DNA from: a virus
Length of the DNA: 64,000 nt
IMG/VR virus record: IMGVR_UViG_3300032315_001604
Location: 1-64,000 of that record
Reading direction: 5' to 3' (one strand)
Position numbers and translations under genes: made by a program. The stretch's first letter is position 1. Each line of letters starts with the position of its first letter. Below, piece by piece: positions 1 to 64,000 of this stretch. The notes beneath the pieces were generated by a model. The model saw only the letters and a program-made list of their open reading frames with translations. It had not been told where the DNA came from and did no database searches.

Positions 1-33
1 AAACCCTCACGGAGAAATCCGTGGGGGTTTTTT
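1..33 (+). terminator. Rho-independent terminator (GAAA-capped hairpin + U tract)
   Basis: CCCTCACGGA-GAAA-TCCGTGGGGG then TTTTTT; identical copy at 452-484. Confidence 0.9.
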
Positions 34-69
34 ATTTCACACAGAACTCTCTCACCTGCAACAACTTAT

Positions 70-99
70 TAGAAGATTCCATGAGTCTTGTAATCTTCT
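70..99. promoter_or_regulatory. Inverted-repeat operator-like site TAGAAGATT-N13-AATCTTCT
   Basis: Same palindrome with 13-nt spacer at 518-548, 1363-1393, 1911-1941. Confidence 0.7.
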
Positions 100-127
100 G
101 AAGTCCCAAAATTCAGGAAAAAAACTA

Positions 128-155
128 TTGACTGCGGAAGTCTTTGGTATATCTT
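128..155 (+). promoter_or_regulatory. sigma70-type early promoter
   Basis: TTGACT-16nt-TATCTT preceded by A-tract; ATG 10 nt after the -10 box. Confidence 0.75.
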
Positions 156-165
156 GAGCCTCGTT

Positions 166-429
166 ATGAAAAAAACAACTGAACAACTAATCCTCGTCAT
201 CGGCGTAGCCATCTCATCATCCATTCTGACTGTTTTGGTCGGATTCGTGTGTATGATGTTCTACGTCATCCAACCCTATCAGAAGGAAGCCGTAGATCGT
301 GGCTTTGCTTCTTGGGATGTCGTGGACAATGCGACAGGCTCAACCAAGTTTTCTTGGAACGTGCTTGCCGAATCCCTTCATCCTGCCAACTCCGACATTC
401 TCGGAGAATTGGAAAAGCCTTTAGAGTAG
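166..429 (+). CDS. Small membrane protein (early cassette)
   Basis: ATG at 166 in CGTT-ATG context; N-terminal hydrophobic helix then QKEAVxxGxAxW motif shared with 25866-26042. Confidence 0.7.
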   Translation: MKKTTEQLILVIGVAISSSILTVLVGFVCMMFYVIQPYQKEAVDRGFASWDVVDNATGSTKFSWNVLAESLHPANSDILGELEKPLE

Positions 430-451
430 GGTTCTTAACATAACACAAACC

Positions 452-484
452 AAACCCTCACGGAGAAATCCGTGGGGGTTTTTT
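452..484 (+). terminator. Rho-independent terminator, exact repeat of 1-33
   Basis: 33-nt identity with 1-33. Confidence 0.9.
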
Positions 485-517
485 CTTGCTCGAATTCAAA
501 CCCGTATTCTCGAGCCA

Positions 518-548
518 TAGAAGATTGCAAGAATCAAATAATCTTCTA
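518..548. promoter_or_regulatory. Inverted-repeat operator-like site
   Basis: TAGAAGATT-N13-AATCTTCTA; half site again at 614-622. Confidence 0.7.
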
Positions 549-702
549 AGCCTCGATCTCGAACCTGCTCGAACTCGATGTCGAACATTCCGAAGAGTCT
601 CGAACCAACCCTTTAGAAGATTGCAAGATTCATCAAACATTTTCCCCCAATCCTGTCAAGTGTTTTCGTCAAAAAAAAGTTTTGAAAAAGTGAAAGATTC
701 CC

Positions 703-730
703 TTGCACCTCTCTCCCCTCATGCTATGCT
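703..730 (+). promoter_or_regulatory. sigma70-type early promoter
   Basis: TTGCAC-16nt-TATGCT with TG extension. Confidence 0.6.
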
Positions 731-734
731 TTCC

Positions 735-1265
735 ATGTTGTCAGAAGGCAACAAGGTCGGAACCGAACCTGTTAAACAAATCGGAACTGGCGAAAATCCA
801 GAAAGCAAAGTGAACATCGAAGAAATCAAAGCAAAGCTCAAAACCAAGAAAGGCGCGAACCTCTCCGTGGTCTTTGATCGTCAACTCAAGACTCGTAAAG
901 GAGTCATGGAAGCCGTCACCAAAGTTACTCGCATCGTTGCGCGTGGCGGGGTGGAATACGACAACCTTGGCATCGTCCAAGAAAAACGCGAGAACGGCGA
1001 ACTCCCCTCGGAGAACGCTGGACTCCCTTGGGGTGAGTGGGTGGAGTTTCCCCTTCACATCCGCCACAAGGACATGGACTATGCTCGCTTCTACCCTGCA
1101 AGCGGCATCGGCTTCAAGCCCCAAGTCTCCTACTTCCTCGACGGAGTGGAAGTCTCCAAGGATCAAGTGCAACCTCTCTGCCTCGCCTCGGAGTTTCCGA
1201 AGCGTGACGAAGAACCGCTTTGCTTCACGATCAAGGCGCACAATGTCGCCATGATCCGCGACTGA
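735..1265 (+). CDS. Hypothetical phage protein (early cassette)
   Basis: Track ORF 486..1265 trimmed to ATG downstream of promoter; the upstream part runs through repeats; GLPWGEW motif; followed by terminator. Confidence 0.7.
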   Translation: MLSEGNKVGTEPVKQIGTGENPESKVNIEEIKAKLKTKKGANLSVVFDRQLKTRKGVMEAVTKVTRIVARGGVEYDNLGIVQEKRENGELPSENAGLPWGEWVEFPLHIRHKDMDYARFYPASGIGFKPQVSYFLDGVEVSKDQVQPLCLASEFPKRDEEPLCFTIKAHNVAMIRD

Positions 1266-1288
1266 AGATTCTTCCAATCTTCTAACAG

Positions 1289-1320
1289 CCCCGATCATCG
1301 AAAGGTGGTCGGGGTTTTTT
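1289..1320 (+). terminator. Rho-independent terminator
   Basis: CCCCGATCATC-GAAA-GGTGGTCGGGG + T6. Confidence 0.9.
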
Positions 1321-1362
1321 GCATCTTGCCATCTTCTAAAACCCTCACCTGCAACGACTTAT

Positions 1363-1393
1363 TAGAAGATTTCATGAATCAAACAATCTTCTA
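1363..1393. promoter_or_regulatory. Inverted-repeat operator-like site
   Basis: TAGAAGATT-N13-AATCTTCTA preceded by CTCACCTGCA box. Confidence 0.7.
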
Positions 1394-1422
1394 AGCCTCG
1401 ATAAATCAGGAAAAATATTCCC

Positions 1423-1450
1423 TTGACTCTCCCATCAGACTCTTTATCTT
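1423..1450 (+). promoter_or_regulatory. sigma70-type early promoter
   Basis: TTGACT-16nt-TATCTT, ATG 10 nt after -10. Confidence 0.75.
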
Positions 1451-1460
1451 CTCCCTCGTT

Positions 1461-1826
1461 ATGAACACCACACCATCAACACTCAAACTGGCAGACCTCC
1501 AAGCCATTGCTGACCTCACAGCAAAGTTTCTCGGTCTGTCCTATAAGCCAAAGGCAGTCATCAAAGACACACGCAGGGGCAAAGCCTACACCCACAAGGG
1601 ATGGTTCTCCATTCCCCAATGGGCATGGCAACGTGGGGATCGCTACGTCACCTACTACACAGTCCACGAAGTCTGTCACTTCTATGCTGGTGGCATCAAT
1701 CACGGAAGTCTCTTCAAGAAGGTAGAGGATCGTGCTATGGCCTACTGGGGAATCTATCTGGAACGCAAGAAGGTCTACCCCAAACGAATCTTCGATGGCC
1801 CTTGCAAGAACGATACCATCTTCTAA
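1461..1826 (+). CDS. SprT/YgjP-like zincin metallopeptidase domain protein
   Basis: HEVCH followed by NHG..F. Confidence 0.6.
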   Translation: MNTTPSTLKLADLQAIADLTAKFLGLSYKPKAVIKDTRRGKAYTHKGWFSIPQWAWQRGDRYVTYYTVHEVCHFYAGGINHGSLFKKVEDRAMAYWGIYLERKKVYPKRIFDGPCKNDTIF

Positions 1827-1841
1827 TCTTTGTGTGTGGGG

Positions 1842-1879
1842 AACCCCATCATCCGAAAGGGTGGTGGGGTTTTTCTTTT
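1842..1879 (+). terminator. Rho-independent terminator
   Basis: CCCCATCATCC-GAAA-GGGTGGTGGGG + T tract. Confidence 0.9.
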
Positions 1880-1910
1880 GTCCAGAACTCTCTCACCTGC
1901 ACGGATCAAT

Positions 1911-1941
1911 TAGAAGATTCAATGAGTCAAGCCATCTTCTA
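1911..1941. promoter_or_regulatory. Inverted-repeat operator-like site
   Basis: TAGAAGATT-N13-CATCTTCTA preceded by CAGAACTCTCTCACCTGCA shared with 42-60. Confidence 0.7.
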
Positions 1942-1968
1942 AGCCTGAAAGTATTTTGAAAAAAACTA

Positions 1969-1996
1969 TTGACCTCTCCATCAGACCTGATAATTT
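1969..1996 (+). promoter_or_regulatory. sigma70-type early promoter
   Basis: TTGACC-16nt-TAATTT with TG extension. Confidence 0.7.
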
Positions 1997-2006
1997 TATC
2001 ACCGTT

Positions 2007-2237
2007 ATGAACAAACACACATTCAAACGTGGACGAGGCAGCAACCCTGCTTCCAAAAACAACCTCAAACTCGGAGCCGCCTCACGCAACTGGTGGGTCT
2101 ATGAGCGTGGTGCTGGCATCGGTTGGACTCCAGTATTCGGCCCTTACTTCCAGAAGAAAGCTATGGAGATCGCATCCTCCCTTGAAGCCACCAACCAAGA
2201 CAAATCCAACCCCATCTACACAGCAGCAACAATCTAA
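2007..2237 (+). CDS. Hypothetical protein (early cassette)
   Basis: ATG in CGTT-ATG context 10 nt after -10 box. Confidence 0.65.
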   Translation: MNKHTFKRGRGSNPASKNNLKLGAASRNWWVYERGAGIGWTPVFGPYFQKKAMEIASSLEATNQDKSNPIYTAATI

Positions 2238-2245
2238 CCACTACC

Positions 2246-2419
2246 ATGAACCAATACATCGCCTACAACAAACTCACAGGTCTTTACTGGCAAGTCGGTA
2301 AAGGCTTCACCACAAGCAAGTGTGCAGCCACCTTACTGTCACCTGCTGAACTGGCAGTCCTTAACTATACCTACGATAACGTCTCTCACGAAATCGTTGC
2401 CCTCCGTCTTGTCTACTAA
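2246..2419 (+). CDS. Small hypothetical protein, 57 aa (not in ORF track)
   Basis: MNQYIAYNKLTGLYWQVGKG...; ACC-ATG context, tightly packed between neighbours. Confidence 0.55.
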   Translation: MNQYIAYNKLTGLYWQVGKGFTTSKCAATLLSPAELAVLNYTYDNVSHEIVALRLVY

Positions 2420-2423
2420 TACC

Positions 2424-2624
2424 ATGAACAGAAACATTACCTTCAAACGTAAAGGAGTCACCTTCAGAGTCGAAGAATTCTTTGAGGACACCACACCCAA
2501 CATCAATGTCTGGGTCTTGAACAAGGAAGGGAACCATTGGGATTGGAAGATGCTAACCACTTGGGACTACGAGAAAGTTGTCCGTGCTTTGAAGAGTAAA
2601 GGAATGGACTACTTCAAAGACTGA
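2424..2624 (+). CDS. Small hypothetical protein
   Basis: ACC-ATG start; followed by terminator. Confidence 0.6.
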   Translation: MNRNITFKRKGVTFRVEEFFEDTTPNINVWVLNKEGNHWDWKMLTTWDYEKVVRALKSKGMDYFKD

Positions 2625-2645
2625 TCGATCTCAACCTCGATGTCT

Positions 2646-2677
2646 AACCCACCGCTGGAAACGGCGGTGGGTTTTTT
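2646..2677 (+). terminator. Rho-independent terminator
   Basis: CCCACCGCTG-GAAA-CGGCGGTGGG + T6. Confidence 0.9.
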
Positions 2678-2833
2678 CGTGTCTGTGTTTATATAAACAT
2701 GTCATCTTCTAAAACCGTTATGACACGACACACAGTAAATTTTTCAGCATGTGTTTATGACAGACCCATGCTGTGAAAATATGCCTATAGGAACCTTAGA
2801 AGATTAGAAGCTTCATGGGGCAATGCCCCCTAC

Positions 2834-2861
2834 CCTATATAGGTATAGGTATAGGTATAGG
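2834..2861. repeat. (TATAGG)x4 tandem repeat starting in CCTATATAGG palindrome
   Basis: TATAGG at 2838, 2844, 2850, 2856. Confidence 0.9.
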
Positions 2862-2895
2862 TATACAGTCTTTTACTTGAATCTTTCCTTACCCT

Positions 2896-3564
2896 TTAAT
2901 TTTTTGTAATAGGGTTTCTGTAAACAGTTTGGCCTTTTTCGAATACTATGATACTATCGTAGAAGCTGATGGAAGTTGTGTTATTTCCTGACTCTGTTTC
3001 TTGATAACCGCTTCTTGTTCCTCTGTTAATTCCATCTGGATCTATATTAGCCGTCTTTGCATTGATTTGGTCTATATAGTCCTTTGCATACTCTGTAAAG
3101 GATTTTTGATAATCTCCTGAGAATTCTTTCCAATATGAGGTATGGGTATCTTCCACGGCATAGATTCCTAGAGTAGAGAGTTTTGGATAGAGATATTCGA
3201 AGGTTTTGATCTGGTGGCTCCATTGGTGACTTCCGTCATCCAAAACGATAGTGGGTATACCGAATTCGTCTATGATACTCTGTAAGAAGTTTGGATCCGA
3301 TTGATCGCCTATTCTCACGGAAATTTCTCCATCATCGAATCTTTTGCAGTTTCCATTTATATCCACTCCGACGATTTTGGTATAGGGACCGAAATAGTTT
3401 TTCCACATTTGCAAGGAACCTCCGTTATTGACTCCTATTTCCAGAAAGAGAAAGGATTTGTTTACTAGATGGGAGAAATGTTTTTCATAGGTTGGCAGAT
3501 ACCAAGGCCATTTGCACATTTCGTTTCCCTTGTGATTATTAAATTGATTCCAGAGTGACATCAT
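2896..3564 (-). CDS. Class I SAM-dependent methyltransferase (MycE/Methyltransf_24-like)
   Basis: LEIGVNNGGSL, GVDIN, GDQSD, IVLDDGSH, VEDTHTSYW motifs. Confidence 0.85.
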   Translation of the reverse strand: MMSLWNQFNNHKGNEMCKWPWYLPTYEKHFSHLVNKSFLFLEIGVNNGGSLQMWKNYFGPYTKIVGVDINGNCKRFDDGEISVRIGDQSDPNFLQSIIDEFGIPTIVLDDGSHQWSHQIKTFEYLYPKLSTLGIYAVEDTHTSYWKEFSGDYQKSFTEYAKDYIDQINAKTANIDPDGINRGTRSGYQETESGNNTTSISFYDSIIVFEKGQTVYRNPITKN

Positions 3565-3607
3565 ATTATATTAGATATTTTTCAGAGAAAGTCAATAAAT
3601 ACTGATA

Positions 3608-4003
3608 ATGAAGTTTTCCGATTATATGAGTTCTAATTTTGAAGGTGCAGGTTTTTTGTTTGTGACATTGGATGATAAAATTCTGATGTTACAGAAGCCG
3701 AACAAGAAGTGGAGTCTGGTTGGAGGGCATAGTGAGAAGGGGGAATCTCCTTTGGAGACTGCTCAGAGGGAATGTAAGGAAGAAATTGGTTTTTTACCTT
3801 CAGGTAAAATTTTTAAAAATATCAAATATAAAAAAGCCGAATCGGATTGTTATTCTTTTGTCCAAAGGGTTGATTCGAAATTCAAACCTCGTTTATCATC
3901 GGAACATATTGACTATAAATGGATACCTTTCAAAAAAATTAACAAGTATGTTATATCCAAAGCAGTTCGTGACTTGCTTCCTCATCTGAAAGGAATGTTT
4001 TAA
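3608..4003 (+). CDS. Nudix hydrolase
   Basis: Nudix box GGHSEKGESPLETAQRECKEEIG. Confidence 0.9.
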   Translation: MKFSDYMSSNFEGAGFLFVTLDDKILMLQKPNKKWSLVGGHSEKGESPLETAQRECKEEIGFLPSGKIFKNIKYKKAESDCYSFVQRVDSKFKPRLSSEHIDYKWIPFKKINKYVISKAVRDLLPHLKGMF

Positions 4004-4015
4004 AATAAATAGTAT

Positions 4016-4645
4016 ATGGCAACTTTTTCTGAATATTTGTTTGAAGAATATCCCCAAAATTTTTCTTTTGGGGAATTCAATGCTATCAAGTCCTATAACG
4101 GAAAATTGAAGTATGCCAACGAAAGATTGAAAAAACTTTCTTCTGGAAGTTCCAGAGTTGTTTATCAAGTTGATGATCAGAAGGTTTTGAAGATTGCCAA
4201 AAACAAAAAAGGATTGGCTCAAAACGAATCGGAAGCCGATTGGTCAAAAGATGCTTACGATGTCACTGCCAAAGTTTTTGAAAACAGTCCAGAATATTTC
4301 TGGGTCGAAATGGAATTTGCCAAAAAGTTGATACCGACAAGATTCAAACAATTGGTCGGATTTTCCATTCAAGATATGCAAACCGCGATGCGAGCATTGA
4401 AAGATCGTATGCGTCCCTCACGCTTTGGCACAACCAAACTTTCCCCTGACCTTGAAAAGCAATTATATGAAAATGAATTTTATCTGGACATGGAAAGATT
4501 TGTCGCAGATTATGATATGGAAACTGGAGATTTCGGAAGATTAAATTCTTATGGAGAAGTAATTCGAGACGGACAGCCAAAAGTTGTTTTGGTTGATTTT
4601 GGAGTGACCAACCAAGTATGGAACGATTATTACAAAGTTTCTTAA
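4016..4645 (+). CDS. Protein kinase-like fold protein
   Basis: GSSRVVY, VLKIAK, NxxE, D....N(S)YG, VLVDFG. Confidence 0.7.
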   Translation: MATFSEYLFEEYPQNFSFGEFNAIKSYNGKLKYANERLKKLSSGSSRVVYQVDDQKVLKIAKNKKGLAQNESEADWSKDAYDVTAKVFENSPEYFWVEMEFAKKLIPTRFKQLVGFSIQDMQTAMRALKDRMRPSRFGTTKLSPDLEKQLYENEFYLDMERFVADYDMETGDFGRLNSYGEVIRDGQPKVVLVDFGVTNQVWNDYYKVS

Positions 4646-4701
4646 AAAAAATTGTAAATTTTTGTTTCTTAAAGAGATATAAATATAATAGAAGTAGTAT
4701 T

Positions 4702-4947
4702 ATGCCAAAAAAGAAAATAGATTATAACAAAAGAATGATGTTCAAAGAGAACGAGAAAAAAAGAAAAAGAAAAGAAAATCTCGTTATCAAAAACGTGGTC
4801 ATCAAAGAAATTTTCGATGAGACAGGAGAGGTTGTAGAAAATACGACTATTCAATTTTCATTCGATGGCATTCTTATCAATTTAAGTGTGGCTGCTGCTA
4901 TTAAAATGAATGTGGAGCTTACCAAGATTTTAAATATAAAACAATGA
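4702..4947 (+). CDS. Hypothetical basic protein
   Basis: Track ORF trimmed to ATG 4702. Confidence 0.55.
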   Translation: MPKKKIDYNKRMMFKENEKKRKRKENLVIKNVVIKEIFDETGEVVENTTIQFSFDGILINLSVAAAIKMNVELTKILNIKQ

Positions 4948-5105
4948 AACAAACCTTTAAAGAATATCTTTTGGAAAAGAAGAAAAGAAAATCCAAGAAA
5001 AAGAAGAAAACAAAATCCAAAAAAGTTTTTGGCGGTTTCTGGTGGGGTGCAGGTTATCCTTATTTTGATGGTGGGGGTGATGGAGATGGAGGAGGAGAAG
5101 GGTAA
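4944..5105 (+). CDS. Small basic/Gly-rich peptide, 53 aa (not in ORF track), putative internal virion protein
   Basis: MKQTFKEYLLEKKKRKSKKKKK...GGGDGDGGGEG; ATGA overlap with upstream stop. Confidence 0.65.
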   Translation: MKQTFKEYLLEKKKRKSKKKKKTKSKKVFGGFWWGAGYPYFDGGGDGDGGGEG

Positions 5106-5115
5106 TTAATATAAT

Positions 5116-5625
5116 ATGAAAAACAAAGATCACATACTTTTGGAACAGCTTTATTCGAAAGTTAAACCTTCTAATATTTTGAATGAAGAGATGATTCCTA
5201 CCAAAGACTATTTTGTCGCAAAAATGGAATCGGAAAGAAGTATTAATGTGTATGATGTTGGAAATGAAGCTAAAGGTTTGTTTTTAAGTGTTAAAGAAAA
5301 AGTTTTGAATTTTTCTTATAAGTTGGAATTTGATTATGCTTCATGGGGAATCGAAGGATTTAGAATGGCAGCATCTATGCTTTCTCCTTTTACTATTGTT
5401 ATCGCAGATGACTATTCACAAGAAGATTTTTCCGAGCAACAAGAAATTATAAAATTTACAAAAAATTTAGACACAGGACTTTTTAAAGTTGATAATCTTG
5501 TGTTAGAAGAAGGTAAATCATTATCTCCTACAATGATCGATCTTTGGGTTAGAAAAGTTGGAGACAAGTGGGAACTCGTAGAAGAAAAGTGTGAAGTAAG
5601 TTTTATCAGACCTGATATCTATTGA
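5116..5625 (+). CDS. Hypothetical protein, putative internal head protein
   Basis: N-terminus MKNKDHILLEQLY...ILNEE. Confidence 0.6.
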   Translation: MKNKDHILLEQLYSKVKPSNILNEEMIPTKDYFVAKMESERSINVYDVGNEAKGLFLSVKEKVLNFSYKLEFDYASWGIEGFRMAASMLSPFTIVIADDYSQEDFSEQQEIIKFTKNLDTGLFKVDNLVLEEGKSLSPTMIDLWVRKVGDKWELVEEKCEVSFIRPDIY

Positions 5626-5657
5626 TTTTATTCTTTTTCTTGTTAGTATATTGATAC

Positions 5658-5801
5658 ATGAGCGCAGGAAAAGGCGATAAACCAAGAAACTGTTTTAGCA
5701 AAGATTTCAAAAGCAATTTTGATCAAATCAAATGGGAAAAAAAAGACCCATCAAAAAAAGTTGTAAAGAAAAAAGGTAAAACTATTTTTTACTTTAAATA
5801 A
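5658..5801 (+). CDS. Small basic hypothetical protein, 47 aa (not in track)
   Basis: MSAGKGDKPRNCFSKDF... Confidence 0.5.
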   Translation: MSAGKGDKPRNCFSKDFKSNFDQIKWEKKDPSKKVVKKKGKTIFYFK

Positions 5802-6472
5802 AATCGAAAACTTTCCAAAGATAAAGTTTTATCTTCTACTTCAGATTTGTAAGCATATAATTTTTCTATATAGCCGTCATGTCGTAATTTTTTAAAAACC
5901 AAATTACCAACAGAATATTCTCCTTCTTTTTCCAAACCATCTACACGTAATTTTTTAATTTGATCTCTAATATTTTTTAAAGTTTCGATTCCTTCTTTAT
6001 TGGAAATCGCAGAATCTATTTTGGTTTCTATATCATTAGCCAAACTTGAAACTACAGGATCATCCATTTGTCTTTTGGCTTTTTTAGGAAAAGCTATCCA
6101 TTTGTTTTGAAGAATATCATACACTCCTTTATCTTTTAACAAATTTTCTTTATCTTTTAAATTGACTTCGACTTTATATCCCTTAATATAAATCTCATGA
6201 TCTTTGTTGAATATTTTGCTTTTGGAATCAAAATAATCATAAGAAGTATCCAAACAACCTTTATCTAAAACATTCACAATAATATGCAAATCAAAATCGC
6301 TAGTTGGTCGCCACTGATAAGAGGCCAAAGAACCAGTAAGAAGAACATTTTTAATTTCTACTGGAGTTTCGATTCCTTTTAAAAAAATTTTTGAAATCTG
6401 TAACAATTTTTCGCGTATTTCTTCACGAAGATTATTTTTATCATCCCATACTTTTGAGTTTAATTTGTTCAT
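5789..6472 (-). CDS. Pol-beta superfamily nucleotidyltransferase
   Basis: LTGSLASYQW...SDFDLH (GS + DxD) and downstream acidic strand VEVNLKD. Confidence 0.8.
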   Translation of the reverse strand: MNKLNSKVWDDKNNLREEIREKLLQISKIFLKGIETPVEIKNVLLTGSLASYQWRPTSDFDLHIIVNVLDKGCLDTSYDYFDSKSKIFNKDHEIYIKGYKVEVNLKDKENLLKDKGVYDILQNKWIAFPKKAKRQMDDPVVSSLANDIETKIDSAISNKEGIETLKNIRDQIKKLRVDGLEKEGEYSVGNLVFKKLRHDGYIEKLYAYKSEVEDKTLSLESFRFYLK

Positions 6473-6514
6473 TTGTTATTCTTCTATTGTAATTAGTTAA
6501 GAATATTTATTAAA

Positions 6515-6724
6515 ATGATGACAGATTTGACATCAACATTATTTTCGGTTGGAATGTTTTCAGGCGCATCGGCCTTTTTTATAGGAACAATGACTGCTAC
6601 CAGTAGTTTTTTGTTCCTTTTTTTATTTATGTTCCTTTCGTCATTTTTAGGACTTGTGGCCTATCATGTTTTAGTGTATTATATTTGCAAACTTGCTGAA
6701 AAACTTAATCTTTTAGAAAAATGA
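6515..6724 (+). CDS. Small membrane protein
   Basis: Two hydrophobic segments. Confidence 0.5.
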   Translation: MMTDLTSTLFSVGMFSGASAFFIGTMTATSSFLFLFLFMFLSSFLGLVAYHVLVYYICKLAEKLNLLEK

Positions 6725-6909
6725 TTTTTGACAGTCTGATTTTTAAAGAAAACGATTCTTTTTATATTGATGTTAGTGATGTTTCTGATATCTCAATTGA
6801 GATTAATGATCATATACGTTTTACACATGAAGGTAAAAAGTATCTTGGTAAAGTCAAAGTAGGAAAATACAGTTTTGATAAAATTTATAGTATAGAAATA
6901 CTAAAATAA
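6721..6909 (+). CDS. Hypothetical protein
   Basis: Overlapping start/stop packing. Confidence 0.5.
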   Translation: MIFDSLIFKENDSFYIDVSDVSDISIEINDHIRFTHEGKKYLGKVKVGKYSFDKIYSIEILK

Positions 6910-6947
6910 CTTGCTTTTTTCTTAGATTAATCTAAAATAGAAAGCAT

Positions 6948-7889
6948 ATGAACAAAGAAATTGCTCTAAGTTATGATGATGTTTATCTTATTCCAGAATA
7001 TTCAGAGCTTGATACGAGAAAACACGCAGACACATCTTTAACTTTGGGTCAGTATAAATTCAATTTACCTGTTGTTCCTTCGAATATGAAAACGGTAATT
7101 GATGAAAAATGGTGTCGTTGGCTTTCAGATAATGATTATTTTTATATCATGCATCGATTTGATGCAATTACAGTTCCTTTTGTCAAAAGAGCAAATGAAG
7201 AAAATCATAAATATATCAGCATTAGCACTGGCGTAAATAAAGATTCTTTGGATGAATTGAATTTAATCAAAAGTGAAGGTTATAAAGTTGATTATATTAC
7301 AATTGATGTTGCTCATGGTCATCATTTAAAAGTAAAAACACGTATACAAGAAATTAGAAATTTATTTCCTGATGTTTTTATAATTGCTGGAAATGTTACA
7401 ACACCAGAAGGAATCAAAGATTTGGAATCTTGGGGAGCAGATGCTACAAGAGTTGGTATTGGACCTGGCAAGGCATGTACCACACGTTTCCAAACAGGAT
7501 TTCATGTGCCAATGTTTACAGCACTTCAAAAATGTGCAGAAGTAGCAAATACTCCTATTTTTGCAGATGGTGGTGTTCACCATTATGGTGATATTGCAAA
7601 AGCTTTGGTTGCAGGAGCAAGTTGGATTATGGCAGGTTCTCTTTTTGCTGCATGTAGCGACTCCCCTGCTATGACAGTAAATGGTAGAAAAGTATATTAT
7701 GGCTCTGCAAGTGCTTATAACAAAGGACATAATAACAATATCGAAGGAACAATTTTAGACTTGGAACCTCATTCATCTTTGGATGAAAGATTGAGAGAAA
7801 TTATGCAAGCATTACAGAGTTCAATTAGTTACTCAGGCGGTAAAAATTTAGATTCATTAAAAACTACAAAATATGTCATTACGTATTGA
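6948..7889 (+). CDS. guaC: GMP reductase
   Basis: SYDDVYLIP, IDVAHGH, AGNV, VGIGPGKACTT, ADGG, GDIAKAL; no CBS insert. Confidence 0.9.
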   Translation: MNKEIALSYDDVYLIPEYSELDTRKHADTSLTLGQYKFNLPVVPSNMKTVIDEKWCRWLSDNDYFYIMHRFDAITVPFVKRANEENHKYISISTGVNKDSLDELNLIKSEGYKVDYITIDVAHGHHLKVKTRIQEIRNLFPDVFIIAGNVTTPEGIKDLESWGADATRVGIGPGKACTTRFQTGFHVPMFTALQKCAEVANTPIFADGGVHHYGDIAKALVAGASWIMAGSLFAACSDSPAMTVNGRKVYYGSASAYNKGHNNNIEGTILDLEPHSSLDERLREIMQALQSSISYSGGKNLDSLKTTKYVITY

Positions 7890-8076
7890 TAATCCTATTC
7901 TGCAAGAAGAATATCTTTATTTGGTAGAATTGCCAGAAAAAGATAAAGACGGAAAAACTATATTTGAAATTGCTCAATATAGAAAAAATAAATTTTGGTT
8001 TTTTGGATGGGAAGTTCCAGAAGTTCCAGAAAAATTTTTATCTTGGAAAGAATTAATTGTTGCAATTAAAGAATAG
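7873..8076 (+). CDS. Hypothetical protein
   Basis: ORF packing. Confidence 0.5.
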   Translation: MSLRIDNPILQEEYLYLVELPEKDKDGKTIFEIAQYRKNKFWFFGWEVPEVPEKFLSWKELIVAIKE

Positions 8077-8096
8077 GTTATTGATAAGTATTATCA

Positions 8097-8708
8097 ATGT
8101 CTTATACGTTATATAGCGATTTATCTGTAAGTCCTTCAAATTCTAATGTAGGATACAACAATTCTTGGTTACACGTACAGAACAATGCAAACAGAGAATT
8201 GTTTGCACAAGCATCTTATATCACAAATTTTGATGATTTAACTATTTCACTATCTGCTGGAAATGTTGATATTGGAGCAGTTGAAATCAAAGATTGGAAT
8301 TCAAATATAAGAGCAGATGTCACAACATCTGATGGATTAAATGCATTACGAGTATTGACTCAAGATTTAGAATCATCGGTTGATGATATCACGATTGGTG
8401 ATAAAAATGGCAATTTTGCTACTATCCAAATGCCTCAATCCGCATTGAGAGTTTATCCCGTTATCACTGCTGGTGGATTTACAAGATGTGAAACAAGAAC
8501 TTCTGGTAACCCAACTTTTGTACCATGCCAAATTTTAATATACAATAGCGCGAATACACATGTCTTTCCAGTATTAACTTTATCAAGTGGGTTATCGTGT
8601 CGAATACCGATTGGTAAAAATAGTGAAAATAACCATATTTTAACATTAAATTTGGAAGTGTCTGGTGTTAATGATTATGCAGGATGCGAAATCACATTCT
8701 TTGCTTAA
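8097..8708 (+). CDS. Hypothetical virion-associated protein, paralog of 9441-9878
   Basis: Shared NVxYxNxW...RxLFAQASYxTN motif; TAAGTA late-type box upstream. Confidence 0.6.
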   Translation: MSYTLYSDLSVSPSNSNVGYNNSWLHVQNNANRELFAQASYITNFDDLTISLSAGNVDIGAVEIKDWNSNIRADVTTSDGLNALRVLTQDLESSVDDITIGDKNGNFATIQMPQSALRVYPVITAGGFTRCETRTSGNPTFVPCQILIYNSANTHVFPVLTLSSGLSCRIPIGKNSENNHILTLNLEVSGVNDYAGCEITFFA

Positions 8709-8710
8709 TT

Positions 8711-9376
8711 ATGATTCTCTGTTTATCAGATATTCATTTAGGAAGTCCGATATGTCAGGCAGAATTGACATTAAAAATATTAGAAGATTGCGAGTACGAT
8801 AAACTTATAATTTGTGGAGATATTTTAGATTCTTATAATATCCACAGGCTTTGTAAAAAACAATGGAAAGTTTTATCTGCATTGAGAAAAATTTCTAAAA
8901 CCAAAGAATGTATTTTTATTAAAGGAAATCACGATAAAAGTTTAGATACAATCAGTGCATTGCTAGGATTTGATTTTAAATTAGAACACATTGAAACAAT
9001 TGGTGGTAAAAAGTTTTACTTTGTTCATGGAGATAAATGGGATTATATAATTCAATTAAGACCATTCCTAACAGAAATAGCATCTGGAATTTATTATTTT
9101 TTACAAAAAATAGACAAGACCCAAAAGTTTACAAGAAAATTAAAAAAGAAAATTAAAACTTGGAGATCTTCTGCTGATAAAGTTATGGAAAGAGTAGCTA
9201 ATCACGGAAAATTTTTAGATTGTGATGTTGTTGTTTTTGGTCATACTCACATGCCAGAGCATAAAAACGTCAATGGAATAGAATGTGTTAATTTAGGTTC
9301 TCAGTGTGATCTACCAGTTACATACTGTAAAATAAGTAATAAAGGTAACATAACATTAAAAAGTTTGGATAAATAA
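8711..9376 (+). CDS. LpxH-like (UDP-2,3-diacylglucosamine hydrolase family) metallophosphoesterase
   Basis: SDIHLG, GDILD, GNHD, HGD, GHTH. Confidence 0.75.
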   Translation: MILCLSDIHLGSPICQAELTLKILEDCEYDKLIICGDILDSYNIHRLCKKQWKVLSALRKISKTKECIFIKGNHDKSLDTISALLGFDFKLEHIETIGGKKFYFVHGDKWDYIIQLRPFLTEIASGIYYFLQKIDKTQKFTRKLKKKIKTWRSSADKVMERVANHGKFLDCDVVVFGHTHMPEHKNVNGIECVNLGSQCDLPVTYCKISNKGNITLKSLDK

Positions 9377-9440
9377 TACGAAAATTAATATTTTTTTTAA
9401 AAATAAAGATACAATAAAAAAGATATTTAAAAGATAAATA

Positions 9441-9878
9441 TTGTTGATGGCCACACTCACACCAACTTTAACTTCAGTAGTTCCAAATCCAAATGTTGCT
9501 TATTGTAATGCATGGATTCCAATATCTAATGACGCTGGTAGGCCGCTTTTTGCCCAAGCATCGTATTTAACAAATGCCTCTGATATTTCTGTTTCTTTAT
9601 CTGCTAGTAATTTAAATATAAATTTAGCAGATGTTGAAAATTTAATTGCAACAACAAATACTCTTGTCGGTGTTCTTACCGCTACATCAAACCGTATTAA
9701 CGGTTTTGTAATTCCTAATTATAACAGAATCGCAAATACCTATTATGGGACTTCAAACAATTTATCTAAGGTAGATTATAAGTTTAATAGTACTATAGTA
9801 GCTTCTTTATCATTTACATATACGACACCTACTTCTGCTGATGGTGCTTTACTTGCTGAAGTAATAAAGACTCTCTAA
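9441..9878 (+). CDS. Hypothetical virion-associated protein (fibre adaptor candidate)
   Basis: Paralog of 8097-8708; directly precedes LRR genes. Confidence 0.55.
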   Translation: MLMATLTPTLTSVVPNPNVAYCNAWIPISNDAGRPLFAQASYLTNASDISVSLSASNLNINLADVENLIATTNTLVGVLTATSNRINGFVIPNYNRIANTYYGTSNNLSKVDYKFNSTIVASLSFTYTTPTSADGALLAEVIKTL

Positions 9879-9882
9879 ATTT

Positions 9883-11028
9883 ATGCCCTATACCTTTAAT
9901 CCGTTTACTGGTGGATTAGATGGAGCAGGTGCAGGTGGGCTTGCAGATGCTCCTTCTGATGGAGTTCTTCGTGCTCGAAAGAACGGATCTTGGTCTACTA
10001 TTGATGCAGCAGATATTCCCAGCTTACCTGCTAATGGTCTTGATATGACTTTAATAGAAGCAACAGATGGCTTGTATGGATACATAGGAGATATAGGAGT
10101 TAATCAGTTTGTTGGGGATACCTCTTTAACGGGTTTGTATCTGGGAAATAGTGTTACAAGTATTGGAAATCAGGCTTTTTATGAGTGCTCTGGTCTTATT
10201 GGTTCTTTAACTATACCAAATAGTGTTACTAGTATTGGTAGTCTGGCTTTTCAAAGTTGCTCTGGTTTTACTGGTTCTTTAACTATTCCAAATAGTGTTA
10301 CAAGTATTGGTAGTAGTGCTTTCTATAATTGCTCTGGTTTTACAGGCTCCTTAACTATCCCTAATAGTGTTACTAGTATTGGTAGTCTGGCTTTTTATGA
10401 TTGCAGTGGTTTCACAGGTTCTTTGACTATAGGAACTAGTGTTTCAAGTATTAATGATGGTGCTTTTGAAAGTTGCAATGGGTTTACAGGCTCCCTCACC
10501 ATTCCGGGAACAGCTTCAATCGGAAGCTTTGCGTTTTATGCTTGCAGCTTTAATGGCTTAAATGTAACTGGAACTTCTATAAATTCTAATGCTTTTGAAT
10601 ATAATAAAACAAATGCTTTTGGATCATTGAATATTGCTAATACCATTACAAGTATTGGAAATCAGGCTTTTTATGAGTGCTCTGGTCTTATTGGTTCTTT
10701 AACTATACCAAATAGCATTACAAGTATTGGTAGTTATGCTTTTGATAGTTGCTCTGGTTTTACTGGTTCTTTAACTATACCAAATAGCATTACAAGTATC
10801 GGAGGTAGTGCTTTTAGAAATTGCTTTAACTTAACAAATGCTTATTTGAATCAGCCCTTGTCTGCAATAGGTTCCAATGCTTTTCAAAATTCAGGTCTTA
10901 CCACAATTCACCTTCAACCATCCCCCAACACTCCTGCGGGTTGGACCATAGGTTCTGGGCAAACAATACGTGGTAAATCTGGAATTACCGTGGTAGCAAA
11001 TTGGACAACCCATCCTAATCCTCCGTAA
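9883..11028 (+). CDS. BspA-type leucine-rich repeat (LRR_5) fibre-like protein 1
   Basis: About 11 GSLTIPNSVTSIGxxAFxxCSGFT repeats; N-terminal MPYTFNPFTG and DAPSDG motifs. Confidence 0.85.
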   Translation: MPYTFNPFTGGLDGAGAGGLADAPSDGVLRARKNGSWSTIDAADIPSLPANGLDMTLIEATDGLYGYIGDIGVNQFVGDTSLTGLYLGNSVTSIGNQAFYECSGLIGSLTIPNSVTSIGSLAFQSCSGFTGSLTIPNSVTSIGSSAFYNCSGFTGSLTIPNSVTSIGSLAFYDCSGFTGSLTIGTSVSSINDGAFESCNGFTGSLTIPGTASIGSFAFYACSFNGLNVTGTSINSNAFEYNKTNAFGSLNIANTITSIGNQAFYECSGLIGSLTIPNSITSIGSYAFDSCSGFTGSLTIPNSITSIGGSAFRNCFNLTNAYLNQPLSAIGSNAFQNSGLTTIHLQPSPNTPAGWTIGSGQTIRGKSGITVVANWTTHPNPP

Positions 11029-11036
11029 ATAATATT

Positions 11037-12260
11037 ATGCCATACAAATTTAATCCATTTACAGGTAGTTTAGATACAGCAGGTTCAGGAGGTATTCCAG
11101 AAGCTCCTGCTGATGGCAATCTCTATGACAGAAAGAGTGGTCAATGGGTTCAACCTGAAGCATCAGATGTTACAGACTTTCCTACAAATTTTGCAGACCA
11201 TACTTTTATTACCACTAATGATGATCCCAGTAAAGTTATCATGACTTATGGAAGTATTGGTAGTAGTGCTTATAATTATAGAACAGATTTAACAGGTCTT
11301 TATTTAGGAAGCTCTGTAACAAGTATTGGAAGTAATGCTTTTCAAGGTTGCGGTGGTTTTACTGGTTCTTTAACCATACCAAATAGTGTTACAAGTATTG
11401 GTAGTGATGCTTTTAGAAGTTGCTCTGGATTTACTGGTTCTTTAACCATAGGAAGCGGTGTTACAAGTATTGGTAGTTCTGCTTTTTATCAAACTAGTTT
11501 AACAGGATCTTTAACCATTCCCAATAATGTTACAAGTATTGGAAGTTATGCATTTTATCAAAATGAAGGTTTTACAGGTACATTGACTTTATCAAATAGC
11601 CTGACAAGTATTCAACAGTCAACTTTTAAGAGTTCTAGTTTTACAGGCTCTTTGACTATACCTAATAGTGTAACAAGTATTAATGATGGTGCTTTCTATA
11701 GTTGCACTGGCTTTACTGGTTCTTTAACTATTCCAAATAGCGTTACAAATATTGGTAATCAGGCTTTTGCTTATTGCACTGGCTTTACTGATTCTTTAAC
11801 TCTTGGTAATACCATTACAAGTATTGGAAGTCAGGCTTTTTATGAGTGCGACTTTTCAGGTTCTCTAATTATTCCGAATAGTGTTACAACTATTGGAAGT
11901 CAGGCTTTTTATGACTGCAACTTTTCAGGTTCTCTAATTATTCCGAATAGTGTTACAACTATTGGGAGTTATGCTTTTGCTTATTGCTACGGTATTGGAA
12001 GTTCTCTAACTATTCCAAATAGTGCTACGAGTATTGGTGATCGTGCTTTTCTTGCATGTGAAAGCGTAATAGATGCTTATTTGAATCAGCCTCTGTCTGC
12101 ATTTAATAATACTTTTCAAGCCTCAAATCTTACTACAGTTCACCTCAGACCATCTCCTAATACTCCTGCGGGTTGGACTATAGGTTCAGAGCAAACAATA
12201 GTCGGGCAAGACGATGTTAATGTAGTGGCAGATTGGACAACATATCCAAATCCCCCTTGA
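11037..12260 (+). CDS. BspA-type LRR fibre-like protein 2
   Basis: About 12 repeats; MPYKFNPFTG and EAPADG motifs; shared C-cap. Confidence 0.85.
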   Translation: MPYKFNPFTGSLDTAGSGGIPEAPADGNLYDRKSGQWVQPEASDVTDFPTNFADHTFITTNDDPSKVIMTYGSIGSSAYNYRTDLTGLYLGSSVTSIGSNAFQGCGGFTGSLTIPNSVTSIGSDAFRSCSGFTGSLTIGSGVTSIGSSAFYQTSLTGSLTIPNNVTSIGSYAFYQNEGFTGTLTLSNSLTSIQQSTFKSSSFTGSLTIPNSVTSINDGAFYSCTGFTGSLTIPNSVTNIGNQAFAYCTGFTDSLTLGNTITSIGSQAFYECDFSGSLIIPNSVTTIGSQAFYDCNFSGSLIIPNSVTTIGSYAFAYCYGIGSSLTIPNSATSIGDRAFLACESVIDAYLNQPLSAFNNTFQASNLTTVHLRPSPNTPAGWTIGSEQTIVGQDDVNVVADWTTYPNPP

Positions 12261-12290
12261 TTTATTTCTCCCAAGATATAAAATAATAAT

Positions 12291-13088
12291 ATGTCTAAAA
12301 CAGTTCATTTTGTATCAGGTCTTCCAAGAGCCACTAGCACTCTTCTCTGCAACCTATTAGCACAGAACCCAAGAGTTCATGCAACAGCAACATCCCCTTT
12401 GCATGAGATTGGTTATATTGCAAGGAAAGTATTTCAAACTGAAGAAGCAAAAGCGATTGGTGGTGATGTGCTTGAGACTATGTTTAAGGATTATGTCAAA
12501 GGTGGGGTCGAAAATGCTTTTAATTCATTGACAGATAGACCTGTTGTAGCCGATAAATGCAGATCATATATTGGTCACTTGGATATGATCTTTCAAATCT
12601 TTCCTGATGCTAAAGTTCTTGTTCCAGTAAGAGATGTAAGAGGCATTCTTTGCTCCATGGAAAAAATCAGAAGAAAGCATCCAGCACCTTTTAATGGCTT
12701 CGAAGAACAAAATCCAGCTAACTTTACTACAATTGAAAAAAGAGCGCAGGGATGGCTTCAACATCCACCTGTTGGCATTGCTATTGAAAGATTGTTTGAA
12801 GCAACAGCAAGATTTAAAGACAAGCTTCACTTTGTTCATTCAGAAGACTTAACATCAAACCCTAAAGAAACTATGCAAAAGGTTTGGGAATATCTTGAAG
12901 AAGATTTCGATAAACATGACTTTAATAATGTAGAACAATATACTAAAGAAGTAGAAGTGGGTTGGCCTTATGGTGATCATTCTATTAGACCTCAAATTAA
13001 ACCATTACCTATGGATTATGATAAGATTCTTGGAAAACAGCTATCAGATGCTATAAAGCAGAAGTTTGCTTGGATAAATAATTTATAA
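12291..13088 (+). CDS. Sulfotransferase family protein
   Basis: 5-prime PAPS-binding loop SGLPRATSTLL; VPVRDVRGILCS second motif. Confidence 0.75.
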   Translation: MSKTVHFVSGLPRATSTLLCNLLAQNPRVHATATSPLHEIGYIARKVFQTEEAKAIGGDVLETMFKDYVKGGVENAFNSLTDRPVVADKCRSYIGHLDMIFQIFPDAKVLVPVRDVRGILCSMEKIRRKHPAPFNGFEEQNPANFTTIEKRAQGWLQHPPVGIAIERLFEATARFKDKLHFVHSEDLTSNPKETMQKVWEYLEEDFDKHDFNNVEQYTKEVEVGWPYGDHSIRPQIKPLPMDYDKILGKQLSDAIKQKFAWINNL

Positions 13089-13555
13089 TGAAATACGCAA
13101 TATTAGGACCAAGAAAAGCAGTTAATAGAATCTCTGATACAGAACCACAAACATTATCAAGTTTAAGTGCTACTGTTGTAGAGTTTACAGATGAACAAGC
13201 ACATACTGTATTAGCAGGTTTATCAGCAACACCATCAACTCGTTATTTTTATCTCAGCGGAAATTTAATTACATTTAAAGATAAGTTTGAACAAGATAGA
13301 TCAACTCCTACATTAACCCAAGAACAGACCATCAAAAGAGGTGAAATGTTTGTTCAGAATAAAGGATTTTCAGCACAGAGGCTTGTTACATTAATGGACA
13401 AGTTGATTCAAGTTAAAGAAGCTAATGCTTTAGCTTCAAACCCAAAGCTTGTTGCTGTATATCAATGGCTCCAAGAAGTAAAAGCGAAAGCGATTGCTAC
13501 GCAAATTAATTTTTCAGAACCACCTTATACATTCGAAGAAGTCATAACCGAATAA
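13088..13555 (+). CDS. Hypothetical protein, possible fibre assembly chaperone
   Basis: Position between fibre-like genes; inference only. Confidence 0.45.
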   Translation: MKYAILGPRKAVNRISDTEPQTLSSLSATVVEFTDEQAHTVLAGLSATPSTRYFYLSGNLITFKDKFEQDRSTPTLTQEQTIKRGEMFVQNKGFSAQRLVTLMDKLIQVKEANALASNPKLVAVYQWLQEVKAKAIATQINFSEPPYTFEEVITE

Positions 13556-13563
13556 GTATTTAC

Positions 13564-15342
13564 ATGGCCTATTCCTTCAATCCGTTTACAGGTAGTTTAG
13601 ATGATTCTGGAGGAACATCTGGTATTGTAGATGCACCTTCTGATGGAGGCTTGTATGGTCGGGGAACTTTTGATACTAGTGGAGTCTCCTTACTGCTTCA
13701 CATGGATGGATCATCTGGATCTCAAAACTTCATTGACAGTTCTTTAAATAATTTCACAGTAACTAATAATGGAGGTGCTCAAATTGATACAGCATTCAAG
13801 AAGTTTGGAACAGGTTCTAGTTATTTTAATTATGGTGACAGTACATATTTGCAAACTGAGTCTTCTTCGGAATTTGGTTTGGGTACTGGGAATTTTACTG
13901 TTGAAATGTGGCTATACAAAGATACTGCAATATTAAACTTTAATGGGTTTTTTTGCATAAATCAGTACAATAATAATGGTATTTTAATTAGAATACAGTC
14001 AGCTTTTGATTCTCTTTATGTTGGTGGAGAAACTTATAATTGGGATCCTAGCACCAACTTTCCATTAAATCAATGGAATCATTTTGCCCTAGTAAGAAAT
14101 AATGGAGTAATAAAAATTTATATTAATGGCATTGCAGTTTTTACTGCAAATAATAATAATAACAATTTAGGATCTACAGGCATAGTCACTGTTGGTGCAA
14201 GTTCTCACAATTATAATGAAGGGTTTGGTGGTTATATTGATGAAGTAAGAGTTGCCAAAGGTGTTGCAAGATACATGGCAAACTTTGATGTGCCTACTGT
14301 GCCTTTTTCTAATCCTGCATATCCTGCTCCAAGTTGGAGTAATCACACCAAGGAAGACATACTCAACAATGAATCTGGTCCTCCTTTAACTCTCCTTATC
14401 AATTCTGATAATACTATTACAGGGGTTTATGGAAGTATTGGTTATCAGGCATATACTGGCCAAGATCAATTGTTAGGATTACAAATAGGTACAAGTGTTA
14501 TAACTGTTGGTAGTGGAGCCTTTGAGTATTGCTCTGGTCTTACTGGCTCTTTAACTATACCAAATAGTGTTACAGATATTGGTAATGGAGCTTTTGGTGG
14601 TTGCACTGGTTTTACAGGTTCTTTAACAATACCAAATAGTGTTACAAATATTGGTAGTTTTGCTTTTTATCAATGCTCTGGTTTTACAGGTTCTTTAACT
14701 ATTCCTAATTCTGTTACGAGTATTGGTAATAATGCTTTTAGAAATTGCAACGGATTTACAAATTCTTTAGCCATACCAAATAGTGTTACAAGTATTGGTA
14801 GTGATGCTTTTATAGATTGCTCTGGTTTTACAGGCTCCTTAACTATCCCTAATAGTGTTACTAGTATTGGTAGTCTGGCTTTTGAAAATTGTACTGGCCT
14901 AACAAACGCTTATTTAAATCAGCCACTATCTGCGGTTGGATCTAATGCTTTCATTAGTTCAGGACTCACTACAATTCACCTTCAACCATCCCCCAACACT
15001 CCTGCGGGTTGGACCATAGGTTCTGGGCAAACAATACGTGGTAAATCTGGAATTACTGTAGTAGCTGATTGGACTGAATATCCAGTTGGTACTTGCAATG
15101 ATGCAACTGCACAAGTTCTTATGACAGGTTGGGTTTATGGAGATAGAACATTATCCCCAATTGGATATTTTCCGTTTGGAGGAGAAACCTATGTTTATGG
15201 GGATGAAGTTGTAAGATATGTAGATGGTGTTTGGATCTATGAAAACAGTGGATTAGAAATAACAAGGGCTTATGGTTATGTGGGACGCCCTTGGCTGGCT
15301 ACTTGGGATTCTCCTTTTACATCAAGTAAAATATGTCCATAA
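13564..15342 (+). CDS. LamG/ConA-like + BspA LRR fibre-like protein 3
   Basis: MAYSFNPFTG; LLLHMDG...FTVEMW...WNHFALVR...GYIDEVRV (LamG-like); about 8 LRRs; extra C-terminal domain. Confidence 0.85.
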   Translation: MAYSFNPFTGSLDDSGGTSGIVDAPSDGGLYGRGTFDTSGVSLLLHMDGSSGSQNFIDSSLNNFTVTNNGGAQIDTAFKKFGTGSSYFNYGDSTYLQTESSSEFGLGTGNFTVEMWLYKDTAILNFNGFFCINQYNNNGILIRIQSAFDSLYVGGETYNWDPSTNFPLNQWNHFALVRNNGVIKIYINGIAVFTANNNNNNLGSTGIVTVGASSHNYNEGFGGYIDEVRVAKGVARYMANFDVPTVPFSNPAYPAPSWSNHTKEDILNNESGPPLTLLINSDNTITGVYGSIGYQAYTGQDQLLGLQIGTSVITVGSGAFEYCSGLTGSLTIPNSVTDIGNGAFGGCTGFTGSLTIPNSVTNIGSFAFYQCSGFTGSLTIPNSVTSIGNNAFRNCNGFTNSLAIPNSVTSIGSDAFIDCSGFTGSLTIPNSVTSIGSLAFENCTGLTNAYLNQPLSAVGSNAFISSGLTTIHLQPSPNTPAGWTIGSGQTIRGKSGITVVADWTEYPVGTCNDATAQVLMTGWVYGDRTLSPIGYFPFGGETYVYGDEVVRYVDGVWIYENSGLEITRAYGYVGRPWLATWDSPFTSSKICP

Positions 15343-15438
15343 GATTAAAGGATTTGGTGTAAATGTATTATCAAATAGCAGGGGAACTGTTAATGTAATT
15401 TTTTAATTCTAAAAAATTCGGATAAGTAATAAACGATT

Positions 15439-16272
15439 ATGTTTATTACAATTTTAGCTTTATCAGCGTTTATTATTGCTGGTGTGGCCGCTTATTTTTC
15501 AGTTCAAGGTATTGCCACATTATATGCAGGGGCTTTTATTTCTGTGTTGGTCATGGCTGGTGCATTAGAAGTTGGAAAACTTGTTGCTACAAGTTTTCTT
15601 TATCGATACTGGCACAAGACCAATTTATTACTAAAAACCTATATATTAATTGCCATTCTTACTTTAATGGGAATTACATCAATGGGTATATTCGGATTTT
15701 TGACATCTGCATATCAAACAAGTCTTATTGAATTTTCTCAAGCAGAAACTCAACAAGAATTTTTGATATCGCAAAAAGCGATACTAGAAAAAGAATTAGC
15801 ATCTTTGACGATGCGTGTTGATACTCTTAATCAATCTCGCCTCTCTCAAGAACAAAGACTTCCATCAATGTCTCGCACAGCAGCAAAACCTGTATATGAA
15901 GATATTAAAAAGTCTGGTGAAGAAATTACACAAGCTAGAGGAAGAATGAATACAATTTTTGAAGAAATTAAAACTCTGGATTTACAAACACTAGAAGCAC
16001 AAAAGCAAAGCGGAAAACAAAAAGATATTGGAACTCTCAAATATGCAGCAGAACTTTTTGGAACAGATATCAACACCATTGTTAAATGGTTTACTTTAGC
16101 AATTATTGTCGTGTTTGACCCATTAGCTATTGCATTGGTTCTTGCATATAATATTGCTGCTAATAGAAAGTTTGATGATGAAGAAGAATATGTAGAGGAA
16201 CCTGAAAATGAAACATCTACCATAAAAACAATTAAAAAAATTTTTAGTAGAAAAGCTAAGTATAGAGACTAA
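15439..16272 (+). CDS. Membrane protein with 3 N-terminal helices, coiled coil and C-terminal helix
   Basis: Hydrophobic segments, GALEVGKLV, VVFDPLAIALV. Confidence 0.65.
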   Translation: MFITILALSAFIIAGVAAYFSVQGIATLYAGAFISVLVMAGALEVGKLVATSFLYRYWHKTNLLLKTYILIAILTLMGITSMGIFGFLTSAYQTSLIEFSQAETQQEFLISQKAILEKELASLTMRVDTLNQSRLSQEQRLPSMSRTAAKPVYEDIKKSGEEITQARGRMNTIFEEIKTLDLQTLEAQKQSGKQKDIGTLKYAAELFGTDINTIVKWFTLAIIVVFDPLAIALVLAYNIAANRKFDDEEEYVEEPENETSTIKTIKKIFSRKAKYRD

Positions 16273-16273
16273 T

Positions 16274-16414
16274 ATGAAATATAGCAAAAACAGAAAATAT
16301 AGAGATCAAGAAAAAGTTATTGAAAAAGAAATAAAGGTTGTTAGAAAAAAGATTAAAAAGAAAACTTTACTCTTAGAAAAAGTTAAAGGATTTTTTAAAA
16401 ATTTTTGGAAATAA
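16274..16414 (+). CDS. Small basic hypothetical protein (not in track)
   Basis: 46-aa ORF MKYSKNRKYRD... Confidence 0.4.
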   Translation: MKYSKNRKYRDQEKVIEKEIKVVRKKIKKKTLLLEKVKGFFKNFWK

Positions 16415-16451
16415 ATTTTGAAATAAACATATATTTTTTTGTTTTAAAAAG

Positions 16452-16908
16452 TGGTGGAGGTGTCGGAGTGCTGCCCTCCGAGTCTTTATAATCTACATTT
16501 ATATGTCTACATGTTTTAGTATCTTTAGCATTTCAGTCACCATACGGTAACGAAGACTTTAGGCTGCTTGGTGACACTAACCGAATTTTTAGTCTGCCTA
16601 TAGATATTAACGCAATCTATATACGGATAGTATTTTGTTTATTATGTCAGAATTACTAACAACCCGACACCCTCTGCTATCAATGAACTCTTAGAGGATC
16701 TAAGTTCAAGGTCTTTAGGCTGCTAAGAGCATTTCGTCTTCAGCACCTACGAGATACTCGTCGGCGTTGTTGAAGATATGTTCAGCTTCAGCTAAGATGG
16801 AGTCAGTATTATCTGCTCTTAATTTTTAATCGATTTTTTACGAGGCCATCGATTAACCTCGACATGCGATACAAATTTCAATTATAAATCGAAATCTAAT
16901 TCACCCCC
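16452..16908 (-). ncRNA. ssrA: tmRNA
   Basis: 5-prime GGGGGTG pairs with CACCTCC-A-CCA including G3:U70; UA at -5/-4 before GCA resume codon; tag ORF 16816-16715 ends LLAA-TAA. Confidence 0.92.
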
Positions 16909-16911
16909 AAA

Positions 16912-16923
16912 TTTTCAAAGATC
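16912..16923 (-). promoter_or_regulatory. boxA-like antitermination element
   Basis: GATCTTTGAAAA ending 3 nt before the tmRNA 5-prime end. Confidence 0.5.
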
Positions 16924-16931
16924 TAATCTAT

Positions 16932-18113
16932 TTATTCAACCTTCAAGGTTTTACCCAATGAATTGATTGTGGCTTTTTTATTCGTAACCTTAATCAATTC
17001 AACACCTGTGCTATTTTCTGAATAATTGACAATACAAAATCCGTTTTGCCAATTTGCACCTTTAACATAGGTAGGATTCAATTTACAAGCGCATCCGATT
17101 TCATGGTTCTCAACAATTTCCATTGGACGAGATCCAATCTTTGGAATGGTTTGATATGTCGATCCCAAACGATGAGTATGGCTTGTGATTGTTGAGGCAA
17201 AATGTTTTTCAAAATTACCTCTAGCAGAGAAGCCACCATGCTTACGAACAATATCACCATGATACACGAAAACGTTATTTGGTAGCTCGACTAATGAATC
17301 CATATCATCAGTAGCATCTACCAAACGAATTCGGGACCATTCTTCTTGGGGATGAAAAACTTTTGTATATGAGAGATTCTCTGCGATTTGTGGAAGCTCT
17401 AATAGTTGTTTGATATCATCACTAGCAGAAATATATCTCCACCAACGACCTTCGATACCATTACCAGAATGATTTCCATTCGTTTCAAGAATCTCTGCTT
17501 TGAATGGCTCTGTAATATCATGAAGAATTTTGAGAAATTTATGATAAGCTTCAATTTCATCATTAATACTATGGGTATGTCTAGGATCTTTAGAATACTT
17601 GCTAATAGAAAGAAGATCGACAGTATCGCCATTAAGAATAATTCTTTCTGGTTTCATTTCTTCAACAGCCTGAAGAAAGATGTTGATCGTATCCCAACAC
17701 TCAAAACCGAAGTGAGTGTCACCAATAATCATTGTTGATTTGTTGGCAACCGAATAGGTTTTAGGTTTTACTGGAGCAGGATATTGAATATATTTAACAT
17801 TTTCCAAAAACTCTTTCAATCGCTCTTGGTGAAAATCATTCTTAGTCATTCCTGCCAAATATGGAGCATCGAAAGATTCTGTTGTTTCTTCTTCGGTAAT
17901 AATGTTAATAGGGTTATCATTCTCATCGAAAGAATTTTGAACCGTAGTTTTTACAATTGTAGTATTACGGCGGCGATCTGTAACCCAATCATGAATTGTT
18001 GATCTTGGAACTCCCAAGAGTTCTGAAATTTCTGTTTTGGTTTTGCCTTTTCCATGAAGCTGTAAAACTTTTTTACGCTTTATGTTTCTATCCAAGTTAA
18101 TATTCATGCTCAT
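16932..18113 (-). CDS. HTH + calcineurin-like metallophosphoesterase
   Basis: N-terminal HTH (EISELLGVPRSTIHDW); GDTH, GDTVD, GNH, HGD, HTH motifs. Confidence 0.8.
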   Translation of the reverse strand: MSMNINLDRNIKRKKVLQLHGKGKTKTEISELLGVPRSTIHDWVTDRRRNTTIVKTTVQNSFDENDNPINIITEEETTESFDAPYLAGMTKNDFHQERLKEFLENVKYIQYPAPVKPKTYSVANKSTMIIGDTHFGFECWDTINIFLQAVEEMKPERIILNGDTVDLLSISKYSKDPRHTHSINDEIEAYHKFLKILHDITEPFKAEILETNGNHSGNGIEGRWWRYISASDDIKQLLELPQIAENLSYTKVFHPQEEWSRIRLVDATDDMDSLVELPNNVFVYHGDIVRKHGGFSARGNFEKHFASTITSHTHRLGSTYQTIPKIGSRPMEIVENHEIGCACKLNPTYVKGANWQNGFCIVNYSENSTGVELIKVTNKKATINSLGKTLKVE

Positions 18114-18195
18114 ATATTAACAGAACAGCCAATAATGTCAATAAAATATGCTTACAGTTGCGTTTATAGATTTATAAATATTAATATATAGTATT

Positions 18196-18588
18196 ATGCC
18201 AAATTTTGTTTCCAAATTCAATATATTAGAAGAAAAACATAGAGCTTTTATTAATTTGATAATCAAACCTTTAATGTCATTGATTATTTTTTTAAGTGTA
18301 GGTTATTATACCATGTGGCTTTCGACCAACTATGTACGTCAAGATAAGTTTTTTGATTTTGTTGAAAAACAAACAAAAGCGGATGAACAACAAGACGATA
18401 GTTCAAAAGCGCGTTTTGAAGTAACGCAAATAAAATTAGAAACTATTATAAATCAACAAGTTGCATATACAGAACAAATTAAAACACTAAACGCGATGTT
18501 ACTGTCTTATCAAAAACAAGTTGATGAGTTAAACGATAGAATTTTATATCTGGAAAGAAATCAAAGATTATATCATCAAGACCCTTAA
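18196..18588 (+). CDS. Single-pass membrane coiled-coil protein
   Basis: One hydrophobic helix then heptads. Confidence 0.55.
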   Translation: MPNFVSKFNILEEKHRAFINLIIKPLMSLIIFLSVGYYTMWLSTNYVRQDKFFDFVEKQTKADEQQDDSSKARFEVTQIKLETIINQQVAYTEQIKTLNAMLLSYQKQVDELNDRILYLERNQRLYHQDP

Positions 18589-18604
18589 GAGGTAAATATA
18601 CTAG

Positions 18605-19204
18605 ATGCCAGCATTACCATCACTTAGAATTAGCGAATTACCAAAATTTACAGGTGATATAACAACGTTATATTTTCCTGCAAATGTCGGTTTTCCTGCG
18701 GAAACATATACGGTTCCTTTTTCAACATTAAGAACACAAATATTAAACGAAGCTACAGTTCAAGGAAATTTATTAATAACCCAAAATTTAAGTGCAAACG
18801 GTTCTTTTATTGTTGGAAGTTATAACCATCAAACAGCAATAACTACTTTGGAAGGTTTTACTAATGGAACCACACTTTCTACATTAAAACCTACAACATC
18901 AATCAATTTTATTTTAAGTCCTAACTCAATATATTCTTATAAAATAACAGTAGCAGCATATGAAGTTAGTACAAACTATGCAAATAGTTTTGAATTTAGC
19001 GGTGTTATAAAAAGAAATTCTTCTAATGCAACATCAATCGTAGGATACCCAACAAAAATCATTAACGTTCAAGAAGACGCTAATGTTGATGTAAACATAT
19101 CTGCAAATAATACAAACAAGTCTTTAGATGTGGTAGTAAAAGGATCTACAGGAAGTGCTTATCGTTGGACGGCATCCGTATATACAACAAACGTTAGAGT
19201 ATAA
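18605..19204 (+). CDS. Putative structural beta-rich protein
   Basis: LRISELP N-terminus typical of fibre-like proteins; late-type box upstream. Confidence 0.5.
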   Translation: MPALPSLRISELPKFTGDITTLYFPANVGFPAETYTVPFSTLRTQILNEATVQGNLLITQNLSANGSFIVGSYNHQTAITTLEGFTNGTTLSTLKPTTSINFILSPNSIYSYKITVAAYEVSTNYANSFEFSGVIKRNSSNATSIVGYPTKIINVQEDANVDVNISANNTNKSLDVVVKGSTGSAYRWTASVYTTNVRV

Positions 19205-19206
19205 TT

Positions 19207-19377
19207 ATGAAATTCGATTTATTAGTAAATTCTATTTTAGAAGAAAAAAAAGATGCTTGTTACTATAAAGTAAAAAGAAGATATAAGGTTTGGCCTTCTG
19301 CTTATGCTTCAGGTGCTTTGGTAAAATGTCGTAAAGCAGGTTCAAAAAACTGGGGAAATAAATCTAAAAAGAAATGA
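19207..19377 (+). CDS. Small basic Cys-containing protein, 56 aa (not in track)
   Basis: MKFDLLVNSILEE + DACYYKVKRRYKVWPSAYASGALVKCRK. Confidence 0.75.
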   Translation: MKFDLLVNSILEEKKDACYYKVKRRYKVWPSAYASGALVKCRKAGSKNWGNKSKKK

Positions 19378-19850
19378 AATTTGATTTATTAGTTGAGCAA
19401 TTATTAACGGAAATTTCTGAAAATAATTCCAAAAAGACCTATAAAGTTTCTTGTTATAAATACGGTATTTCAAAAGAAACAACAGCAGTTTCTCCAGAAC
19501 AAGCTATTTCTTTTGTTGCTGTTAGATATGCAAAAGATAAAGGATTAAAATCTACAGCATATAGTAGAGTGATCAGCGATTTTAAAAAGTGTTCAAAAGC
19601 AAAACTTGTTGAAGAAGGATTTGAATTGGAAAAAAAAGAAGGACTTCGTGGTTGGTTTAAAAGAAATAAAGGAAAGGGATGGATTGATTGTAAAAAAAGC
19701 AAAAAAGGAAAATTGGTTCCTTGTGGTAGAAAAAAAGGAACAAAAAGCGGTAAAGGATATCCTGCTTGCAGACCAACTCTTTCAATGTGTTCTGGAAGTA
19801 AAAGAAAAAAGAAAAGTTCTAAAAGAATAACTTGGAAAAAGAATAAGTAA
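19374..19850 (+). CDS. Basic Cys-containing putative internal head protein
   Basis: MKFDLLVEQLLTE; C-terminal GLRGWF...GWIDC...PCGR...YPACRP. Confidence 0.65.
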   Translation: MKFDLLVEQLLTEISENNSKKTYKVSCYKYGISKETTAVSPEQAISFVAVRYAKDKGLKSTAYSRVISDFKKCSKAKLVEEGFELEKKEGLRGWFKRNKGKGWIDCKKSKKGKLVPCGRKKGTKSGKGYPACRPTLSMCSGSKRKKKSSKRITWKKNK

Positions 19851-19858
19851 TTTGCACA

Positions 19859-20230
19859 ATGAAATCTATTGTTACAAATAAAAATCTGTCTTTTGAAGAT
19901 TATTTTGTCTTATCAGAAGCATTAGAATTTAAAGATGGTGGATTTTCAATGACGGCTGATGATCCTGAAAAAGGCATAACATTAGCTCAAATATTTAAAG
20001 ACGTTAAAGATAACAGAAAAGAAATTGTAAATCGTATAAAACAAAGTATAAAATCTTATCATTTCAGTCCATTAGTTATTGCAGCATCGATGTTGTTAGC
20101 TGGAATTAATACTCAAAATTTTATTGATCAAAATCCTGAAGTTTTAAATTACGGCATTAATCAAAACGTTATAAATAAAGCTGCTGAATTTTTAGATAAA
20201 AATCCTAAAATCCTAAAATTTTTTCAATAA
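19859..20230 (+). CDS. Hypothetical protein
   Basis: SFEDYFVLSEA N-terminal motif. Confidence 0.55.
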   Translation: MKSIVTNKNLSFEDYFVLSEALEFKDGGFSMTADDPEKGITLAQIFKDVKDNRKEIVNRIKQSIKSYHFSPLVIAASMLLAGINTQNFIDQNPEVLNYGINQNVINKAAEFLDKNPKILKFFQ

Positions 20231-20394
20231 TGGAAACATATAAACACGGAATTGTTAATACAGATTCTCATCAAGTTTTGAGAAGAGGACAAGCCGTGAA
20301 AGTTTTATATGAAAAAGATGGTTATTATGTAGTTAAACCTTACATTGCTTGTTTTGAGCAAAAAATAAAAAAAGAAGATATTATTGTTAATTGA
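20230..20394 (+). CDS. Small hypothetical protein (not in track)
   Basis: 54-aa ORF overlapping upstream stop. Confidence 0.45.
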   Translation: METYKHGIVNTDSHQVLRRGQAVKVLYEKDGYYVVKPYIACFEQKIKKEDIIVN

Positions 20395-20439
20395 CATTAA
20401 TGTGGTTTTAAGGTAAGTTCTTAATGTATTAATTTAAAT

Positions 20440-20510
20440 GCCTGGTTAGTTTAATGGTAAAACGGTTGATTTGTAATCATCTAATACCAGTTCGATTCTG
20501 GTACTAGGCT
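20440..20510 (+). tRNA. tRNA-Thr(TGT), no encoded CCA
   Basis: Cloverleaf; loop TTTGTAA. Confidence 0.85.
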
Positions 20511-20518
20511 TATTAAAT

Positions 20519-20594
20519 TGCGGGATAGAGTTCTGGTGAACTCAAGTGTCTCATAAGCACTTTTAGGTGGGTTCGATCCCCACTCCCGCTACCA
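20519..20594 (+). tRNA. tRNA-Met(CAT), initiator-like
   Basis: Loop CTCATAA; U1:U72 mismatch, A11:U24; CCA encoded. Confidence 0.85.
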
Positions 20595-20598
20595 ATAT

Positions 20599-20829
20599 AT
20601 GTATATACCATCAAAACATTTCGAAAATCCTGAACAAGAAGTTGTTTGTCTTTTAACAGGAGAATCTTATGTTTATTTAGAAGGTGATGATATGTCTCTT
20701 CTAGATACAAAATATCATGAAGGTGCTATACAAGAATTACCAAAAAGATTTTTTTATCATCCAATGGGTATAAACAAAGGAAACGGAAATTTTAAAATTT
20801 TGATGAAAAATCCACAGTTTCTTGACTAA
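20599..20829 (+). CDS. Hypothetical protein within tRNA cluster
   Basis: 76-aa ORF. Confidence 0.5.
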   Translation: MYIPSKHFENPEQEVVCLLTGESYVYLEGDDMSLLDTKYHEGAIQELPKRFFYHPMGINKGNGNFKILMKNPQFLD

Positions 20830-20864
20830 TAAATATTTTTTGATATATTTATATATGAATTTAT

Positions 20865-20936
20865 GTCGCCATCGTCTAACGGTTAGGACACATGGTTTTC
20901 ATCCATGTAATCGGAGTTCGATTCTCCGTGGCGATG
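20865..20936 (+). tRNA. tRNA-Glu(TTC)
   Basis: CATGG-TTTTCAT-CCATG; G73. Confidence 0.9.
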
Positions 20937-20941
20937 CTTTT

Positions 20942-21015
20942 GCAGAATTAGTTTAATGGTAGAACGAAGCTCTTCCAAAGCCTAGATGAGGGTTCGATTC
21001 CCTCATTCTGCACCA
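20942..21015 (+). tRNA. tRNA-Gly(TCC)
   Basis: Loop CTTCCAA; A73 (bacterial Gly usually U73); CCA encoded. Confidence 0.85.
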
Positions 21016-21049
21016 CTTGACATATCAAAATAAAAAATAAATTAATCAT

Positions 21050-21274
21050 ATGATTAATGTAGAAGTAAAAATATTCAAAAAAGGAGATCAGAAATTAGCT
21101 TTAGATAAAGCACTCCAAAGACTAAAAACAAAATTAACCAATGAAGGTGTAATGGATACAGTAAGAGCAAAAAGAGCTTTTGAAACACCCAAGGAAAAAA
21201 GAGAAAGAAAATTAAGAAACAGACTTAAATTAATTAAAAGTAAAAAATCCTTTGACAGAAAGAAAGATCTTTGA
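21050..21274 (+). CDS. rpsU: 30S ribosomal protein bS21 homolog
   Basis: LDKALQRLK...EG...VRAKRAFETPKEKRERK matches the bS21 pattern. Confidence 0.85.
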   Translation: MINVEVKIFKKGDQKLALDKALQRLKTKLTNEGVMDTVRAKRAFETPKEKRERKLRNRLKLIKSKKSFDRKKDL

Positions 21275-21280
21275 TAAAGT
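21252..21280 (+). promoter_or_regulatory. sigma70-type promoter inside the 3-prime end of rpsU
   Basis: TTGACA-17nt-TAAAGT; start site would fall just before the hairpin at 21289. Confidence 0.6.
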
Positions 21281-21286
21281 ATTAAT

Positions 21287-21490
21287 ACGATTCGGTAGCA
21301 GTCTATATCCGAATCAGAATAAGGGATCTTGCCTGTTAGTGTGTTGGTGAACTTATTCGCTGGATGAGTTAAGCTGCATAAAACTTTGACTCCATGCATT
21401 GATTAACACAGGCTTTGACGTAGATTATTCTGCGAACTCGCGGAGGCTTCGTTAAGGAAAGGACAATTTCTAGAGTAAAACCTTTCAAAA
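21287..21490 (+). ncRNA. Candidate structured ncRNA (~200 nt), unassigned
   Basis: GATTCGG/CCGAATC hairpin; CAGAATAA/TTATTCTG and GCCTGT/ACAGGC enclosing two inner hairpins; two further hairpins. Confidence 0.6.
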
Positions 21491-21500
21491 ACTAAATTTA

Positions 21501-21585
21501 GGTAGCGTACTCAAGTGGTTTACGAGAACTGTTTACTAAACAGTCGAACAGAAATGTTCCGTGAGTTCGAATCTCACCGCTACCA
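21501..21585 (+). tRNA. tRNA-Ser(ACT), long variable arm
   Basis: ACTGT-TTACTAA-ACAGT; G1,G2,U3 acceptor, G15:C48, GAACA-GAAA-TGTTC arm. Confidence 0.8.
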
Positions 21586-21607
21586 TATACTTGCACCGAT
21601 TCATTTT

Positions 21608-22027
21608 ATGGAAAAAATAGAATACGATTTGTTTAAAAAATCAATTGTTCCTTATGGCTTAGATAGGGGTGCTCCTAAATTTGATATAATTGAAACAAAA
21701 ACTAAAAAAGATCAACACTACAATCTTGCGGTGCAACAAGCACAAAAAGAATTTGAAAATCTTAAACAAATAGCTGATGTAATCAGCAAACAAGCTCAAC
21801 AAATAAAAGAGCGTTTAGAAACTACAGAACTCATATATAACGCTGAACGTAGCTTTACCCCTGTTGTTGGAGCCAGCTACTGGCTTATAAAAGATACAAA
21901 AAAGAATAATATAAAAATTGTTGTTTTGGGACCGAATGATTGGGCTACAAACCCTCCAGAAAATTATCAATATATTTCAGAAGTTCAATTTTTAGCTAAT
22001 GGTCTTTGGGAAAAATTAACTGACTAA
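21608..22027 (+). CDS. DUF2452-like hypothetical protein
   Basis: Start moved past tRNA; PYG...APKF and FTPVVGASYWL motifs. Confidence 0.5.
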   Translation: MEKIEYDLFKKSIVPYGLDRGAPKFDIIETKTKKDQHYNLAVQQAQKEFENLKQIADVISKQAQQIKERLETTELIYNAERSFTPVVGASYWLIKDTKKNNIKIVVLGPNDWATNPPENYQYISEVQFLANGLWEKLTD

Positions 22028-22066
22028 TAACTTTGACTTTTTTGTTTATTATAATAAAATATTGAA

Positions 22067-22273
22067 ATGGAAAATTGTTATTATACAAAAATTAAATTCA
22101 TGAATAGAAATTTTGGTATTTATATTCTTACCAAAGGAGAAAATGAATTTGATTTACAAATGGAAGTCAAAGGTTCTCTTTGTGGAGATGATTTTATTTT
22201 GTTAAGAAGATATCTTATAGAAGAAGGATACGTTGAAGAAGCAAGAGAATATAATAAAAATTTAATTGGGTAG
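22067..22273 (+). CDS. Hypothetical protein
   Basis: TTGACT-16nt-TAAAAT promoter with ATG 6 nt later. Confidence 0.55.
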   Translation: MENCYYTKIKFMNRNFGIYILTKGENEFDLQMEVKGSLCGDDFILLRRYLIEEGYVEEAREYNKNLIG

Positions 22274-22358
22274 ATGGCAGAGTTGGTCTATTGCATCTGA
22301 CTTGAAATCAGAAGTGGGGGAAACTTCACCGTGGGTTCGAATCCTACTCTACCCGCCA
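22268..22358 (+). tRNA. tRNA-Ser(TGA)
   Basis: TCTGA-CTTGAAA-TCAGA; long arm; G73; CCA. Confidence 0.9.
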
Positions 22359-22388
22359 TTTTTAATCTGAAATGTAAGTATTTGAACT

Positions 22389-22595
22389 ATGAATAACAGC
22401 GGAAACTCATTTATGGATAAAACATCAGATTTTTCAATCAAACTTTCTATTGAAGAATCTTTGTCACAATTAAAACTTTCAAAAAATTTATTTCAAGCAG
22501 TTTTTCCAAATGGTGAAACTGTTGATTTTGAAAAATACGAAGAAGCAATTTCTTTTTTATCAACTAACCCATCTTGTAAAATTTACGTAAAATGA
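22389..22595 (+). CDS. Hypothetical protein
   Basis: TAAGTA box upstream. Confidence 0.5.
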   Translation: MNNSGNSFMDKTSDFSIKLSIEESLSQLKLSKNLFQAVFPNGETVDFEKYEEAISFLSTNPSCKIYVK

Positions 22596-22831
22596 AATTT
22601 GATACATTAATAGAACAGACATTAAGTGGATTAGCTCAAGGAAAAACCTTGGAAGATATTGCCAAAAAACATAATGTTGATATTGAGTCTTTAAAAAAAG
22701 AACTTGATAAAGGAATAAAAGTCGAACACGAACATACCAAAAATAATCAAACCGCTAAAACAATTGCGATGGATCATTTATTTGAAAATCCAGAATATTA
22801 TACAAAATTAGCAAATATAGAAAAGAAATGA
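22592..22831 (+). CDS. DUF5661-like protein
   Basis: KGIKVEHEHT...IAMDHLFENPEYYTKL. Confidence 0.7.
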   Translation: MKFDTLIEQTLSGLAQGKTLEDIAKKHNVDIESLKKELDKGIKVEHEHTKNNQTAKTIAMDHLFENPEYYTKLANIEKK

Positions 22832-23256
22832 GTTTTGAGCAATATTTTGAATCAAAAGAATTCAATTTAAAAGATTACTACAACTTTTTAAATTCTTTTT
22901 TACAATCTAAAAAAGGGTGGAATTTAAAAGAAATACCAAACGATCCTTACAATCAATTAGAAATTGTAGATAAAAATGGTAAAAGGTTTGGTAAAATTGA
23001 AAGAGAATATAATCCAAAAACAAAGACCTTGTATTTAAATCATATCAGTGTTGGATTTGATGACAAAGGACAAAGAATGAAAGGATTGGGATTGGTAGAC
23101 TTAATCTATAATTTTGAAAAAAATATTGCACAAACATATGGAGTTAAAAAGGTATGTACTGAAGCTGTAAACGAAATTACAGAGAAAAAATTCAAAGAAA
23201 TTTATAAAGATTGTAAAATTATAAAAAGTAGAGATCAATTATGTGCTTATCTTTGA
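22828..23256 (+). CDS. GNAT-fold acetyltransferase-like protein
   Basis: LYLNHISV...RMKGLG motif A-like, TEAVNE. Confidence 0.5.
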   Translation: MSFEQYFESKEFNLKDYYNFLNSFLQSKKGWNLKEIPNDPYNQLEIVDKNGKRFGKIEREYNPKTKTLYLNHISVGFDDKGQRMKGLGLVDLIYNFEKNIAQTYGVKKVCTEAVNEITEKKFKEIYKDCKIIKSRDQLCAYL

Positions 23257-23269
23257 TAAGTAGTATAAT

Positions 23270-23842
23270 ATGAAAAAAGACGATATTAACATTAACGAAG
23301 CTTATGCTCAAATGTATAATCAAAAGCAATTAGATGAAGGTATTTTTGATGTAGCTAAAGCAAGAGGAGCACAAGCTATTGGGGCTGTTAAAGGTCTTGG
23401 TCAAAAGGTTGGTGGTGCTTATAAACAAGCAAAAGGTGGTTTAGTGCAAAAAGCAGTAGGGGCAGGTGCAAAAGCATTAGGTCTTGATCCTACAAAATCA
23501 GAATTATATCAAAAAGGAAAAGAACAACAAAGAGTAGGAAAAGCTCAAATTAAAGATGCTGGTGAAGTAGCTCAAGGTGCAAAATATAATACGTACATTA
23601 ATTCTGCTCTTGATGGTTTGGTAAAAGATTTAAAAAGATTAAACATTCCTATTAGCGATGAGAATGCTATGAAAAAAGAGCTTTTTAATGTTTTAAAACG
23701 TCAAATGACAGAACTTAAAACCAGTGGTGGTCAGTTTAGTGTCGGTTCGTCTACAAAGGTAGGTTTAAATAAACCTAAAGAAACAGCAGAACAAGAGGCT
23801 ATTCGTGCAGGTAAAGCATTCACATATACCCCTCCAAAATAA
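23270..23842 (+). CDS. Basic Ala/Gly-rich putative internal head protein
   Basis: MKKDDININEAY...QLDEG. Confidence 0.55.
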   Translation: MKKDDININEAYAQMYNQKQLDEGIFDVAKARGAQAIGAVKGLGQKVGGAYKQAKGGLVQKAVGAGAKALGLDPTKSELYQKGKEQQRVGKAQIKDAGEVAQGAKYNTYINSALDGLVKDLKRLNIPISDENAMKKELFNVLKRQMTELKTSGGQFSVGSSTKVGLNKPKETAEQEAIRAGKAFTYTPPK

Positions 23843-23896
23843 AACATCCTAATAATCTTCTTGCTTTAATTTAAAAGCAGAGTAAGATAGTTTAAT

Positions 23897-23973
23897 CGGG
23901 ATGTGGCTCAACTTGGTAGAGCATCTGCTTTGGGAGCAGAGGGTTGCAGGTTCAAATCCTGTCATCCCGACCA
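23897..23973 (+). tRNA. tRNA-Pro(TGG)
   Basis: TCTGC-TTTGGGA-GCAGA; C1:G72; CCA. Confidence 0.92.
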
Positions 23974-24015
23974 TTTATTCTTGACAATATTTTGTTTTTA
24001 TAATATTGTCTATTC

Positions 24016-24198
24016 ATGAACGTAAAAATTGTTTTTATTTCTATTGTGTTTATTTCTTTATTCATTATTACAGCAGGAACTGTAACAGAAATTTTTACAA
24101 TTAAACTTCGTAATGAGTTGATCAAAGATATGGCAAAAATGGAATATTACCAGAAAGAAGTAAATGGTAACATTTTGTGGATTAAGGATAAAAAATGA
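24016..24198 (+). CDS. Small membrane protein
   Basis: TTGACA-17nt-TATTGT promoter, ATG 6 nt later; hydrophobic N-terminus. Confidence 0.55.
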   Translation: MNVKIVFISIVFISLFIITAGTVTEIFTIKLRNELIKDMAKMEYYQKEVNGNILWIKDKK

Positions 24199-24842
24199 AA
24201 ATAAAACATTACATCAAAGAAGTAACCCCTGATATTTTTGCTGTTGTTATTAAAAACAAATATGATCGCGCCATGCTTTTTTGTCGCGCCCAAGAATATT
24301 ATGAAAGCCCAAGTCCTAAGTTTCGTGGAAAACAATTTTCTATTTGGGACTATATGAAATGGTATCATGAAAGATACGGAAGGGGATTTAGTTATGCAAA
24401 TGATTGGTCTGGTTTTAATATACCCCTCAAAATTATCACTCAATGCTATAATAAACTTGGTAAATTTGAAATACCCTATGATAAAATAGCGTATGATATT
24501 ATCGTAAAAATAAATAGAAATTGTGTTTTTGCGGATGGTTATGTGATTGGTTGCGGTGATACAAAAGGTGATACCTTCAAACATGAGGTTTGTCATGGTC
24601 TTTATTACACCGATAAAAAATACAAAAAGAAAATGGATGCTTTGACCAAAGGACTTCCAAAACAAATTTACAATACATTCAAGAAAAATATTTTAGAAAT
24701 GGGATATACTACAAAAGTCGTTGATGATGAGATACAAGCATATCTTCAATATGGATATGAAAATGAAGATTTTGGAAAAGGGGTTGACATTGGTGTTCGT
24801 ATCGAATATAGTAGTCTTTATAAACAACAATCAAAATTATGA
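24195..24842 (+). CDS. HExxH-containing hypothetical protein
   Basis: FKHEVCHGLYY...DEIQAY. Confidence 0.55.
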   Translation: MKIKHYIKEVTPDIFAVVIKNKYDRAMLFCRAQEYYESPSPKFRGKQFSIWDYMKWYHERYGRGFSYANDWSGFNIPLKIITQCYNKLGKFEIPYDKIAYDIIVKINRNCVFADGYVIGCGDTKGDTFKHEVCHGLYYTDKKYKKKMDALTKGLPKQIYNTFKKNILEMGYTTKVVDDEIQAYLQYGYENEDFGKGVDIGVRIEYSSLYKQQSKL

Positions 24843-25213
24843 AAGCAAAACATACATTTAAATACACATACGAAGAAGGCTGTGAAAACTTTTCACCAGT
24901 TGAAGTCATTTTTGATATACCAACAGGAGAAGTAACTATTACTCAAATGCTTTACAACTTTGAGTGTTACTTGAAAGCTTGTGGCTTTGTCTTTGATGGA
25001 CATTTGGAAGTTGTACCAGAAAGTGGTTATGATGTCATCGATGATACAGACTATTGTTGTATGGGTGATACTGATTATATCAAAACTGATTGTATCGGCA
25101 AGGAACATACACCCAATCACGAAATAGAAAAAAACAAATGGGTTCATGGTATGTGCAATCCTCCTTCACCTGATTGGAAGAAACAAGAAAACAATTGGTA
25201 TCATAACGAATGA
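24839..25213 (+). CDS. Hypothetical protein
   Basis: ATGA overlap packing. Confidence 0.55.
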   Translation: MKAKHTFKYTYEEGCENFSPVEVIFDIPTGEVTITQMLYNFECYLKACGFVFDGHLEVVPESGYDVIDDTDYCCMGDTDYIKTDCIGKEHTPNHEIEKNKWVHGMCNPPSPDWKKQENNWYHNE

Positions 25214-25512
25214 AAAAACCTACACATAAACAAAAGATTGAAATGTATGAAAAATTCTTACATAAGATTAATATGTGTGTAATGTGTTGTAATGATACAG
25301 GAGTTAGAGAACTTGTACATAATGCAGATAATTGGTCTTATATGCATCGTGTAGGAAACGGAGAACCCTCTGAAAGAGAACAACAAAGATTGATTACAAA
25401 AGCATTTTGGCAACTTTGCGATACTCCAGAATCGGATAAAGAAGTCGAAGAAAGACAAAGAATATATACCGAAAAGAAAAAAGAAAGAGAAGAAGCTGCT
25501 ATAAATTTATGA
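25210..25512 (+). CDS. Hypothetical protein
   Basis: ATGA overlap packing. Confidence 0.55.
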   Translation: MKKPTHKQKIEMYEKFLHKINMCVMCCNDTGVRELVHNADNWSYMHRVGNGEPSEREQQRLITKAFWQLCDTPESDKEVEERQRIYTEKKKEREEAAINL

Positions 25513-25856
25513 AAAAGAAAAATAATAAATTTAAACCATATCCATCGACAGATGTATGTTCACCATATTATGATTCAAAATCAACAATTACGGAGGAACA
25601 TTACACACTAGACGGTGATCATCCCGAAGATCGAATCTATAGAGATAAAGAATTTATCAACAGACTTCAATCACATATTGATTTGGTATATGATATTTTA
25701 GCTATGGATTTAAAACTTAATGAAAAGGGCAAAGAATGGCTTTTTGATTTTGTTTATAACGAAGAAGAAAATATTGAGTTTGAAAACTTCTTGGCAAAAT
25801 ATAAGGTCAAGTATAAAGATCTGGTTACTTCAAATGATTGGTATCATAATCAATAA
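25509..25856 (+). CDS. Hypothetical protein
   Basis: ATGA overlap packing. Confidence 0.55.
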   Translation: MKKKNNKFKPYPSTDVCSPYYDSKSTITEEHYTLDGDHPEDRIYRDKEFINRLQSHIDLVYDILAMDLKLNEKGKEWLFDFVYNEEENIEFENFLAKYKVKYKDLVTSNDWYHNQ

Positions 25857-25865
25857 AATAAATTT

Positions 25866-26042
25866 ATGAACGAAAATGGTCCTGTATATATTCTAATGAT
25901 GATCTTTGTCCTAATAGCAATATTCATCTTTGGTGGTGCTGTTAGTGGCTCTCAATGGCAAAAAGAAGCTGTAAAAGCTGGAGTTGCTGAATGGGTAGCA
26001 GATGCGAATGGTGATGCTAAATTTCAATTTAAGACAAAATAA
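25866..26042 (+). CDS. Small membrane protein, paralog of 166-429 (not in track)
   Basis: Helix then QKEAVKAGVAEW...GDAKFQF. Confidence 0.6.
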   Translation: MNENGPVYILMMIFVLIAIFIFGGAVSGSQWQKEAVKAGVAEWVADANGDAKFQFKTK

Positions 26043-26046
26043 ATAT

Positions 26047-26229
26047 ATGATAACAAAACTAGTAGCATTAATCGCAGTAGTTGCCTCATCTATCGGATTG
26101 AGTGTGGCAACTCTTATCTATGGGTGGGGATTAGAACCGAAAAGCTGGACAGCAATTATAATTTTCGGTATATTTGGTCAAGTTGTTGTAAGCAGTCTTT
26201 ATAGAAAAATCATGGAAGATGGCAAATGA
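26047..26229 (+). CDS. Two-helix membrane protein
   Basis: Hydrophobic segments. Confidence 0.5.
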   Translation: MITKLVALIAVVASSIGLSVATLIYGWGLEPKSWTAIIIFGIFGQVVVSSLYRKIMEDGK

Positions 26230-26456
26230 AATACAGAATTAAAGAAGAAACAAAGATGGGTAAACATTACTTTTACCCTCAATATAAAAAATTCCTATTC
26301 TGGAAGAATATGACTGAACGTGATGTTAAGGATGTAGTTGTATACCCTCACCTAAAAGGAGCTAGAGATCATATTGAAATCTTTGAAGAGAGACTAAACA
26401 AGAAAAAGAAGCTTGATAGTTACAAACAAGTATTGTATCATTCCTATATATCATAG
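26226..26456 (+). CDS. Hypothetical protein
   Basis: MKYRIKEE...FYPQYKKFLFW. Confidence 0.55.
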   Translation: MKYRIKEETKMGKHYFYPQYKKFLFWKNMTERDVKDVVVYPHLKGARDHIEIFEERLNKKKKLDSYKQVLYHSYIS

Positions 26457-26717
26457 ATGAAATATAAATTTGTAGAAACTCAAGGTTGCACGGCATTTGG
26501 CTTCACTGTCAATGATGAAGACCTTGCTAATATTTCCAAAGAGAAACAAAAAGAAATTATTGATTATCTTTGTGAAAAAATGAAAGAAGAAATTGATAAA
26601 GGAACTGTTTTGTTTTCAGATATTGTTGGAGTTTTTCAAGAAACGGATCATGGTTCTGAAAAAGAACCTTGCGATCAATGCTATGATACTGTAAGTTGGA
26701 CTATATGGGAGATTTAA
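26457..26717 (+). CDS. Hypothetical protein (CxxC)
   Basis: ORF packing. Confidence 0.55.
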   Translation: MKYKFVETQGCTAFGFTVNDEDLANISKEKQKEIIDYLCEKMKEEIDKGTVLFSDIVGVFQETDHGSEKEPCDQCYDTVSWTIWEI

Positions 26718-26719
26718 AT

Positions 26720-27256
26720 ATGAATACAAATGAATATGTAAAAATATTGGAAGAAGAGTGTGGCAAAAATCAAACACACAAGAAAAAGCATATTAAAAAA
26801 AGCACAGGTATAAATGCGCTTTACATAACAGAAAAACCAGATTATAGTTGGACGATTAAAGATCGTTTGAAACTTACTTTTATTATTCTTAAAAACCGTT
26901 GGATGTTTTTGAAAAACTACAACCCTCTGGATTTTAGATCTTATGAAGAAGAATATAACCCATATGGGTTTGATAAGATCTATACTAAATTTCACAGAAC
27001 ATCAACTCCATTAACTCGTTTTAAAAATTTTTGGGGTGAATTTGAAACTACTTTAAAAAATATTAAAGATGGTTTTTTATATACCCCACTCGCTGTTAAA
27101 CACTATCAAAAAAATAAAGAAAGAATATCTTGGTTTGAAGAAAACCTTTCAAGAATGTTTGCCGATAAGTTAGATGTTGATGTTAGAAAAGAATTAGATA
27201 AACATGGATATGATCTTGACGGACAAGGTAGAATTTGTTATAAAGTAAAGGAATGA
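26720..27256 (+). CDS. Hypothetical protein
   Basis: ORF packing. Confidence 0.55.
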   Translation: MNTNEYVKILEEECGKNQTHKKKHIKKSTGINALYITEKPDYSWTIKDRLKLTFIILKNRWMFLKNYNPLDFRSYEEEYNPYGFDKIYTKFHRTSTPLTRFKNFWGEFETTLKNIKDGFLYTPLAVKHYQKNKERISWFEENLSRMFADKLDVDVRKELDKHGYDLDGQGRICYKVKE

Positions 27257-27420
27257 AAATTGTAATTCTATCTTTACTTTTAACTGGATGCACAACGCTT
27301 ACAGATAAAATGGTAAAACCTGCCATTACTGAAGATAACTATTGGAAAACTCCTTGTATTTGGGATGGAACTATTTTAAAAAAACCTTGGCTTAAAAAAA
27401 ATGAAAGTTCGAATCAATAA
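27253..27420 (+). CDS. Small lipoprotein (not in track)
   Basis: MKIVILSLLLTG-C lipobox. Confidence 0.6.
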   Translation: MKIVILSLLLTGCTTLTDKMVKPAITEDNYWKTPCIWDGTILKKPWLKKNESSNQ

Positions 27421-27802
27421 CATTGGTGCAGAGCCTGTAACGTATATTGGCAAAAGATTTGAAGAGCCAATATATGAATGCTCTATTGTAAAGTATTATT
27501 TTAATAGGTATTATGGAATGCTGGAACAATACCTGAAAGATGGCTGGGTAGATAATGGCGATTGTCTTACTTATAAGAATGCTTCTATTAGTAAGAGTTG
27601 CTTTTTGGGTAAAGAAACAAATTATGTTATAGCATTTCTTAAATACAACAAAGATGGTGGCTATACAGAACTTGAATCGGTTTGTGATAGATTGCTTTAC
27701 ATCGAAGAGGATGAGAAAAAAGATTTCTTTGAAGTTTATAAAATTGCTGATAGGATGATAATAGAGAAGGTTGACAAAGATGAAAAACAAAATTCAAATT
27801 GA
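27401..27802 (+). CDS. Hypothetical protein
   Basis: ORF packing. Confidence 0.55.
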   Translation: MKVRINNIGAEPVTYIGKRFEEPIYECSIVKYYFNRYYGMLEQYLKDGWVDNGDCLTYKNASISKSCFLGKETNYVIAFLKYNKDGGYTELESVCDRLLYIEEDEKKDFFEVYKIADRMIIEKVDKDEKQNSN

Positions 27803-27932
27803 AAAACAAATAAAAACAGCCAAATCTATTTTAAAAGATATAGAATTAAGCTATAAGAATAAAGATGGAAGATATGGTGTTTATGCATATTCCGTCCAAC
27901 ATGAAGAATTGAAAAGGTTGGAAAATTTATGA
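27780..27932 (+). CDS. Small hypothetical protein (not in track)
   Basis: 50-aa ORF, TGA overlaps next ATG. Confidence 0.45.
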   Translation: MKNKIQIEKQIKTAKSILKDIELSYKNKDGRYGVYAYSVQHEELKRLENL

Positions 27933-28054
27933 GTGATAAATTAGAAAAAATCATGGAAGAGATTGGTAAATTGACAATTACCGAACTTAACGAACTTATT
28001 AAAAGTTTAGAACCTATCTTTACACCAAAAGAAGAAAATACATTGACTGATTAA
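27929..28054 (+). CDS. Ribosomal protein bL12 N-terminal-domain-only mini-protein, 41 aa (not in track)
   Basis: MSDKLEKIMEEIGKLTITELNELIKSLEPIF matches the L7/L12 dimerisation helices (I..I.KLT..EL.EL.K.LE..F); no hinge or CTD. Confidence 0.65.
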   Translation: MSDKLEKIMEEIGKLTITELNELIKSLEPIFTPKEENTLTD

Positions 28055-28070
28055 ATATATCTGGTAAATT
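28043..28070 (+). promoter_or_regulatory. sigma70-type promoter for ncRNA/tRNA-Asn
   Basis: TTGACT-16nt-TAAATT with TG extension. Confidence 0.55.
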
Positions 28071-28077
28071 AGATATA

Positions 28078-28089
28078 GTTCTTTGAAAA
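28078..28089 (+). promoter_or_regulatory. boxA-like element
   Basis: GTTCTTTGAAAA right after the predicted start site. Confidence 0.6.
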
Positions 28090-28101
28090 ATTTAAAAAAG
28101 T

Positions 28102-28673
28102 TTAGTGCTGGATAGTCGGACCAGCACTAAAAATCCTGATGCGAAACCCATCAGGTCAGAGATAGGTTTAACCAATTAACAACTCTGCAATAAATGGATT
28201 GGTTTATAAAAAGGTATGCAACTCTACCTCTCTATATAACGGATACGTGTCCGTGTTCTGATCAGACATATAGAGTCCCATAGTGGATAGCTTGGAAGCG
28301 AAAAAAAAGAGTGTAGGTTCTGGGTAAACCAAAGCTATATAGGCTAAAACTCTTGTCCCGAAAGGGGTAAAGGTTCTGTGTTCTTCTGTTGTTGGCTTAT
28401 TGCCAACCAGAAGCCAGCAGTTTAAGGCGCAACTTAAACATCAGTCTGGTCCTGTTTGCGACAAAAACACCAATTTTAAGCCGAGAATCCTAACGAGATT
28501 CTAGTCAGAACCCACTGATGAGATGAAGCTGGTCGTTCCAGTAATAAGGGGGATGGTTGCCATGACCCGCATACGGTGTGCGTAAGTTGACTCGTCTGAA
28601 AAGATAGGGAGTCCGTGCTTGATTCCAGAAGGAAAAATCCGAAAGGAAAATGATGGTATGTAAAGACAGCCGA
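28102..28673 (+). ncRNA. Large structured ncRNA candidate (GOLLD/ROOL size class)
   Basis: No credible ORF; at least 10 hairpins incl. a perfect 10-bp stem and GNRA loops; ends a few nt before tRNA-Asn. Confidence 0.75.
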
Positions 28674-28679
28674 ATTTTT

Positions 28680-28751
28680 TGATGCGTAGCTCAATGGTAG
28701 AGCACTTGGCTGTTAACCAGGCTGTTGTAGGTTCGAGTCCTACCGCATCAG
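28680..28751 (+). tRNA. tRNA-Asn(GTT)
   Basis: CTTGG-CTGTTAA-CCAGG; U1:A72; G73. Confidence 0.9.
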
Positions 28752-28762
28752 TAATTATTATT

Positions 28763-28882
28763 GTGAAAAAACTATTATATACTATTATATTTGTTAGTAT
28801 TTGTTTACTTGTTTCTGGATGTTATAGCACAAAATCTATGGGCGATTCAGAAAAAGCAGATAAATATCTTTTCGTGTATTAA
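28763..28882 (+). CDS. Small lipoprotein
   Basis: GTG start; signal peptide ending LVSG-C. Confidence 0.55.
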   Translation: MKKLLYTIIFVSICLLVSGCYSTKSMGDSEKADKYLFVY

Positions 28883-28961
28883 CTAACGCTAAAAATAATA
28901 AAATTTGGCATTAATTAATTTTTAAATAGACAAAAAACCAATTCGTGATAAAATAACAATA

Positions 28962-29111
28962 ATGAAAAAATATTGCACGTTTCCAGATGAAACCAAAATC
29001 GAACTTCATTCAATTTTGGATGTAACTGATACTCATACTTGTATCTGTTACAATGATGAAAATATTTCCCAAATACTTTGGGTTCCTAACGATTTTATTG
29101 TTAATGATTAA
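28962..29111 (+). CDS. Small hypothetical protein (not in track)
   Basis: 49-aa ORF overlapping next start. Confidence 0.4.
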   Translation: MKKYCTFPDETKIELHSILDVTDTHTCICYNDENISQILWVPNDFIVND

Positions 29112-29625
29112 TAGTAGAAATGATCTGTTTAGTCTTTTAAATGGATCCGAAAATATTGGAATAGAATTAGGAGTAGCAAAGGGAAGATACTCAAAAACAA
29201 TGGTTGATTCTGGAAAGTTTTCCAAAGTATACGGAGTAGATCGTTATACGGATCATCACGATTCAAAAGAATATATATCAGCAATATCTTATATTGGTTT
29301 AGATAAACCTTATGTATTAATTCGTTCTACTTTTGATGAGGCATTAACTTTGTTTGAAGATGGATATTTTGATTTTATATATGTCGATGGTTATGCTCAC
29401 ACTGGACAAGAAGAAGGAAAAACTTTGTATTCTTGGTATAGAAAACTAAAAAAGAATGGCGTTTTTGCTGGTCATGATTATCATGAAAAATGGCATTTGA
29501 CTAAAAAATCAGTAGATGATTTTGTTGCTGAAAACAATTTAACTTTAAACATAACTTCCGAAGAAAACGATGAAAAAAACTGTTTGTATCCATCGTGGTA
29601 TGTGCTAAAGTATTTTTATGATTAA
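29104..29625 (+). CDS. Class I SAM-dependent methyltransferase (Methyltransf_24-like)
   Basis: IELGVAKG, GVDRY, FDFIYVDG, AGHDY. Confidence 0.85.
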   Translation: MINSRNDLFSLLNGSENIGIELGVAKGRYSKTMVDSGKFSKVYGVDRYTDHHDSKEYISAISYIGLDKPYVLIRSTFDEALTLFEDGYFDFIYVDGYAHTGQEEGKTLYSWYRKLKKNGVFAGHDYHEKWHLTKKSVDDFVAENNLTLNITSEENDEKNCLYPSWYVLKYFYD

Positions 29626-30631
29626 ACACGTTGATGTTATCGTCGGTCTTGCTTGGGGGGATGAAGGCAAGGGTAAAATCTCAAGTGCAATGGCGAAAGA
29701 CTATGATATGGTCTGTCGTTGGAATGGTGGACCAAATGCTGGTCATACTGTTTATTTGGATGGTAAAAAATATAAAACTCATCTGATTCCTTCTGGTGTT
29801 TTTCATGGAAAGAAATCTGTTATTGGTCCAAACTGTGTTTTGAATATCGATAAATTTCTCAAAGAAATTGAATATTTAAAACAAAATGGTTTTGATACAT
29901 CTTTGGTCAAAGTTCATCCAAATGTTCATGTGATTACAGATGCACACATTGAATATGATTTAAAACATTTGAAACCCAAACTTGGAACTACTGGTCAAGG
30001 TATTGCTCCTTGCTATGCAGATAAAGCAAATCGTGTTGGTATTCAAATTAGAAATATGAGTTTTGCTCCTTTGAAAGATTTTATTTGGGATGGAAAATTA
30101 GAAGGAAAAATTCTTTGTGAAGGTGCTCAAAGTATCTGGTTGGATATCAATTATGGCGATTATCCTTATGTTACAAGTTCTGAAACATTTCCTCACAATG
30201 CTTGTTCGCTAGGATTTTCTCCCAAGAAAATTCGTGACATTATCGGCGTGGCAAAAATTTACGATACCAAAAGTGGTGTCGATCCTCTGTTTCCAGAATG
30301 TCTTTGGAATGATGCAAGACTCAATCAACTAATTGAACTTGGGGGAGAGTTTGGATCTACGACAGGTAGAAAGCGAATTGTAAATTGGTTAAACTTTGGA
30401 AGATTAAACAATGCTATTAATCTTTCAGGTTCAACCAAAGTAATCATCAATAAATGTGATGTGTTTGAAAAGGTTGGAATCTTCAGAATCAATAATTTTC
30501 ATGAAACATCTTTGGAAACAAATTCTTTTGATCAACTAAAAGATATCATTAAGAAGTCTTTGGTAAATCAAAACATCAACGGATTAAAGCCAAACAATAT
30601 TATTTTCTCTGGTGATCAGACGCATATTTAA
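29618..30631 (+). CDS. purA: Adenylosuccinate synthetase (short form)
   Basis: WGDEGKGK, GGPNAGHT, GTTGQGI, EGAQ, YPYVTSS, GSTTGRKR. Confidence 0.92.
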   Translation: MIKHVDVIVGLAWGDEGKGKISSAMAKDYDMVCRWNGGPNAGHTVYLDGKKYKTHLIPSGVFHGKKSVIGPNCVLNIDKFLKEIEYLKQNGFDTSLVKVHPNVHVITDAHIEYDLKHLKPKLGTTGQGIAPCYADKANRVGIQIRNMSFAPLKDFIWDGKLEGKILCEGAQSIWLDINYGDYPYVTSSETFPHNACSLGFSPKKIRDIIGVAKIYDTKSGVDPLFPECLWNDARLNQLIELGGEFGSTTGRKRIVNWLNFGRLNNAINLSGSTKVIINKCDVFEKVGIFRINNFHETSLETNSFDQLKDIIKKSLVNQNINGLKPNNIIFSGDQTHI

Positions 30632-30964
30632 CTATTTTGCAAACTTTTGTGCTATTTTATCTTGTATTGATGCACTCATATCTACGAATGTAGATTCTTT
30701 TGCAAAATCAAATAAAAGTCTTTGAATTAACATATATTTTTGGTCTAAATCTTCTGGAGATAGTGAATATTTTTCGGAAAAATGTTTTAATACATCAGGA
30801 TTTTTTAATGCTTTATCAACAAATTCGTATAAAAAATTGGATATAAGTACATCTAATTTATCAGCTTCTTCAAAGCGAAAATTTTGATAGCTAGACATAA
30901 CAGAAGGATTCGAAATATCTTCGTTATAAATATTTTCCAATAAAATTTGATCTTTACTTTTCAT
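30632..30964 (-). CDS. Hypothetical protein, putative internal head protein
   Basis: MKSKDQILLENIYNE; TAAGTA box upstream on minus strand. Confidence 0.55.
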   Translation of the reverse strand: MKSKDQILLENIYNEDISNPSVMSSYQNFRFEEADKLDVLISNFLYEFVDKALKNPDVLKHFSEKYSLSPEDLDQKYMLIQRLLFDFAKESTFVDMSASIQDKIAQKFAK

Positions 30965-31007
30965 TATGTTATACTTACATTAGTTTTCATCAATTTAAAA
31001 GATAAAT

Positions 31008-31196
31008 ATGAATATAGTGAACGTGGCAAATACTTCTTTATATAAAGAATTCTTGGCAATGAAAGAAGAAGTCATGAAGCACAAGTGGTATGAATCCGAA
31101 AAAGCAGGATGTGATATCGGCTTCGCAAGAGCAGTGATTGATTGGACAATGAGGTTTAAAACTCAGTGGATTAAAAATAGAAAAAAGAAAAATTAA
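31008..31196 (+). CDS. DUF4032-like small protein
   Basis: SLYKEF...EEVMKHKWYESEKAGCDIGFARAVIDW. Confidence 0.6.
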   Translation: MNIVNVANTSLYKEFLAMKEEVMKHKWYESEKAGCDIGFARAVIDWTMRFKTQWIKNRKKKN

Positions 31197-31238
31197 AAAT
31201 CCTTGTATAATTTTTAAAATCTGTCATAATTATAGTCT

Positions 31239-31772
31239 ATGGTTAAAACATATATCAAACTAATGGTAGTTGGACTCTTCGCTTTGACATCTACTGTCAT
31301 GGCTGGTTCTGACTTTAAATCAAACAAAGAAGTCGTTGTTAACGATTGTCGCTTCCGCAACAATGAGTTGCAACTCGACCTCTTTGGTTCTGGTGCGTTT
31401 TATCAACAAGGACAACCTCTTTGGGGTGGCGGTGTAGGCTTGAACTACTTCTTCCTCAAATATGTTGGTCTTGGTGTTGAACAAACCTTGGCAGGACGCG
31501 AAGAAGGTGGAACCGAATGGGGAACTTTCGGAAACTTTTTCCTTCGCTATCCTATTTGCTCTTGGAATATTGCTCCTTATGCTATCGCTGGCCTTGGAGC
31601 CGTTTATTCTAATGGCAGAGAAGGAACTCTTGCTGGAACAGTTGGTGGCGGTATCGAATATCGTATCACCGACAATATCGGTATCTTTACTGATGCTCGC
31701 TGGCTTTATAACACCAGCAACGGCAACAGCGGAGCAGTTCTTGCTCGTACTGGTATCAAGTTTGCTTTTTAA
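31239..31772 (+). CDS. Outer-membrane beta-barrel (8-stranded porin-like) protein
   Basis: Signal peptide, alternating Gly/aromatic strands, terminal Phe (GIKFAF). Confidence 0.8.
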   Translation: MVKTYIKLMVVGLFALTSTVMAGSDFKSNKEVVVNDCRFRNNELQLDLFGSGAFYQQGQPLWGGGVGLNYFFLKYVGLGVEQTLAGREEGGTEWGTFGNFFLRYPICSWNIAPYAIAGLGAVYSNGREGTLAGTVGGGIEYRITDNIGIFTDARWLYNTSNGNSGAVLARTGIKFAF

Positions 31773-31786
31773 TTAAAGTAACTTTA

Positions 31787-31857
31787 TGGCTCGTAGTGTA
31801 ACGGTAACACCAGAGAATTTGGATCTCTTATTCATAGTTCGAATCTATGCGAGCCAG
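31787..31857 (+). tRNA. tRNA-Gln(TTG)
   Basis: AGAGA-ATTTGGA-TCTCT; U1:A72; G73. Confidence 0.88.
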
Positions 31858-31861
31858 TTTT

Positions 31862-31944
31862 GGGTAAGCGGTAACGTTGGAGAGTTACTTCAGACTGTAA
31901 ATCTGACGCCATTGGCTTAGTAGGTTCGAATCCTACCTTACCCA
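31862..31944 (+). tRNA. tRNA-Tyr(GTA)
   Basis: TCAGA-CTGTAAA-TCTGA; extended variable arm; A73. Confidence 0.9.
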
Positions 31945-31964
31945 CTTTCTTTGAAAATTTTAAA

Positions 31965-32057
31965 AGTCCTATAGTTTAACGGTAAAACAGCACTCTTATA
32001 CAGTGTAAGCTGGGCGACTCTGGCGTGATGAAGGTTCGAATCCTTCTAGGACTACCA
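31965..32057 (+). tRNA. tRNA-Ile(TAT) with long variable arm
   Basis: GCACT-CTTATAC-AGTGT; 23-nt variable region; A73 and CCA. Confidence 0.75.
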
Positions 32058-32104
32058 TTTATATGTAGTTGTATATCCTCTGTATTTTTATAAGTAAATA
32101 TAAT

Positions 32105-33565
32105 ATGTCCGAATTGGAAGACAGCATTATAGATTTATATAGAGAAGCATTAAATTCTAAAAATAATAACAAAGAAGATTTGATTAAAGAAGTATCAAAT
32201 TCTGTCGAATTGTTAAAAAACGATATTGTTGTCGAACAAAAAGATTCCAACGATCCTCTGGAAAAATTTCTTTTTAAACTTACAGGTATTTTAAAAGAAA
32301 ATAAAAAAAGTGAAGAACCTTCATTGATTGAAGAAATAACAGAAACATTTGAAATTCAAGAGGATACAACTGTTAAAAAAATAAAAGAAGAAAAAACCAA
32401 AAATGTTTCTGAAGATATTGAAGAAAAAAACGATCCATTAGAAAATTTTCTTTTCAAACTCAATGATATTTTAGTCACAAAGAAAAACGAAACAGTTAAA
32501 AACTCTGCTTTAAATTTAATTGAGCAATTAAAAAACAAAGAAGACGAACCTAAAAAAATAGAAATAGAACAAAAACCAAAAGAAGTTCCTTTACCTCCTC
32601 AACCAGAATTGGGACAAGTTCCGAATGTTACACCACCGCTTGATGTTCTTAAAAAAAGAGCTAAACCCTTACCTAAAAAGAAAAACGATTATGTAAAAGA
32701 ATTAGAAAGTGCAGACAAAGATTTACCAAAAATACCAAAAGAATCGGAACAGCAAAAAACAATAAAAGAAGAAGTTCAAAAACACATTAAAGAATTTTTA
32801 GGCAAATACAGAAATGGTGTAGTTGCTGAAGGTGGTGGTGGTGATGGAAATTTTTCTACCGAATTTAAAAACGGTGGAACAATGAATGGAGATTTAAATG
32901 TTTTAGGTCAATATCTCTCAGGTGGCGTTGATCTTGCAACTATTTTTAGTGGAGGTGGTGGGGGTTCCAGTGACAGATTAATAGCAGGATTACAACAATT
33001 AATTTTAAATTCAGATGGAACTTTAACATTTCCTGATGACACAATTCGCACATCTGATGGAAAACTTTTATCAATTGAAGCGGAAACTTTAGCACTATCA
33101 GCATTTACAAAAATAGCATTATCTGGAAATGCATTTTATGCATATGATTCAAATGGAAATGCAATAACATTTGATACTATAGATAACGAAATTGTTTTAA
33201 CAACACAAGGAACAAACAGTTGGACGTTTGGTGATGATGGAAAACTTTCAGGACCAAATAATATTTTAGAGATTAATGGAAATTTAAATACATCCAACAA
33301 AATACTTTCTGGTGGTGTAGATCTTGCAAATATATTTTTAACCCAAGTTGTTTCATCAACGTTTTTACCAAATGTTAGACAATTTGATTATGTACAAATT
33401 AATGAGAATAGTTATTCTTATTGTGGGAGCGCACCATACGGATCTTTAACTTCTGATAGTACATGGACTATTAAGCGTTTATTGTTTACAAGCGTGGGAA
33501 CATTTCTTTCTGGTGGTACAGTTTACAATTCTGTTTGGAATAATAGATATTCTTATAGTTACTAA
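32105..33565 (+). CDS. Structural protein: charged N-half fused to fibre-like C-half
   Basis: Repeated DPLExFLFKL; GGGG hinges; repeated LSGGVDLAxIF; C-terminal GSAPYGS...WTIKR...WNNR. Confidence 0.6.
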   Translation: MSELEDSIIDLYREALNSKNNNKEDLIKEVSNSVELLKNDIVVEQKDSNDPLEKFLFKLTGILKENKKSEEPSLIEEITETFEIQEDTTVKKIKEEKTKNVSEDIEEKNDPLENFLFKLNDILVTKKNETVKNSALNLIEQLKNKEDEPKKIEIEQKPKEVPLPPQPELGQVPNVTPPLDVLKKRAKPLPKKKNDYVKELESADKDLPKIPKESEQQKTIKEEVQKHIKEFLGKYRNGVVAEGGGGDGNFSTEFKNGGTMNGDLNVLGQYLSGGVDLATIFSGGGGGSSDRLIAGLQQLILNSDGTLTFPDDTIRTSDGKLLSIEAETLALSAFTKIALSGNAFYAYDSNGNAITFDTIDNEIVLTTQGTNSWTFGDDGKLSGPNNILEINGNLNTSNKILSGGVDLANIFLTQVVSSTFLPNVRQFDYVQINENSYSYCGSAPYGSLTSDSTWTIKRLLFTSVGTFLSGGTVYNSVWNNRYSYSY

Positions 33566-33567
33566 AT

Positions 33568-35442
33568 ATGGCAATTATCAATGCAGCAAACAATGGAAAT
33601 TGGTCAAATAGTAATACTTGGCCAAGCGGAATATTTCCTACCGTTTTAGACGATGTATATGCAAACAATCGAACAATTTACATTGATCAAAATATATCAG
33701 TATATAGTCTCAATACTACAGCGGGTACTGGAGGAACGGCTGGTGGTAGGTTTTATGCAAATCAAGGTGATAGAATTATAAATGCAAATATAATTCAAGC
33801 AGGGACTACATATTGTGTCACAGTAACAGGAACAGGTACTAGAACAATTTCCTCACAATTCATAGAAGGATCTGACACTACAAATACTACTGCTGCTATT
33901 TTAATACAAGGGACATCTACAGCATTACCAAATGTTGTTACTTATGGGAGCGCAGTTGGTGGTTTGGCATCAGGCGGTGGTGCTACTAGTACACCATCAG
34001 CAATAACAATTGAAGGTGGTATTTTAACTCATTATGGGTTTGTTTCTGGTGGAGGTGGACAAGCAACTACAAGAAGTACTGGTATTAAAATATACCAAGC
34101 AGCAAGCAGTACAATACCAGTTTCGGCTATTATATATGGAAATGTTAAAGGTGGTACAAATCCAATATGTACTGGTATAACCTGTGAGTTTTCTCCTGCT
34201 GCTACGACACTTTCAAGTTGTTTGATTTCGATATATGGAAACCTTTCAGGTGGAGATAGTTTATTAACCGCAACAACAAATAATGCAGGTTTATATACCA
34301 ACACAACAATCCATACAGAAGTTTCAGGAAACATACACGGAGGATCTGGTTTTTCTTATACAAATGGTGGTATTGTTGGATTTGCTACAACAACCCTTGA
34401 TGTTAATATTGTTGGAAATGTTTATAATCATAATAGTTTTGGTTTTTGTCCAGGAATATCTTATTCAAGCACTTCGGGTAATATTAATATAACTGGAGAT
34501 GTTGTTTGTCTTGATTCATTTGGTGGCGTTCCTGCTACAAATAGTATTAATAGCTATGCAATTTATCAAAATGGTGGTACAGCTTTAAATATTCTTGGTA
34601 ATGTTTATGGTTGTCGAGGTCTTGTAGGTTTTGCTAATGGTGGAATTTATTTAGATTCAACTAATGTTACAAGTATAACAGGGAATGTTTATGGAGGAAA
34701 TACTGGTAACTCTTATGGGATTTATGTTGCGGACAGTCCGAATATAGTTAACATATATGGTAATGTTTATGGGAATACTGTAGGTAGAGGGGTTGGTGGT
34801 CATGGCATATATATTAATTCGGGAACAGCAAGAGTAAACATTTATGGATCTGCTATAGGTTCAGAAAATGACAATACATCTTGGGGAGTAAGAAATAACA
34901 GTACTGGTGTAGTATATGCCAAAAGAGTTGTAGCTAATTCATTTGGCGTGGGATCGGGAGGAGTGTCCGACAACCCAAATTATGGTGTTGGGAGTGATAG
35001 CATTAGTGGTAGAAATCTTGTTGAAGAGTTGGTTTTTGGACCAAGAGGACAAATACCTGTTTTTGGTCCTACTTATATTGTTAAAGAAACTACCAATAGT
35101 GCAACAATACAAACGTTTGATGTTACAAAATCAAACTTTTATCAAGAAAAAAAATTAGTAGATGATACAATAATCAATACATTTTTACCAAAAGTTTCGG
35201 ATGTAAGGTCAAATGTTGTTTATGATTCTTTAACAGGAACTATGATTGTTCCTGCTCCATCTTCGGTTAATTTTGAAATACCTGTAGACAATACACAAGG
35301 TACAGCATACCTAACACCAAACATTTTATGGAATACCCAAACAACAGAATTAACGAGTCTTTCGACAGTTATTGGTTACAGAATGAATAATATTGCAACA
35401 GTTGAAACGGTTGGAAATACGTTAGCATCTTATAATATATAA
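33568..35442 (+). CDS. Gly/Asn/Ser/Thr-rich beta-helix fibre-like protein A
   Basis: Repeated IxGNVYGG; N- and C-termini shared with protein B. Confidence 0.75.
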   Translation: MAIINAANNGNWSNSNTWPSGIFPTVLDDVYANNRTIYIDQNISVYSLNTTAGTGGTAGGRFYANQGDRIINANIIQAGTTYCVTVTGTGTRTISSQFIEGSDTTNTTAAILIQGTSTALPNVVTYGSAVGGLASGGGATSTPSAITIEGGILTHYGFVSGGGGQATTRSTGIKIYQAASSTIPVSAIIYGNVKGGTNPICTGITCEFSPAATTLSSCLISIYGNLSGGDSLLTATTNNAGLYTNTTIHTEVSGNIHGGSGFSYTNGGIVGFATTTLDVNIVGNVYNHNSFGFCPGISYSSTSGNINITGDVVCLDSFGGVPATNSINSYAIYQNGGTALNILGNVYGCRGLVGFANGGIYLDSTNVTSITGNVYGGNTGNSYGIYVADSPNIVNIYGNVYGNTVGRGVGGHGIYINSGTARVNIYGSAIGSENDNTSWGVRNNSTGVVYAKRVVANSFGVGSGGVSDNPNYGVGSDSISGRNLVEELVFGPRGQIPVFGPTYIVKETTNSATIQTFDVTKSNFYQEKKLVDDTIINTFLPKVSDVRSNVVYDSLTGTMIVPAPSSVNFEIPVDNTQGTAYLTPNILWNTQTTELTSLSTVIGYRMNNIATVETVGNTLASYNI

Positions 35443-35443
35443 T

Positions 35444-37303
35444 ATGGCAATTATCAATGCAGCAAACAATGGAAATTGGTCAAATAGTAATACTTGGCCA
35501 AGCGGAATATTTCCTACTTCTAATGATGATGTTTATGCTAATACCAGAACTGTTTATATTGATCAAAATATAAATGTCAATAGTCTCAATACTACAGCAG
35601 GTACTGGCGGAACGGCTGGTGGTTTATTTTATAATACAGGCTCAATTTCTATAACAGCAGGTACAATTATGCCAGGAACAACAAACGTATTAACGTTAAC
35701 TGGAAATAATAATATTAATATTCAAAGTAGTTTAATTTCTGGTTCTTACACAACCACCAACACATGGGGTATAATTATGATAGGAGCTTCTCCCGCACCA
35801 ACCGTAACAATTAACAGCTATATTTCAGGGGGTAGTTTTGCGGGTACAACTGGAGGTATTAGACAAGAAGCGGGAAATTTAAACGTATCGGGAACTATAG
35901 TTGGAGGATCCGCAAACTCTACATGTCCCGCTATATACATTATCAATGTAGGAAACTATCCAGTTGTTTTTAATGGTGTTGGTAGTGTTGTAGGAAGTAG
36001 ACGTATACAGCTTGGAGCGGGGATCAACATCACATACGTAGGACAAGAATTTTCAAATAAAAACAGTTCTTTTACATTTACTGGTATTGTGTCTGGTTCT
36101 CCTCTAATTTCAGATCAAAACAACCAAACATCGGCTGCTATGCGTATTAATACAACAATACCTGTGTTTATAAATGGGGATGTTATAGGCGGTTCTGGTG
36201 GATTTTCTACATTCGGTGGTACTATTCAAAATTCAGGTCAAGCTGCTGTTTATATTGAAGGTAATTCGGTTGTAACTTTGAGTGGTAATGTTTATTCGGG
36301 AGTTGCTAATTTATCAGGAAGTTCTTTTGAATCTATTTATGTTCGAGGTCCATCACCCACTCTCAACATTATTGGAAATATTGTCAACGTAGAAACTTTA
36401 GGTACTGGAAATGGTTGTTTGGATTTTGGTAGTACAACGGGTTTTTTTAATCTTACTGGTAATATTATTTCAAGTTCTGGTACAAGAAATGTAGCAAGAG
36501 TTGTTGGAGTTGGTAATACAAATACTTTTACTATGTACGGAAATATTAGTGCAAATCGAAGTATAGGATTGACTATGGCAAATAATAGCACAGTAAATAT
36601 ATATGGTGATGTTTATGCGGGTAATACATCAGGTAGTGGTGGCACTGGATCAGCGGGTATAGTTATATCATCAGGTGCAAGAGGAAAACTTAATGTATAT
36701 GGTACGGTAAATTCAGGAAATGCCAACTTTTCACATGGAATTGGTTATGGTAGTAGTGTAGTAACCTCAATTTATGCTAAAAAATTAAAAGGTGGTGTAT
36801 ATGGTATTGGATCTGGTACAGGTACACCTTTGACATATGCAATTGGAGCGACACAAAACGTTGTTTCGTTGCCAACGATGAATATTGTATGCGAAGAATT
36901 AGAATTTGGAAGATATGGAGCACCACCAGTTTTATTAAATGTTTGTTTTGCTGATAAATCTTTTAATACTATTACTATGCCAGTTACAAGTACAACCGCA
37001 GAAATAAAAACATTAGTCGATCCCAATTTTAATAATATCATGCCATCGGTTTCTGATGTTCGTTTAGAAACAATTTATAGTGCAGGTAACTTAATAGGAA
37101 CTTGCAATATACCACCAATTGAAAATGTTGAATTTAAAGTACCAGTTGACAATAGCTATGGAATAGCCGCACTAACACCCCAATCGATTTGGAACACAAC
37201 TACTACACAATTAACTTCTTTATCGACAAGTATTGGTTATAGACTTAATAATGCTGCAACAGTTGAATCGGTGGGTCAGCAGGTAGCAGCATTTGGTGCA
37301 TAA
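35444..37303 (+). CDS. Gly/Asn/Ser/Thr-rich beta-helix fibre-like protein B
   Basis: First 74 coding nt identical to protein A; shared C-terminal PxVSDVR...PVDN...IGYR. Confidence 0.75.
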   Translation: MAIINAANNGNWSNSNTWPSGIFPTSNDDVYANTRTVYIDQNINVNSLNTTAGTGGTAGGLFYNTGSISITAGTIMPGTTNVLTLTGNNNINIQSSLISGSYTTTNTWGIIMIGASPAPTVTINSYISGGSFAGTTGGIRQEAGNLNVSGTIVGGSANSTCPAIYIINVGNYPVVFNGVGSVVGSRRIQLGAGINITYVGQEFSNKNSSFTFTGIVSGSPLISDQNNQTSAAMRINTTIPVFINGDVIGGSGGFSTFGGTIQNSGQAAVYIEGNSVVTLSGNVYSGVANLSGSSFESIYVRGPSPTLNIIGNIVNVETLGTGNGCLDFGSTTGFFNLTGNIISSSGTRNVARVVGVGNTNTFTMYGNISANRSIGLTMANNSTVNIYGDVYAGNTSGSGGTGSAGIVISSGARGKLNVYGTVNSGNANFSHGIGYGSSVVTSIYAKKLKGGVYGIGSGTGTPLTYAIGATQNVVSLPTMNIVCEELEFGRYGAPPVLLNVCFADKSFNTITMPVTSTTAEIKTLVDPNFNNIMPSVSDVRLETIYSAGNLIGTCNIPPIENVEFKVPVDNSYGIAALTPQSIWNTTTTQLTSLSTSIGYRLNNAATVESVGQQVAAFGA

Positions 37304-37311
37304 ATAATTAT

Positions 37312-37497
37312 ATGGAAATTATAAGCGTAGAGGTTTTTATAACCAAACAATATATGTTTAAAAAAAATGATGTAAATTATAGTTGTCTTGTAGAAATAAA
37401 AAATAATCAAATAGCAAATATATCCATTACTTGCAGTAATGGATTAAACGTTGAACAAAATATTACAGAAGAAATTAAAAATTTAATATCTATTTAA
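37312..37497 (+). CDS. Small hypothetical protein
   Basis: TAAATA box upstream. Confidence 0.45.
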   Translation: MEIISVEVFITKQYMFKKNDVNYSCLVEIKNNQIANISITCSNGLNVEQNITEEIKNLISI

Positions 37498-37543
37498 ATT
37501 TTTTCTTGATGTTTTGTTTTTTTTATTATAATATATCAAGTAT

Positions 37544-37618
37544 GCACAGTTAGCTCAGTGGTAGAGCGGTACGTTTACACCGTATTGGTCGGGGGTTCGA
37601 ATCCCTCACTGTGTACCA
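37544..37618 (+). tRNA. tRNA-Val(TAC)
   Basis: GTACG-TTTACAC-CGTAT; CCA. Confidence 0.92.
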
Positions 37619-37620
37619 TA

Positions 37621-37691
37621 GGGGGATTAGTTAAGTGGTATAACTCCTGATTTGCATTCAGGTGTCACCAGTTCGACTCTGGTATCCTCCA
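37621..37691 (+). tRNA. tRNA-Ala(TGC)
   Basis: CCTGA-TTTGCAT-TCAGG; G3:U70; A73. Confidence 0.9.
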
Positions 37692-37731
37692 TTTTTCTTG
37701 TTATATTTTAAAATTCTGTTAGAATCAAAAA

Positions 37732-37998
37732 ATGCAAACTTATATTACAGAATTTTTTGGAATTCTAATGATGCTTAGTTTTATGCTTTGTTATATTCCA
37801 CAAATTGTTAAAATATTCAAAAATCGATCATCAAATGATGTGTCATTAATGCTGATTTTGATGTCTATTGTTGGTTATATATCTGGTATGATTTATATGT
37901 TCTTAACAAGATTTGGAATTTGGTGGTTTATGAATTATTGTGTGGGATTGATCATGTGTAGCATTTTAGTCTATGCGTGGTTTAAATTTAAAAAATGA
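37732..37998 (+). CDS. PQ-loop / SemiSWEET-like transporter
   Basis: Three helices; YIPQIVKIFKNRSSNDVS. Confidence 0.8.
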   Translation: MQTYITEFFGILMMLSFMLCYIPQIVKIFKNRSSNDVSLMLILMSIVGYISGMIYMFLTRFGIWWFMNYCVGLIMCSILVYAWFKFKK

Positions 37999-38047
37999 AT
38001 AATATTTAATTTGCGTTTAAATTTTTTTCTGTTATATTTTAAATACT

Positions 38048-38350
38048 ATGATTAAAACTGTACAGAAAAAAGAAGAATATTTTATTGAATTCACAGATGA
38101 AGAAATGGATCAATTGGGATTTAAACCCAACACAAGATTCACAATAGAATTGAGTGAAGATAAAAGCAGTTTGAAATTAACTCCCCACGAAGAAATGGAA
38201 ATCGATTTGGATGAGTTTTCCAAAGAAGATTTAATTAATATTATTGTTGCTGCAAATAAAGCAGATATGACTTTTGAAGATTTTGTTGTTGACTCTTTGA
38301 CTAAATTCTGCGAAGCTCATAAGGACGAAGATGAAGGGTCTATTTTATAA
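38048..38350 (+). CDS. Hypothetical protein, AbrB-like N-terminus
   Basis: FIEFTDEEMDQLGFKPNT pattern. Confidence 0.4.
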   Translation: MIKTVQKKEEYFIEFTDEEMDQLGFKPNTRFTIELSEDKSSLKLTPHEEMEIDLDEFSKEDLINIIVAANKADMTFEDFVVDSLTKFCEAHKDEDEGSIL

Positions 38351-39014
38351 TAATGTTCGCCAAGAGGCAAGAAACCACGAAATTCTTTTTTGGGGTTGCT
38401 TGCATTGGCATCATAATCCAAAGTGGGATATTCCCATTTGGAAGCGTAGAGGGTTTGATTCTGTTGAAGAGCACGACGAAGCTATTGTTTTAAATTGGAA
38501 TAGTAAAGCATCGGATAAAACTATTGGTTTTCTTCTGGGCGACATCATGTTTGGTTATGGTGGAATGGAAGAATTCATGAAGCTTATGCGCCGTTTGAAG
38601 TTTCAACGCCTCTTTGTTATGTCTGGAAATCATACAGCAGGGTGGAAACAAGCATTTGAAAGTGTAAAAGACAATACAGTATATGTTGATGGATATCGCA
38701 GAGAAGTAATATTTGTTCCAAACTATTTGGAAGCATATATTAATGGTCAGCCTATTGTCATGTGCCACTATCCAATTTTGTCTTGGAACGGAGCAGGAAA
38801 AGGTTCGTGGATGCTTTTTAGTCATGTTCATGGTTCACTTGGAAATAGTGAATTAGGACGTATGTATTTGAAAGATGGAGGTTATAACTTGGAAGTTTCC
38901 GTTGAAGCAACAAAATTTCCTTTGACTTATGGAGAAATTGGTGCTATTATGAGAAATAAATCTAAATTTAAAACAGATCATCACGACGAAAATGCATCAA
39001 CACCATTTAGCTAA
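38331..39014 (+). CDS. Calcineurin-like phosphoesterase
   Basis: GCLH (Cys for Asp), LGD, GNH, CHYP, HVHG. Confidence 0.75.
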   Translation: MKGLFYNNVRQEARNHEILFWGCLHWHHNPKWDIPIWKRRGFDSVEEHDEAIVLNWNSKASDKTIGFLLGDIMFGYGGMEEFMKLMRRLKFQRLFVMSGNHTAGWKQAFESVKDNTVYVDGYRREVIFVPNYLEAYINGQPIVMCHYPILSWNGAGKGSWMLFSHVHGSLGNSELGRMYLKDGGYNLEVSVEATKFPLTYGEIGAIMRNKSKFKTDHHDENASTPFS

Positions 39015-39015
39015 T

Positions 39016-39249
39016 ATGATTTTTCATTTAGGAAAAACATCAATTTATATTGCTTACAAATTAAAATATTTGAGATTTTTTTGGTTTCCCAAATATTCTT
39101 ATTTTGATGGCGGTTCTTATTTTAAATTAAGCTTTTATTGGTTTTATTATTTGGTAGAATTTTCTCGACCAAAAAAAAATAAATGTGTCTATAAAAAAAT
39201 TTCTTTGAAAGAACTTGACAAAATTTTAAAGAAAGATATTATTAAATAA
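39016..39249 (+). CDS. Hypothetical protein
   Basis: ORF packing. Confidence 0.4.
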   Translation: MIFHLGKTSIYIAYKLKYLRFFWFPKYSYFDGGSYFKLSFYWFYYLVEFSRPKKNKCVYKKISLKELDKILKKDIIK

Positions 39250-39744
39250 ATGAACAAAGAACTGGAACTTAAACTTGTTGAAAAATACCCTGTAATTTTA
39301 AAAGATTATGGTGGAGATATGAAACAAACCTGTATGCATTGGGGAATGGAATGTGGTGATGGGTGGTACGATCTTATTGATGAATTATTGGGAAAGCTTG
39401 ATTTAATCTCTAAAAACATGGGAGTTCAAGTAACTGCTGCTCAAATTAAACAAAAATTTGGAACTTTACGTTTTTATTATGATACAGTTATCACAAATGA
39501 TCTAAATGTGGATATGTGCGTTGAAGATATTATCCGAGATGTAGTTTCTACAACGGAATCAAGATCTGCACAAATTTGTGAAAAAACTGGAAAAGGGGGA
39601 ACATTATGCAGTCGAGTAGGTTGGTTAAAAACTCTCTGTAAAGACGAAGCAGACACAGAAGGGTTTACACCAGTAAATCCAGAACTTGCTAAGTATTGGG
39701 ATGAGACTGATAATGAACAATTATCTAATAAAGAAAATATTTAA
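39250..39744 (+). CDS. Conserved phage hypothetical protein
   Basis: ECGDGWY, QIKQKFGTLRFY, CEKTG motifs. Confidence 0.6.
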   Translation: MNKELELKLVEKYPVILKDYGGDMKQTCMHWGMECGDGWYDLIDELLGKLDLISKNMGVQVTAAQIKQKFGTLRFYYDTVITNDLNVDMCVEDIIRDVVSTTESRSAQICEKTGKGGTLCSRVGWLKTLCKDEADTEGFTPVNPELAKYWDETDNEQLSNKENI

Positions 39745-39997
39745 AACATTATTATGTTTTTTATTATGCTCTTGCAGTGTTATTGAAGAAAAAAAATTCA
39801 AAGGAGAATTTAATTATACAAAAAAAGAACAAGATATGTCTAAAAATAAATTTGGCGTAGAATTTAAAAAAAGAATATATGAGACACGCGACAAAACAGA
39901 AATGTATTATATTGGTGGCAGCATTTATCATAACTATGATCTTTTCAGTAAGTCTTATCATATTAACGGCTTTACTCAACTAGGATTAGAATTTTAA
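39713..39997 (+). CDS. Putative lipoprotein
   Basis: LLCFLLCS-C lipobox-like; terminal Phe. Confidence 0.45.
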   Translation: MNNYLIKKIFKTLLCFLLCSCSVIEEKKFKGEFNYTKKEQDMSKNKFGVEFKKRIYETRDKTEMYYIGGSIYHNYDLFSKSYHINGFTQLGLEF

Positions 39998-40008
39998 AGG
40001 AGAAATAT

Positions 40009-40632
40009 ATGGGATTATTTGATAATTTTTATTTTAAAACTTATAAATTAAAAAGAAACATTTTACCTAAAAACTTGGGTGAACTTTCTTTGAAAGAAAT
40101 TCAAGATGCTCAATATCAAACAAAAGACTTAGGAGAAACTTTTGTTGGTCATTTTTACTTAAAGAAAAAAGATGGTGTATATCGTCTTTTTAAACATGAT
40201 ATAGAATATAAATGGATTGAAGGGGATAAAAAAGCTAAATCTTTAATGGATCGTCTTGGTCACATGGAAGAAATATCTTCAAAAGAAATTTTAATCGATG
40301 ATATTGGAACCAATACTATCAATGTTTATAATTTCTTTTCCAAAGAAAATCATGATTATTGGGTAGAATTTGCTTTAGTATTTTTAGAAAATGAACTTTT
40401 AAAAATCGATCTTCATGAGTTTCGTGAAGAAAAAAATGATGATAAGAAAGTTTTTGATTTGGAATTCAACGAAAAAATGCGTAAATCTGTAGAGTTTTAT
40501 AAAACTCCTTTAGGAAAAATTATTCATCTTCTCCGAGAAATATATTTGAAAACTCTTTGGAGATTTCAAATTTTTATTGGAAATATTTTTATTAAAATTG
40601 GAAACGCAATTAAATTGTGGCGACTTCTATGA
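40009..40632 (+). CDS. Hypothetical protein
   Basis: MGLFDNF...YQTKDL. Confidence 0.55.
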   Translation: MGLFDNFYFKTYKLKRNILPKNLGELSLKEIQDAQYQTKDLGETFVGHFYLKKKDGVYRLFKHDIEYKWIEGDKKAKSLMDRLGHMEEISSKEILIDDIGTNTINVYNFFSKENHDYWVEFALVFLENELLKIDLHEFREEKNDDKKVFDLEFNEKMRKSVEFYKTPLGKIIHLLREIYLKTLWRFQIFIGNIFIKIGNAIKLWRLL

Positions 40633-41111
40633 AATTTATAGAGATACTTTTACAAAATAGCACAGTCAAAGAAGCTAAACTTTATTCTGCTGCTAAAAAA
40701 GCGAGTTTAAAGCCTGATACAGGTGTTACCATTGTTAATCAAGCTGCTTATCATGTTATCAAAGATTGTGCAACAATTACATATCGATATCTTCCAATTT
40801 ATATTTGGGGCCAATATCAAGATCCGTTCCAAGCATTAAAAGGAAAATTTACAAAAAAAGACATTCAAGATTTTTTAACTGTCGCCAATTCTGATTTTGT
40901 TTATCATCAATTACTTTCGTTAATTTTAGATAAAATTGGTAAAGAATCAGAACCTCAAGAACAGAAACCAGTAGTTGCAAATTATGCATCAAGTGATGAT
41001 CCTTATGGAGATTATGGATCATCTGCATATGAAGAAGTTTCTCAAGCAACCACACAAATAAGCATATCTACTTTAGATTTACTTTGTGCTGAATTTGGTG
41101 TAACTAGTTAA
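40629..41111 (+). CDS. Hypothetical protein
   Basis: ATGA overlap. Confidence 0.55.
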   Translation: MKFIEILLQNSTVKEAKLYSAAKKASLKPDTGVTIVNQAAYHVIKDCATITYRYLPIYIWGQYQDPFQALKGKFTKKDIQDFLTVANSDFVYHQLLSLILDKIGKESEPQEQKPVVANYASSDDPYGDYGSSAYEEVSQATTQISISTLDLLCAEFGVTS

Positions 41112-41321
41112 ATGATGTTGGAATTCAAAAATCCAATACCTGTTGTCACTCCTATGGGGGATGGATATGCTATATATGTAGTTAATAGCGGAACATTTGA
41201 AAATGATATTTGGACAGTTTGTTTAGAAGAAAGTGGAAAAATCTTGCATTTTCGATCAGATCAACTTAATATTTATGCAAACGCAACATTTGGTATAAAG
41301 AAATGCAACTCACAAAAATAG
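41112..41321 (+). CDS. Hypothetical protein
   Basis: ORF packing. Confidence 0.55.
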   Translation: MMLEFKNPIPVVTPMGDGYAIYVVNSGTFENDIWTVCLEESGKILHFRSDQLNIYANATFGIKKCNSQK

Positions 41322-41369
41322 TCTAACTTTTTCTGTTTACTTTCTTAAAATTTTCTCTATAATGTCTTT

Positions 41370-41546
41370 ATGAAAAATATAGATTATTTCCTTTTTATTA
41401 TCATTCCTATAGCCATATTGTTGACTATTGACATTCAACAAACATTTAAAAATCGAGAACTTCAAACTCAAATCGATGAATTAAAAATTATTGTTGACCA
41501 AAAATTTCTTCCTGCTATAATTCTCGAACAACCCAATATTCGATAA
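41370..41546 (+). CDS. Small membrane protein (not in track)
   Basis: TTTACT-16nt-TATAAT promoter, ATG 6 nt later. Confidence 0.5.
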   Translation: MKNIDYFLFIIIPIAILLTIDIQQTFKNRELQTQIDELKIIVDQKFLPAIILEQPNIR

Positions 41547-42331
41547 TGCATACCATTATAATTCCTGATGTCCACCAAAGAGTAAATTCTGTAAAATGGG
41601 TTTTAGAAAACGAGAAAGAATATGATGAAGTAGTCTTTCTTGGCGATTGGTTTGATTCTTTTTACGATCCACCAAAAGTTGCAGGATTTGAAGAAACTTG
41701 TGAGTATCTAAAACATCTTGTTTTAGAACATCCCAACAAGGATAAATTTGTTTTTTTAATTGGCAATCATGATATTAGTTATATCTATGAAAATAAAAAC
41801 TTTTCACCTAACCCAGTTTCAAAAACTTTAAAATATTATTGTTCTGGTTTTACAATTTCTAAAGCCAGAAAATTTCGTCGTGTGTTTTTTGATCATGGTT
41901 TAAAAGATGATTTCTTTTTTAAACATTTTAAATTTGCACATCAAACACAAGGATGGACTTTATCTCATGCAGGAATTTCGGTTAAATTTTTTCCTTACGA
42001 TTATAGTATAGAAAGATTTGTAAATGAACTTCTTCCCGATGTTTGGAAAAACTTTAGAAATCTTGAGTATAATCATAATGAAATCATTTCTGCTGCTGGT
42101 TATTATCGCGGTGGACATCATCCAGTAGGTGGCGTTATATGGTATGATTGGAGAGCAGAATTTAGTTCTACTATTGAAACTGGAAAACAAATTGTTGGTC
42201 ATACGACAGTAAAAGAACCAGATTGTATTCACATGAATACACCTTTGGAGTGTTGGAACTTAGATACCGAAAAAGATTACGGTATTATAATTGATGGTCG
42301 TTTGATTACCAAAAAAATAAATATTACATGA
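41546..42331 (+). CDS. Calcineurin-like metallophosphoesterase
   Basis: PDVH, LGDWFD, GNHD, SHAG, VGHT. Confidence 0.85.
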   Translation: MHTIIIPDVHQRVNSVKWVLENEKEYDEVVFLGDWFDSFYDPPKVAGFEETCEYLKHLVLEHPNKDKFVFLIGNHDISYIYENKNFSPNPVSKTLKYYCSGFTISKARKFRRVFFDHGLKDDFFFKHFKFAHQTQGWTLSHAGISVKFFPYDYSIERFVNELLPDVWKNFRNLEYNHNEIISAAGYYRGGHHPVGGVIWYDWRAEFSSTIETGKQIVGHTTVKEPDCIHMNTPLECWNLDTEKDYGIIIDGRLITKKINIT

Positions 42332-42540
42332 CTGTTAAAGAATTAATAAATCGATTACAACAAATCGATAACCAAGAAATGATAGTTGTTGTTAATGGCT
42401 ATGAAGACGGATTTGATGACATCAAAGATCCAAAGGTCGTTGCTACTTATGAGCAAGTAGATCGTAATTGGTATAACGGAAAATACGAACAAATTTCTTC
42501 TGGACAAGGTGGCAATCTTATGCTACTATTGCCTAGATAA
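42328..42540 (+). CDS. Hypothetical protein
   Basis: MTVKELINRLQ...GYEDG. Confidence 0.55.
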   Translation: MTVKELINRLQQIDNQEMIVVVNGYEDGFDDIKDPKVVATYEQVDRNWYNGKYEQISSGQGGNLMLLLPR

Positions 42541-42953
42541 TGAAAAAGAAAGTTTTATATATTATAACTGGTCCTTCTGGAGCGGGTAAAACTACTCGCG
42601 CTAAAGAATTAATGCGCGAAAAAGGCATTAAGCACCATTACGAAGCAGATATGCTTATGATTGATCGTAATGGAGATTACGCATTTAATCCTAGAAAATT
42701 AAAAGAGTGTCATGGTTGGTGTCAGAAAGCAACCGAAAGAGCTATGCTTCTCGGTGAAGCTGTTATTATTTCCAATACAATGACAATGAAATGGGAAGCA
42801 GAACCTTATATTGAAATGGCAAGACATCACGGCTATCATATCATAATTGAACATTTAAAAACTGAATACAAAAATGTTCATGAGGTTCCTCAAGAAATTG
42901 TGGAAAAAATGAAAGCTAGAAGAGAATTTTTTAAATTGGAGGATTTTGAATAA
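42540..42953 (+). CDS. P-loop kinase (polynucleotide-kinase-like, AAA_33)
   Basis: GPSGAGKTT, EAD, ISNT, HEVP. Confidence 0.8.
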   Translation: MKKKVLYIITGPSGAGKTTRAKELMREKGIKHHYEADMLMIDRNGDYAFNPRKLKECHGWCQKATERAMLLGEAVIISNTMTMKWEAEPYIEMARHHGYHIIIEHLKTEYKNVHEVPQEIVEKMKARREFFKLEDFE

Positions 42954-43605
42954 TATGAGCATAGAAAAAATTATAGCAAGAGATCATAAACTTAGTGAAG
43001 ATTATCTTAAAGAAGCCAAACTTAATACTTGGCAAAAATTAAATTTTCATATCCGTTCTTGGACAAACAAAAAATTTGGTGTCTGGGATATTTGGGATAT
43101 TGTTCCTTATGGTTGGCAAAGATTTTATTACGACAAAATCAAAACCATTTTTAAACCACATCACTCTAGACTTCGTAAAGCTATTCCTCGTCAATGGTGG
43201 GATCTTACTGGTCTGATTGTTGAGATTAATTTTGAAATCATTAAATCCTTTTACGAAGATGAATACTCAAAAGGAATTGTTGATTGGGACGCTGATGAAC
43301 ACCATAAAAAATTTGCTGAATGGTTGGAAGCATCTTACAAATACATCACTGTGGAACGCCCAGAATTTGAAAAACAAAAAGATGCTTCATATCCAAAAAC
43401 AGATAATTTTTCTGATTGGTTTGGAGAAGAAAAAACTGATAAAAATGGCGTTGTTACTCGCACAATGAAAACTTGTGAAGAACGCTATGGAAAGTCGTAT
43501 GAAGAGGTTTATGCTGAAGTTAATAGACTTGAAGCTCTTATTGATAAAACTGACACAGAAATATTAACAGAACTTATTAAAAAAAGAAATTATTTTTGGA
43601 CATAA
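42946..43605 (+). CDS. Hypothetical protein
   Basis: ORF packing. Confidence 0.55.
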   Translation: MNNMSIEKIIARDHKLSEDYLKEAKLNTWQKLNFHIRSWTNKKFGVWDIWDIVPYGWQRFYYDKIKTIFKPHHSRLRKAIPRQWWDLTGLIVEINFEIIKSFYEDEYSKGIVDWDADEHHKKFAEWLEASYKYITVERPEFEKQKDASYPKTDNFSDWFGEEKTDKNGVVTRTMKTCEERYGKSYEEVYAEVNRLEALIDKTDTEILTELIKKRNYFWT

Positions 43606-44117
43606 TGAAAATAAAATTAAATTCAGAACAACTTGAATATGCTAAAAATTTAGCATCAAAAAGACATGAATCAAAAAACATTTCTTTTAGAAATGCACAT
43701 AGATTACATAAAAATTTAAAAAAATCTAAATTAGATCATTATATTTTACACATTACTCATAAAGCACATTTTTTAGGAGTTTTAGGAGAAATGGCTTATG
43801 CAAAAATTGTTAACGATAAAATTGATGAAAACATTTATGAGGTTAGAGATACAGGAGCAGATGTTGGAGATGTAGAAGTAAAAACATCGACATGGAAAGG
43901 TAATGATATAGAATTAAAAGTTCAGAAAAACCATTTTGAAACAAAATTTCCAAAAAAATATGTTTTGGTAAGAATAGATGAAAATAATTTTGATGAAATT
44001 GAAGTTATTGGGGAAATAACAAGAGAAGATTTTGATAAAAAGAAAAAAATAAAACAATACGCTCCAAATTATCCTATCAATTATATTGTTGGTATGAACA
44101 GTTTAAATTTATTGTAA
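43596..44117 (+). CDS. PD-(D/E)xK nuclease-like protein
   Basis: GVLGEMA...GAD...VEVKT. Confidence 0.5.
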   Translation: MDIMKIKLNSEQLEYAKNLASKRHESKNISFRNAHRLHKNLKKSKLDHYILHITHKAHFLGVLGEMAYAKIVNDKIDENIYEVRDTGADVGDVEVKTSTWKGNDIELKVQKNHFETKFPKKYVLVRIDENNFDEIEVIGEITREDFDKKKKIKQYAPNYPINYIVGMNSLNLL

Positions 44118-44118
44118 T

Positions 44119-44511
44119 ATGGCTGAATATAAAAATTTTATAATGACAAAAGAATTTTTGGATAATAATCCAAAAGCTATTTTTGTATTTGGAGATAATA
44201 CAATTCGTCAAGGTTATGGTGGAGCAGCAATACTAAGAGATCATCCACAATCTTATGGTTTTATTACAAAAAAATATCCTGATAACAAAGACGAATCTTT
44301 TTATCAGCCTAAAGAGTATGCAATTGTTTTTTTTGATGAACTTGTAAAATTGAGAGAAAAAATTCAAGACGATCCATTTAAAATGTTTTACATATCTCAA
44401 TTAGGTGGTGGTTTAGCAAACAAATATAACATTTGGGAAAAGGTTATTAAAAGTGGTTTGGAAAAAAATTTGCAAGAGTTTCCAAATGTGGTATTCTTGT
44501 GGGGGAAATAA
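44119..44511 (+). CDS. Macro-domain-like protein
   Basis: IFVFGDN...GYGGAA...LGGGLA. Confidence 0.45.
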   Translation: MAEYKNFIMTKEFLDNNPKAIFVFGDNTIRQGYGGAAILRDHPQSYGFITKKYPDNKDESFYQPKEYAIVFFDELVKLREKIQDDPFKMFYISQLGGGLANKYNIWEKVIKSGLEKNLQEFPNVVFLWGK

Positions 44512-44512
44512 A

Positions 44513-44737
44513 ATGATTTACGGATTTAATATAACCGAAGAATATGCTTTAAGTTTTGGTCTTTTTTATAAAGTTCGAAATTTTAAAGATGGCATTACAT
44601 TTTTTGAATTTTTGCTTAATTTAAATCTTTATAAAGCAGATCACAATCCACAGATTCGATTAAATTTGGTTATATTTAATTTTACTATTTTTGACATTAC
44701 GTTATATAACGTAAGGCACTATGACTCTTATCTGTGA
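44513..44737 (+). CDS. Hypothetical protein
   Basis: ORF packing. Confidence 0.45.
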   Translation: MIYGFNITEEYALSFGLFYKVRNFKDGITFFEFLLNLNLYKADHNPQIRLNLVIFNFTIFDITLYNVRHYDSYL

Positions 44738-45809
44738 TAAACCATCTGTTGATGATGGGTTTGGTATATACGAACATGACTTTTGTGGTATACCTGCTTA
44801 TTTGATTATTCCTGCTATTGATGCAAAATGGAATAAAAATAATTTAAACTACAGATCCTTAATTATAAGCAAAGAGAATTCCGAAGTTCTTTCTAGTGGC
44901 TGGCCTAAATTTTTTAATTGTGGCGAAAAACCAGATTGCTATCCAGATCCAAACAAATATGATGATTGGAACATACAAGAAAAACTTGATGGTTCTTTAT
45001 TGATTGCAGATTATGTTAATGGAAAATTTAATATGCGAACTCGCGGAACAGCTTCGTATATAACCCAAAACAATTTTTCTGATTTTGAGCTTTTAAAGGA
45101 TTATCATTCAGACATTGTTTCTTTTTTAGAAGAAAATAGTCATCTGTCTTTGCTTTTAGAAATTATTACTCCAAATAATATTATTGTTATTAGAACGCCA
45201 ATGGTTCAATTTTATTTGCTTGGTGCAATCGATAAAACGACTTTAAACCCTTTGCCTTTAAAAAAAGTTGAAGAAATTTCTCAAGAATTAAAAATTCCTA
45301 CTCCTGAAGTATTTTCTTTTGAAAATTTAGAAGAAACTATTAAAACAGTCAAAGAGTGGAAAGGAAAAGAGGGTATTGTTATTTCATATAACGACAATCA
45401 AAATCGAATTAAAATTAAATCAGATTGGTATTGTTGGATTCATAAAATTAAATCTAAATTAAATTCCGAATCAAACTTAATTGAATTTTATGTAAACGAA
45501 GGTCTTCCATCATATAAAAAATTTTATGATATTATAAAAAACAATTTTGATTGGGAACTTGCCGAACAAATGACAAATGAAATTTCTAAAATGGTAGATT
45601 GTGGAAAAAAAGTCAAAAAAATTATTAAAGGAATGGATAGGTTTATTGATACAATTAAACACTATCCTACAAGAAAAAAACAAGCTCAACAAATAATGTC
45701 TTCGTATGGCAGCAATCAAAATAATACGTCAGGAATGCTTTTTAATTTATTAGATGGTAAAAATTTAACCAAAGAACAACTGATCAAACTAATGCATCAA
45801 AATTTATGA
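44721..45809 (+). CDS. T4 Rnl1-like RNA ligase
   Basis: KFFN, EKLDGSL, TRG, LEII, EGIVI, RIKIKS. Confidence 0.85.
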   Translation: MTLICDKPSVDDGFGIYEHDFCGIPAYLIIPAIDAKWNKNNLNYRSLIISKENSEVLSSGWPKFFNCGEKPDCYPDPNKYDDWNIQEKLDGSLLIADYVNGKFNMRTRGTASYITQNNFSDFELLKDYHSDIVSFLEENSHLSLLLEIITPNNIIVIRTPMVQFYLLGAIDKTTLNPLPLKKVEEISQELKIPTPEVFSFENLEETIKTVKEWKGKEGIVISYNDNQNRIKIKSDWYCWIHKIKSKLNSESNLIEFYVNEGLPSYKKFYDIIKNNFDWELAEQMTNEISKMVDCGKKVKKIIKGMDRFIDTIKHYPTRKKQAQQIMSSYGSNQNNTSGMLFNLLDGKNLTKEQLIKLMHQNL

Positions 45810-46066
45810 AAAGAAAACAAATAGAAGAATATATTGAACTATATAATCCAGAACTAGAAATACTTTTAGCAGACGGTTTTGATGAAGCATTTTTAGGTAT
45901 TGGTCAACAATTTAACAATTTTTTTGCAATTTATGATCGATTTAAATGTGTTGAAATTTTAGCTAAAGATATGACTTTGGAAGATGCCGAAGAATATTTT
46001 GATTTTAATGTTGTCGGTGCTTATGTCGGGGAAAACACACCAGTTTTTGTTGACATTATTCGATAA
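45806..46066 (+). CDS. Conserved phage hypothetical protein
   Basis: ADGFDEAFLG...EYFDFNVVGAYVGENTP. Confidence 0.6.
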   Translation: MKRKQIEEYIELYNPELEILLADGFDEAFLGIGQQFNNFFAIYDRFKCVEILAKDMTLEDAEEYFDFNVVGAYVGENTPVFVDIIR

Positions 46067-46084
46067 ATCCTATAGAATGGTTTT

Positions 46085-46513
46085 ATGAATGTTTTAAAAA
46101 TTAAGTTTTTATCCGAATCTGCAACGTGTCCATCAAGAGCAAATATAACTGATGCAGGGTTGGATTTGTGTGCAGCAGAAGATATGACTATTTTGGCTCA
46201 AAATAGGGGTATGATCAAGACTGATTTGGCTTTTGAAATTCCTGAAGGTTATTATGGTAGAGTTGCTCCAAGATCAGGTCTGGCTCTAAAAAACGGTATT
46301 GATGTTTTTGCAGGTGTTGTTGATAGTTCTTATAGAGGACCAGTTAATGTTATTTTATACAATAGCGATAAAGCTGATTTTCATGTATCAAAAGGAGACA
46401 GAATTGCTCAAATCATCATCGAAAAACATTATAATTTTTCTCTTGAAATTGTTGATGTTTTAAGTGATACTACTAGAGGATCTGGCGGTTTTGGATCTAC
46501 TGGAATGCAATGA
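46085..46513 (+). CDS. dut: Trimeric dUTPase
   Basis: DAGLDL, RSG, GVVDSSYRG, RIAQ, RGSGGFGSTG. Confidence 0.95.
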   Translation: MNVLKIKFLSESATCPSRANITDAGLDLCAAEDMTILAQNRGMIKTDLAFEIPEGYYGRVAPRSGLALKNGIDVFAGVVDSSYRGPVNVILYNSDKADFHVSKGDRIAQIIIEKHYNFSLEIVDVLSDTTRGSGGFGSTGMQ

Positions 46514-47007
46514 ATATTTTTGTTTTAGATGAACATCCTGTAATTGCAGCACAATATAACTGCGATAAACATGTTGTTAAAATGGTTTTAGAATTATTTC
46601 AACAACTTGGTTCTGCTGTCATTAGACATGGTGCAAAACCAGAAAAAATGCCTTTGACTTCAAAAGGTACTCCATTAAAGGGCGGATATCACAATCATCC
46701 TTGCACTCGTTGGTGTGGCGATTCTCGTATTAATTTTATGTGGGCATCATCTCATGCTATTGCACTTTGTAAAGAATATACAGCACGATATGGTAAAAAA
46801 CATTCATGCGAAAATGGCATTAATCAATTAGCAAATATGCAATATATGATTCCAGATGGTTCTTTAACACCATTTGCTCTTGCTATGCCCGATCAACACA
46901 AATCTCATGATGCTGTAACAGCTTATCGAAATTATTACCTTAGTGATAAAAAATCATTTGCGACTTGGAATAAACTTAACAATACTCCTTTTTGGTGGAA
47001 ATTATGA
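46510..47007 (+). CDS. Pyrimidine-dimer DNA glycosylase (DenV-like family) protein
   Basis: MNIFVLD...CDKHVVKM...HNHPCTRW...AYRNYY. Confidence 0.7.
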   Translation: MNIFVLDEHPVIAAQYNCDKHVVKMVLELFQQLGSAVIRHGAKPEKMPLTSKGTPLKGGYHNHPCTRWCGDSRINFMWASSHAIALCKEYTARYGKKHSCENGINQLANMQYMIPDGSLTPFALAMPDQHKSHDAVTAYRNYYLSDKKSFATWNKLNNTPFWWKL

Positions 47008-47588
47008 ACAAAAACATTGCTAAACTAATTGCCGATGTTTCTAAAAAATGCATCGAAAATAAAATTAATTTTAGATTAGAATATGCGGAACAAGTTGATG
47101 TTAATAATATACCTTGTAGTGGATATTTTGATGAAGAAAGTTTAGTTGTCGCTGTAAAAAAGAAAAAGATCGAAGATTGGTTGGATATTTTAGTACACGA
47201 ATCTTGTCATTTGGATCAATGTATTAAAAAATCAAAATATTGGTATCCTGATGATGTTGGATTGTTTGTTGTTGAAGGATATCTTAAAGGAAAAAAATAT
47301 AGTCAAAAAAAGATTTATAATGCTTTTATAAACACAATCAATATGGAAATGGATTGTGAAAAGAGAACTATTCAAAAAATTAAAAAATATAAATTGGATA
47401 TTAATATTGATCTTTATATACAAAAAGCTAACTCTTATTTGTTTGGATATGGTGCAGTATTTAAAGATAAATTTTGGCCAAAAGCCCCATACGAAAATCC
47501 TAAAATATATCTAAAAATGCCTAAAATTTTCTTGACAGCAGAAGAATATTTTGATGTGCCTGACAAATATTTAAAATTATATAAATAG
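47004..47588 (+). CDS. HExxH-containing hypothetical protein
   Basis: LVHESCH...MEMDCE. Confidence 0.55.
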   Translation: MNKNIAKLIADVSKKCIENKINFRLEYAEQVDVNNIPCSGYFDEESLVVAVKKKKIEDWLDILVHESCHLDQCIKKSKYWYPDDVGLFVVEGYLKGKKYSQKKIYNAFINTINMEMDCEKRTIQKIKKYKLDINIDLYIQKANSYLFGYGAVFKDKFWPKAPYENPKIYLKMPKIFLTAEEYFDVPDKYLKLYK

Positions 47589-47592
47589 ATGT

Positions 47593-47832
47593 ATGAAAAA
47601 GATAATCCGTCCATCAGAAAACGAAGAAGCCGTTTATTATTCTGATTTTAACGGAAAACTATTAAATGATGTTCCACCAGTTGAAATTAGTATTGACTTT
47701 AATTATGGTTCAAAGTATGATGGATGTAAGCTAGAAATTCATCTTGGTGATGGGGAATTTGATGAAATTTTGGCATTTTTAAAAACAAAATTATCATCTG
47801 ACTTTAAACATAATTATGAGCAGTTTAAATAG
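47593..47832 (+). CDS. Hypothetical protein
   Basis: ORF packing. Confidence 0.5.
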   Translation: MKKIIRPSENEEAVYYSDFNGKLLNDVPPVEISIDFNYGSKYDGCKLEIHLGDGEFDEILAFLKTKLSSDFKHNYEQFK

Positions 47833-48403
47833 AGACACCGTTTTAGTTTTAAATAAAAATTGGCAAGCTATTAACATTAGTACACCAGCAGATGCATTAT
47901 CTATGATGTATGCTAATACTGCTACTGGCTTGGACATTCGCGGTAAAGACGATATGGTTCCTCTGACATGGAAAGAATGGATAAATCTTTCTTGTTCTGA
48001 TCAAGATTCTTTTGTTAAAACCATTCAAGGAAAAGTAAAAATTCCAAAAATTATTATTTTGTGTCGTTATGATAAAGTTCCTAAAAAACGTCCCAAAATT
48101 ACCCGAAGGGGTATTTGGATTAGAGATCAAGGAATTTGCCAGTATACAGGTAAAAAAATTAATCCAAACGAAGGAAATATCGATCACGTTATTCCTAAAA
48201 GTCGCGGAGGTGCTACGGATTGGACTAATTGCGTACTAGCACATAAAAAAGTAAATGCTAAAAAAGCTGATAGAACACCAGAAGAAGCAGGATTAAAATT
48301 AATTCGACAACCTTCTGTTCCAAAAGAATTACCAGTTTCTTTTTATCTTACAAACAAATACAACATTCAAGAATGGGAATTGTTTTTGAATTCTAAATCA
48401 TGA
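47816..48403 (+). CDS. HNH endonuclease (McrA-like)
   Basis: VLVLN, IWIRDQGICQY, IDHVIPKSRGG, NxKK.DRTP. Confidence 0.85.
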   Translation: MSSLNRDTVLVLNKNWQAINISTPADALSMMYANTATGLDIRGKDDMVPLTWKEWINLSCSDQDSFVKTIQGKVKIPKIIILCRYDKVPKKRPKITRRGIWIRDQGICQYTGKKINPNEGNIDHVIPKSRGGATDWTNCVLAHKKVNAKKADRTPEEAGLKLIRQPSVPKELPVSFYLTNKYNIQEWELFLNSKS

Positions 48404-48807
48404 GAGAGTCTTGGCAAAAACACGCTATGGAACTTGCAAAAGTTGCCATGTTAAGATCCGAAGACCCACATAAAAAAGTTGGTGCATGTATTCTTGGACA
48501 TAATAATGAAGTTTTAGCTGTTGCTTATAATGGTTTAGCAAGTGGTGTAAACGTTCACAATACTTTCTGGAAAGACAGAGATGAACGTAGACCTTTTATG
48601 ATTCACGCTGAAACAAATTGTTTGGCAAGAATTCGTCAAGGTGAAGGGAAATTAATAGCTTGTACTTTGTTACCTTGCTCTAATTGTGCAATTAATATTG
48701 TGGCTCATGGAATTAAAGAAGTGTTCTTTAATGAAATGTACAGCAGAGACTATAAGGCTGTAGAGATTTTTAGTTTTTATGGCGTTAAGTGCCATCAACT
48801 TGATTAA
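48400..48807 (+). CDS. dCMP deaminase-family protein
   Basis: KVGA, HAE, PCSNC. Confidence 0.8.
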   Translation: MRESWQKHAMELAKVAMLRSEDPHKKVGACILGHNNEVLAVAYNGLASGVNVHNTFWKDRDERRPFMIHAETNCLARIRQGEGKLIACTLLPCSNCAINIVAHGIKEVFFNEMYSRDYKAVEIFSFYGVKCHQLD

Positions 48808-49706
48808 AGTTCGTATGCGCCTTTTGCCAATCTGTAATCGATTGGTTCAGACATAGAATATTCTTTGACTGCTTTTTCTATACTTTCTTTGACAGTTGGA
48901 AGTCCTAACCCCATACTTTCAATTTTATCAGTGTTTAAAATACAATTACTTCTACCAACTTTAAATTTGGCATCAGGAATAGAAACAAAATTCCACTTTG
49001 GATTTTCTAATCCATGAGACTTTAAAATTTCAACAACTTCTTTGGCTTCAATACTACCTTTATTCGTAACATTATAAATTCCTAAAAGTCTATTCTTTTC
49101 AATGAACTTGTAAACAAAATTTACAAGATCATCAACATTAGTAATAGAATTTTGTTGACTAATTAAATTATCATAGTTTAAAATTTTCCAAAGATAATTT
49201 TTAGATTCAGAAACGCCATTAAAAGGTATACGAATTCTAAAGATATATCTTTCGAAATGCTCACTTAACTTTTCAAAAGCATCTTTAGTTTTAGAATAAA
49301 AAGAACTAAAATTACTATCTGCTCCGAAATTTGGAAGATCATCTTCGGTATATTGTTGTGAATAACCATCATAAATGCAACCAGATCCAATGTGAATAAT
49401 TGGAATTCTGAGACGGTTGGCGACTTTAGTAATATATAAAGGTACTGTTACGTTATAATGATAACAATTTTCTTTGTCGGTTTCACATGCTTCAACATTA
49501 GGTCTACCAGTATAACCAGAACAATTTATAATCCAATCGAAATGTGCTTTTGGATAGTTCGATTCTCTGTGTAAAAAATTTACAAATGTATCAGGATCTT
49601 CATAATTCAAATCAGATTTACTAATATGAACAATGTTATGCTTTTCATTAGCCTTTGCTAAATAGTTTCCAATATAACCTTTTCCGAGTATTAATATTTT
49701 CATCAT
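48804..49706 (-). CDS. NDP-sugar epimerase/reductase (RmlD-like SDR)
   Basis: GKGYIG, GRPNVEACE, GCIY, FYSKTK. Confidence 0.85.
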   Translation of the reverse strand: MMKILILGKGYIGNYLAKANEKHNIVHISKSDLNYEDPDTFVNFLHRESNYPKAHFDWIINCSGYTGRPNVEACETDKENCYHYNVTVPLYITKVANRLRIPIIHIGSGCIYDGYSQQYTEDDLPNFGADSNFSSFYSKTKDAFEKLSEHFERYIFRIRIPFNGVSESKNYLWKILNYDNLISQQNSITNVDDLVNFVYKFIEKNRLLGIYNVTNKGSIEAKEVVEILKSHGLENPKWNFVSIPDAKFKVGRSNCILNTDKIESMGLGLPTVKESIEKAVKEYSMSEPIDYRLAKGAYEL

Positions 49707-50092
49707 TTTATATATTCTGCATTAAAAGTTTTTCCACTCCATTCCCTAGCGGAATGAGATTTTTGAGCAATGTCTGATATATTATCTTTGTAAGATCTAA
49801 TTCTAAAAGATCCTTCTGCGTCATATGTCCAGAGTTGATTTTTACCTGATGGATACATATATGCTGTCATAGCATGACCTCTAAGTTTTCCGTTTTTATC
49901 ATACCAACTATATCTAAAAACTTCTGACCATATATTATATTTTTTTAAAGATTGTTTAAATATTATAGCTGTGGGTAAACAAGAATTTATTTCTTTTTCC
50001 ATCCAAAATTCAGGATTTTGTGGTGTATTAACACAAGCTACGCTTAAAAAACAAACTATTAATAAATAGTATTTTTTTATTTGATAGGACAT
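49703..50092 (-). CDS. Putative lipoprotein
   Basis: FLSVA-C lipobox-like. Confidence 0.45.
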   Translation of the reverse strand: MSYQIKKYYLLIVCFLSVACVNTPQNPEFWMEKEINSCLPTAIIFKQSLKKYNIWSEVFRYSWYDKNGKLRGHAMTAYMYPSGKNQLWTYDAEGSFRIRSYKDNISDIAQKSHSAREWSGKTFNAEYIK

Positions 50093-52059
50093 GCACCACC
50101 TTCACATTCCAAACCTTGAATAGCATCTTCTCCTATATCAGAAGATTTCATCGTTTGAATTGGTTTAACTTTAGCTTTATTTTTTTCGTATGTTTCACCA
50201 TTAATTTCTTCGTATGGTGCTTGTTTGAATCCGTGATTTTGTCTCAACAAAAAGCTTACAGATTTAATTGAATTTTGATAATTTTCTTCTAACCATTTTT
50301 TAAGCTCTGGAAGTTCTTCTTCCGAGTAATATGCGGTAACACTAACCGCATTATCTGACCAAATAGTTTGAAGTTTTTTGACTGTTTCGAGTTGTTTGAT
50401 AACTCCCATATCTGCTGCAAAAATTGCACCATCTGGAGTTTCGCATGGAAACTCAATAACAACGGTATCATGATTTTCGGATCCATCGAAATTGATTACA
50501 TATTCAGTATGATAACCATTATCTCTGCAATATTGAACCAATGGATCATTACTAGCCATACGCACACGACGAATATAGTATTTTGAATAAGCGGGATGGA
50601 TTCCTGGTGTAGCACCACCAAGTAGACTTAATGTTCCACTAGGCTTAATTGTTGTAAGTTTAATACTACGAGGCCAACCTTTTTGTTTGCTCCATTCTTT
50701 ATCAAATTTGCGTAGTTCTTTGTAACAATCGTCTAACCAATCAACTTTATCAAGTGATTGACAAACACCAGTTACTCCAAGACCAAGACGCATGTTCTTA
50801 TGAACAATTTTATTTGTTTCATCATGAATGAATGGAAGTGCAGCAATTGCTTTTTGGGTTTTATAAAGCAATTTAGCACAATCAATTAATTCTTCTTTGT
50901 TTGTAACATTATTCAGATAAAGTTCTGAAAGATTACAACACTCATATGAAGCAAGACTGATTTCACCACAAGGATTTGTACCAACTACATTGTCTTCATC
51001 GGTTGGATAAAGACTAGAATCCTTCATTGGACCGTCTTTAATTCTTCCATATTTCTGAGAAAGAGGAAGGTTAAAGAAACCATAAGGTTCGCCTTTCGCA
51101 AAACCAGTTTCTTTATCTGTTGTATAACCATTTTGCCAGATCTCGTTTGAAATGTGGGAAAAGTCATCAGCATAAATCGTGTTGTTAGACATTGCTCTCC
51201 AGTTAGGAATATTTCCCAATGACCAATTTTTTGCGCGTAAAAAGAGATAATCATCAGGATCTCCTATAGCGATTTGAGCAGAACGACGAACATTACCAGA
51301 AACAACAATACTTCCAATGATATTACAAATATCTAATACATCAATAGAACGAAGTTTTTTACCTTCTCTTGTTTGGAAGATTTTTGCAATTTTATCAATA
51401 CCTTCTATTAATATTCCTGCTCCACTAGCTTGTCCACCAAAACCTCGAATCTTTTCACCTGCACCGCGAACAAGAATTGTAGAATAATTAAAAGATTTTC
51501 CAGATACATAAAAAGCATGAAGAACACGATCTAGCAATTCGATCCAACCTTCACGACTATCGGGAATAATAAATTTTGCATCTTTTGTATATTCGTGTGT
51601 AATCGTTACACCTTTTTTAATTTTAGGAAGTTCGTGAATATCTTCTCTACGAATAGAAAAACCGACACCGCCGCCAAGCATTAAATTTTCAAACAAAAAT
51701 AAAAATGCTTTTGGTTCGTTCATAGATACGTTCCAGCAATTCAATAAAGAATTTGCTCCAAAACGCTCAACTGTGTTTGTTCCTAATTGCCAAAGCATTC
51801 TTCCTGCATAATTGCAGCGCAAATTAAAAATATGATCGAAAAGTCTTTCTGCTTCTTCTTGTGTATAATCTGCTCCTAATTTTTGTGCGCCGTTAATACA
51901 ACGTTGAATCGTTTCATGCCATTCTTCTTTTTGACCATCTTCTTTTAAACGAGCATATGTTCTTTTATAAACAATATAACCTAATCCGTTAAATCCCCAG
52001 TTTGTTTTTTTATTCGAATATTGTTTAGTAAATTCATCTGAAATAATATTTGTGCTCAT
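50077..52059 (-). CDS. nrdJ: Class II (AdoCbl-dependent) ribonucleotide reductase
   Basis: YKRTYAR, LLNC, GNVRRSA, TNPCGEI, TTIKPSGT, C-terminal CEGGACP. Confidence 0.92.
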   Translation of the reverse strand: MSTNIISDEFTKQYSNKKTNWGFNGLGYIVYKRTYARLKEDGQKEEWHETIQRCINGAQKLGADYTQEEAERLFDHIFNLRCNYAGRMLWQLGTNTVERFGANSLLNCWNVSMNEPKAFLFLFENLMLGGGVGFSIRREDIHELPKIKKGVTITHEYTKDAKFIIPDSREGWIELLDRVLHAFYVSGKSFNYSTILVRGAGEKIRGFGGQASGAGILIEGIDKIAKIFQTREGKKLRSIDVLDICNIIGSIVVSGNVRRSAQIAIGDPDDYLFLRAKNWSLGNIPNWRAMSNNTIYADDFSHISNEIWQNGYTTDKETGFAKGEPYGFFNLPLSQKYGRIKDGPMKDSSLYPTDEDNVVGTNPCGEISLASYECCNLSELYLNNVTNKEELIDCAKLLYKTQKAIAALPFIHDETNKIVHKNMRLGLGVTGVCQSLDKVDWLDDCYKELRKFDKEWSKQKGWPRSIKLTTIKPSGTLSLLGGATPGIHPAYSKYYIRRVRMASNDPLVQYCRDNGYHTEYVINFDGSENHDTVVIEFPCETPDGAIFAADMGVIKQLETVKKLQTIWSDNAVSVTAYYSEEELPELKKWLEENYQNSIKSVSFLLRQNHGFKQAPYEEINGETYEKNKAKVKPIQTMKSSDIGEDAIQGLECEGGACPIK

Positions 52060-52096
52060 GTTTTATATTTAAAGGAAATTGACAATAATCAATATA

Positions 52097-52483
52097 TCAT
52101 TTTTTATTTTTTTTGTAAATCTTTTTTTTAGTTTTTTTCTTCAAAATATTCTTTTGAAGTTCTGCTTTATATAATTTGATTGCTAGATATTTTAAAAATC
52201 TTGTAATATCCAGCAAAGATAAATTGTTAATAAGTCGAGATTCTGTATATAAAACTTGAGTTTCTGACCAATCGGGATACAGATAATGAACACATTCATG
52301 ATATGCTGTTCGAAGCATATCTTTACGATGATCAATTTCTAAAACATCTTTTTCGTAATCACACCAACCATAATAGTATCCTCCCAATCTTTTAAAGATA
52401 AAAAAACTAGGCGGCTTTCTGCGAACTAAATTTAGACATTTTTCATGTATCTGATTTAGCTGATACTTTTTGAGTTTTTTCAC
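52097..52483 (-). CDS. Hypothetical protein (HECVH)
   Basis: HExxH motif. Confidence 0.5.
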   Translation of the reverse strand: MKKLKKYQLNQIHEKCLNLVRRKPPSFFIFKRLGGYYYGWCDYEKDVLEIDHRKDMLRTAYHECVHYLYPDWSETQVLYTESRLINNLSLLDITRFLKYLAIKLYKAELQKNILKKKTKKKIYKKNKK

Positions 52484-52498
52484 AATAATATTTAGCCA

Positions 52499-52687
52499 TT
52501 ATTTTAAGTTTGTAGATTGTTGATGTGTAATGCCATGAAATAACGATATAATAATATAAACTGATAACCAATTATTAAAATTATAGGCTATTTCTAGAGA
52601 AAATAGATTATTTAAGCTCCACATTAAAAGAAGTGGAGCAAAAGCTATGTATAAAAGCAAAATGACTAGATAAATTATTATTTTCAT
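52499..52687 (-). CDS. Small membrane protein
   Basis: Two hydrophobic segments. Confidence 0.5.
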   Translation of the reverse strand: MKIIIYLVILLLYIAFAPLLLMWSLNNLFSLEIAYNFNNWLSVYIIISLFHGITHQQSTNLK

Positions 52688-52765
52688 AAGATATCATCTT
52701 AAAATATTTTTTTGAAAAATCAATTTTTATTTGCTTTTATTAGTGTTTAAGGTTAGTATGAGCAT

Positions 52766-53953
52766 ATGCTTTTTTCTAAAAATTTAAATGCAGTATCCGT
52801 TTCAAAAAAAGTTGATTATTATAGATTAGAAATGGGCAATGAGTTTCCTATAAAAAGATATATTACAGAAATGTATGGATATGCTCCATGTAGTTATAGC
52901 ATTGAAACCGATTTCAATTGTAATATTTTAGATTTTTTAACTCAAAATGGCGAATTAATAAACTTTTTAGCATATGGAAAATATGAAAATATTTTAGAGG
53001 GAAATGTTGAAAAATTAAAAAATGGCTTTTTCTTATTTAAATATAAAGACGTTTTTATAAAAATATCTTTAAAAAACTTTTCAAGTAATTTGTTCGATAA
53101 TGACGATATTGAAATTTCAATAGAAAGTAACAAAGAAGAAAAAAAAACATTCGCTTTATGTTTTTATGGTCCTGCTAATATTAAAGAATATCCTTTAAAA
53201 GATTTTGAATCTTTTATTATAAAAGATAAACAAAATACTAAAGTTCATCTTTTTATTAAAAATCAATATGGCGATTATGATTTTGAACCACTTTCAATTA
53301 ACTTGCCAACCAATTTAGATTTGGAATTGAATTACGGTAAAGACTTTTTAGATGTTGATAAAAAAATCAAAGATCGTCTCGCAGAAAAACCAAATGGTTT
53401 ATTCATGTTTCATGGATTGCCAGGTACAGGAAAAACGACATATATCAAATATTTGGCATCACAAGTAAAAAGAGACTTTATCTATATTCCGACATCAATG
53501 ATTGAGTTTTTTACATCGGATCCTAACTGTCTTCATACCTTAATACAAAAACCAAATTCTGTTATTATTTTGGAAGATGCTGAAAAAGCAATTCTTAAAA
53601 GATTGGGTGATGGCATGGATTCTTCCGCAGTATCATCACTTTTAAATCTATCAGATGGTATTTTAAGTGATATATTAAAAACTTCTGTTATTGTGACTTA
53701 TAATTGTCCAAAACAAGATGTTGATGATGCATTAAAAAGAAAAGGTAGATTACAAATAGATTATGAATTTTCTGCACTATCAGTCGAAAATTCTAAAAAA
53801 TTAGCTAAACATTTAAAGTATCCAAAAAAACTTATTGAAGAAAAAATAGCAAAACCTTTAACCCTAAACGAGATTTATAACTTAGAAAAGGATGTAGAGT
53901 TTTATAATGAAACAAAAAAACAAGAGCCAAAAAGAATCGGGTTTGGAGCTTAA
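52766..53953 (+). CDS. AAA+ ATPase
   Basis: GLPGTGKT, ILEDAE, LLNLSDG, RKGR. Confidence 0.9.
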   Translation: MLFSKNLNAVSVSKKVDYYRLEMGNEFPIKRYITEMYGYAPCSYSIETDFNCNILDFLTQNGELINFLAYGKYENILEGNVEKLKNGFFLFKYKDVFIKISLKNFSSNLFDNDDIEISIESNKEEKKTFALCFYGPANIKEYPLKDFESFIIKDKQNTKVHLFIKNQYGDYDFEPLSINLPTNLDLELNYGKDFLDVDKKIKDRLAEKPNGLFMFHGLPGTGKTTYIKYLASQVKRDFIYIPTSMIEFFTSDPNCLHTLIQKPNSVIILEDAEKAILKRLGDGMDSSAVSSLLNLSDGILSDILKTSVIVTYNCPKQDVDDALKRKGRLQIDYEFSALSVENSKKLAKHLKYPKKLIEEKIAKPLTLNEIYNLEKDVEFYNETKKQEPKRIGFGA

Positions 53954-54746
53954 TTCTTTTATTGAATTAGAAGAATGCTTTTCACATATTAAGTTTTTTA
54001 GTAAAAATCACACTTATACTATTAACGATAATCCAGCAAAAACTTCCGTTTCTGGTTTGTTAAAAAAATATGAGAAGCCTTTTGAAAAAAATAAAGTCGC
54101 AACGTATGTTGCAGAACGTGATCAAAAAAGCGTAGAAGCCGTTTTAGCTGAATGGGAATTTGCAAAAAATTATTCATGTCATAAAGGTTCGGAATTTCAT
54201 TTATTTGTAGAAAACTATTTTAGTAGAAAGCAAACAACAATAGATGCTAAAGCATTAAAAAATTTTTATAAAGAAAACGAAAATTTTTATAAAGACACAT
54301 CAATTAGCGAATATTATAAAGAGCTTGCTCACTTAATTAAAAACTTTTTAAATTTTTATAATTGGTGGAAAAAAGATCACATTCTTTTAAAATCGGAATT
54401 TGTTGTAGGAGATAAAGAATCTGGTATTTGTGGAACGATAGACAATTTATCTTATAATAAAGAAACAAACGAGTTGGTCATTTTTGACTATAAAACAAAC
54501 AAAGAAATTAAAAAGAAAAATCCAAGAGATGATACTTTCTTACAACCCATTCAGTATCTATCTCAGTGTGAATATATCAAATATAGTCTACAACTTTGTT
54601 TATATCAAACAATTATTGAAAGAAATAGTGATTTTAAAGTCCCTAAATCTTATATAGTATGGGTAGCCAATAAAGAAAAATATGAGTTAATGGAAACATT
54701 AAATCTTAGAAAAGAAGCAGAAATGTTACTCGATCAGCATAAATAA
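53907..54746 (+). CDS. PD-(D/E)xK exonuclease
   Basis: GSEFH, GTID, IFDYKT, YSLQL..Y. Confidence 0.85.
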   Translation: MKQKNKSQKESGLELNSFIELEECFSHIKFFSKNHTYTINDNPAKTSVSGLLKKYEKPFEKNKVATYVAERDQKSVEAVLAEWEFAKNYSCHKGSEFHLFVENYFSRKQTTIDAKALKNFYKENENFYKDTSISEYYKELAHLIKNFLNFYNWWKKDHILLKSEFVVGDKESGICGTIDNLSYNKETNELVIFDYKTNKEIKKKNPRDDTFLQPIQYLSQCEYIKYSLQLCLYQTIIERNSDFKVPKSYIVWVANKEKYELMETLNLRKEAEMLLDQHK

Positions 54747-54751
54747 TTAAT

Positions 54752-55312
54752 ATGAGATCAAGAGATGAAATTTTATTGGCAGAAGCTTATTCTGCTATTT
54801 TAGAAGAAAAAAAGAAAAAGCTTTCTGATAAACAAAAAAAGATTGCTTCAGTAGCTGAACCAAAAGATGAAATTACTGGTGCAGATTTTAAAAAGTTAAA
54901 AGAAGAAAATTTAGACATGGTTGGTGTTGAAATGGCTGATGAACATCCTCATTTTTCAGGAGGAGGTGAAGAAGAAGAAGAGTCATCAATGAATGAAACA
55001 AACCTTTCAGCAATTTGTAAAAATGCTAAAATGTTAATGAGCATTGTAAAAAGTGGAGCAGATCTTGATACATGGATGCAGCAATCACTTGCAGTAATTG
55101 CTGATAATATTACAAGTGTTGCTCAAGTAGCAGTTTATGATTTCAATAAAAATAACACGTACACCGAAGCTAAACAAGTAAATCCTTGGGCAGTATGTGG
55201 AAAAATTGAAGATAAACCAAAAAAAGAACGTTGCGTAAAAGGTGTGAAAAAAAGTGCTAAAAAGTACGGTAAAAAAATAACATCAAAATCAATTAAAGCA
55301 AAAAGTAAATAA
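54752..55312 (+). CDS. Putative internal head protein
   Basis: MRSRDEILLAEAYSAILEE; NPWAVC...KERC motif. Confidence 0.6.
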   Translation: MRSRDEILLAEAYSAILEEKKKKLSDKQKKIASVAEPKDEITGADFKKLKEENLDMVGVEMADEHPHFSGGGEEEEESSMNETNLSAICKNAKMLMSIVKSGADLDTWMQQSLAVIADNITSVAQVAVYDFNKNNTYTEAKQVNPWAVCGKIEDKPKKERCVKGVKKSAKKYGKKITSKSIKAKSK

Positions 55313-55357
55313 TTTGTAGAAATGTAATTAAACTAGGATAAATAATATTATAATACT

Positions 55358-56218
55358 ATGATAGATCCAATCGCAAAAGCATACTTAAAAGTCATCGAAG
55401 AAGAAACTTCTTCATGTGTAGTCGATTCAACTAAAACACAAGTTGGTAAAGTTTTTGGAGATGCTGAATCTGAAAAGAAAGCACACGAAACAGCACCTAA
55501 CTCATCAACCGAAAAAGTTGAAAAAGAAGTAGAAGAACCAACCGAAGCTCCTGATGAATTGACAAGTGCTGGTGCAGACGGTGAACTCAAAGCAGTAAAA
55601 ACTGAAGCAAGCAATCCTTTTGATGCTCTTTATAATAAAGTTTTAAATGAAGAAATGTTTGATTTTTCAACAGCAGATAATTCATTAGAACCTAGTGATG
55701 AGATGGCATCTGAAGAAGATACAGAAGAATTTGATGATGAATCAGAAGATTCCGATGAAATTACAGTAACATTAGATCGTGAAATGGCTCAAAAACTTCA
55801 TGATGTATTAATGGCAGTTCTCGGAAACGAAGAAGAAACTGAAGAAACTGAAGAAGCAGAAGAAGAAACTGAAGATGAATTAGAAGACATGGATGAAGTT
55901 AAAGAATCTGTTGACGAAGAAGAAGAAGAAGACGAAGAAGAAGACGAAGATGAGGAAGAAATGGAAGAAGCCGTCGAAGCAGAATATCATGGACACGCTT
56001 TAGTAGATCAAGAAAAATTAGAAAAAGGAATGACTAAACATTCTAATATGGAAGTTAAAGGTGCAGTTCCCGTTTCAAAGAAAAAAGCTGAAGTAGTAAA
56101 AGGTAAAAAAGCAGACGGAAAACCTGAAAAAATGACAGGAAATCCAGAAGAACTTACCAGCAAAAGTAAAAACAATGCTGGTGGTGTAAAAACTGGTCAA
56201 TTCCTTTTTGATCAATAA
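55358..56218 (+). CDS. Acidic prohead scaffold/core-like protein
   Basis: Very Glu/Asp-rich with many (I/L/V)xE sites; own late box and terminator. Confidence 0.55.
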   Translation: MIDPIAKAYLKVIEEETSSCVVDSTKTQVGKVFGDAESEKKAHETAPNSSTEKVEKEVEEPTEAPDELTSAGADGELKAVKTEASNPFDALYNKVLNEEMFDFSTADNSLEPSDEMASEEDTEEFDDESEDSDEITVTLDREMAQKLHDVLMAVLGNEEETEETEEAEEETEDELEDMDEVKESVDEEEEEDEEEDEDEEEMEEAVEAEYHGHALVDQEKLEKGMTKHSNMEVKGAVPVSKKKAEVVKGKKADGKPEKMTGNPEELTSKSKNNAGGVKTGQFLFDQ

Positions 56219-56237
56219 AAAACAAATATACTCAAAG

Positions 56238-56262
56238 AAACCCCGCTTCGGCGGGGTTTTTT
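56238..56262 (+). terminator. Rho-independent terminator (UUCG loop)
   Basis: CCCCGC-TTCG-GCGGGG + T6. Confidence 0.9.
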
Positions 56263-56280
56263 ATTAGTAAGTATAGTATA

Positions 56281-56610
56281 ATGAATTTTAAAAAGTTTTT
56301 TAATTTAAATTCTAGCAACCCACAACATCGCAGTATTAAAAGAATTACTGATGTTGGAGCAGACAGAAAACATCAAAACATCGTTGCTAAATCTCAAGGA
56401 ACATATCAATATAAAGATAGTGCTTTAGACGATGCAGAATTAAACAAAAGCGTTTTAATATCTAATACTAGAGCACAAAGTATTGCTAATAAATATGGTT
56501 TAAATATAGAAAAAGAAAATAAAAATAAACCATTTCAAAAACAATTAAAAGATTCTGGAAAATTTTTAATTTATATTCCAAATAAAGGATATTATATAAA
56601 GAGCAAATAA
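56281..56610 (+). CDS. Hypothetical protein
   Basis: MNFKKFF; TAAGTA box. Confidence 0.55.
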   Translation: MNFKKFFNLNSSNPQHRSIKRITDVGADRKHQNIVAKSQGTYQYKDSALDDAELNKSVLISNTRAQSIANKYGLNIEKENKNKPFQKQLKDSGKFLIYIPNKGYYIKSK

Positions 56611-56611
56611 A

Positions 56612-57241
56612 ATGGAAACTTTAAGATATTTAGATAAGCAAAACAATCTAAACGAAAGAAACAATTTTGCCTTTTGGTGGAAAGAGCAGATTAACATATA
56701 CGGTCAAATGACTGAATATTATGCAACTAATGCTACACTATCTGCTATGAATCCTATATATGGTGAACAACCAGATTTAAGTTTTGGAACTGGACAAAAC
56801 TTGGTTGTAATGTTAAATTTAAATAATGATTCATATCTATTATCTAAATTTGGTATTCTTGCAGATAGTGATGTAACAGGGGTGATACATCCATCACATT
56901 TTACTGCTATATATGGATTATCAGCGGAACCAAAAAATGGTGATTTGATTAAACTTTCAGAATTCGGTAATGATCGTCTAAATTATCCAAGAAGAGGTGG
57001 AGGAATTTATGAAATAACAGAAGTAATTGATGAATTTCAATTAAATGCTATTGCTAGTCATTATGTTTGGTTTTTTAAAGCTAAGAGATATGATTACAGT
57101 CATGAAACTGGATCTCCAGGTTCTGGACAAGGAAACAATGCTGCAAATGATAATGATATTATAGAACAAGCAGCACAAGACAATTTTAATTACATTGAAG
57201 ATAATCCATGTAGCAATACATCGGTCTATGGTGATTACTAA
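56612..57241 (+). CDS. Neck/head-completion protein (T4 gp14-like)
   Basis: EQINIYG, IYGE, LSKFG, PKNGDLI, YEITEV. Confidence 0.7.
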   Translation: METLRYLDKQNNLNERNNFAFWWKEQINIYGQMTEYYATNATLSAMNPIYGEQPDLSFGTGQNLVVMLNLNNDSYLLSKFGILADSDVTGVIHPSHFTAIYGLSAEPKNGDLIKLSEFGNDRLNYPRRGGGIYEITEVIDEFQLNAIASHYVWFFKAKRYDYSHETGSPGSGQGNNAANDNDIIEQAAQDNFNYIEDNPCSNTSVYGDY

Positions 57242-57561
57242 AAAGTATATTCTTTTTCAGAAGAATATTTTGTCGTATTTAAATGTTCTTCACTATAACA
57301 AATTTCAATATTATAAAGTTGTTCTAGAACTTTTTTAAGAATAATATTTTCTGTTGCTTCCATGTATTTATAAATCGCTAAAGGTTTAATATCTAATTTA
57401 TCAAACGGTAATTTTTTTTCTTCGGCTTTATCAGCTATCATATTAACAGCTTCAAATAAGCATATCCATCTCGCTAATTGTGATGCTTCATCATGTGTTT
57501 TTTCCCACCACTTTAGCTGGTCATCTTTTTTATTTTTTATTTTTAAGTATTTCTTTTTCAT
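57238..57561 (-). CDS. Hypothetical protein
   Basis: ORF packing. Confidence 0.5.
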   Translation of the reverse strand: MKKKYLKIKNKKDDQLKWWEKTHDEASQLARWICLFEAVNMIADKAEEKKLPFDKLDIKPLAIYKYMEATENIILKKVLEQLYNIEICYSEEHLNTTKYSSEKEYTF

Positions 57562-57983
57562 GCTTTTTCTAAAGGTATTCCTGTTATATTTGAAACATTA
57601 ATAGGTTCTGTTACTCTGGCAACTGTAAATCCTATTGTTACAACATTTTTCTTTTTACAAGAATCACATTCAAATTCTAAGCGTGAAGTGTCTTGTGGTA
57701 AGAATGTCATTAAATTTGGCTGATTACAATATGCACAATTTAAAATTGTTGATAAGTTTTCAAGTTTATCGAGTTCTTTTTGTTTTGTTTTTTCTACGAA
57801 AAAAGAAATAACCATTGACGAAATTGCATAAAATAAAATATATTGAATAGCAATAAATATCAAAAATATAGCTAGAAAATTATAGCCTAATAGATATCCG
57901 CCCATACCAGCAAGTAAAGAAACAACACTAACGTAAAAAGTAGATTTTATAAAGTTTTTAGATTTTGAGTCTAATTTAGACAT
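57558..57983 (-). CDS. Membrane protein with C-terminal zinc ribbon
   Basis: Two helices; CAYC...CDSC. Confidence 0.55.
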   Translation of the reverse strand: MSKLDSKSKNFIKSTFYVSVVSLLAGMGGYLLGYNFLAIFLIFIAIQYILFYAISSMVISFFVEKTKQKELDKLENLSTILNCAYCNQPNLMTFLPQDTSRLEFECDSCKKKNVVTIGFTVARVTEPINVSNITGIPLEKA

Positions 57984-58024
57984 AAAAGAATATTACCAAA
58001 ATATTCCTTTTTTGTCAACACATT

Positions 58025-58507
58025 TTATAATTTAGGTTGAGATTCTGGTTGGGATGGAATAGCCGCAACAGGAACTTGTAGCGGTGGTTGTTCTGACATA
58101 TTAACGACATCTGTAACACGCATACCAACATCTTTAATATCGTTTAAAGATCTTTTTAACTTTTTAAAAAGTTCTAACAATTCTGATTTTTGATTTTCGG
58201 TTAGTGATACTGTGTTATTATTAACACATTGGCTCAATTTTCCAGCAGCAGCTAATAATAATACAAACGCATCAGCTAAATCAGTGTTTATTGTTTGTAA
58301 AGGCCATGGAACACTTGATGGATTAGGAGGCTGTGGAACAGTTGGTGGAAACCCAACTGCTTGATTTTGTTGATTTGGAAAATTGTATCCATCCTTTGTA
58401 GAAAAAGGTACAAAATCTTTTCTTGGTCCTTGGCTATAAGCAGGATATTGTTTTGGTGACCAAGTACTTTCTAAAGATTCATTTAATATTTTATTTAAAT
58501 CGATCAT
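58025..58507 (-). CDS. Hypothetical Pro-rich protein
   Basis: MIDLNKILNES. Confidence 0.5.
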   Translation of the reverse strand: MIDLNKILNESLESTWSPKQYPAYSQGPRKDFVPFSTKDGYNFPNQQNQAVGFPPTVPQPPNPSSVPWPLQTINTDLADAFVLLLAAAGKLSQCVNNNTVSLTENQKSELLELFKKLKRSLNDIKDVGMRVTDVVNMSEQPPLQVPVAAIPSQPESQPKL

Positions 58508-58686
58508 CTTAATTTACCAACTTTAACTAAGTTACCACATCTGCCACAAATCCATCTACATTCTTTAGTTGGTTGTTTGGTTTGTGGATCTACCGTATCT
58601 AAAATTTTTCCATATACTTGAGCACCACAAAAAGAACATCCGATGGGTCTATTGTCTACTGCTTGATATTCTGGTGATTTGTTCAT
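58504..58686 (-). CDS. Small zinc-ribbon protein
   Basis: CSFC...CGRC. Confidence 0.6.
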   Translation of the reverse strand: MNKSPEYQAVDNRPIGCSFCGAQVYGKILDTVDPQTKQPTKECRWICGRCGNLVKVGKLR

Positions 58687-58693
58687 ATTATAC

Positions 58694-59482
58694 TTACTTA
58701 GCGTTTTTAGGTTTCCAAGTATGTTTTTCGTTTTCTAATTTCTCTACGACAAATTTTACAAACTCAGATCTAACAATATCCTCTTTTGTAAATTCAAAAT
58801 GATGTATTCCAAATTTTTTGGAATCTTCATCGGAAAATATATCACATATTTTTGAAAAACCACCAGATTTATTTTCTGGTAAATCTGATTGCATTGGATC
58901 ACCACAAAAAATAATTTTGGAAAATTCGCCCATTCTTGTAATGGTTGTAATCAATTCTCTAAAACTAATATTTTGACATTCATCAACTATTACGCACTTA
59001 GTAGCCCAATGTAAACCACGAATATAATTCACTGGTGTAGCATTAAATCTTTCATCATTTCTTAATCTGTTTATAGTTGCTTTGTCTAATAATTCTTCTA
59101 GCTTTTCCATAAAAGGAACCATATATGCTTCAAATTTTTCATCAATAGTTCCTGGTAAATAACCGATTTTACTATCAGCACTTTCCACTGCACTTCTTAC
59201 AAAGATAATATCAGATATTTTTTTATTTCTTAATAAATGTAAAGCACCATAAACAGCAGTAATAGTTTTTGAAACACCTGCTGGTCCTTCGACAAAAACA
59301 CAACGAGTATCTTTATCAAGTAAAATTTTAATTAATTCTTTTTGTTTTTCAGTCCAAGGTAATTCTTTGATTGGGAAATCAAATGCTACTTTTTCTCTTT
59401 GAAATACATATGGTGATGTGTCTTTAGAAGAACTTTTTTTATCTAAAGACGTATCCTTTGAGCGGATCTTTTTTTTACTCAT
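58694..59482 (-). CDS. phoH: PhoH-like ATPase
   Basis: GPAGVSKT, IGYLPG, YIRG, VDECQN, CGDPMQSD, EDIVRS. Confidence 0.9.
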   Translation of the reverse strand: MSKKKIRSKDTSLDKKSSSKDTSPYVFQREKVAFDFPIKELPWTEKQKELIKILLDKDTRCVFVEGPAGVSKTITAVYGALHLLRNKKISDIIFVRSAVESADSKIGYLPGTIDEKFEAYMVPFMEKLEELLDKATINRLRNDERFNATPVNYIRGLHWATKCVIVDECQNISFRELITTITRMGEFSKIIFCGDPMQSDLPENKSGGFSKICDIFSDEDSKKFGIHHFEFTKEDIVRSEFVKFVVEKLENEKHTWKPKNAK

Positions 59483-59485
59483 ATT

Positions 59486-59860
59486 TTATACTCCGTAAGA
59501 AGTAGGACTGTTATTCGATGTAGCTTGTGAGGTTTGTTGGGTTTCGTTTCCTGTTTTTTGTGGTTCTTTTAAAATACCTTTTTTCATTAAACTTAAAACA
59601 AATTTTTCTTTTTTTTCTGTTGGTAATTTTTCAAAATCTAATTCATCAATTTTGTTGAGTAAATCATCTTCAGGATTAACTTCTGTACTATTTTCAAGAG
59701 GATCTGCTATAGCTTGTAATGCTTTTTTAGTAGCAGGATTTATACTTGTCATAACTTTTTTTAAATCTGATGATACTTGTTGTGGATTTACTGTGACACT
59801 TGAAGAAGAGGTTGTTAATTCTTCAATAACTTTGTTTAAAATGGTTTCAAATTTTTTCAT
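59486..59860 (-). CDS. Putative internal head protein
   Basis: MKKFETILNKVIEE. Confidence 0.5.
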   Translation of the reverse strand: MKKFETILNKVIEELTTSSSSVTVNPQQVSSDLKKVMTSINPATKKALQAIADPLENSTEVNPEDDLLNKIDELDFEKLPTEKKEKFVLSLMKKGILKEPQKTGNETQQTSQATSNNSPTSYGV

Positions 59861-59880
59861 ATCTTTTATATTTATAAAAA

Positions 59881-60159
59881 CTACCAATCTTTACAAGCTT
59901 GATAGCGAGGAGTACCTGGTTTTGCTGATGAACATTTATGTCTTGCTCTGAAAGATTTTTTACGTTTAGTGTTTCCTGATTTACCAGTAACTCTTACGCC
60001 TTTTTGACCCCAATGTATTCTTTTATAACCACCTTTTGGGTTTTTAACACATTTCATCCATTTTTTGCCTTTGCGATCTGAAGATGTTTTTCCTGTAACT
60101 TTCGTGCAACGTGCAGCTTCTTCTAAGAGAGAAGAAACCAATAAATCGAAATTAATCAT
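59881..60159 (-). CDS. Small basic Cys-containing putative internal head protein
   Basis: MINFDLLVSSLLEE + RKKSFRARHKC. Confidence 0.65.
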   Translation of the reverse strand: MINFDLLVSSLLEEAARCTKVTGKTSSDRKGKKWMKCVKNPKGGYKRIHWGQKGVRVTGKSGNTKRKKSFRARHKCSSAKPGTPRYQACKDW

Positions 60160-60238
60160 GCATATACTTATTCTTTGAGAGAAACTAAAAACATTTATAA
60201 AAAATGGTAAAAATTAAAGGTAAATAGTAGTATAAATT

Positions 60239-62434
60239 ATGGCAGCAAGAACAATAGCATCACCAGGCGTACAAATTAACGAAGTTGATTTAAGTTTAAT
60301 CGCAAGACCAACAGGCGAAACAAACATTTTCATGACAGGTTTTGCCGACCAAGGACCAACCGATGAAGTTATCAACGTTACAAGTTTAACAGAATATGAA
60401 GAAATCTTCGGTGTTCCAACAAATGCAGCAGAAAGATATTCATATCATGCTGCTAGACAAATTTTAACAACATCACCAGCTAACTTGTTGGTTACTAGAA
60501 TGCCTTATGGTTCTGGTGCAGGTGTTGGATATACAAACTCTTACAGCGCATTGGTGTATCCAATTTCATCAAACGGTGCTACTTATGAATCTTCAACAGA
60601 GTATAGAGTATTAGAACCAGAATCTATTCTTTTAACTGATGATGAATATCAAAGTTTAGTAGAAAACGATGTAGCATGGTCTGATGGTTGGCTTAATATT
60701 CCAAGTTACAATTTTGATGGTATCGGCAGAGCAGGTTTTGTAGTAGTAAATGCTGCAAAAACAACCGTATCAAATCTTTATGAAGGTTTTTATGTAGCTC
60801 TTGCTGATAATAGTAACAATAACCCTGCAACAAATTTTGATGCTATAACAGGAGTAAAATCTGTTAATACTATCGACTCCAGTAATTCATATCAAACCTT
60901 TGTTAATGTTCCAAGTTCAAGATTTGGTTTCCAATTAACACAAAATTATCAAAATTACACAGGTCAAAGTGTTTCAGAAGTTGTTGAAAACTTCCCAACA
61001 AATTATGATTTTGCAACAACAAAATTCAATGATTACTTGACATTGATGGTCTTTAAATTAAGACCTACGACATATAGCCAAGATACAGTAACTCTCGATT
61101 ATATTGTTACTGAAGGTTATACAGGTTCATTATACATTGACAGAACGCAACAAAATCCAAATGGTGGTTCATTTATTACATCATTTATTGATAATTTAGC
61201 AAATGCTCGTTCTGCTAACATTAAAGTTATTACAAATCCTTACATCTCAACAACAGGAGATTGGATTAATAATGACGGTACATCTAAAAAATCTGTTAGA
61301 GTACAAACAGTAGCTAAAAATCTTTACTCTGCTGGTGTTTATGTATCAGATACAGATAAAGTAGCTAAAGATGTTGGTAACATCCCATTAAAACTTGAAA
61401 GAGTTTTAAGAACATTAGAAAATAATGATACAATAAATTTAGATGTAACAATCGAAGCTGGTTTGGGTAGTATTTGGACTAGTGCAAAAGCACGTTTTGT
61501 AGATTCTACATATACTGGTCAACCAAGAATTTTTGATGACACATATCCATTAGATATTTCTGTTCTTAAAAATACTACAGGTGTTCTTGTTGGTGGAGTG
61601 AGAGAAGATTATTTTTCTATTGTAAACCAATTTGTAACATTTGCAGATAAAACTAGAAAAGATCACATGTTCATTGCAGATCCTTTAAGAAATATCTTTG
61701 TAAAAGGATCCAATTCAAAAATAGCTAAGAGTAGAGACTTCATCTTCTCAACTGACATTTATTGGCCATTGAGAAATCTTTTCGCTGGTGTTGAATCAAG
61801 CTATGTTGCAACATATGGCAACTGGATCAGAACAAATGATACAGCATCAGATACCTTCTGCTGGATTCCTGCATCAGGTTATATTGCATCCATATTTGCA
61901 TCGTCAGCACAAACATCATTCCCTTGGTCTGCACCAGCAGGTTTCACAAGAGGAACATTGTTTAATGTATCAGATATTGCAATCAATCCAACACAAAAGC
62001 AAAGAGATCTGCTTTACAAAATTAACATCAATCCTATTGCATTCTTCCCAAATGATGGAAACGTAGTTTTTGGACAAAAAACACTCTATCGTAAACCATC
62101 AGCCTTTGATAGAATCAATGTTCGTAGATTGTTCTTAACATTAGAAAAAACTGCTCAATCAGTTCTTAAATTCTTTGTTTTCGAACCTAATACATTCACA
62201 ACAAGAGCAAGAGTTGTGGGTGCATTAACACCAATCTTCGATCAAGCACGATTGAATGAAGGATTATACGATTATGCTATTGTGTGTGATGAAAGAAACA
62301 ACACACCAAACACAATAGACAGTAATGAATTGAGAGTCTCTCTTTATATTCAACCTGTTCGCACTGCCGAATTTATTCTTGCAGACTTTATTGCTACAAG
62401 AACAGGAGTGAACTTCGAAGAAATACTATCATAA
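60239..62434 (+). CDS. Contractile tail sheath protein (gp18-like)
   Basis: SPGVQINEVD, W.APAGFTRG, INPI, GQKTL, FDRINVRRLF, VFEPN. Confidence 0.95.
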   Translation: MAARTIASPGVQINEVDLSLIARPTGETNIFMTGFADQGPTDEVINVTSLTEYEEIFGVPTNAAERYSYHAARQILTTSPANLLVTRMPYGSGAGVGYTNSYSALVYPISSNGATYESSTEYRVLEPESILLTDDEYQSLVENDVAWSDGWLNIPSYNFDGIGRAGFVVVNAAKTTVSNLYEGFYVALADNSNNNPATNFDAITGVKSVNTIDSSNSYQTFVNVPSSRFGFQLTQNYQNYTGQSVSEVVENFPTNYDFATTKFNDYLTLMVFKLRPTTYSQDTVTLDYIVTEGYTGSLYIDRTQQNPNGGSFITSFIDNLANARSANIKVITNPYISTTGDWINNDGTSKKSVRVQTVAKNLYSAGVYVSDTDKVAKDVGNIPLKLERVLRTLENNDTINLDVTIEAGLGSIWTSAKARFVDSTYTGQPRIFDDTYPLDISVLKNTTGVLVGGVREDYFSIVNQFVTFADKTRKDHMFIADPLRNIFVKGSNSKIAKSRDFIFSTDIYWPLRNLFAGVESSYVATYGNWIRTNDTASDTFCWIPASGYIASIFASSAQTSFPWSAPAGFTRGTLFNVSDIAINPTQKQRDLLYKININPIAFFPNDGNVVFGQKTLYRKPSAFDRINVRRLFLTLEKTAQSVLKFFVFEPNTFTTRARVVGALTPIFDQARLNEGLYDYAIVCDERNNTPNTIDSNELRVSLYIQPVRTAEFILADFIATRTGVNFEEILS

Positions 62435-62452
62435 GATAAATAATTTAAACAT

Positions 62453-63028
62453 ATGGCAATACCAGAATATACACCGCAAGACAGAGGTTTACTTAACAAT
62501 TATGGAATTTCAAATTTCTATAATGCAGCCGCTAACAACGATTTTATGCGAACAAATTTGTTCCGCATTATATCTCTTGGTGGCGTAAGATTTACAGCCA
62601 ATGAGCTTCTTTATTTAACTTCAACAACATTACCAGGTCGTGCAATCACAAACATCCAAGTTCCTTTTATGGGATTAGTGTTTAACGTACCAGGCACAGC
62701 AAACTATCCTAACAGTGGTGCATGGAATGTATCATTCAGAGTACCACAAAACCTTTCTATTCGTAGAAAATTTGAACAATGGACTAGAGATGTTTTCAAT
62801 GACATCGATAGTTCAGGTTCTTATAGTATTCCAAGTGCAGATTCTTCTAATCAAGTTGTTATAACTTTAATTGATAAAGTAGGAACACCTATCAGAACAT
62901 ATACACTTTATGGTGCATACTGCCAATCAGTAGGCGATGTCAATATGGACATTACTACTTCTGGCGAAGTAATGGTACAACAAGCAACATTAGCATATCA
63001 ATACTGGCAATTAAGTAACAACCCATAA
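62453..63028 (+). CDS. Tail tube protein (gp19-like)
   Basis: LPGR...VPFMG...G, W, Y.L.GAY...VG; follows sheath. Confidence 0.85.
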   Translation: MAIPEYTPQDRGLLNNYGISNFYNAAANNDFMRTNLFRIISLGGVRFTANELLYLTSTTLPGRAITNIQVPFMGLVFNVPGTANYPNSGAWNVSFRVPQNLSIRRKFEQWTRDVFNDIDSSGSYSIPSADSSNQVVITLIDKVGTPIRTYTLYGAYCQSVGDVNMDITTSGEVMVQQATLAYQYWQLSNNP

Positions 63029-63060
63029 ACAAAAACTTAAATTAGGCATAAATATTTGAT

Positions 63061-63810
63061 ATGGCTAATTTAAGATCAAGTCCTTACGAATATTATCTAA
63101 AACTATTAGGCAGATGGCCTACTGGTTTAGCATTAGCTAGTCAATGGTTAGTGTATTTTGATTTTAGTTCTGTGGGTTGTTTACAAGGGGATTTACAAGG
63201 GTTAATCCGCAATAAAGAGAGTGCTTTCGGTTCGAATGGTTGGACTATAACAAACACTGTTACAAAATATCTTTTAGATGGTGGATTACAGTATTCATCT
63301 GATAATTTAACTGGTTGTGTATTTGCTAGACAAGTTAATTTACCAAGCGAGAGTATTAATGCAGGAAATGTCGGTTTAGATTATGGGGGTTATCAAGCAC
63401 CAGCAACAATAGGAAATAGAGAAAAATATAAAAAACTAACAGTCACCTTTCTAGAAACTAATGCATCGTTTTTAGATTTAGTTTTAAGACCTTGGACAGT
63501 AATGGTAGGTTATAATGGTTTAGTTGCAAGAGCTAGTAATTCATCAAAAAATGTTAAGTGTAACTATGCAGATGTTTTAATGTATGCAAAAACTGGTGTT
63601 AGTAACAGAATGCAAGTACGTAAAATATACAGGTTTTATAATCTTGCACCAGTTTCTATAGATGGTGAAGAATATTCTTATATGACGGAAGGCATGAAAT
63701 ATAGTAATGTTTCTTTTGTTTATGATGGTTATAGTGTATTAGATGCCAATACACCTAGTTTAATTGACTTAAATAATTCATTTTTAAGTCAATTAGGATT
63801 TTCAAGTTGA
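63061..63810 (+). CDS. Baseplate tail-tube initiator/cap (gp54/gp48-like)
   Basis: Tube-like fold signature (LTVTFLET, W, P.SI...Y) and position. Confidence 0.6.
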   Translation: MANLRSSPYEYYLKLLGRWPTGLALASQWLVYFDFSSVGCLQGDLQGLIRNKESAFGSNGWTITNTVTKYLLDGGLQYSSDNLTGCVFARQVNLPSESINAGNVGLDYGGYQAPATIGNREKYKKLTVTFLETNASFLDLVLRPWTVMVGYNGLVARASNSSKNVKCNYADVLMYAKTGVSNRMQVRKIYRFYNLAPVSIDGEEYSYMTEGMKYSNVSFVYDGYSVLDANTPSLIDLNNSFLSQLGFSS

Positions 63811-63840
63811 AAAACTTTTGTTGTTTGTTAGTATCTAACT

Positions 63841-64000
63841 GTGAATAAAAATTTTTTTTATAAGGTAGATTTACCTTTTTCTAAAAAAGTTATTAATTTT
63901 AAAGAACTTACAACCGAAAATCAATTAGAAATTGAAAAAATCAATCACTATTATCCATCTAATATTGAATATTATATGGAATACCATAACAATTTTTTGA
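63841..64000 (+). CDS. Partial gene, baseplate hub assembly (gp26-like)
   Basis: GTG start; YKVDLPFSKKVINFKELT; runs off window. Confidence 0.5.
   Translation, partial: MNKNFFYKVDLPFSKKVINFKELTTENQLEIEKINHYYPSNIEYYMEYHNNFL

Follow-up and report, generated by a model that had tools for sequence, protein, structure and literature searches.

Positions 28078-28679 of the window, by which we mean the whole stretch of 64,000 nucleotides of viral DNA that was analyzed, constitute a genuine non-coding structured RNA locus on the plus strand. The locus is a fusion of two separately evolved modules, termed A and B, and not demonstrably one 600-nt unit. The two modules represent a new pair of RNA families that resemble GOLLD and ROOL in general kind but belong to neither, and module B is a separate, widely re-used family. 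Phages shuffle such structured RNA modules under a common design of a promoter and a boxA-like leader, and the locus described here carries the A+B combination, which is arranged as follows.

28043-28070, plus strand: sigma-70-type promoter (-35 TTGACT at 28043-28048, 16-nt spacer with TG, -10 TAAATT at 28065-28070)
28078-28089, plus strand: boxA-like leader GTTCTTTGAAAA at the predicted 5' end of the transcript
28080-28477, plus strand: module A, a multi-hairpin RNA of ~400 nt (13 homologues of 317-600 nt)
28483-28674, plus strand: module B, ~190 nt (15 distinct homologues and one divergent paralogue)
28675-28679, plus strand: U5 spacer that separates module B from tRNA-Asn and presumably serves as RNase P 5'-leader
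28680-28751, plus strand: tRNA-Asn (GTT), co-oriented and intact (70.7 bits)

The 64-kb window is the first part of a 195-kb record of an uncultivated virus, a contractile-tailed phage as judged from the encoded tail sheath, class II ribonucleotide reductase and BspA-type LRR proteins. The GC content of the window is ~30%, and 13 tRNA genes are found together with one tmRNA gene, which the Rfam 15 scan placed at 16452-16908, away from the RNA locus. The RNA locus itself is single-copy in its virus, and the other tRNA clusters of the same phage are without the module A/B RNA. A small Cys-rich ORF at 28962-29111 is a candidate for a protein gene that may co-occur with module B.

A structured non-coding RNA on the plus strand

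The stretch differs from its surroundings in composition, with a GC content of 0.41-0.475 over positions 28100-28699 compared with 0.245-0.31 in the flanks. No credible ORF was found, as each of the three plus-strand frames contains 10-15 stops between 28078 and 28679 and the longest plus-strand ORF starting with ATG, GTG or TTG comprises 34 aa. The folding energy of the stretch is modestly unusual (z of -2.8 on the plus and -4.0 on the minus strand). A sequence-only reading had already described the promoter and boxA upstream, the higher GC content, the lack of a credible ORF and the adjacent tRNA-Asn, which is separated from the RNA by five U's, and our analysis confirmed these points, with the boxA as a boxA-like word. 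The stems that it listed, as well as the GAAA loops (28360 and 28641), the CAGAACC word (28506) and the two GGTTCTG copies (28316 and 28372), were likewise all found where it had placed them.

Homologues were gathered via a neighboring protein and then by exact-pattern scans of viral and metagenome contigs, which yielded 13 distinct module A and 15 distinct module B sequences from ~25 contigs of uncultivated phages and metagenomes. One additional candidate (L042) was excluded as a chance pattern match within a coding region. In 50,697 records of cultured phages, matches to the query were confined to its tRNA part. Neither module was found by an exact-pattern scan of one genome per species across 185,579 prokaryote species, a scan that divergent copies would escape; as far as exact patterns can see, modules A and B are thus restricted to phages.

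The homologues conserve base pairs and not a reading frame, and the indels among them are mostly not multiples of three. In module B (alignment A3, model R1), 96.8% of the cells are paired, compared with 32-45% when the partners are slid, and 13 of the 32 pairs change on both sides, with 64 such cells as opposed to 23.5 in shuffles. For the 3' domain of module A, a model-fitted alignment gave 95.1% paired cells compared with 23-52% after sliding, and changes on both sides at 11 of the 17 pairs. Because the family is small and its members are related, these counts partly reflect shared descent. We assigned the RNA to the plus strand because G-U pairs of the conserved helices would become A-C mismatches on the minus strand. 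The promoter, the boxA-like word and the tRNA all share the plus orientation of the RNA locus.

Within module A, we recognized the following elements.

28102-28130, plus strand: hairpin H1, 10-bp perfect stem (28102-28111/28121-28130) and 9-nt loop
28135-28155, plus strand: hairpin H2, 7-bp stem CCTGATG/CATCAGG (28135-28141/28149-28155)
28157-28204, plus strand: optional pseudoknot-capable domain, CAGAG/CTCTG interleaved with AACCAAT/ATTGGTT (28170-28176/28198-28204)
28212-28229, plus strand: hairpin H4, candidate stem in the 20-nt block AAGGTATGCAACTCTACCTC, its pairs without variation
28230-28275, plus strand: long hairpin H5, 8-bp outer and 5-bp inner stem
28276-28384, plus strand: conserved core with the single-stranded-looking blocks GTCCCATAGTGGATA, AAGAGTGTAGGTTCTGGGTAAACC and GGTTCTGTGTTCT, fold partly resolved
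28333-28335/28343-28345 and 28348-28351/28372-28375, plus strand: small helices of this partly resolved core fold
28357-28366, plus strand: optional GAAA-capped hairpin within the core
28385-28411, plus strand: variable hairpin H10, GTTGGC/GCCAAC (28391-28396/28402-28407)
28413-28450, plus strand: hairpin H11/H12, GCCAG/CTGGT closing an inner stem (28420-28426/28433-28439) with the hexaloop GCGCAA

All ten pairs of H1 are formed in each of the seven fused-type sequences, although L006 has both partners exchanged at three of the pairs and others show wobble changes. The RNAs that carry module A without B have a different hairpin at this position, and L047 has none. H2 is confined to the fused (A+B) lineage and contains one compensatory pair in L006. 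In the pseudoknot-capable domain, which is missing entirely in L027, L040 and L044, the alignment as read by eye has GGCGAT/ATCGCC substituting for AACCAAT/ATTGGTT in the A-only RNAs. Ten of the 13 sequences share one and the same 20-nt block around H4, from which L040, L044 and L047 each deviate at a single position. At least five different sequences at the position of H5 all fold into a hairpin, and its closing pairs covary (CTCTATAT/ATATAGAG versus CCATATG../..CATATGG).

In the core, the pair 28333/28345 is A-U in eight sequences and G-C in four. The stem AAGAGT/ACTCTT (28307-28312/28349-28354) of the sequence-only reading is present but weak, showing mismatches in some homologues and leaving an alternative local hairpin possible. 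Covariation is extensive in H10, where eight unrelated stem sequences occupy one position and all seven modeled pairs change on both sides. H11/H12, a 10-bp hairpin whose H11 stem is built from unrelated sequences in the different lineages, has 97% of its cells paired and four pairs with changes on both sides, and its loop reads GCGCAA in 12 of the 13 sequences. Module A closes with a conserved 3' tail, GGTCC-N4-TGCGAC-A5-CACCAA-TTTT, which ends in a U-tract, and an A/U-rich linker at 28474-28482 joins it to module B. The elements of module B are the following.

28485-28502, plus strand: covarying hairpin Pa, stem AGAATC/GATTCT (28485-28490/28497-28502)
28504-28519, plus strand: local hairpin of 5 bp with the loop AACCCA, at the center of a 21-mer
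28528-28542, plus strand: hairpin Pb
28548-28552, plus strand: G-run within the invariant purine run AATAAGGGGGAT
28555-28567, plus strand: hairpin Pc, with G-C to A-U covariation
28568-28582, plus strand: hairpin Pd, loop ACGGT with a conserved CGG and compensatory changes in the paralogue
~28588-28660, plus strand: variable domain
28667-28674, plus strand: conserved 3' motif CAGCCGAA, invariant CAGCCGA followed by the U-tract

Module B has an extremely conserved core of ~120 nt. The 21-mer that follows Pa reads the same in 14 of the 15 sequences, the exception being one substitution in L027, and it is conserved between phages of 30% and 50% GC. The hairpin at its center is kept in the divergent paralogue by a swap from C-G to G-C and a change from G-U to G-C. 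Two candidate pseudoknots, both invariant, could pair the loop CCC of this hairpin with the G-run and the CGG of the Pd loop with the CCG of the 3' motif. A U-rich tract lies 3' of module B in every homologue, whether or not a tRNA is present. A Shine-Dalgarno-like reading of TAAGGGGGAT together with a 7-codon ORF was discarded, as the ATG is not conserved among the homologues.

Modules found apart and recombined

Module A occurs without B in several arrangements. In four loci (L026, L028, L030 and L031), it lies 5-7 nt before a tRNA with a CAT anticodon (tRNA-Met) as an RNA of ~335-360 nt with its own promoter and boxA-like leader. Compared with these A-only RNAs, the present locus has extra 5' hairpins and the fusion to module B and tRNA-Asn. 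In L047-49, a new promoter and an ORF come after module A, again without B, and a divergent 600-nt form stands alone ahead of a small ORF in L024. Module B in turn is found alone 3' of the stop of an ORF (L020 and L039) and behind ~600 nt of an unrelated, GC-richer structured RNA (C-type; L033-L045), usually 5 nt ahead of tRNA-Cys. One virus carries a second, divergent copy of module B (58.7 bits).

The exchange extends to smaller pieces. The C-type RNAs are mosaics of blocks that are present or absent between loci, and L006 has a 125-nt extra element exactly at the joint of A and B, part of which recurs in the C-type locus L037. To the eye, this element also resembles the RNA upstream of the module B paralogue of L053, a match that BLAST did not return. 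Altogether, the combinations found were A alone, B alone, A+B, C+B and D+E+B. We regard A and B as autonomous because each exists alone, because B also stands behind unrelated RNAs, and because each possesses its own end motif and U-tract.

The sequence-only reading had proposed one large non-coding RNA of ~570-600 nt. Covariation bears out the structured RNA, and the single unit is not demonstrable, as the two modules occur independently and in other combinations. One could still envisage one large, ornate RNA of ~600 nt with A and B as its domains, similar to GOLLD and perhaps assembling into a multimeric cage. Module B would then resemble the universal 3' region of GOLLD, with A or the C-type RNA as alternative 5' regions. 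A and B could indeed act as one RNA in the present lineage, because they are always contiguous there and because a 7-nt insert at 28441-28447 (CATCAGT or CGTCAGT), found only in the fused RNAs, is complementary to the ACTGATG of module B (28512). The GCGC palindrome in the H12 loop of 12 of the 13 sequences would also suit an assembly of this kind. However, A exists without B, and B exists without any 5' RNA. The pairing of CATCAGT (28441) with ACTGATG is lineage-specific and competes with the covarying local hairpin, whose compensatory change in the paralogue argues that ACTGATG is held locally, so that we consider this contact possible for the fused form only. The loop of L024, the most divergent module A, reads ACGCAA, which is not self-complementary and weakens GCGC as a universal dimerization site. 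In addition, the locus is not recognized by the models of GOLLD and ROOL. Taken together, we find this one-RNA explanation rather unlikely.

A second long-range contact, the earlier suggestion that CAGAACC pairs with either copy of GGTTCTG, is disfavored because CAGAACC forms half of the stem and half of the loop of the hairpin at 28504-28519, which is compensated in the paralogue, and because each module also occurs in the absence of the other. The A-only RNAs retain the GGTTCTG words.

Promoter, leader and a proposed stable-RNA operon

The predicted transcription start of the promoter lies at ~28075-28078, and its form (TTGACx, 16-17 nt, TAxAxT) recurs at the equivalent site in every module A locus and in the C-type loci. 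No terminator-like site was found on the plus strand between the promoter and tRNA-Asn. The 13 module A loci begin with a boxA-like word that hardly varies, with two exceptions, one ending in ..TTGACAAA and one in ..TTTAAAA, and the C-type loci have AGTTCTTTTACAATTTG in place of GTTCTTTGAAAA. We take GTTCTTTGAAAA to resemble the rrn boxA, and AGTTCTTTTACAATTTG is presumably closer still to the boxA region of E. coli rrn. Two more, near-identical copies lie near other stable RNAs of the phage, one directly 5' of the tmRNA gene (16912-16922, minus strand) and another between tRNA-Tyr and tRNA-Ile inside a tRNA cluster (31947-31957). The boxA-like 11-mer has 20 single-mismatch matches in the AT-rich window compared with 12.9 expected from shuffles and is hence not rarer than expected. 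Our literature search on the boxA word returned nothing useful. The assignment of GTTCTTTGAAAA as a boxA is a putative one, made from resemblance and conserved position only.

We favor, with some reserve, the explanation that the locus is a phage stable-RNA operon in which the promoter, the boxA-like element, A, B and tRNA-Asn follow one another and which gives rise to processed, stable, trans-acting RNAs. The sigma-70-type promoter would fire a transcript that begins with the boxA-like element and runs through A and B into tRNA-Asn. By analogy with rRNA operons, the leader might recruit the host antitermination machinery of the NusB/S10 type, which would let a long, untranslated and folded transcript escape Rho and pass the U-tracts. 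The RNA would then be freed by RNase P at the start of the tRNA, where cleavage at 28679/28680 would presumably define its 3' end. The A/U-rich linker may also be cut, separating A from B. The released RNAs could accumulate and act in trans via their invariant unpaired blocks, which is the weakest step of the scheme; an accumulation is suggested by the single-stranded blocks that do not vary, for example the module B 21-mer. Their partner might be a conserved component of the translation or tRNA apparatus of the host or the phage, or they may form RNA-only assemblies like GOLLD and ROOL.

Alternatively, the RNA could be a cis-acting leader that governs how the downstream tRNA is transcribed, processed or stabilized and has no role once cut off. 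Possible routes include processive antitermination, attenuation at the U-tracts and protection or presentation of the precursor. The short distance of 5-7 nt at which the RNA precedes a tRNA gene in most loci would be expected of such a leader, as would the U-tract that closes each module and the boxA-like word. Against it, several copies are not followed by a tRNA on their strand (L020, L034, L039, L047-49 and L053), and where a tRNA is present, it varies by locus (Asn, Cys or Met). The size of 400 + 190 nt with long invariant blocks far exceeds what known leaders need, and the other tRNA clusters of the same phage do without such an RNA. A purely cis-acting role thus appears quite unlikely to us.

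A more speculative view makes module B the catalytic or recognition core of a new type of RNA machine, which phages would join to various structured carrier RNAs at tRNA junctions. It would be either a new ribozyme acting on the precursor or on host tRNA or rRNA, or the assembly-competent unit of a new RNA-only cage, for which A, C, D and E would be interchangeable cargo or scaffold parts that move from one phage stable-RNA operon to another. We mention it as a long shot next to the stable-RNA operon with trans-acting products.

Relation to known RNAs

The cmscan of positions 27900-28900 with the 4227 families of Rfam 15 detected only the tRNA at gathering level and chance-level matches at E<=10. 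No Rfam 15 match in the stretch was obtained for group I/II introns, OLE, HEARO, raiA, tmRNA or self-cleaving ribozymes, nor with the model RF01998 (a group II intron piece). The GOLLD model (RF02032; threshold 150 bits) had no match anywhere in the virus at E<=10, and its best matches in related viruses reached 14 bits against the 150-bit cut-off, on an unrelated ordinary terminator. ROOL (RF03087; threshold 99.1 bits) likewise gave no match on the whole virus in a search that was also blank in control genomes, and none at E<=10 in the cmscan of all families. The sequence-only reading had left the choice between a member of the GOLLD/ROOL class and a new one. The general kind and the novelty hold, and membership does not; because neither family model matched, we classify A and B as two new families of that general kind. 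A survey of structured RNAs in IMG/VR, whose motifs average 67 nt, does not mention the present RNA (PMC10690425).

Could module B be a new catalytic RNA, a self-cleaving or tRNA-junction-processing ribozyme, with A as an unrelated passenger? The ~120-nt core with its 21-nt invariant block, more invariant runs and two candidate pseudoknots would be in keeping with this, as would the conservation across phages of very different base composition and the short, fixed distance to the 5' end of the tRNA in most loci. The invariant block also includes CTGATGA, the core word of the hammerhead. The sequence that follows CTGATGA, however, does not fit a hammerhead stem II and GAA box, no ribozyme family of Rfam matched even at E<=10, and the invariance fits a binding site for a protein or an RNA equally well. 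A catalytic module B with a passenger is therefore very unlikely.

Exceedingly improbable, and largely refuted, is a strongly diverged copy of an already described RNA (RNase P RNA, tmRNA, group I/II intron, OLE or 6S) that the models missed. A few short words do look like RNase P by eye: we take the CCACAGTGAATAAG-like block and GGTAAACC in module A to be similar to J11/12 and J12/13, and CAGAACCC in module B to a P4 strand. Yet these words, including the GGTAAAC words of module A, are out of order, and RNaseP_bact_a (RF00010) was blank on the whole virus at E<=10, whereas 11 of 14 control genomes matched. The phage already carries a tmRNA elsewhere, and an intron is contradicted by the lack of flanking exons and by the intact tRNA. 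Words reminiscent of 5S and 16S rRNA (TGCCAGCAG and GTAACAAGGTA in L027) were also dismissed, being short, unconserved in the family and without a match to any rRNA model.

The locus adds two well-supported new RNA families. It also demonstrates that such RNAs can be built of autonomous modules that phages recombine, which is less clear from the known cases. The module combinations are natural domain-swap experiments on the role of each part, and the ~120-nt core of module B has a size at which its structure could be determined and its activity screened. If the likeness to boxA holds, the locus would moreover link phage stable RNAs to antitermination of the rRNA type.

The boxA leaders of rRNA operons support processive antitermination that depends on NusB/S10. 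The present locus is similar to them in that a U-rich boxA-like word close to the promoter stands ahead of a long, structured, untranslated transcript that carries a tRNA, but it contains no rRNA. Phage T4 produces two stable RNAs of unknown function, species 1 and 2 (rnaC and rnaD), which are co-transcribed with the tRNA cluster and processed from it. Unlike the RNA described here, they are only ~120-140 nt long, and no sequence likeness was found in the 50,697 cultured-phage records. Large, intricately folded RNAs of bacteria and phages are rare, and GOLLD, ROOL and OLE form RNA-only assemblies whose functions are unknown.

GOLLD is a large RNA of phages and prophages, often located by tRNA genes and of unknown function, in which a universal 3' region is combined with a less conserved 5' region and to which tRNAs are sometimes covalently linked (10.1101/2024.12.08.627333). 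Module B behind variable 5' modules near tRNAs recalls this organization, a likeness of architecture and not of homology. The present RNA is ~600 nt long as opposed to >800 nt in many GOLLD members, its conserved 3' module spans ~190 nt as opposed to the 416 positions of the GOLLD model, and its modules also occur alone. ROOL is ~580 nt long, contains multiple pseudoknots, is found in phages and prophages near tRNA islands and has no known protein partner (10.1101/2024.12.08.627333). Whereas ROOL is described as one conserved fold, the RNA reported here is made of modules that are shuffled.

Open reading frames around the RNA locus

The RNA locus of the window (modules A and B fused, followed by tRNA-Asn) is flanked by two small ORFs, and a group of much larger ones lies farther upstream.

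27929-28054, plus strand: 41-aa ORF overlapping the promoter's -35 box
28962-29111, plus strand: 49-aa Cys-containing ORF, about 210 nt past tRNA-Asn
9883-15342, plus strand: three large ORFs in a row, all with leucine-rich repeats of the BspA type

The 41-aa ORF ends at 28054, and therefore the -35 box (28043-28048) falls within its last codons. The 49-aa ORF is kept beside all fetched loci carrying fused modules A and B, with 52-84% identity. In virus G005, its homologue (locus L053, 1963-2139, minus strand) stops a few bases before an RNA array with a divergent copy of module B. The 49-aa ORF is a possible partner of the RNA, or may be just syntenic with it. The leucine-rich repeat ORFs, one of which also contains a concanavalin-like lectin domain, are probably host-recognition or surface proteins.

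A tRNA-Ser call, a tRNA-shaped sequence and re-used RNA blocks

A tRNA-Ser, a tRNA-shaped sequence and further re-used RNA blocks were recorded, the last two on other phage or metagenome contigs.

Window 21501-21585, plus strand: tRNA-Ser, anticodon ACT, called by ARAGORN
L053 about 2150-2235, minus strand: tRNA-shaped sequence just upstream of the small ORF there, with T-arm-like GGTTCGATTCC and acceptor-like end ...CCACCTCCA
L053 1501-1965, minus strand; L034 11700-11800; L006 3572-3690: further re-used RNA blocks

Because the Rfam tRNA model missed it at the gathering score, the tRNA-Ser may be atypical; an unmodified A34 in a tRNA anticodon is unusual. The tRNA-shaped sequence in L053, for which ARAGORN made no call, is possibly a tRNA that is interrupted or has degenerated.

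By eye, an element GGGTGAAG...GCGGTGCTTCGG recurs at three sites, namely the insert at the junction of modules A and B in L006, the region 5' of the module-B paralogue in L053, and L037, with BLAST support limited to the L006 insert-L037 and L053-L037 links. A hairpin block of about 75 nt with a ATAGTCTAGAAAGAGA-type loop is common to L053, L034 and L035. BLAST found none of these blocks in the genome of the window's virus.

boxA-like words and the C-type RNA

Words resembling boxA also accompany other stable-RNA genes of the phage.

16912-16922, minus strand: ATCTTTGAAAA, directly upstream of the tmRNA gene (16452-16908, minus strand)
31947-31957, plus strand: TTCTTTGAAAA, between tRNA-Tyr and tRNA-Ile

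A single antitermination or processing signal may be common to all stable-RNA genes of this phage.

The C-type RNA of GC-richer phages, found in L033, L034, L035, L037, L038, L043 and L045, is a long mosaic structured RNA that covers some 500-700 nt ahead of module B, which forms its 3' end and is followed by tRNA-Cys. A second boxA-like word lies mid-RNA in L034 and L035. The C-type promoter, TTGACT...TAAAT, is the same as that at the window's RNA, and the leader reads AGTTCTTTTACAATTTG, which we take to be very close to the boxA region of Escherichia coli rrn.
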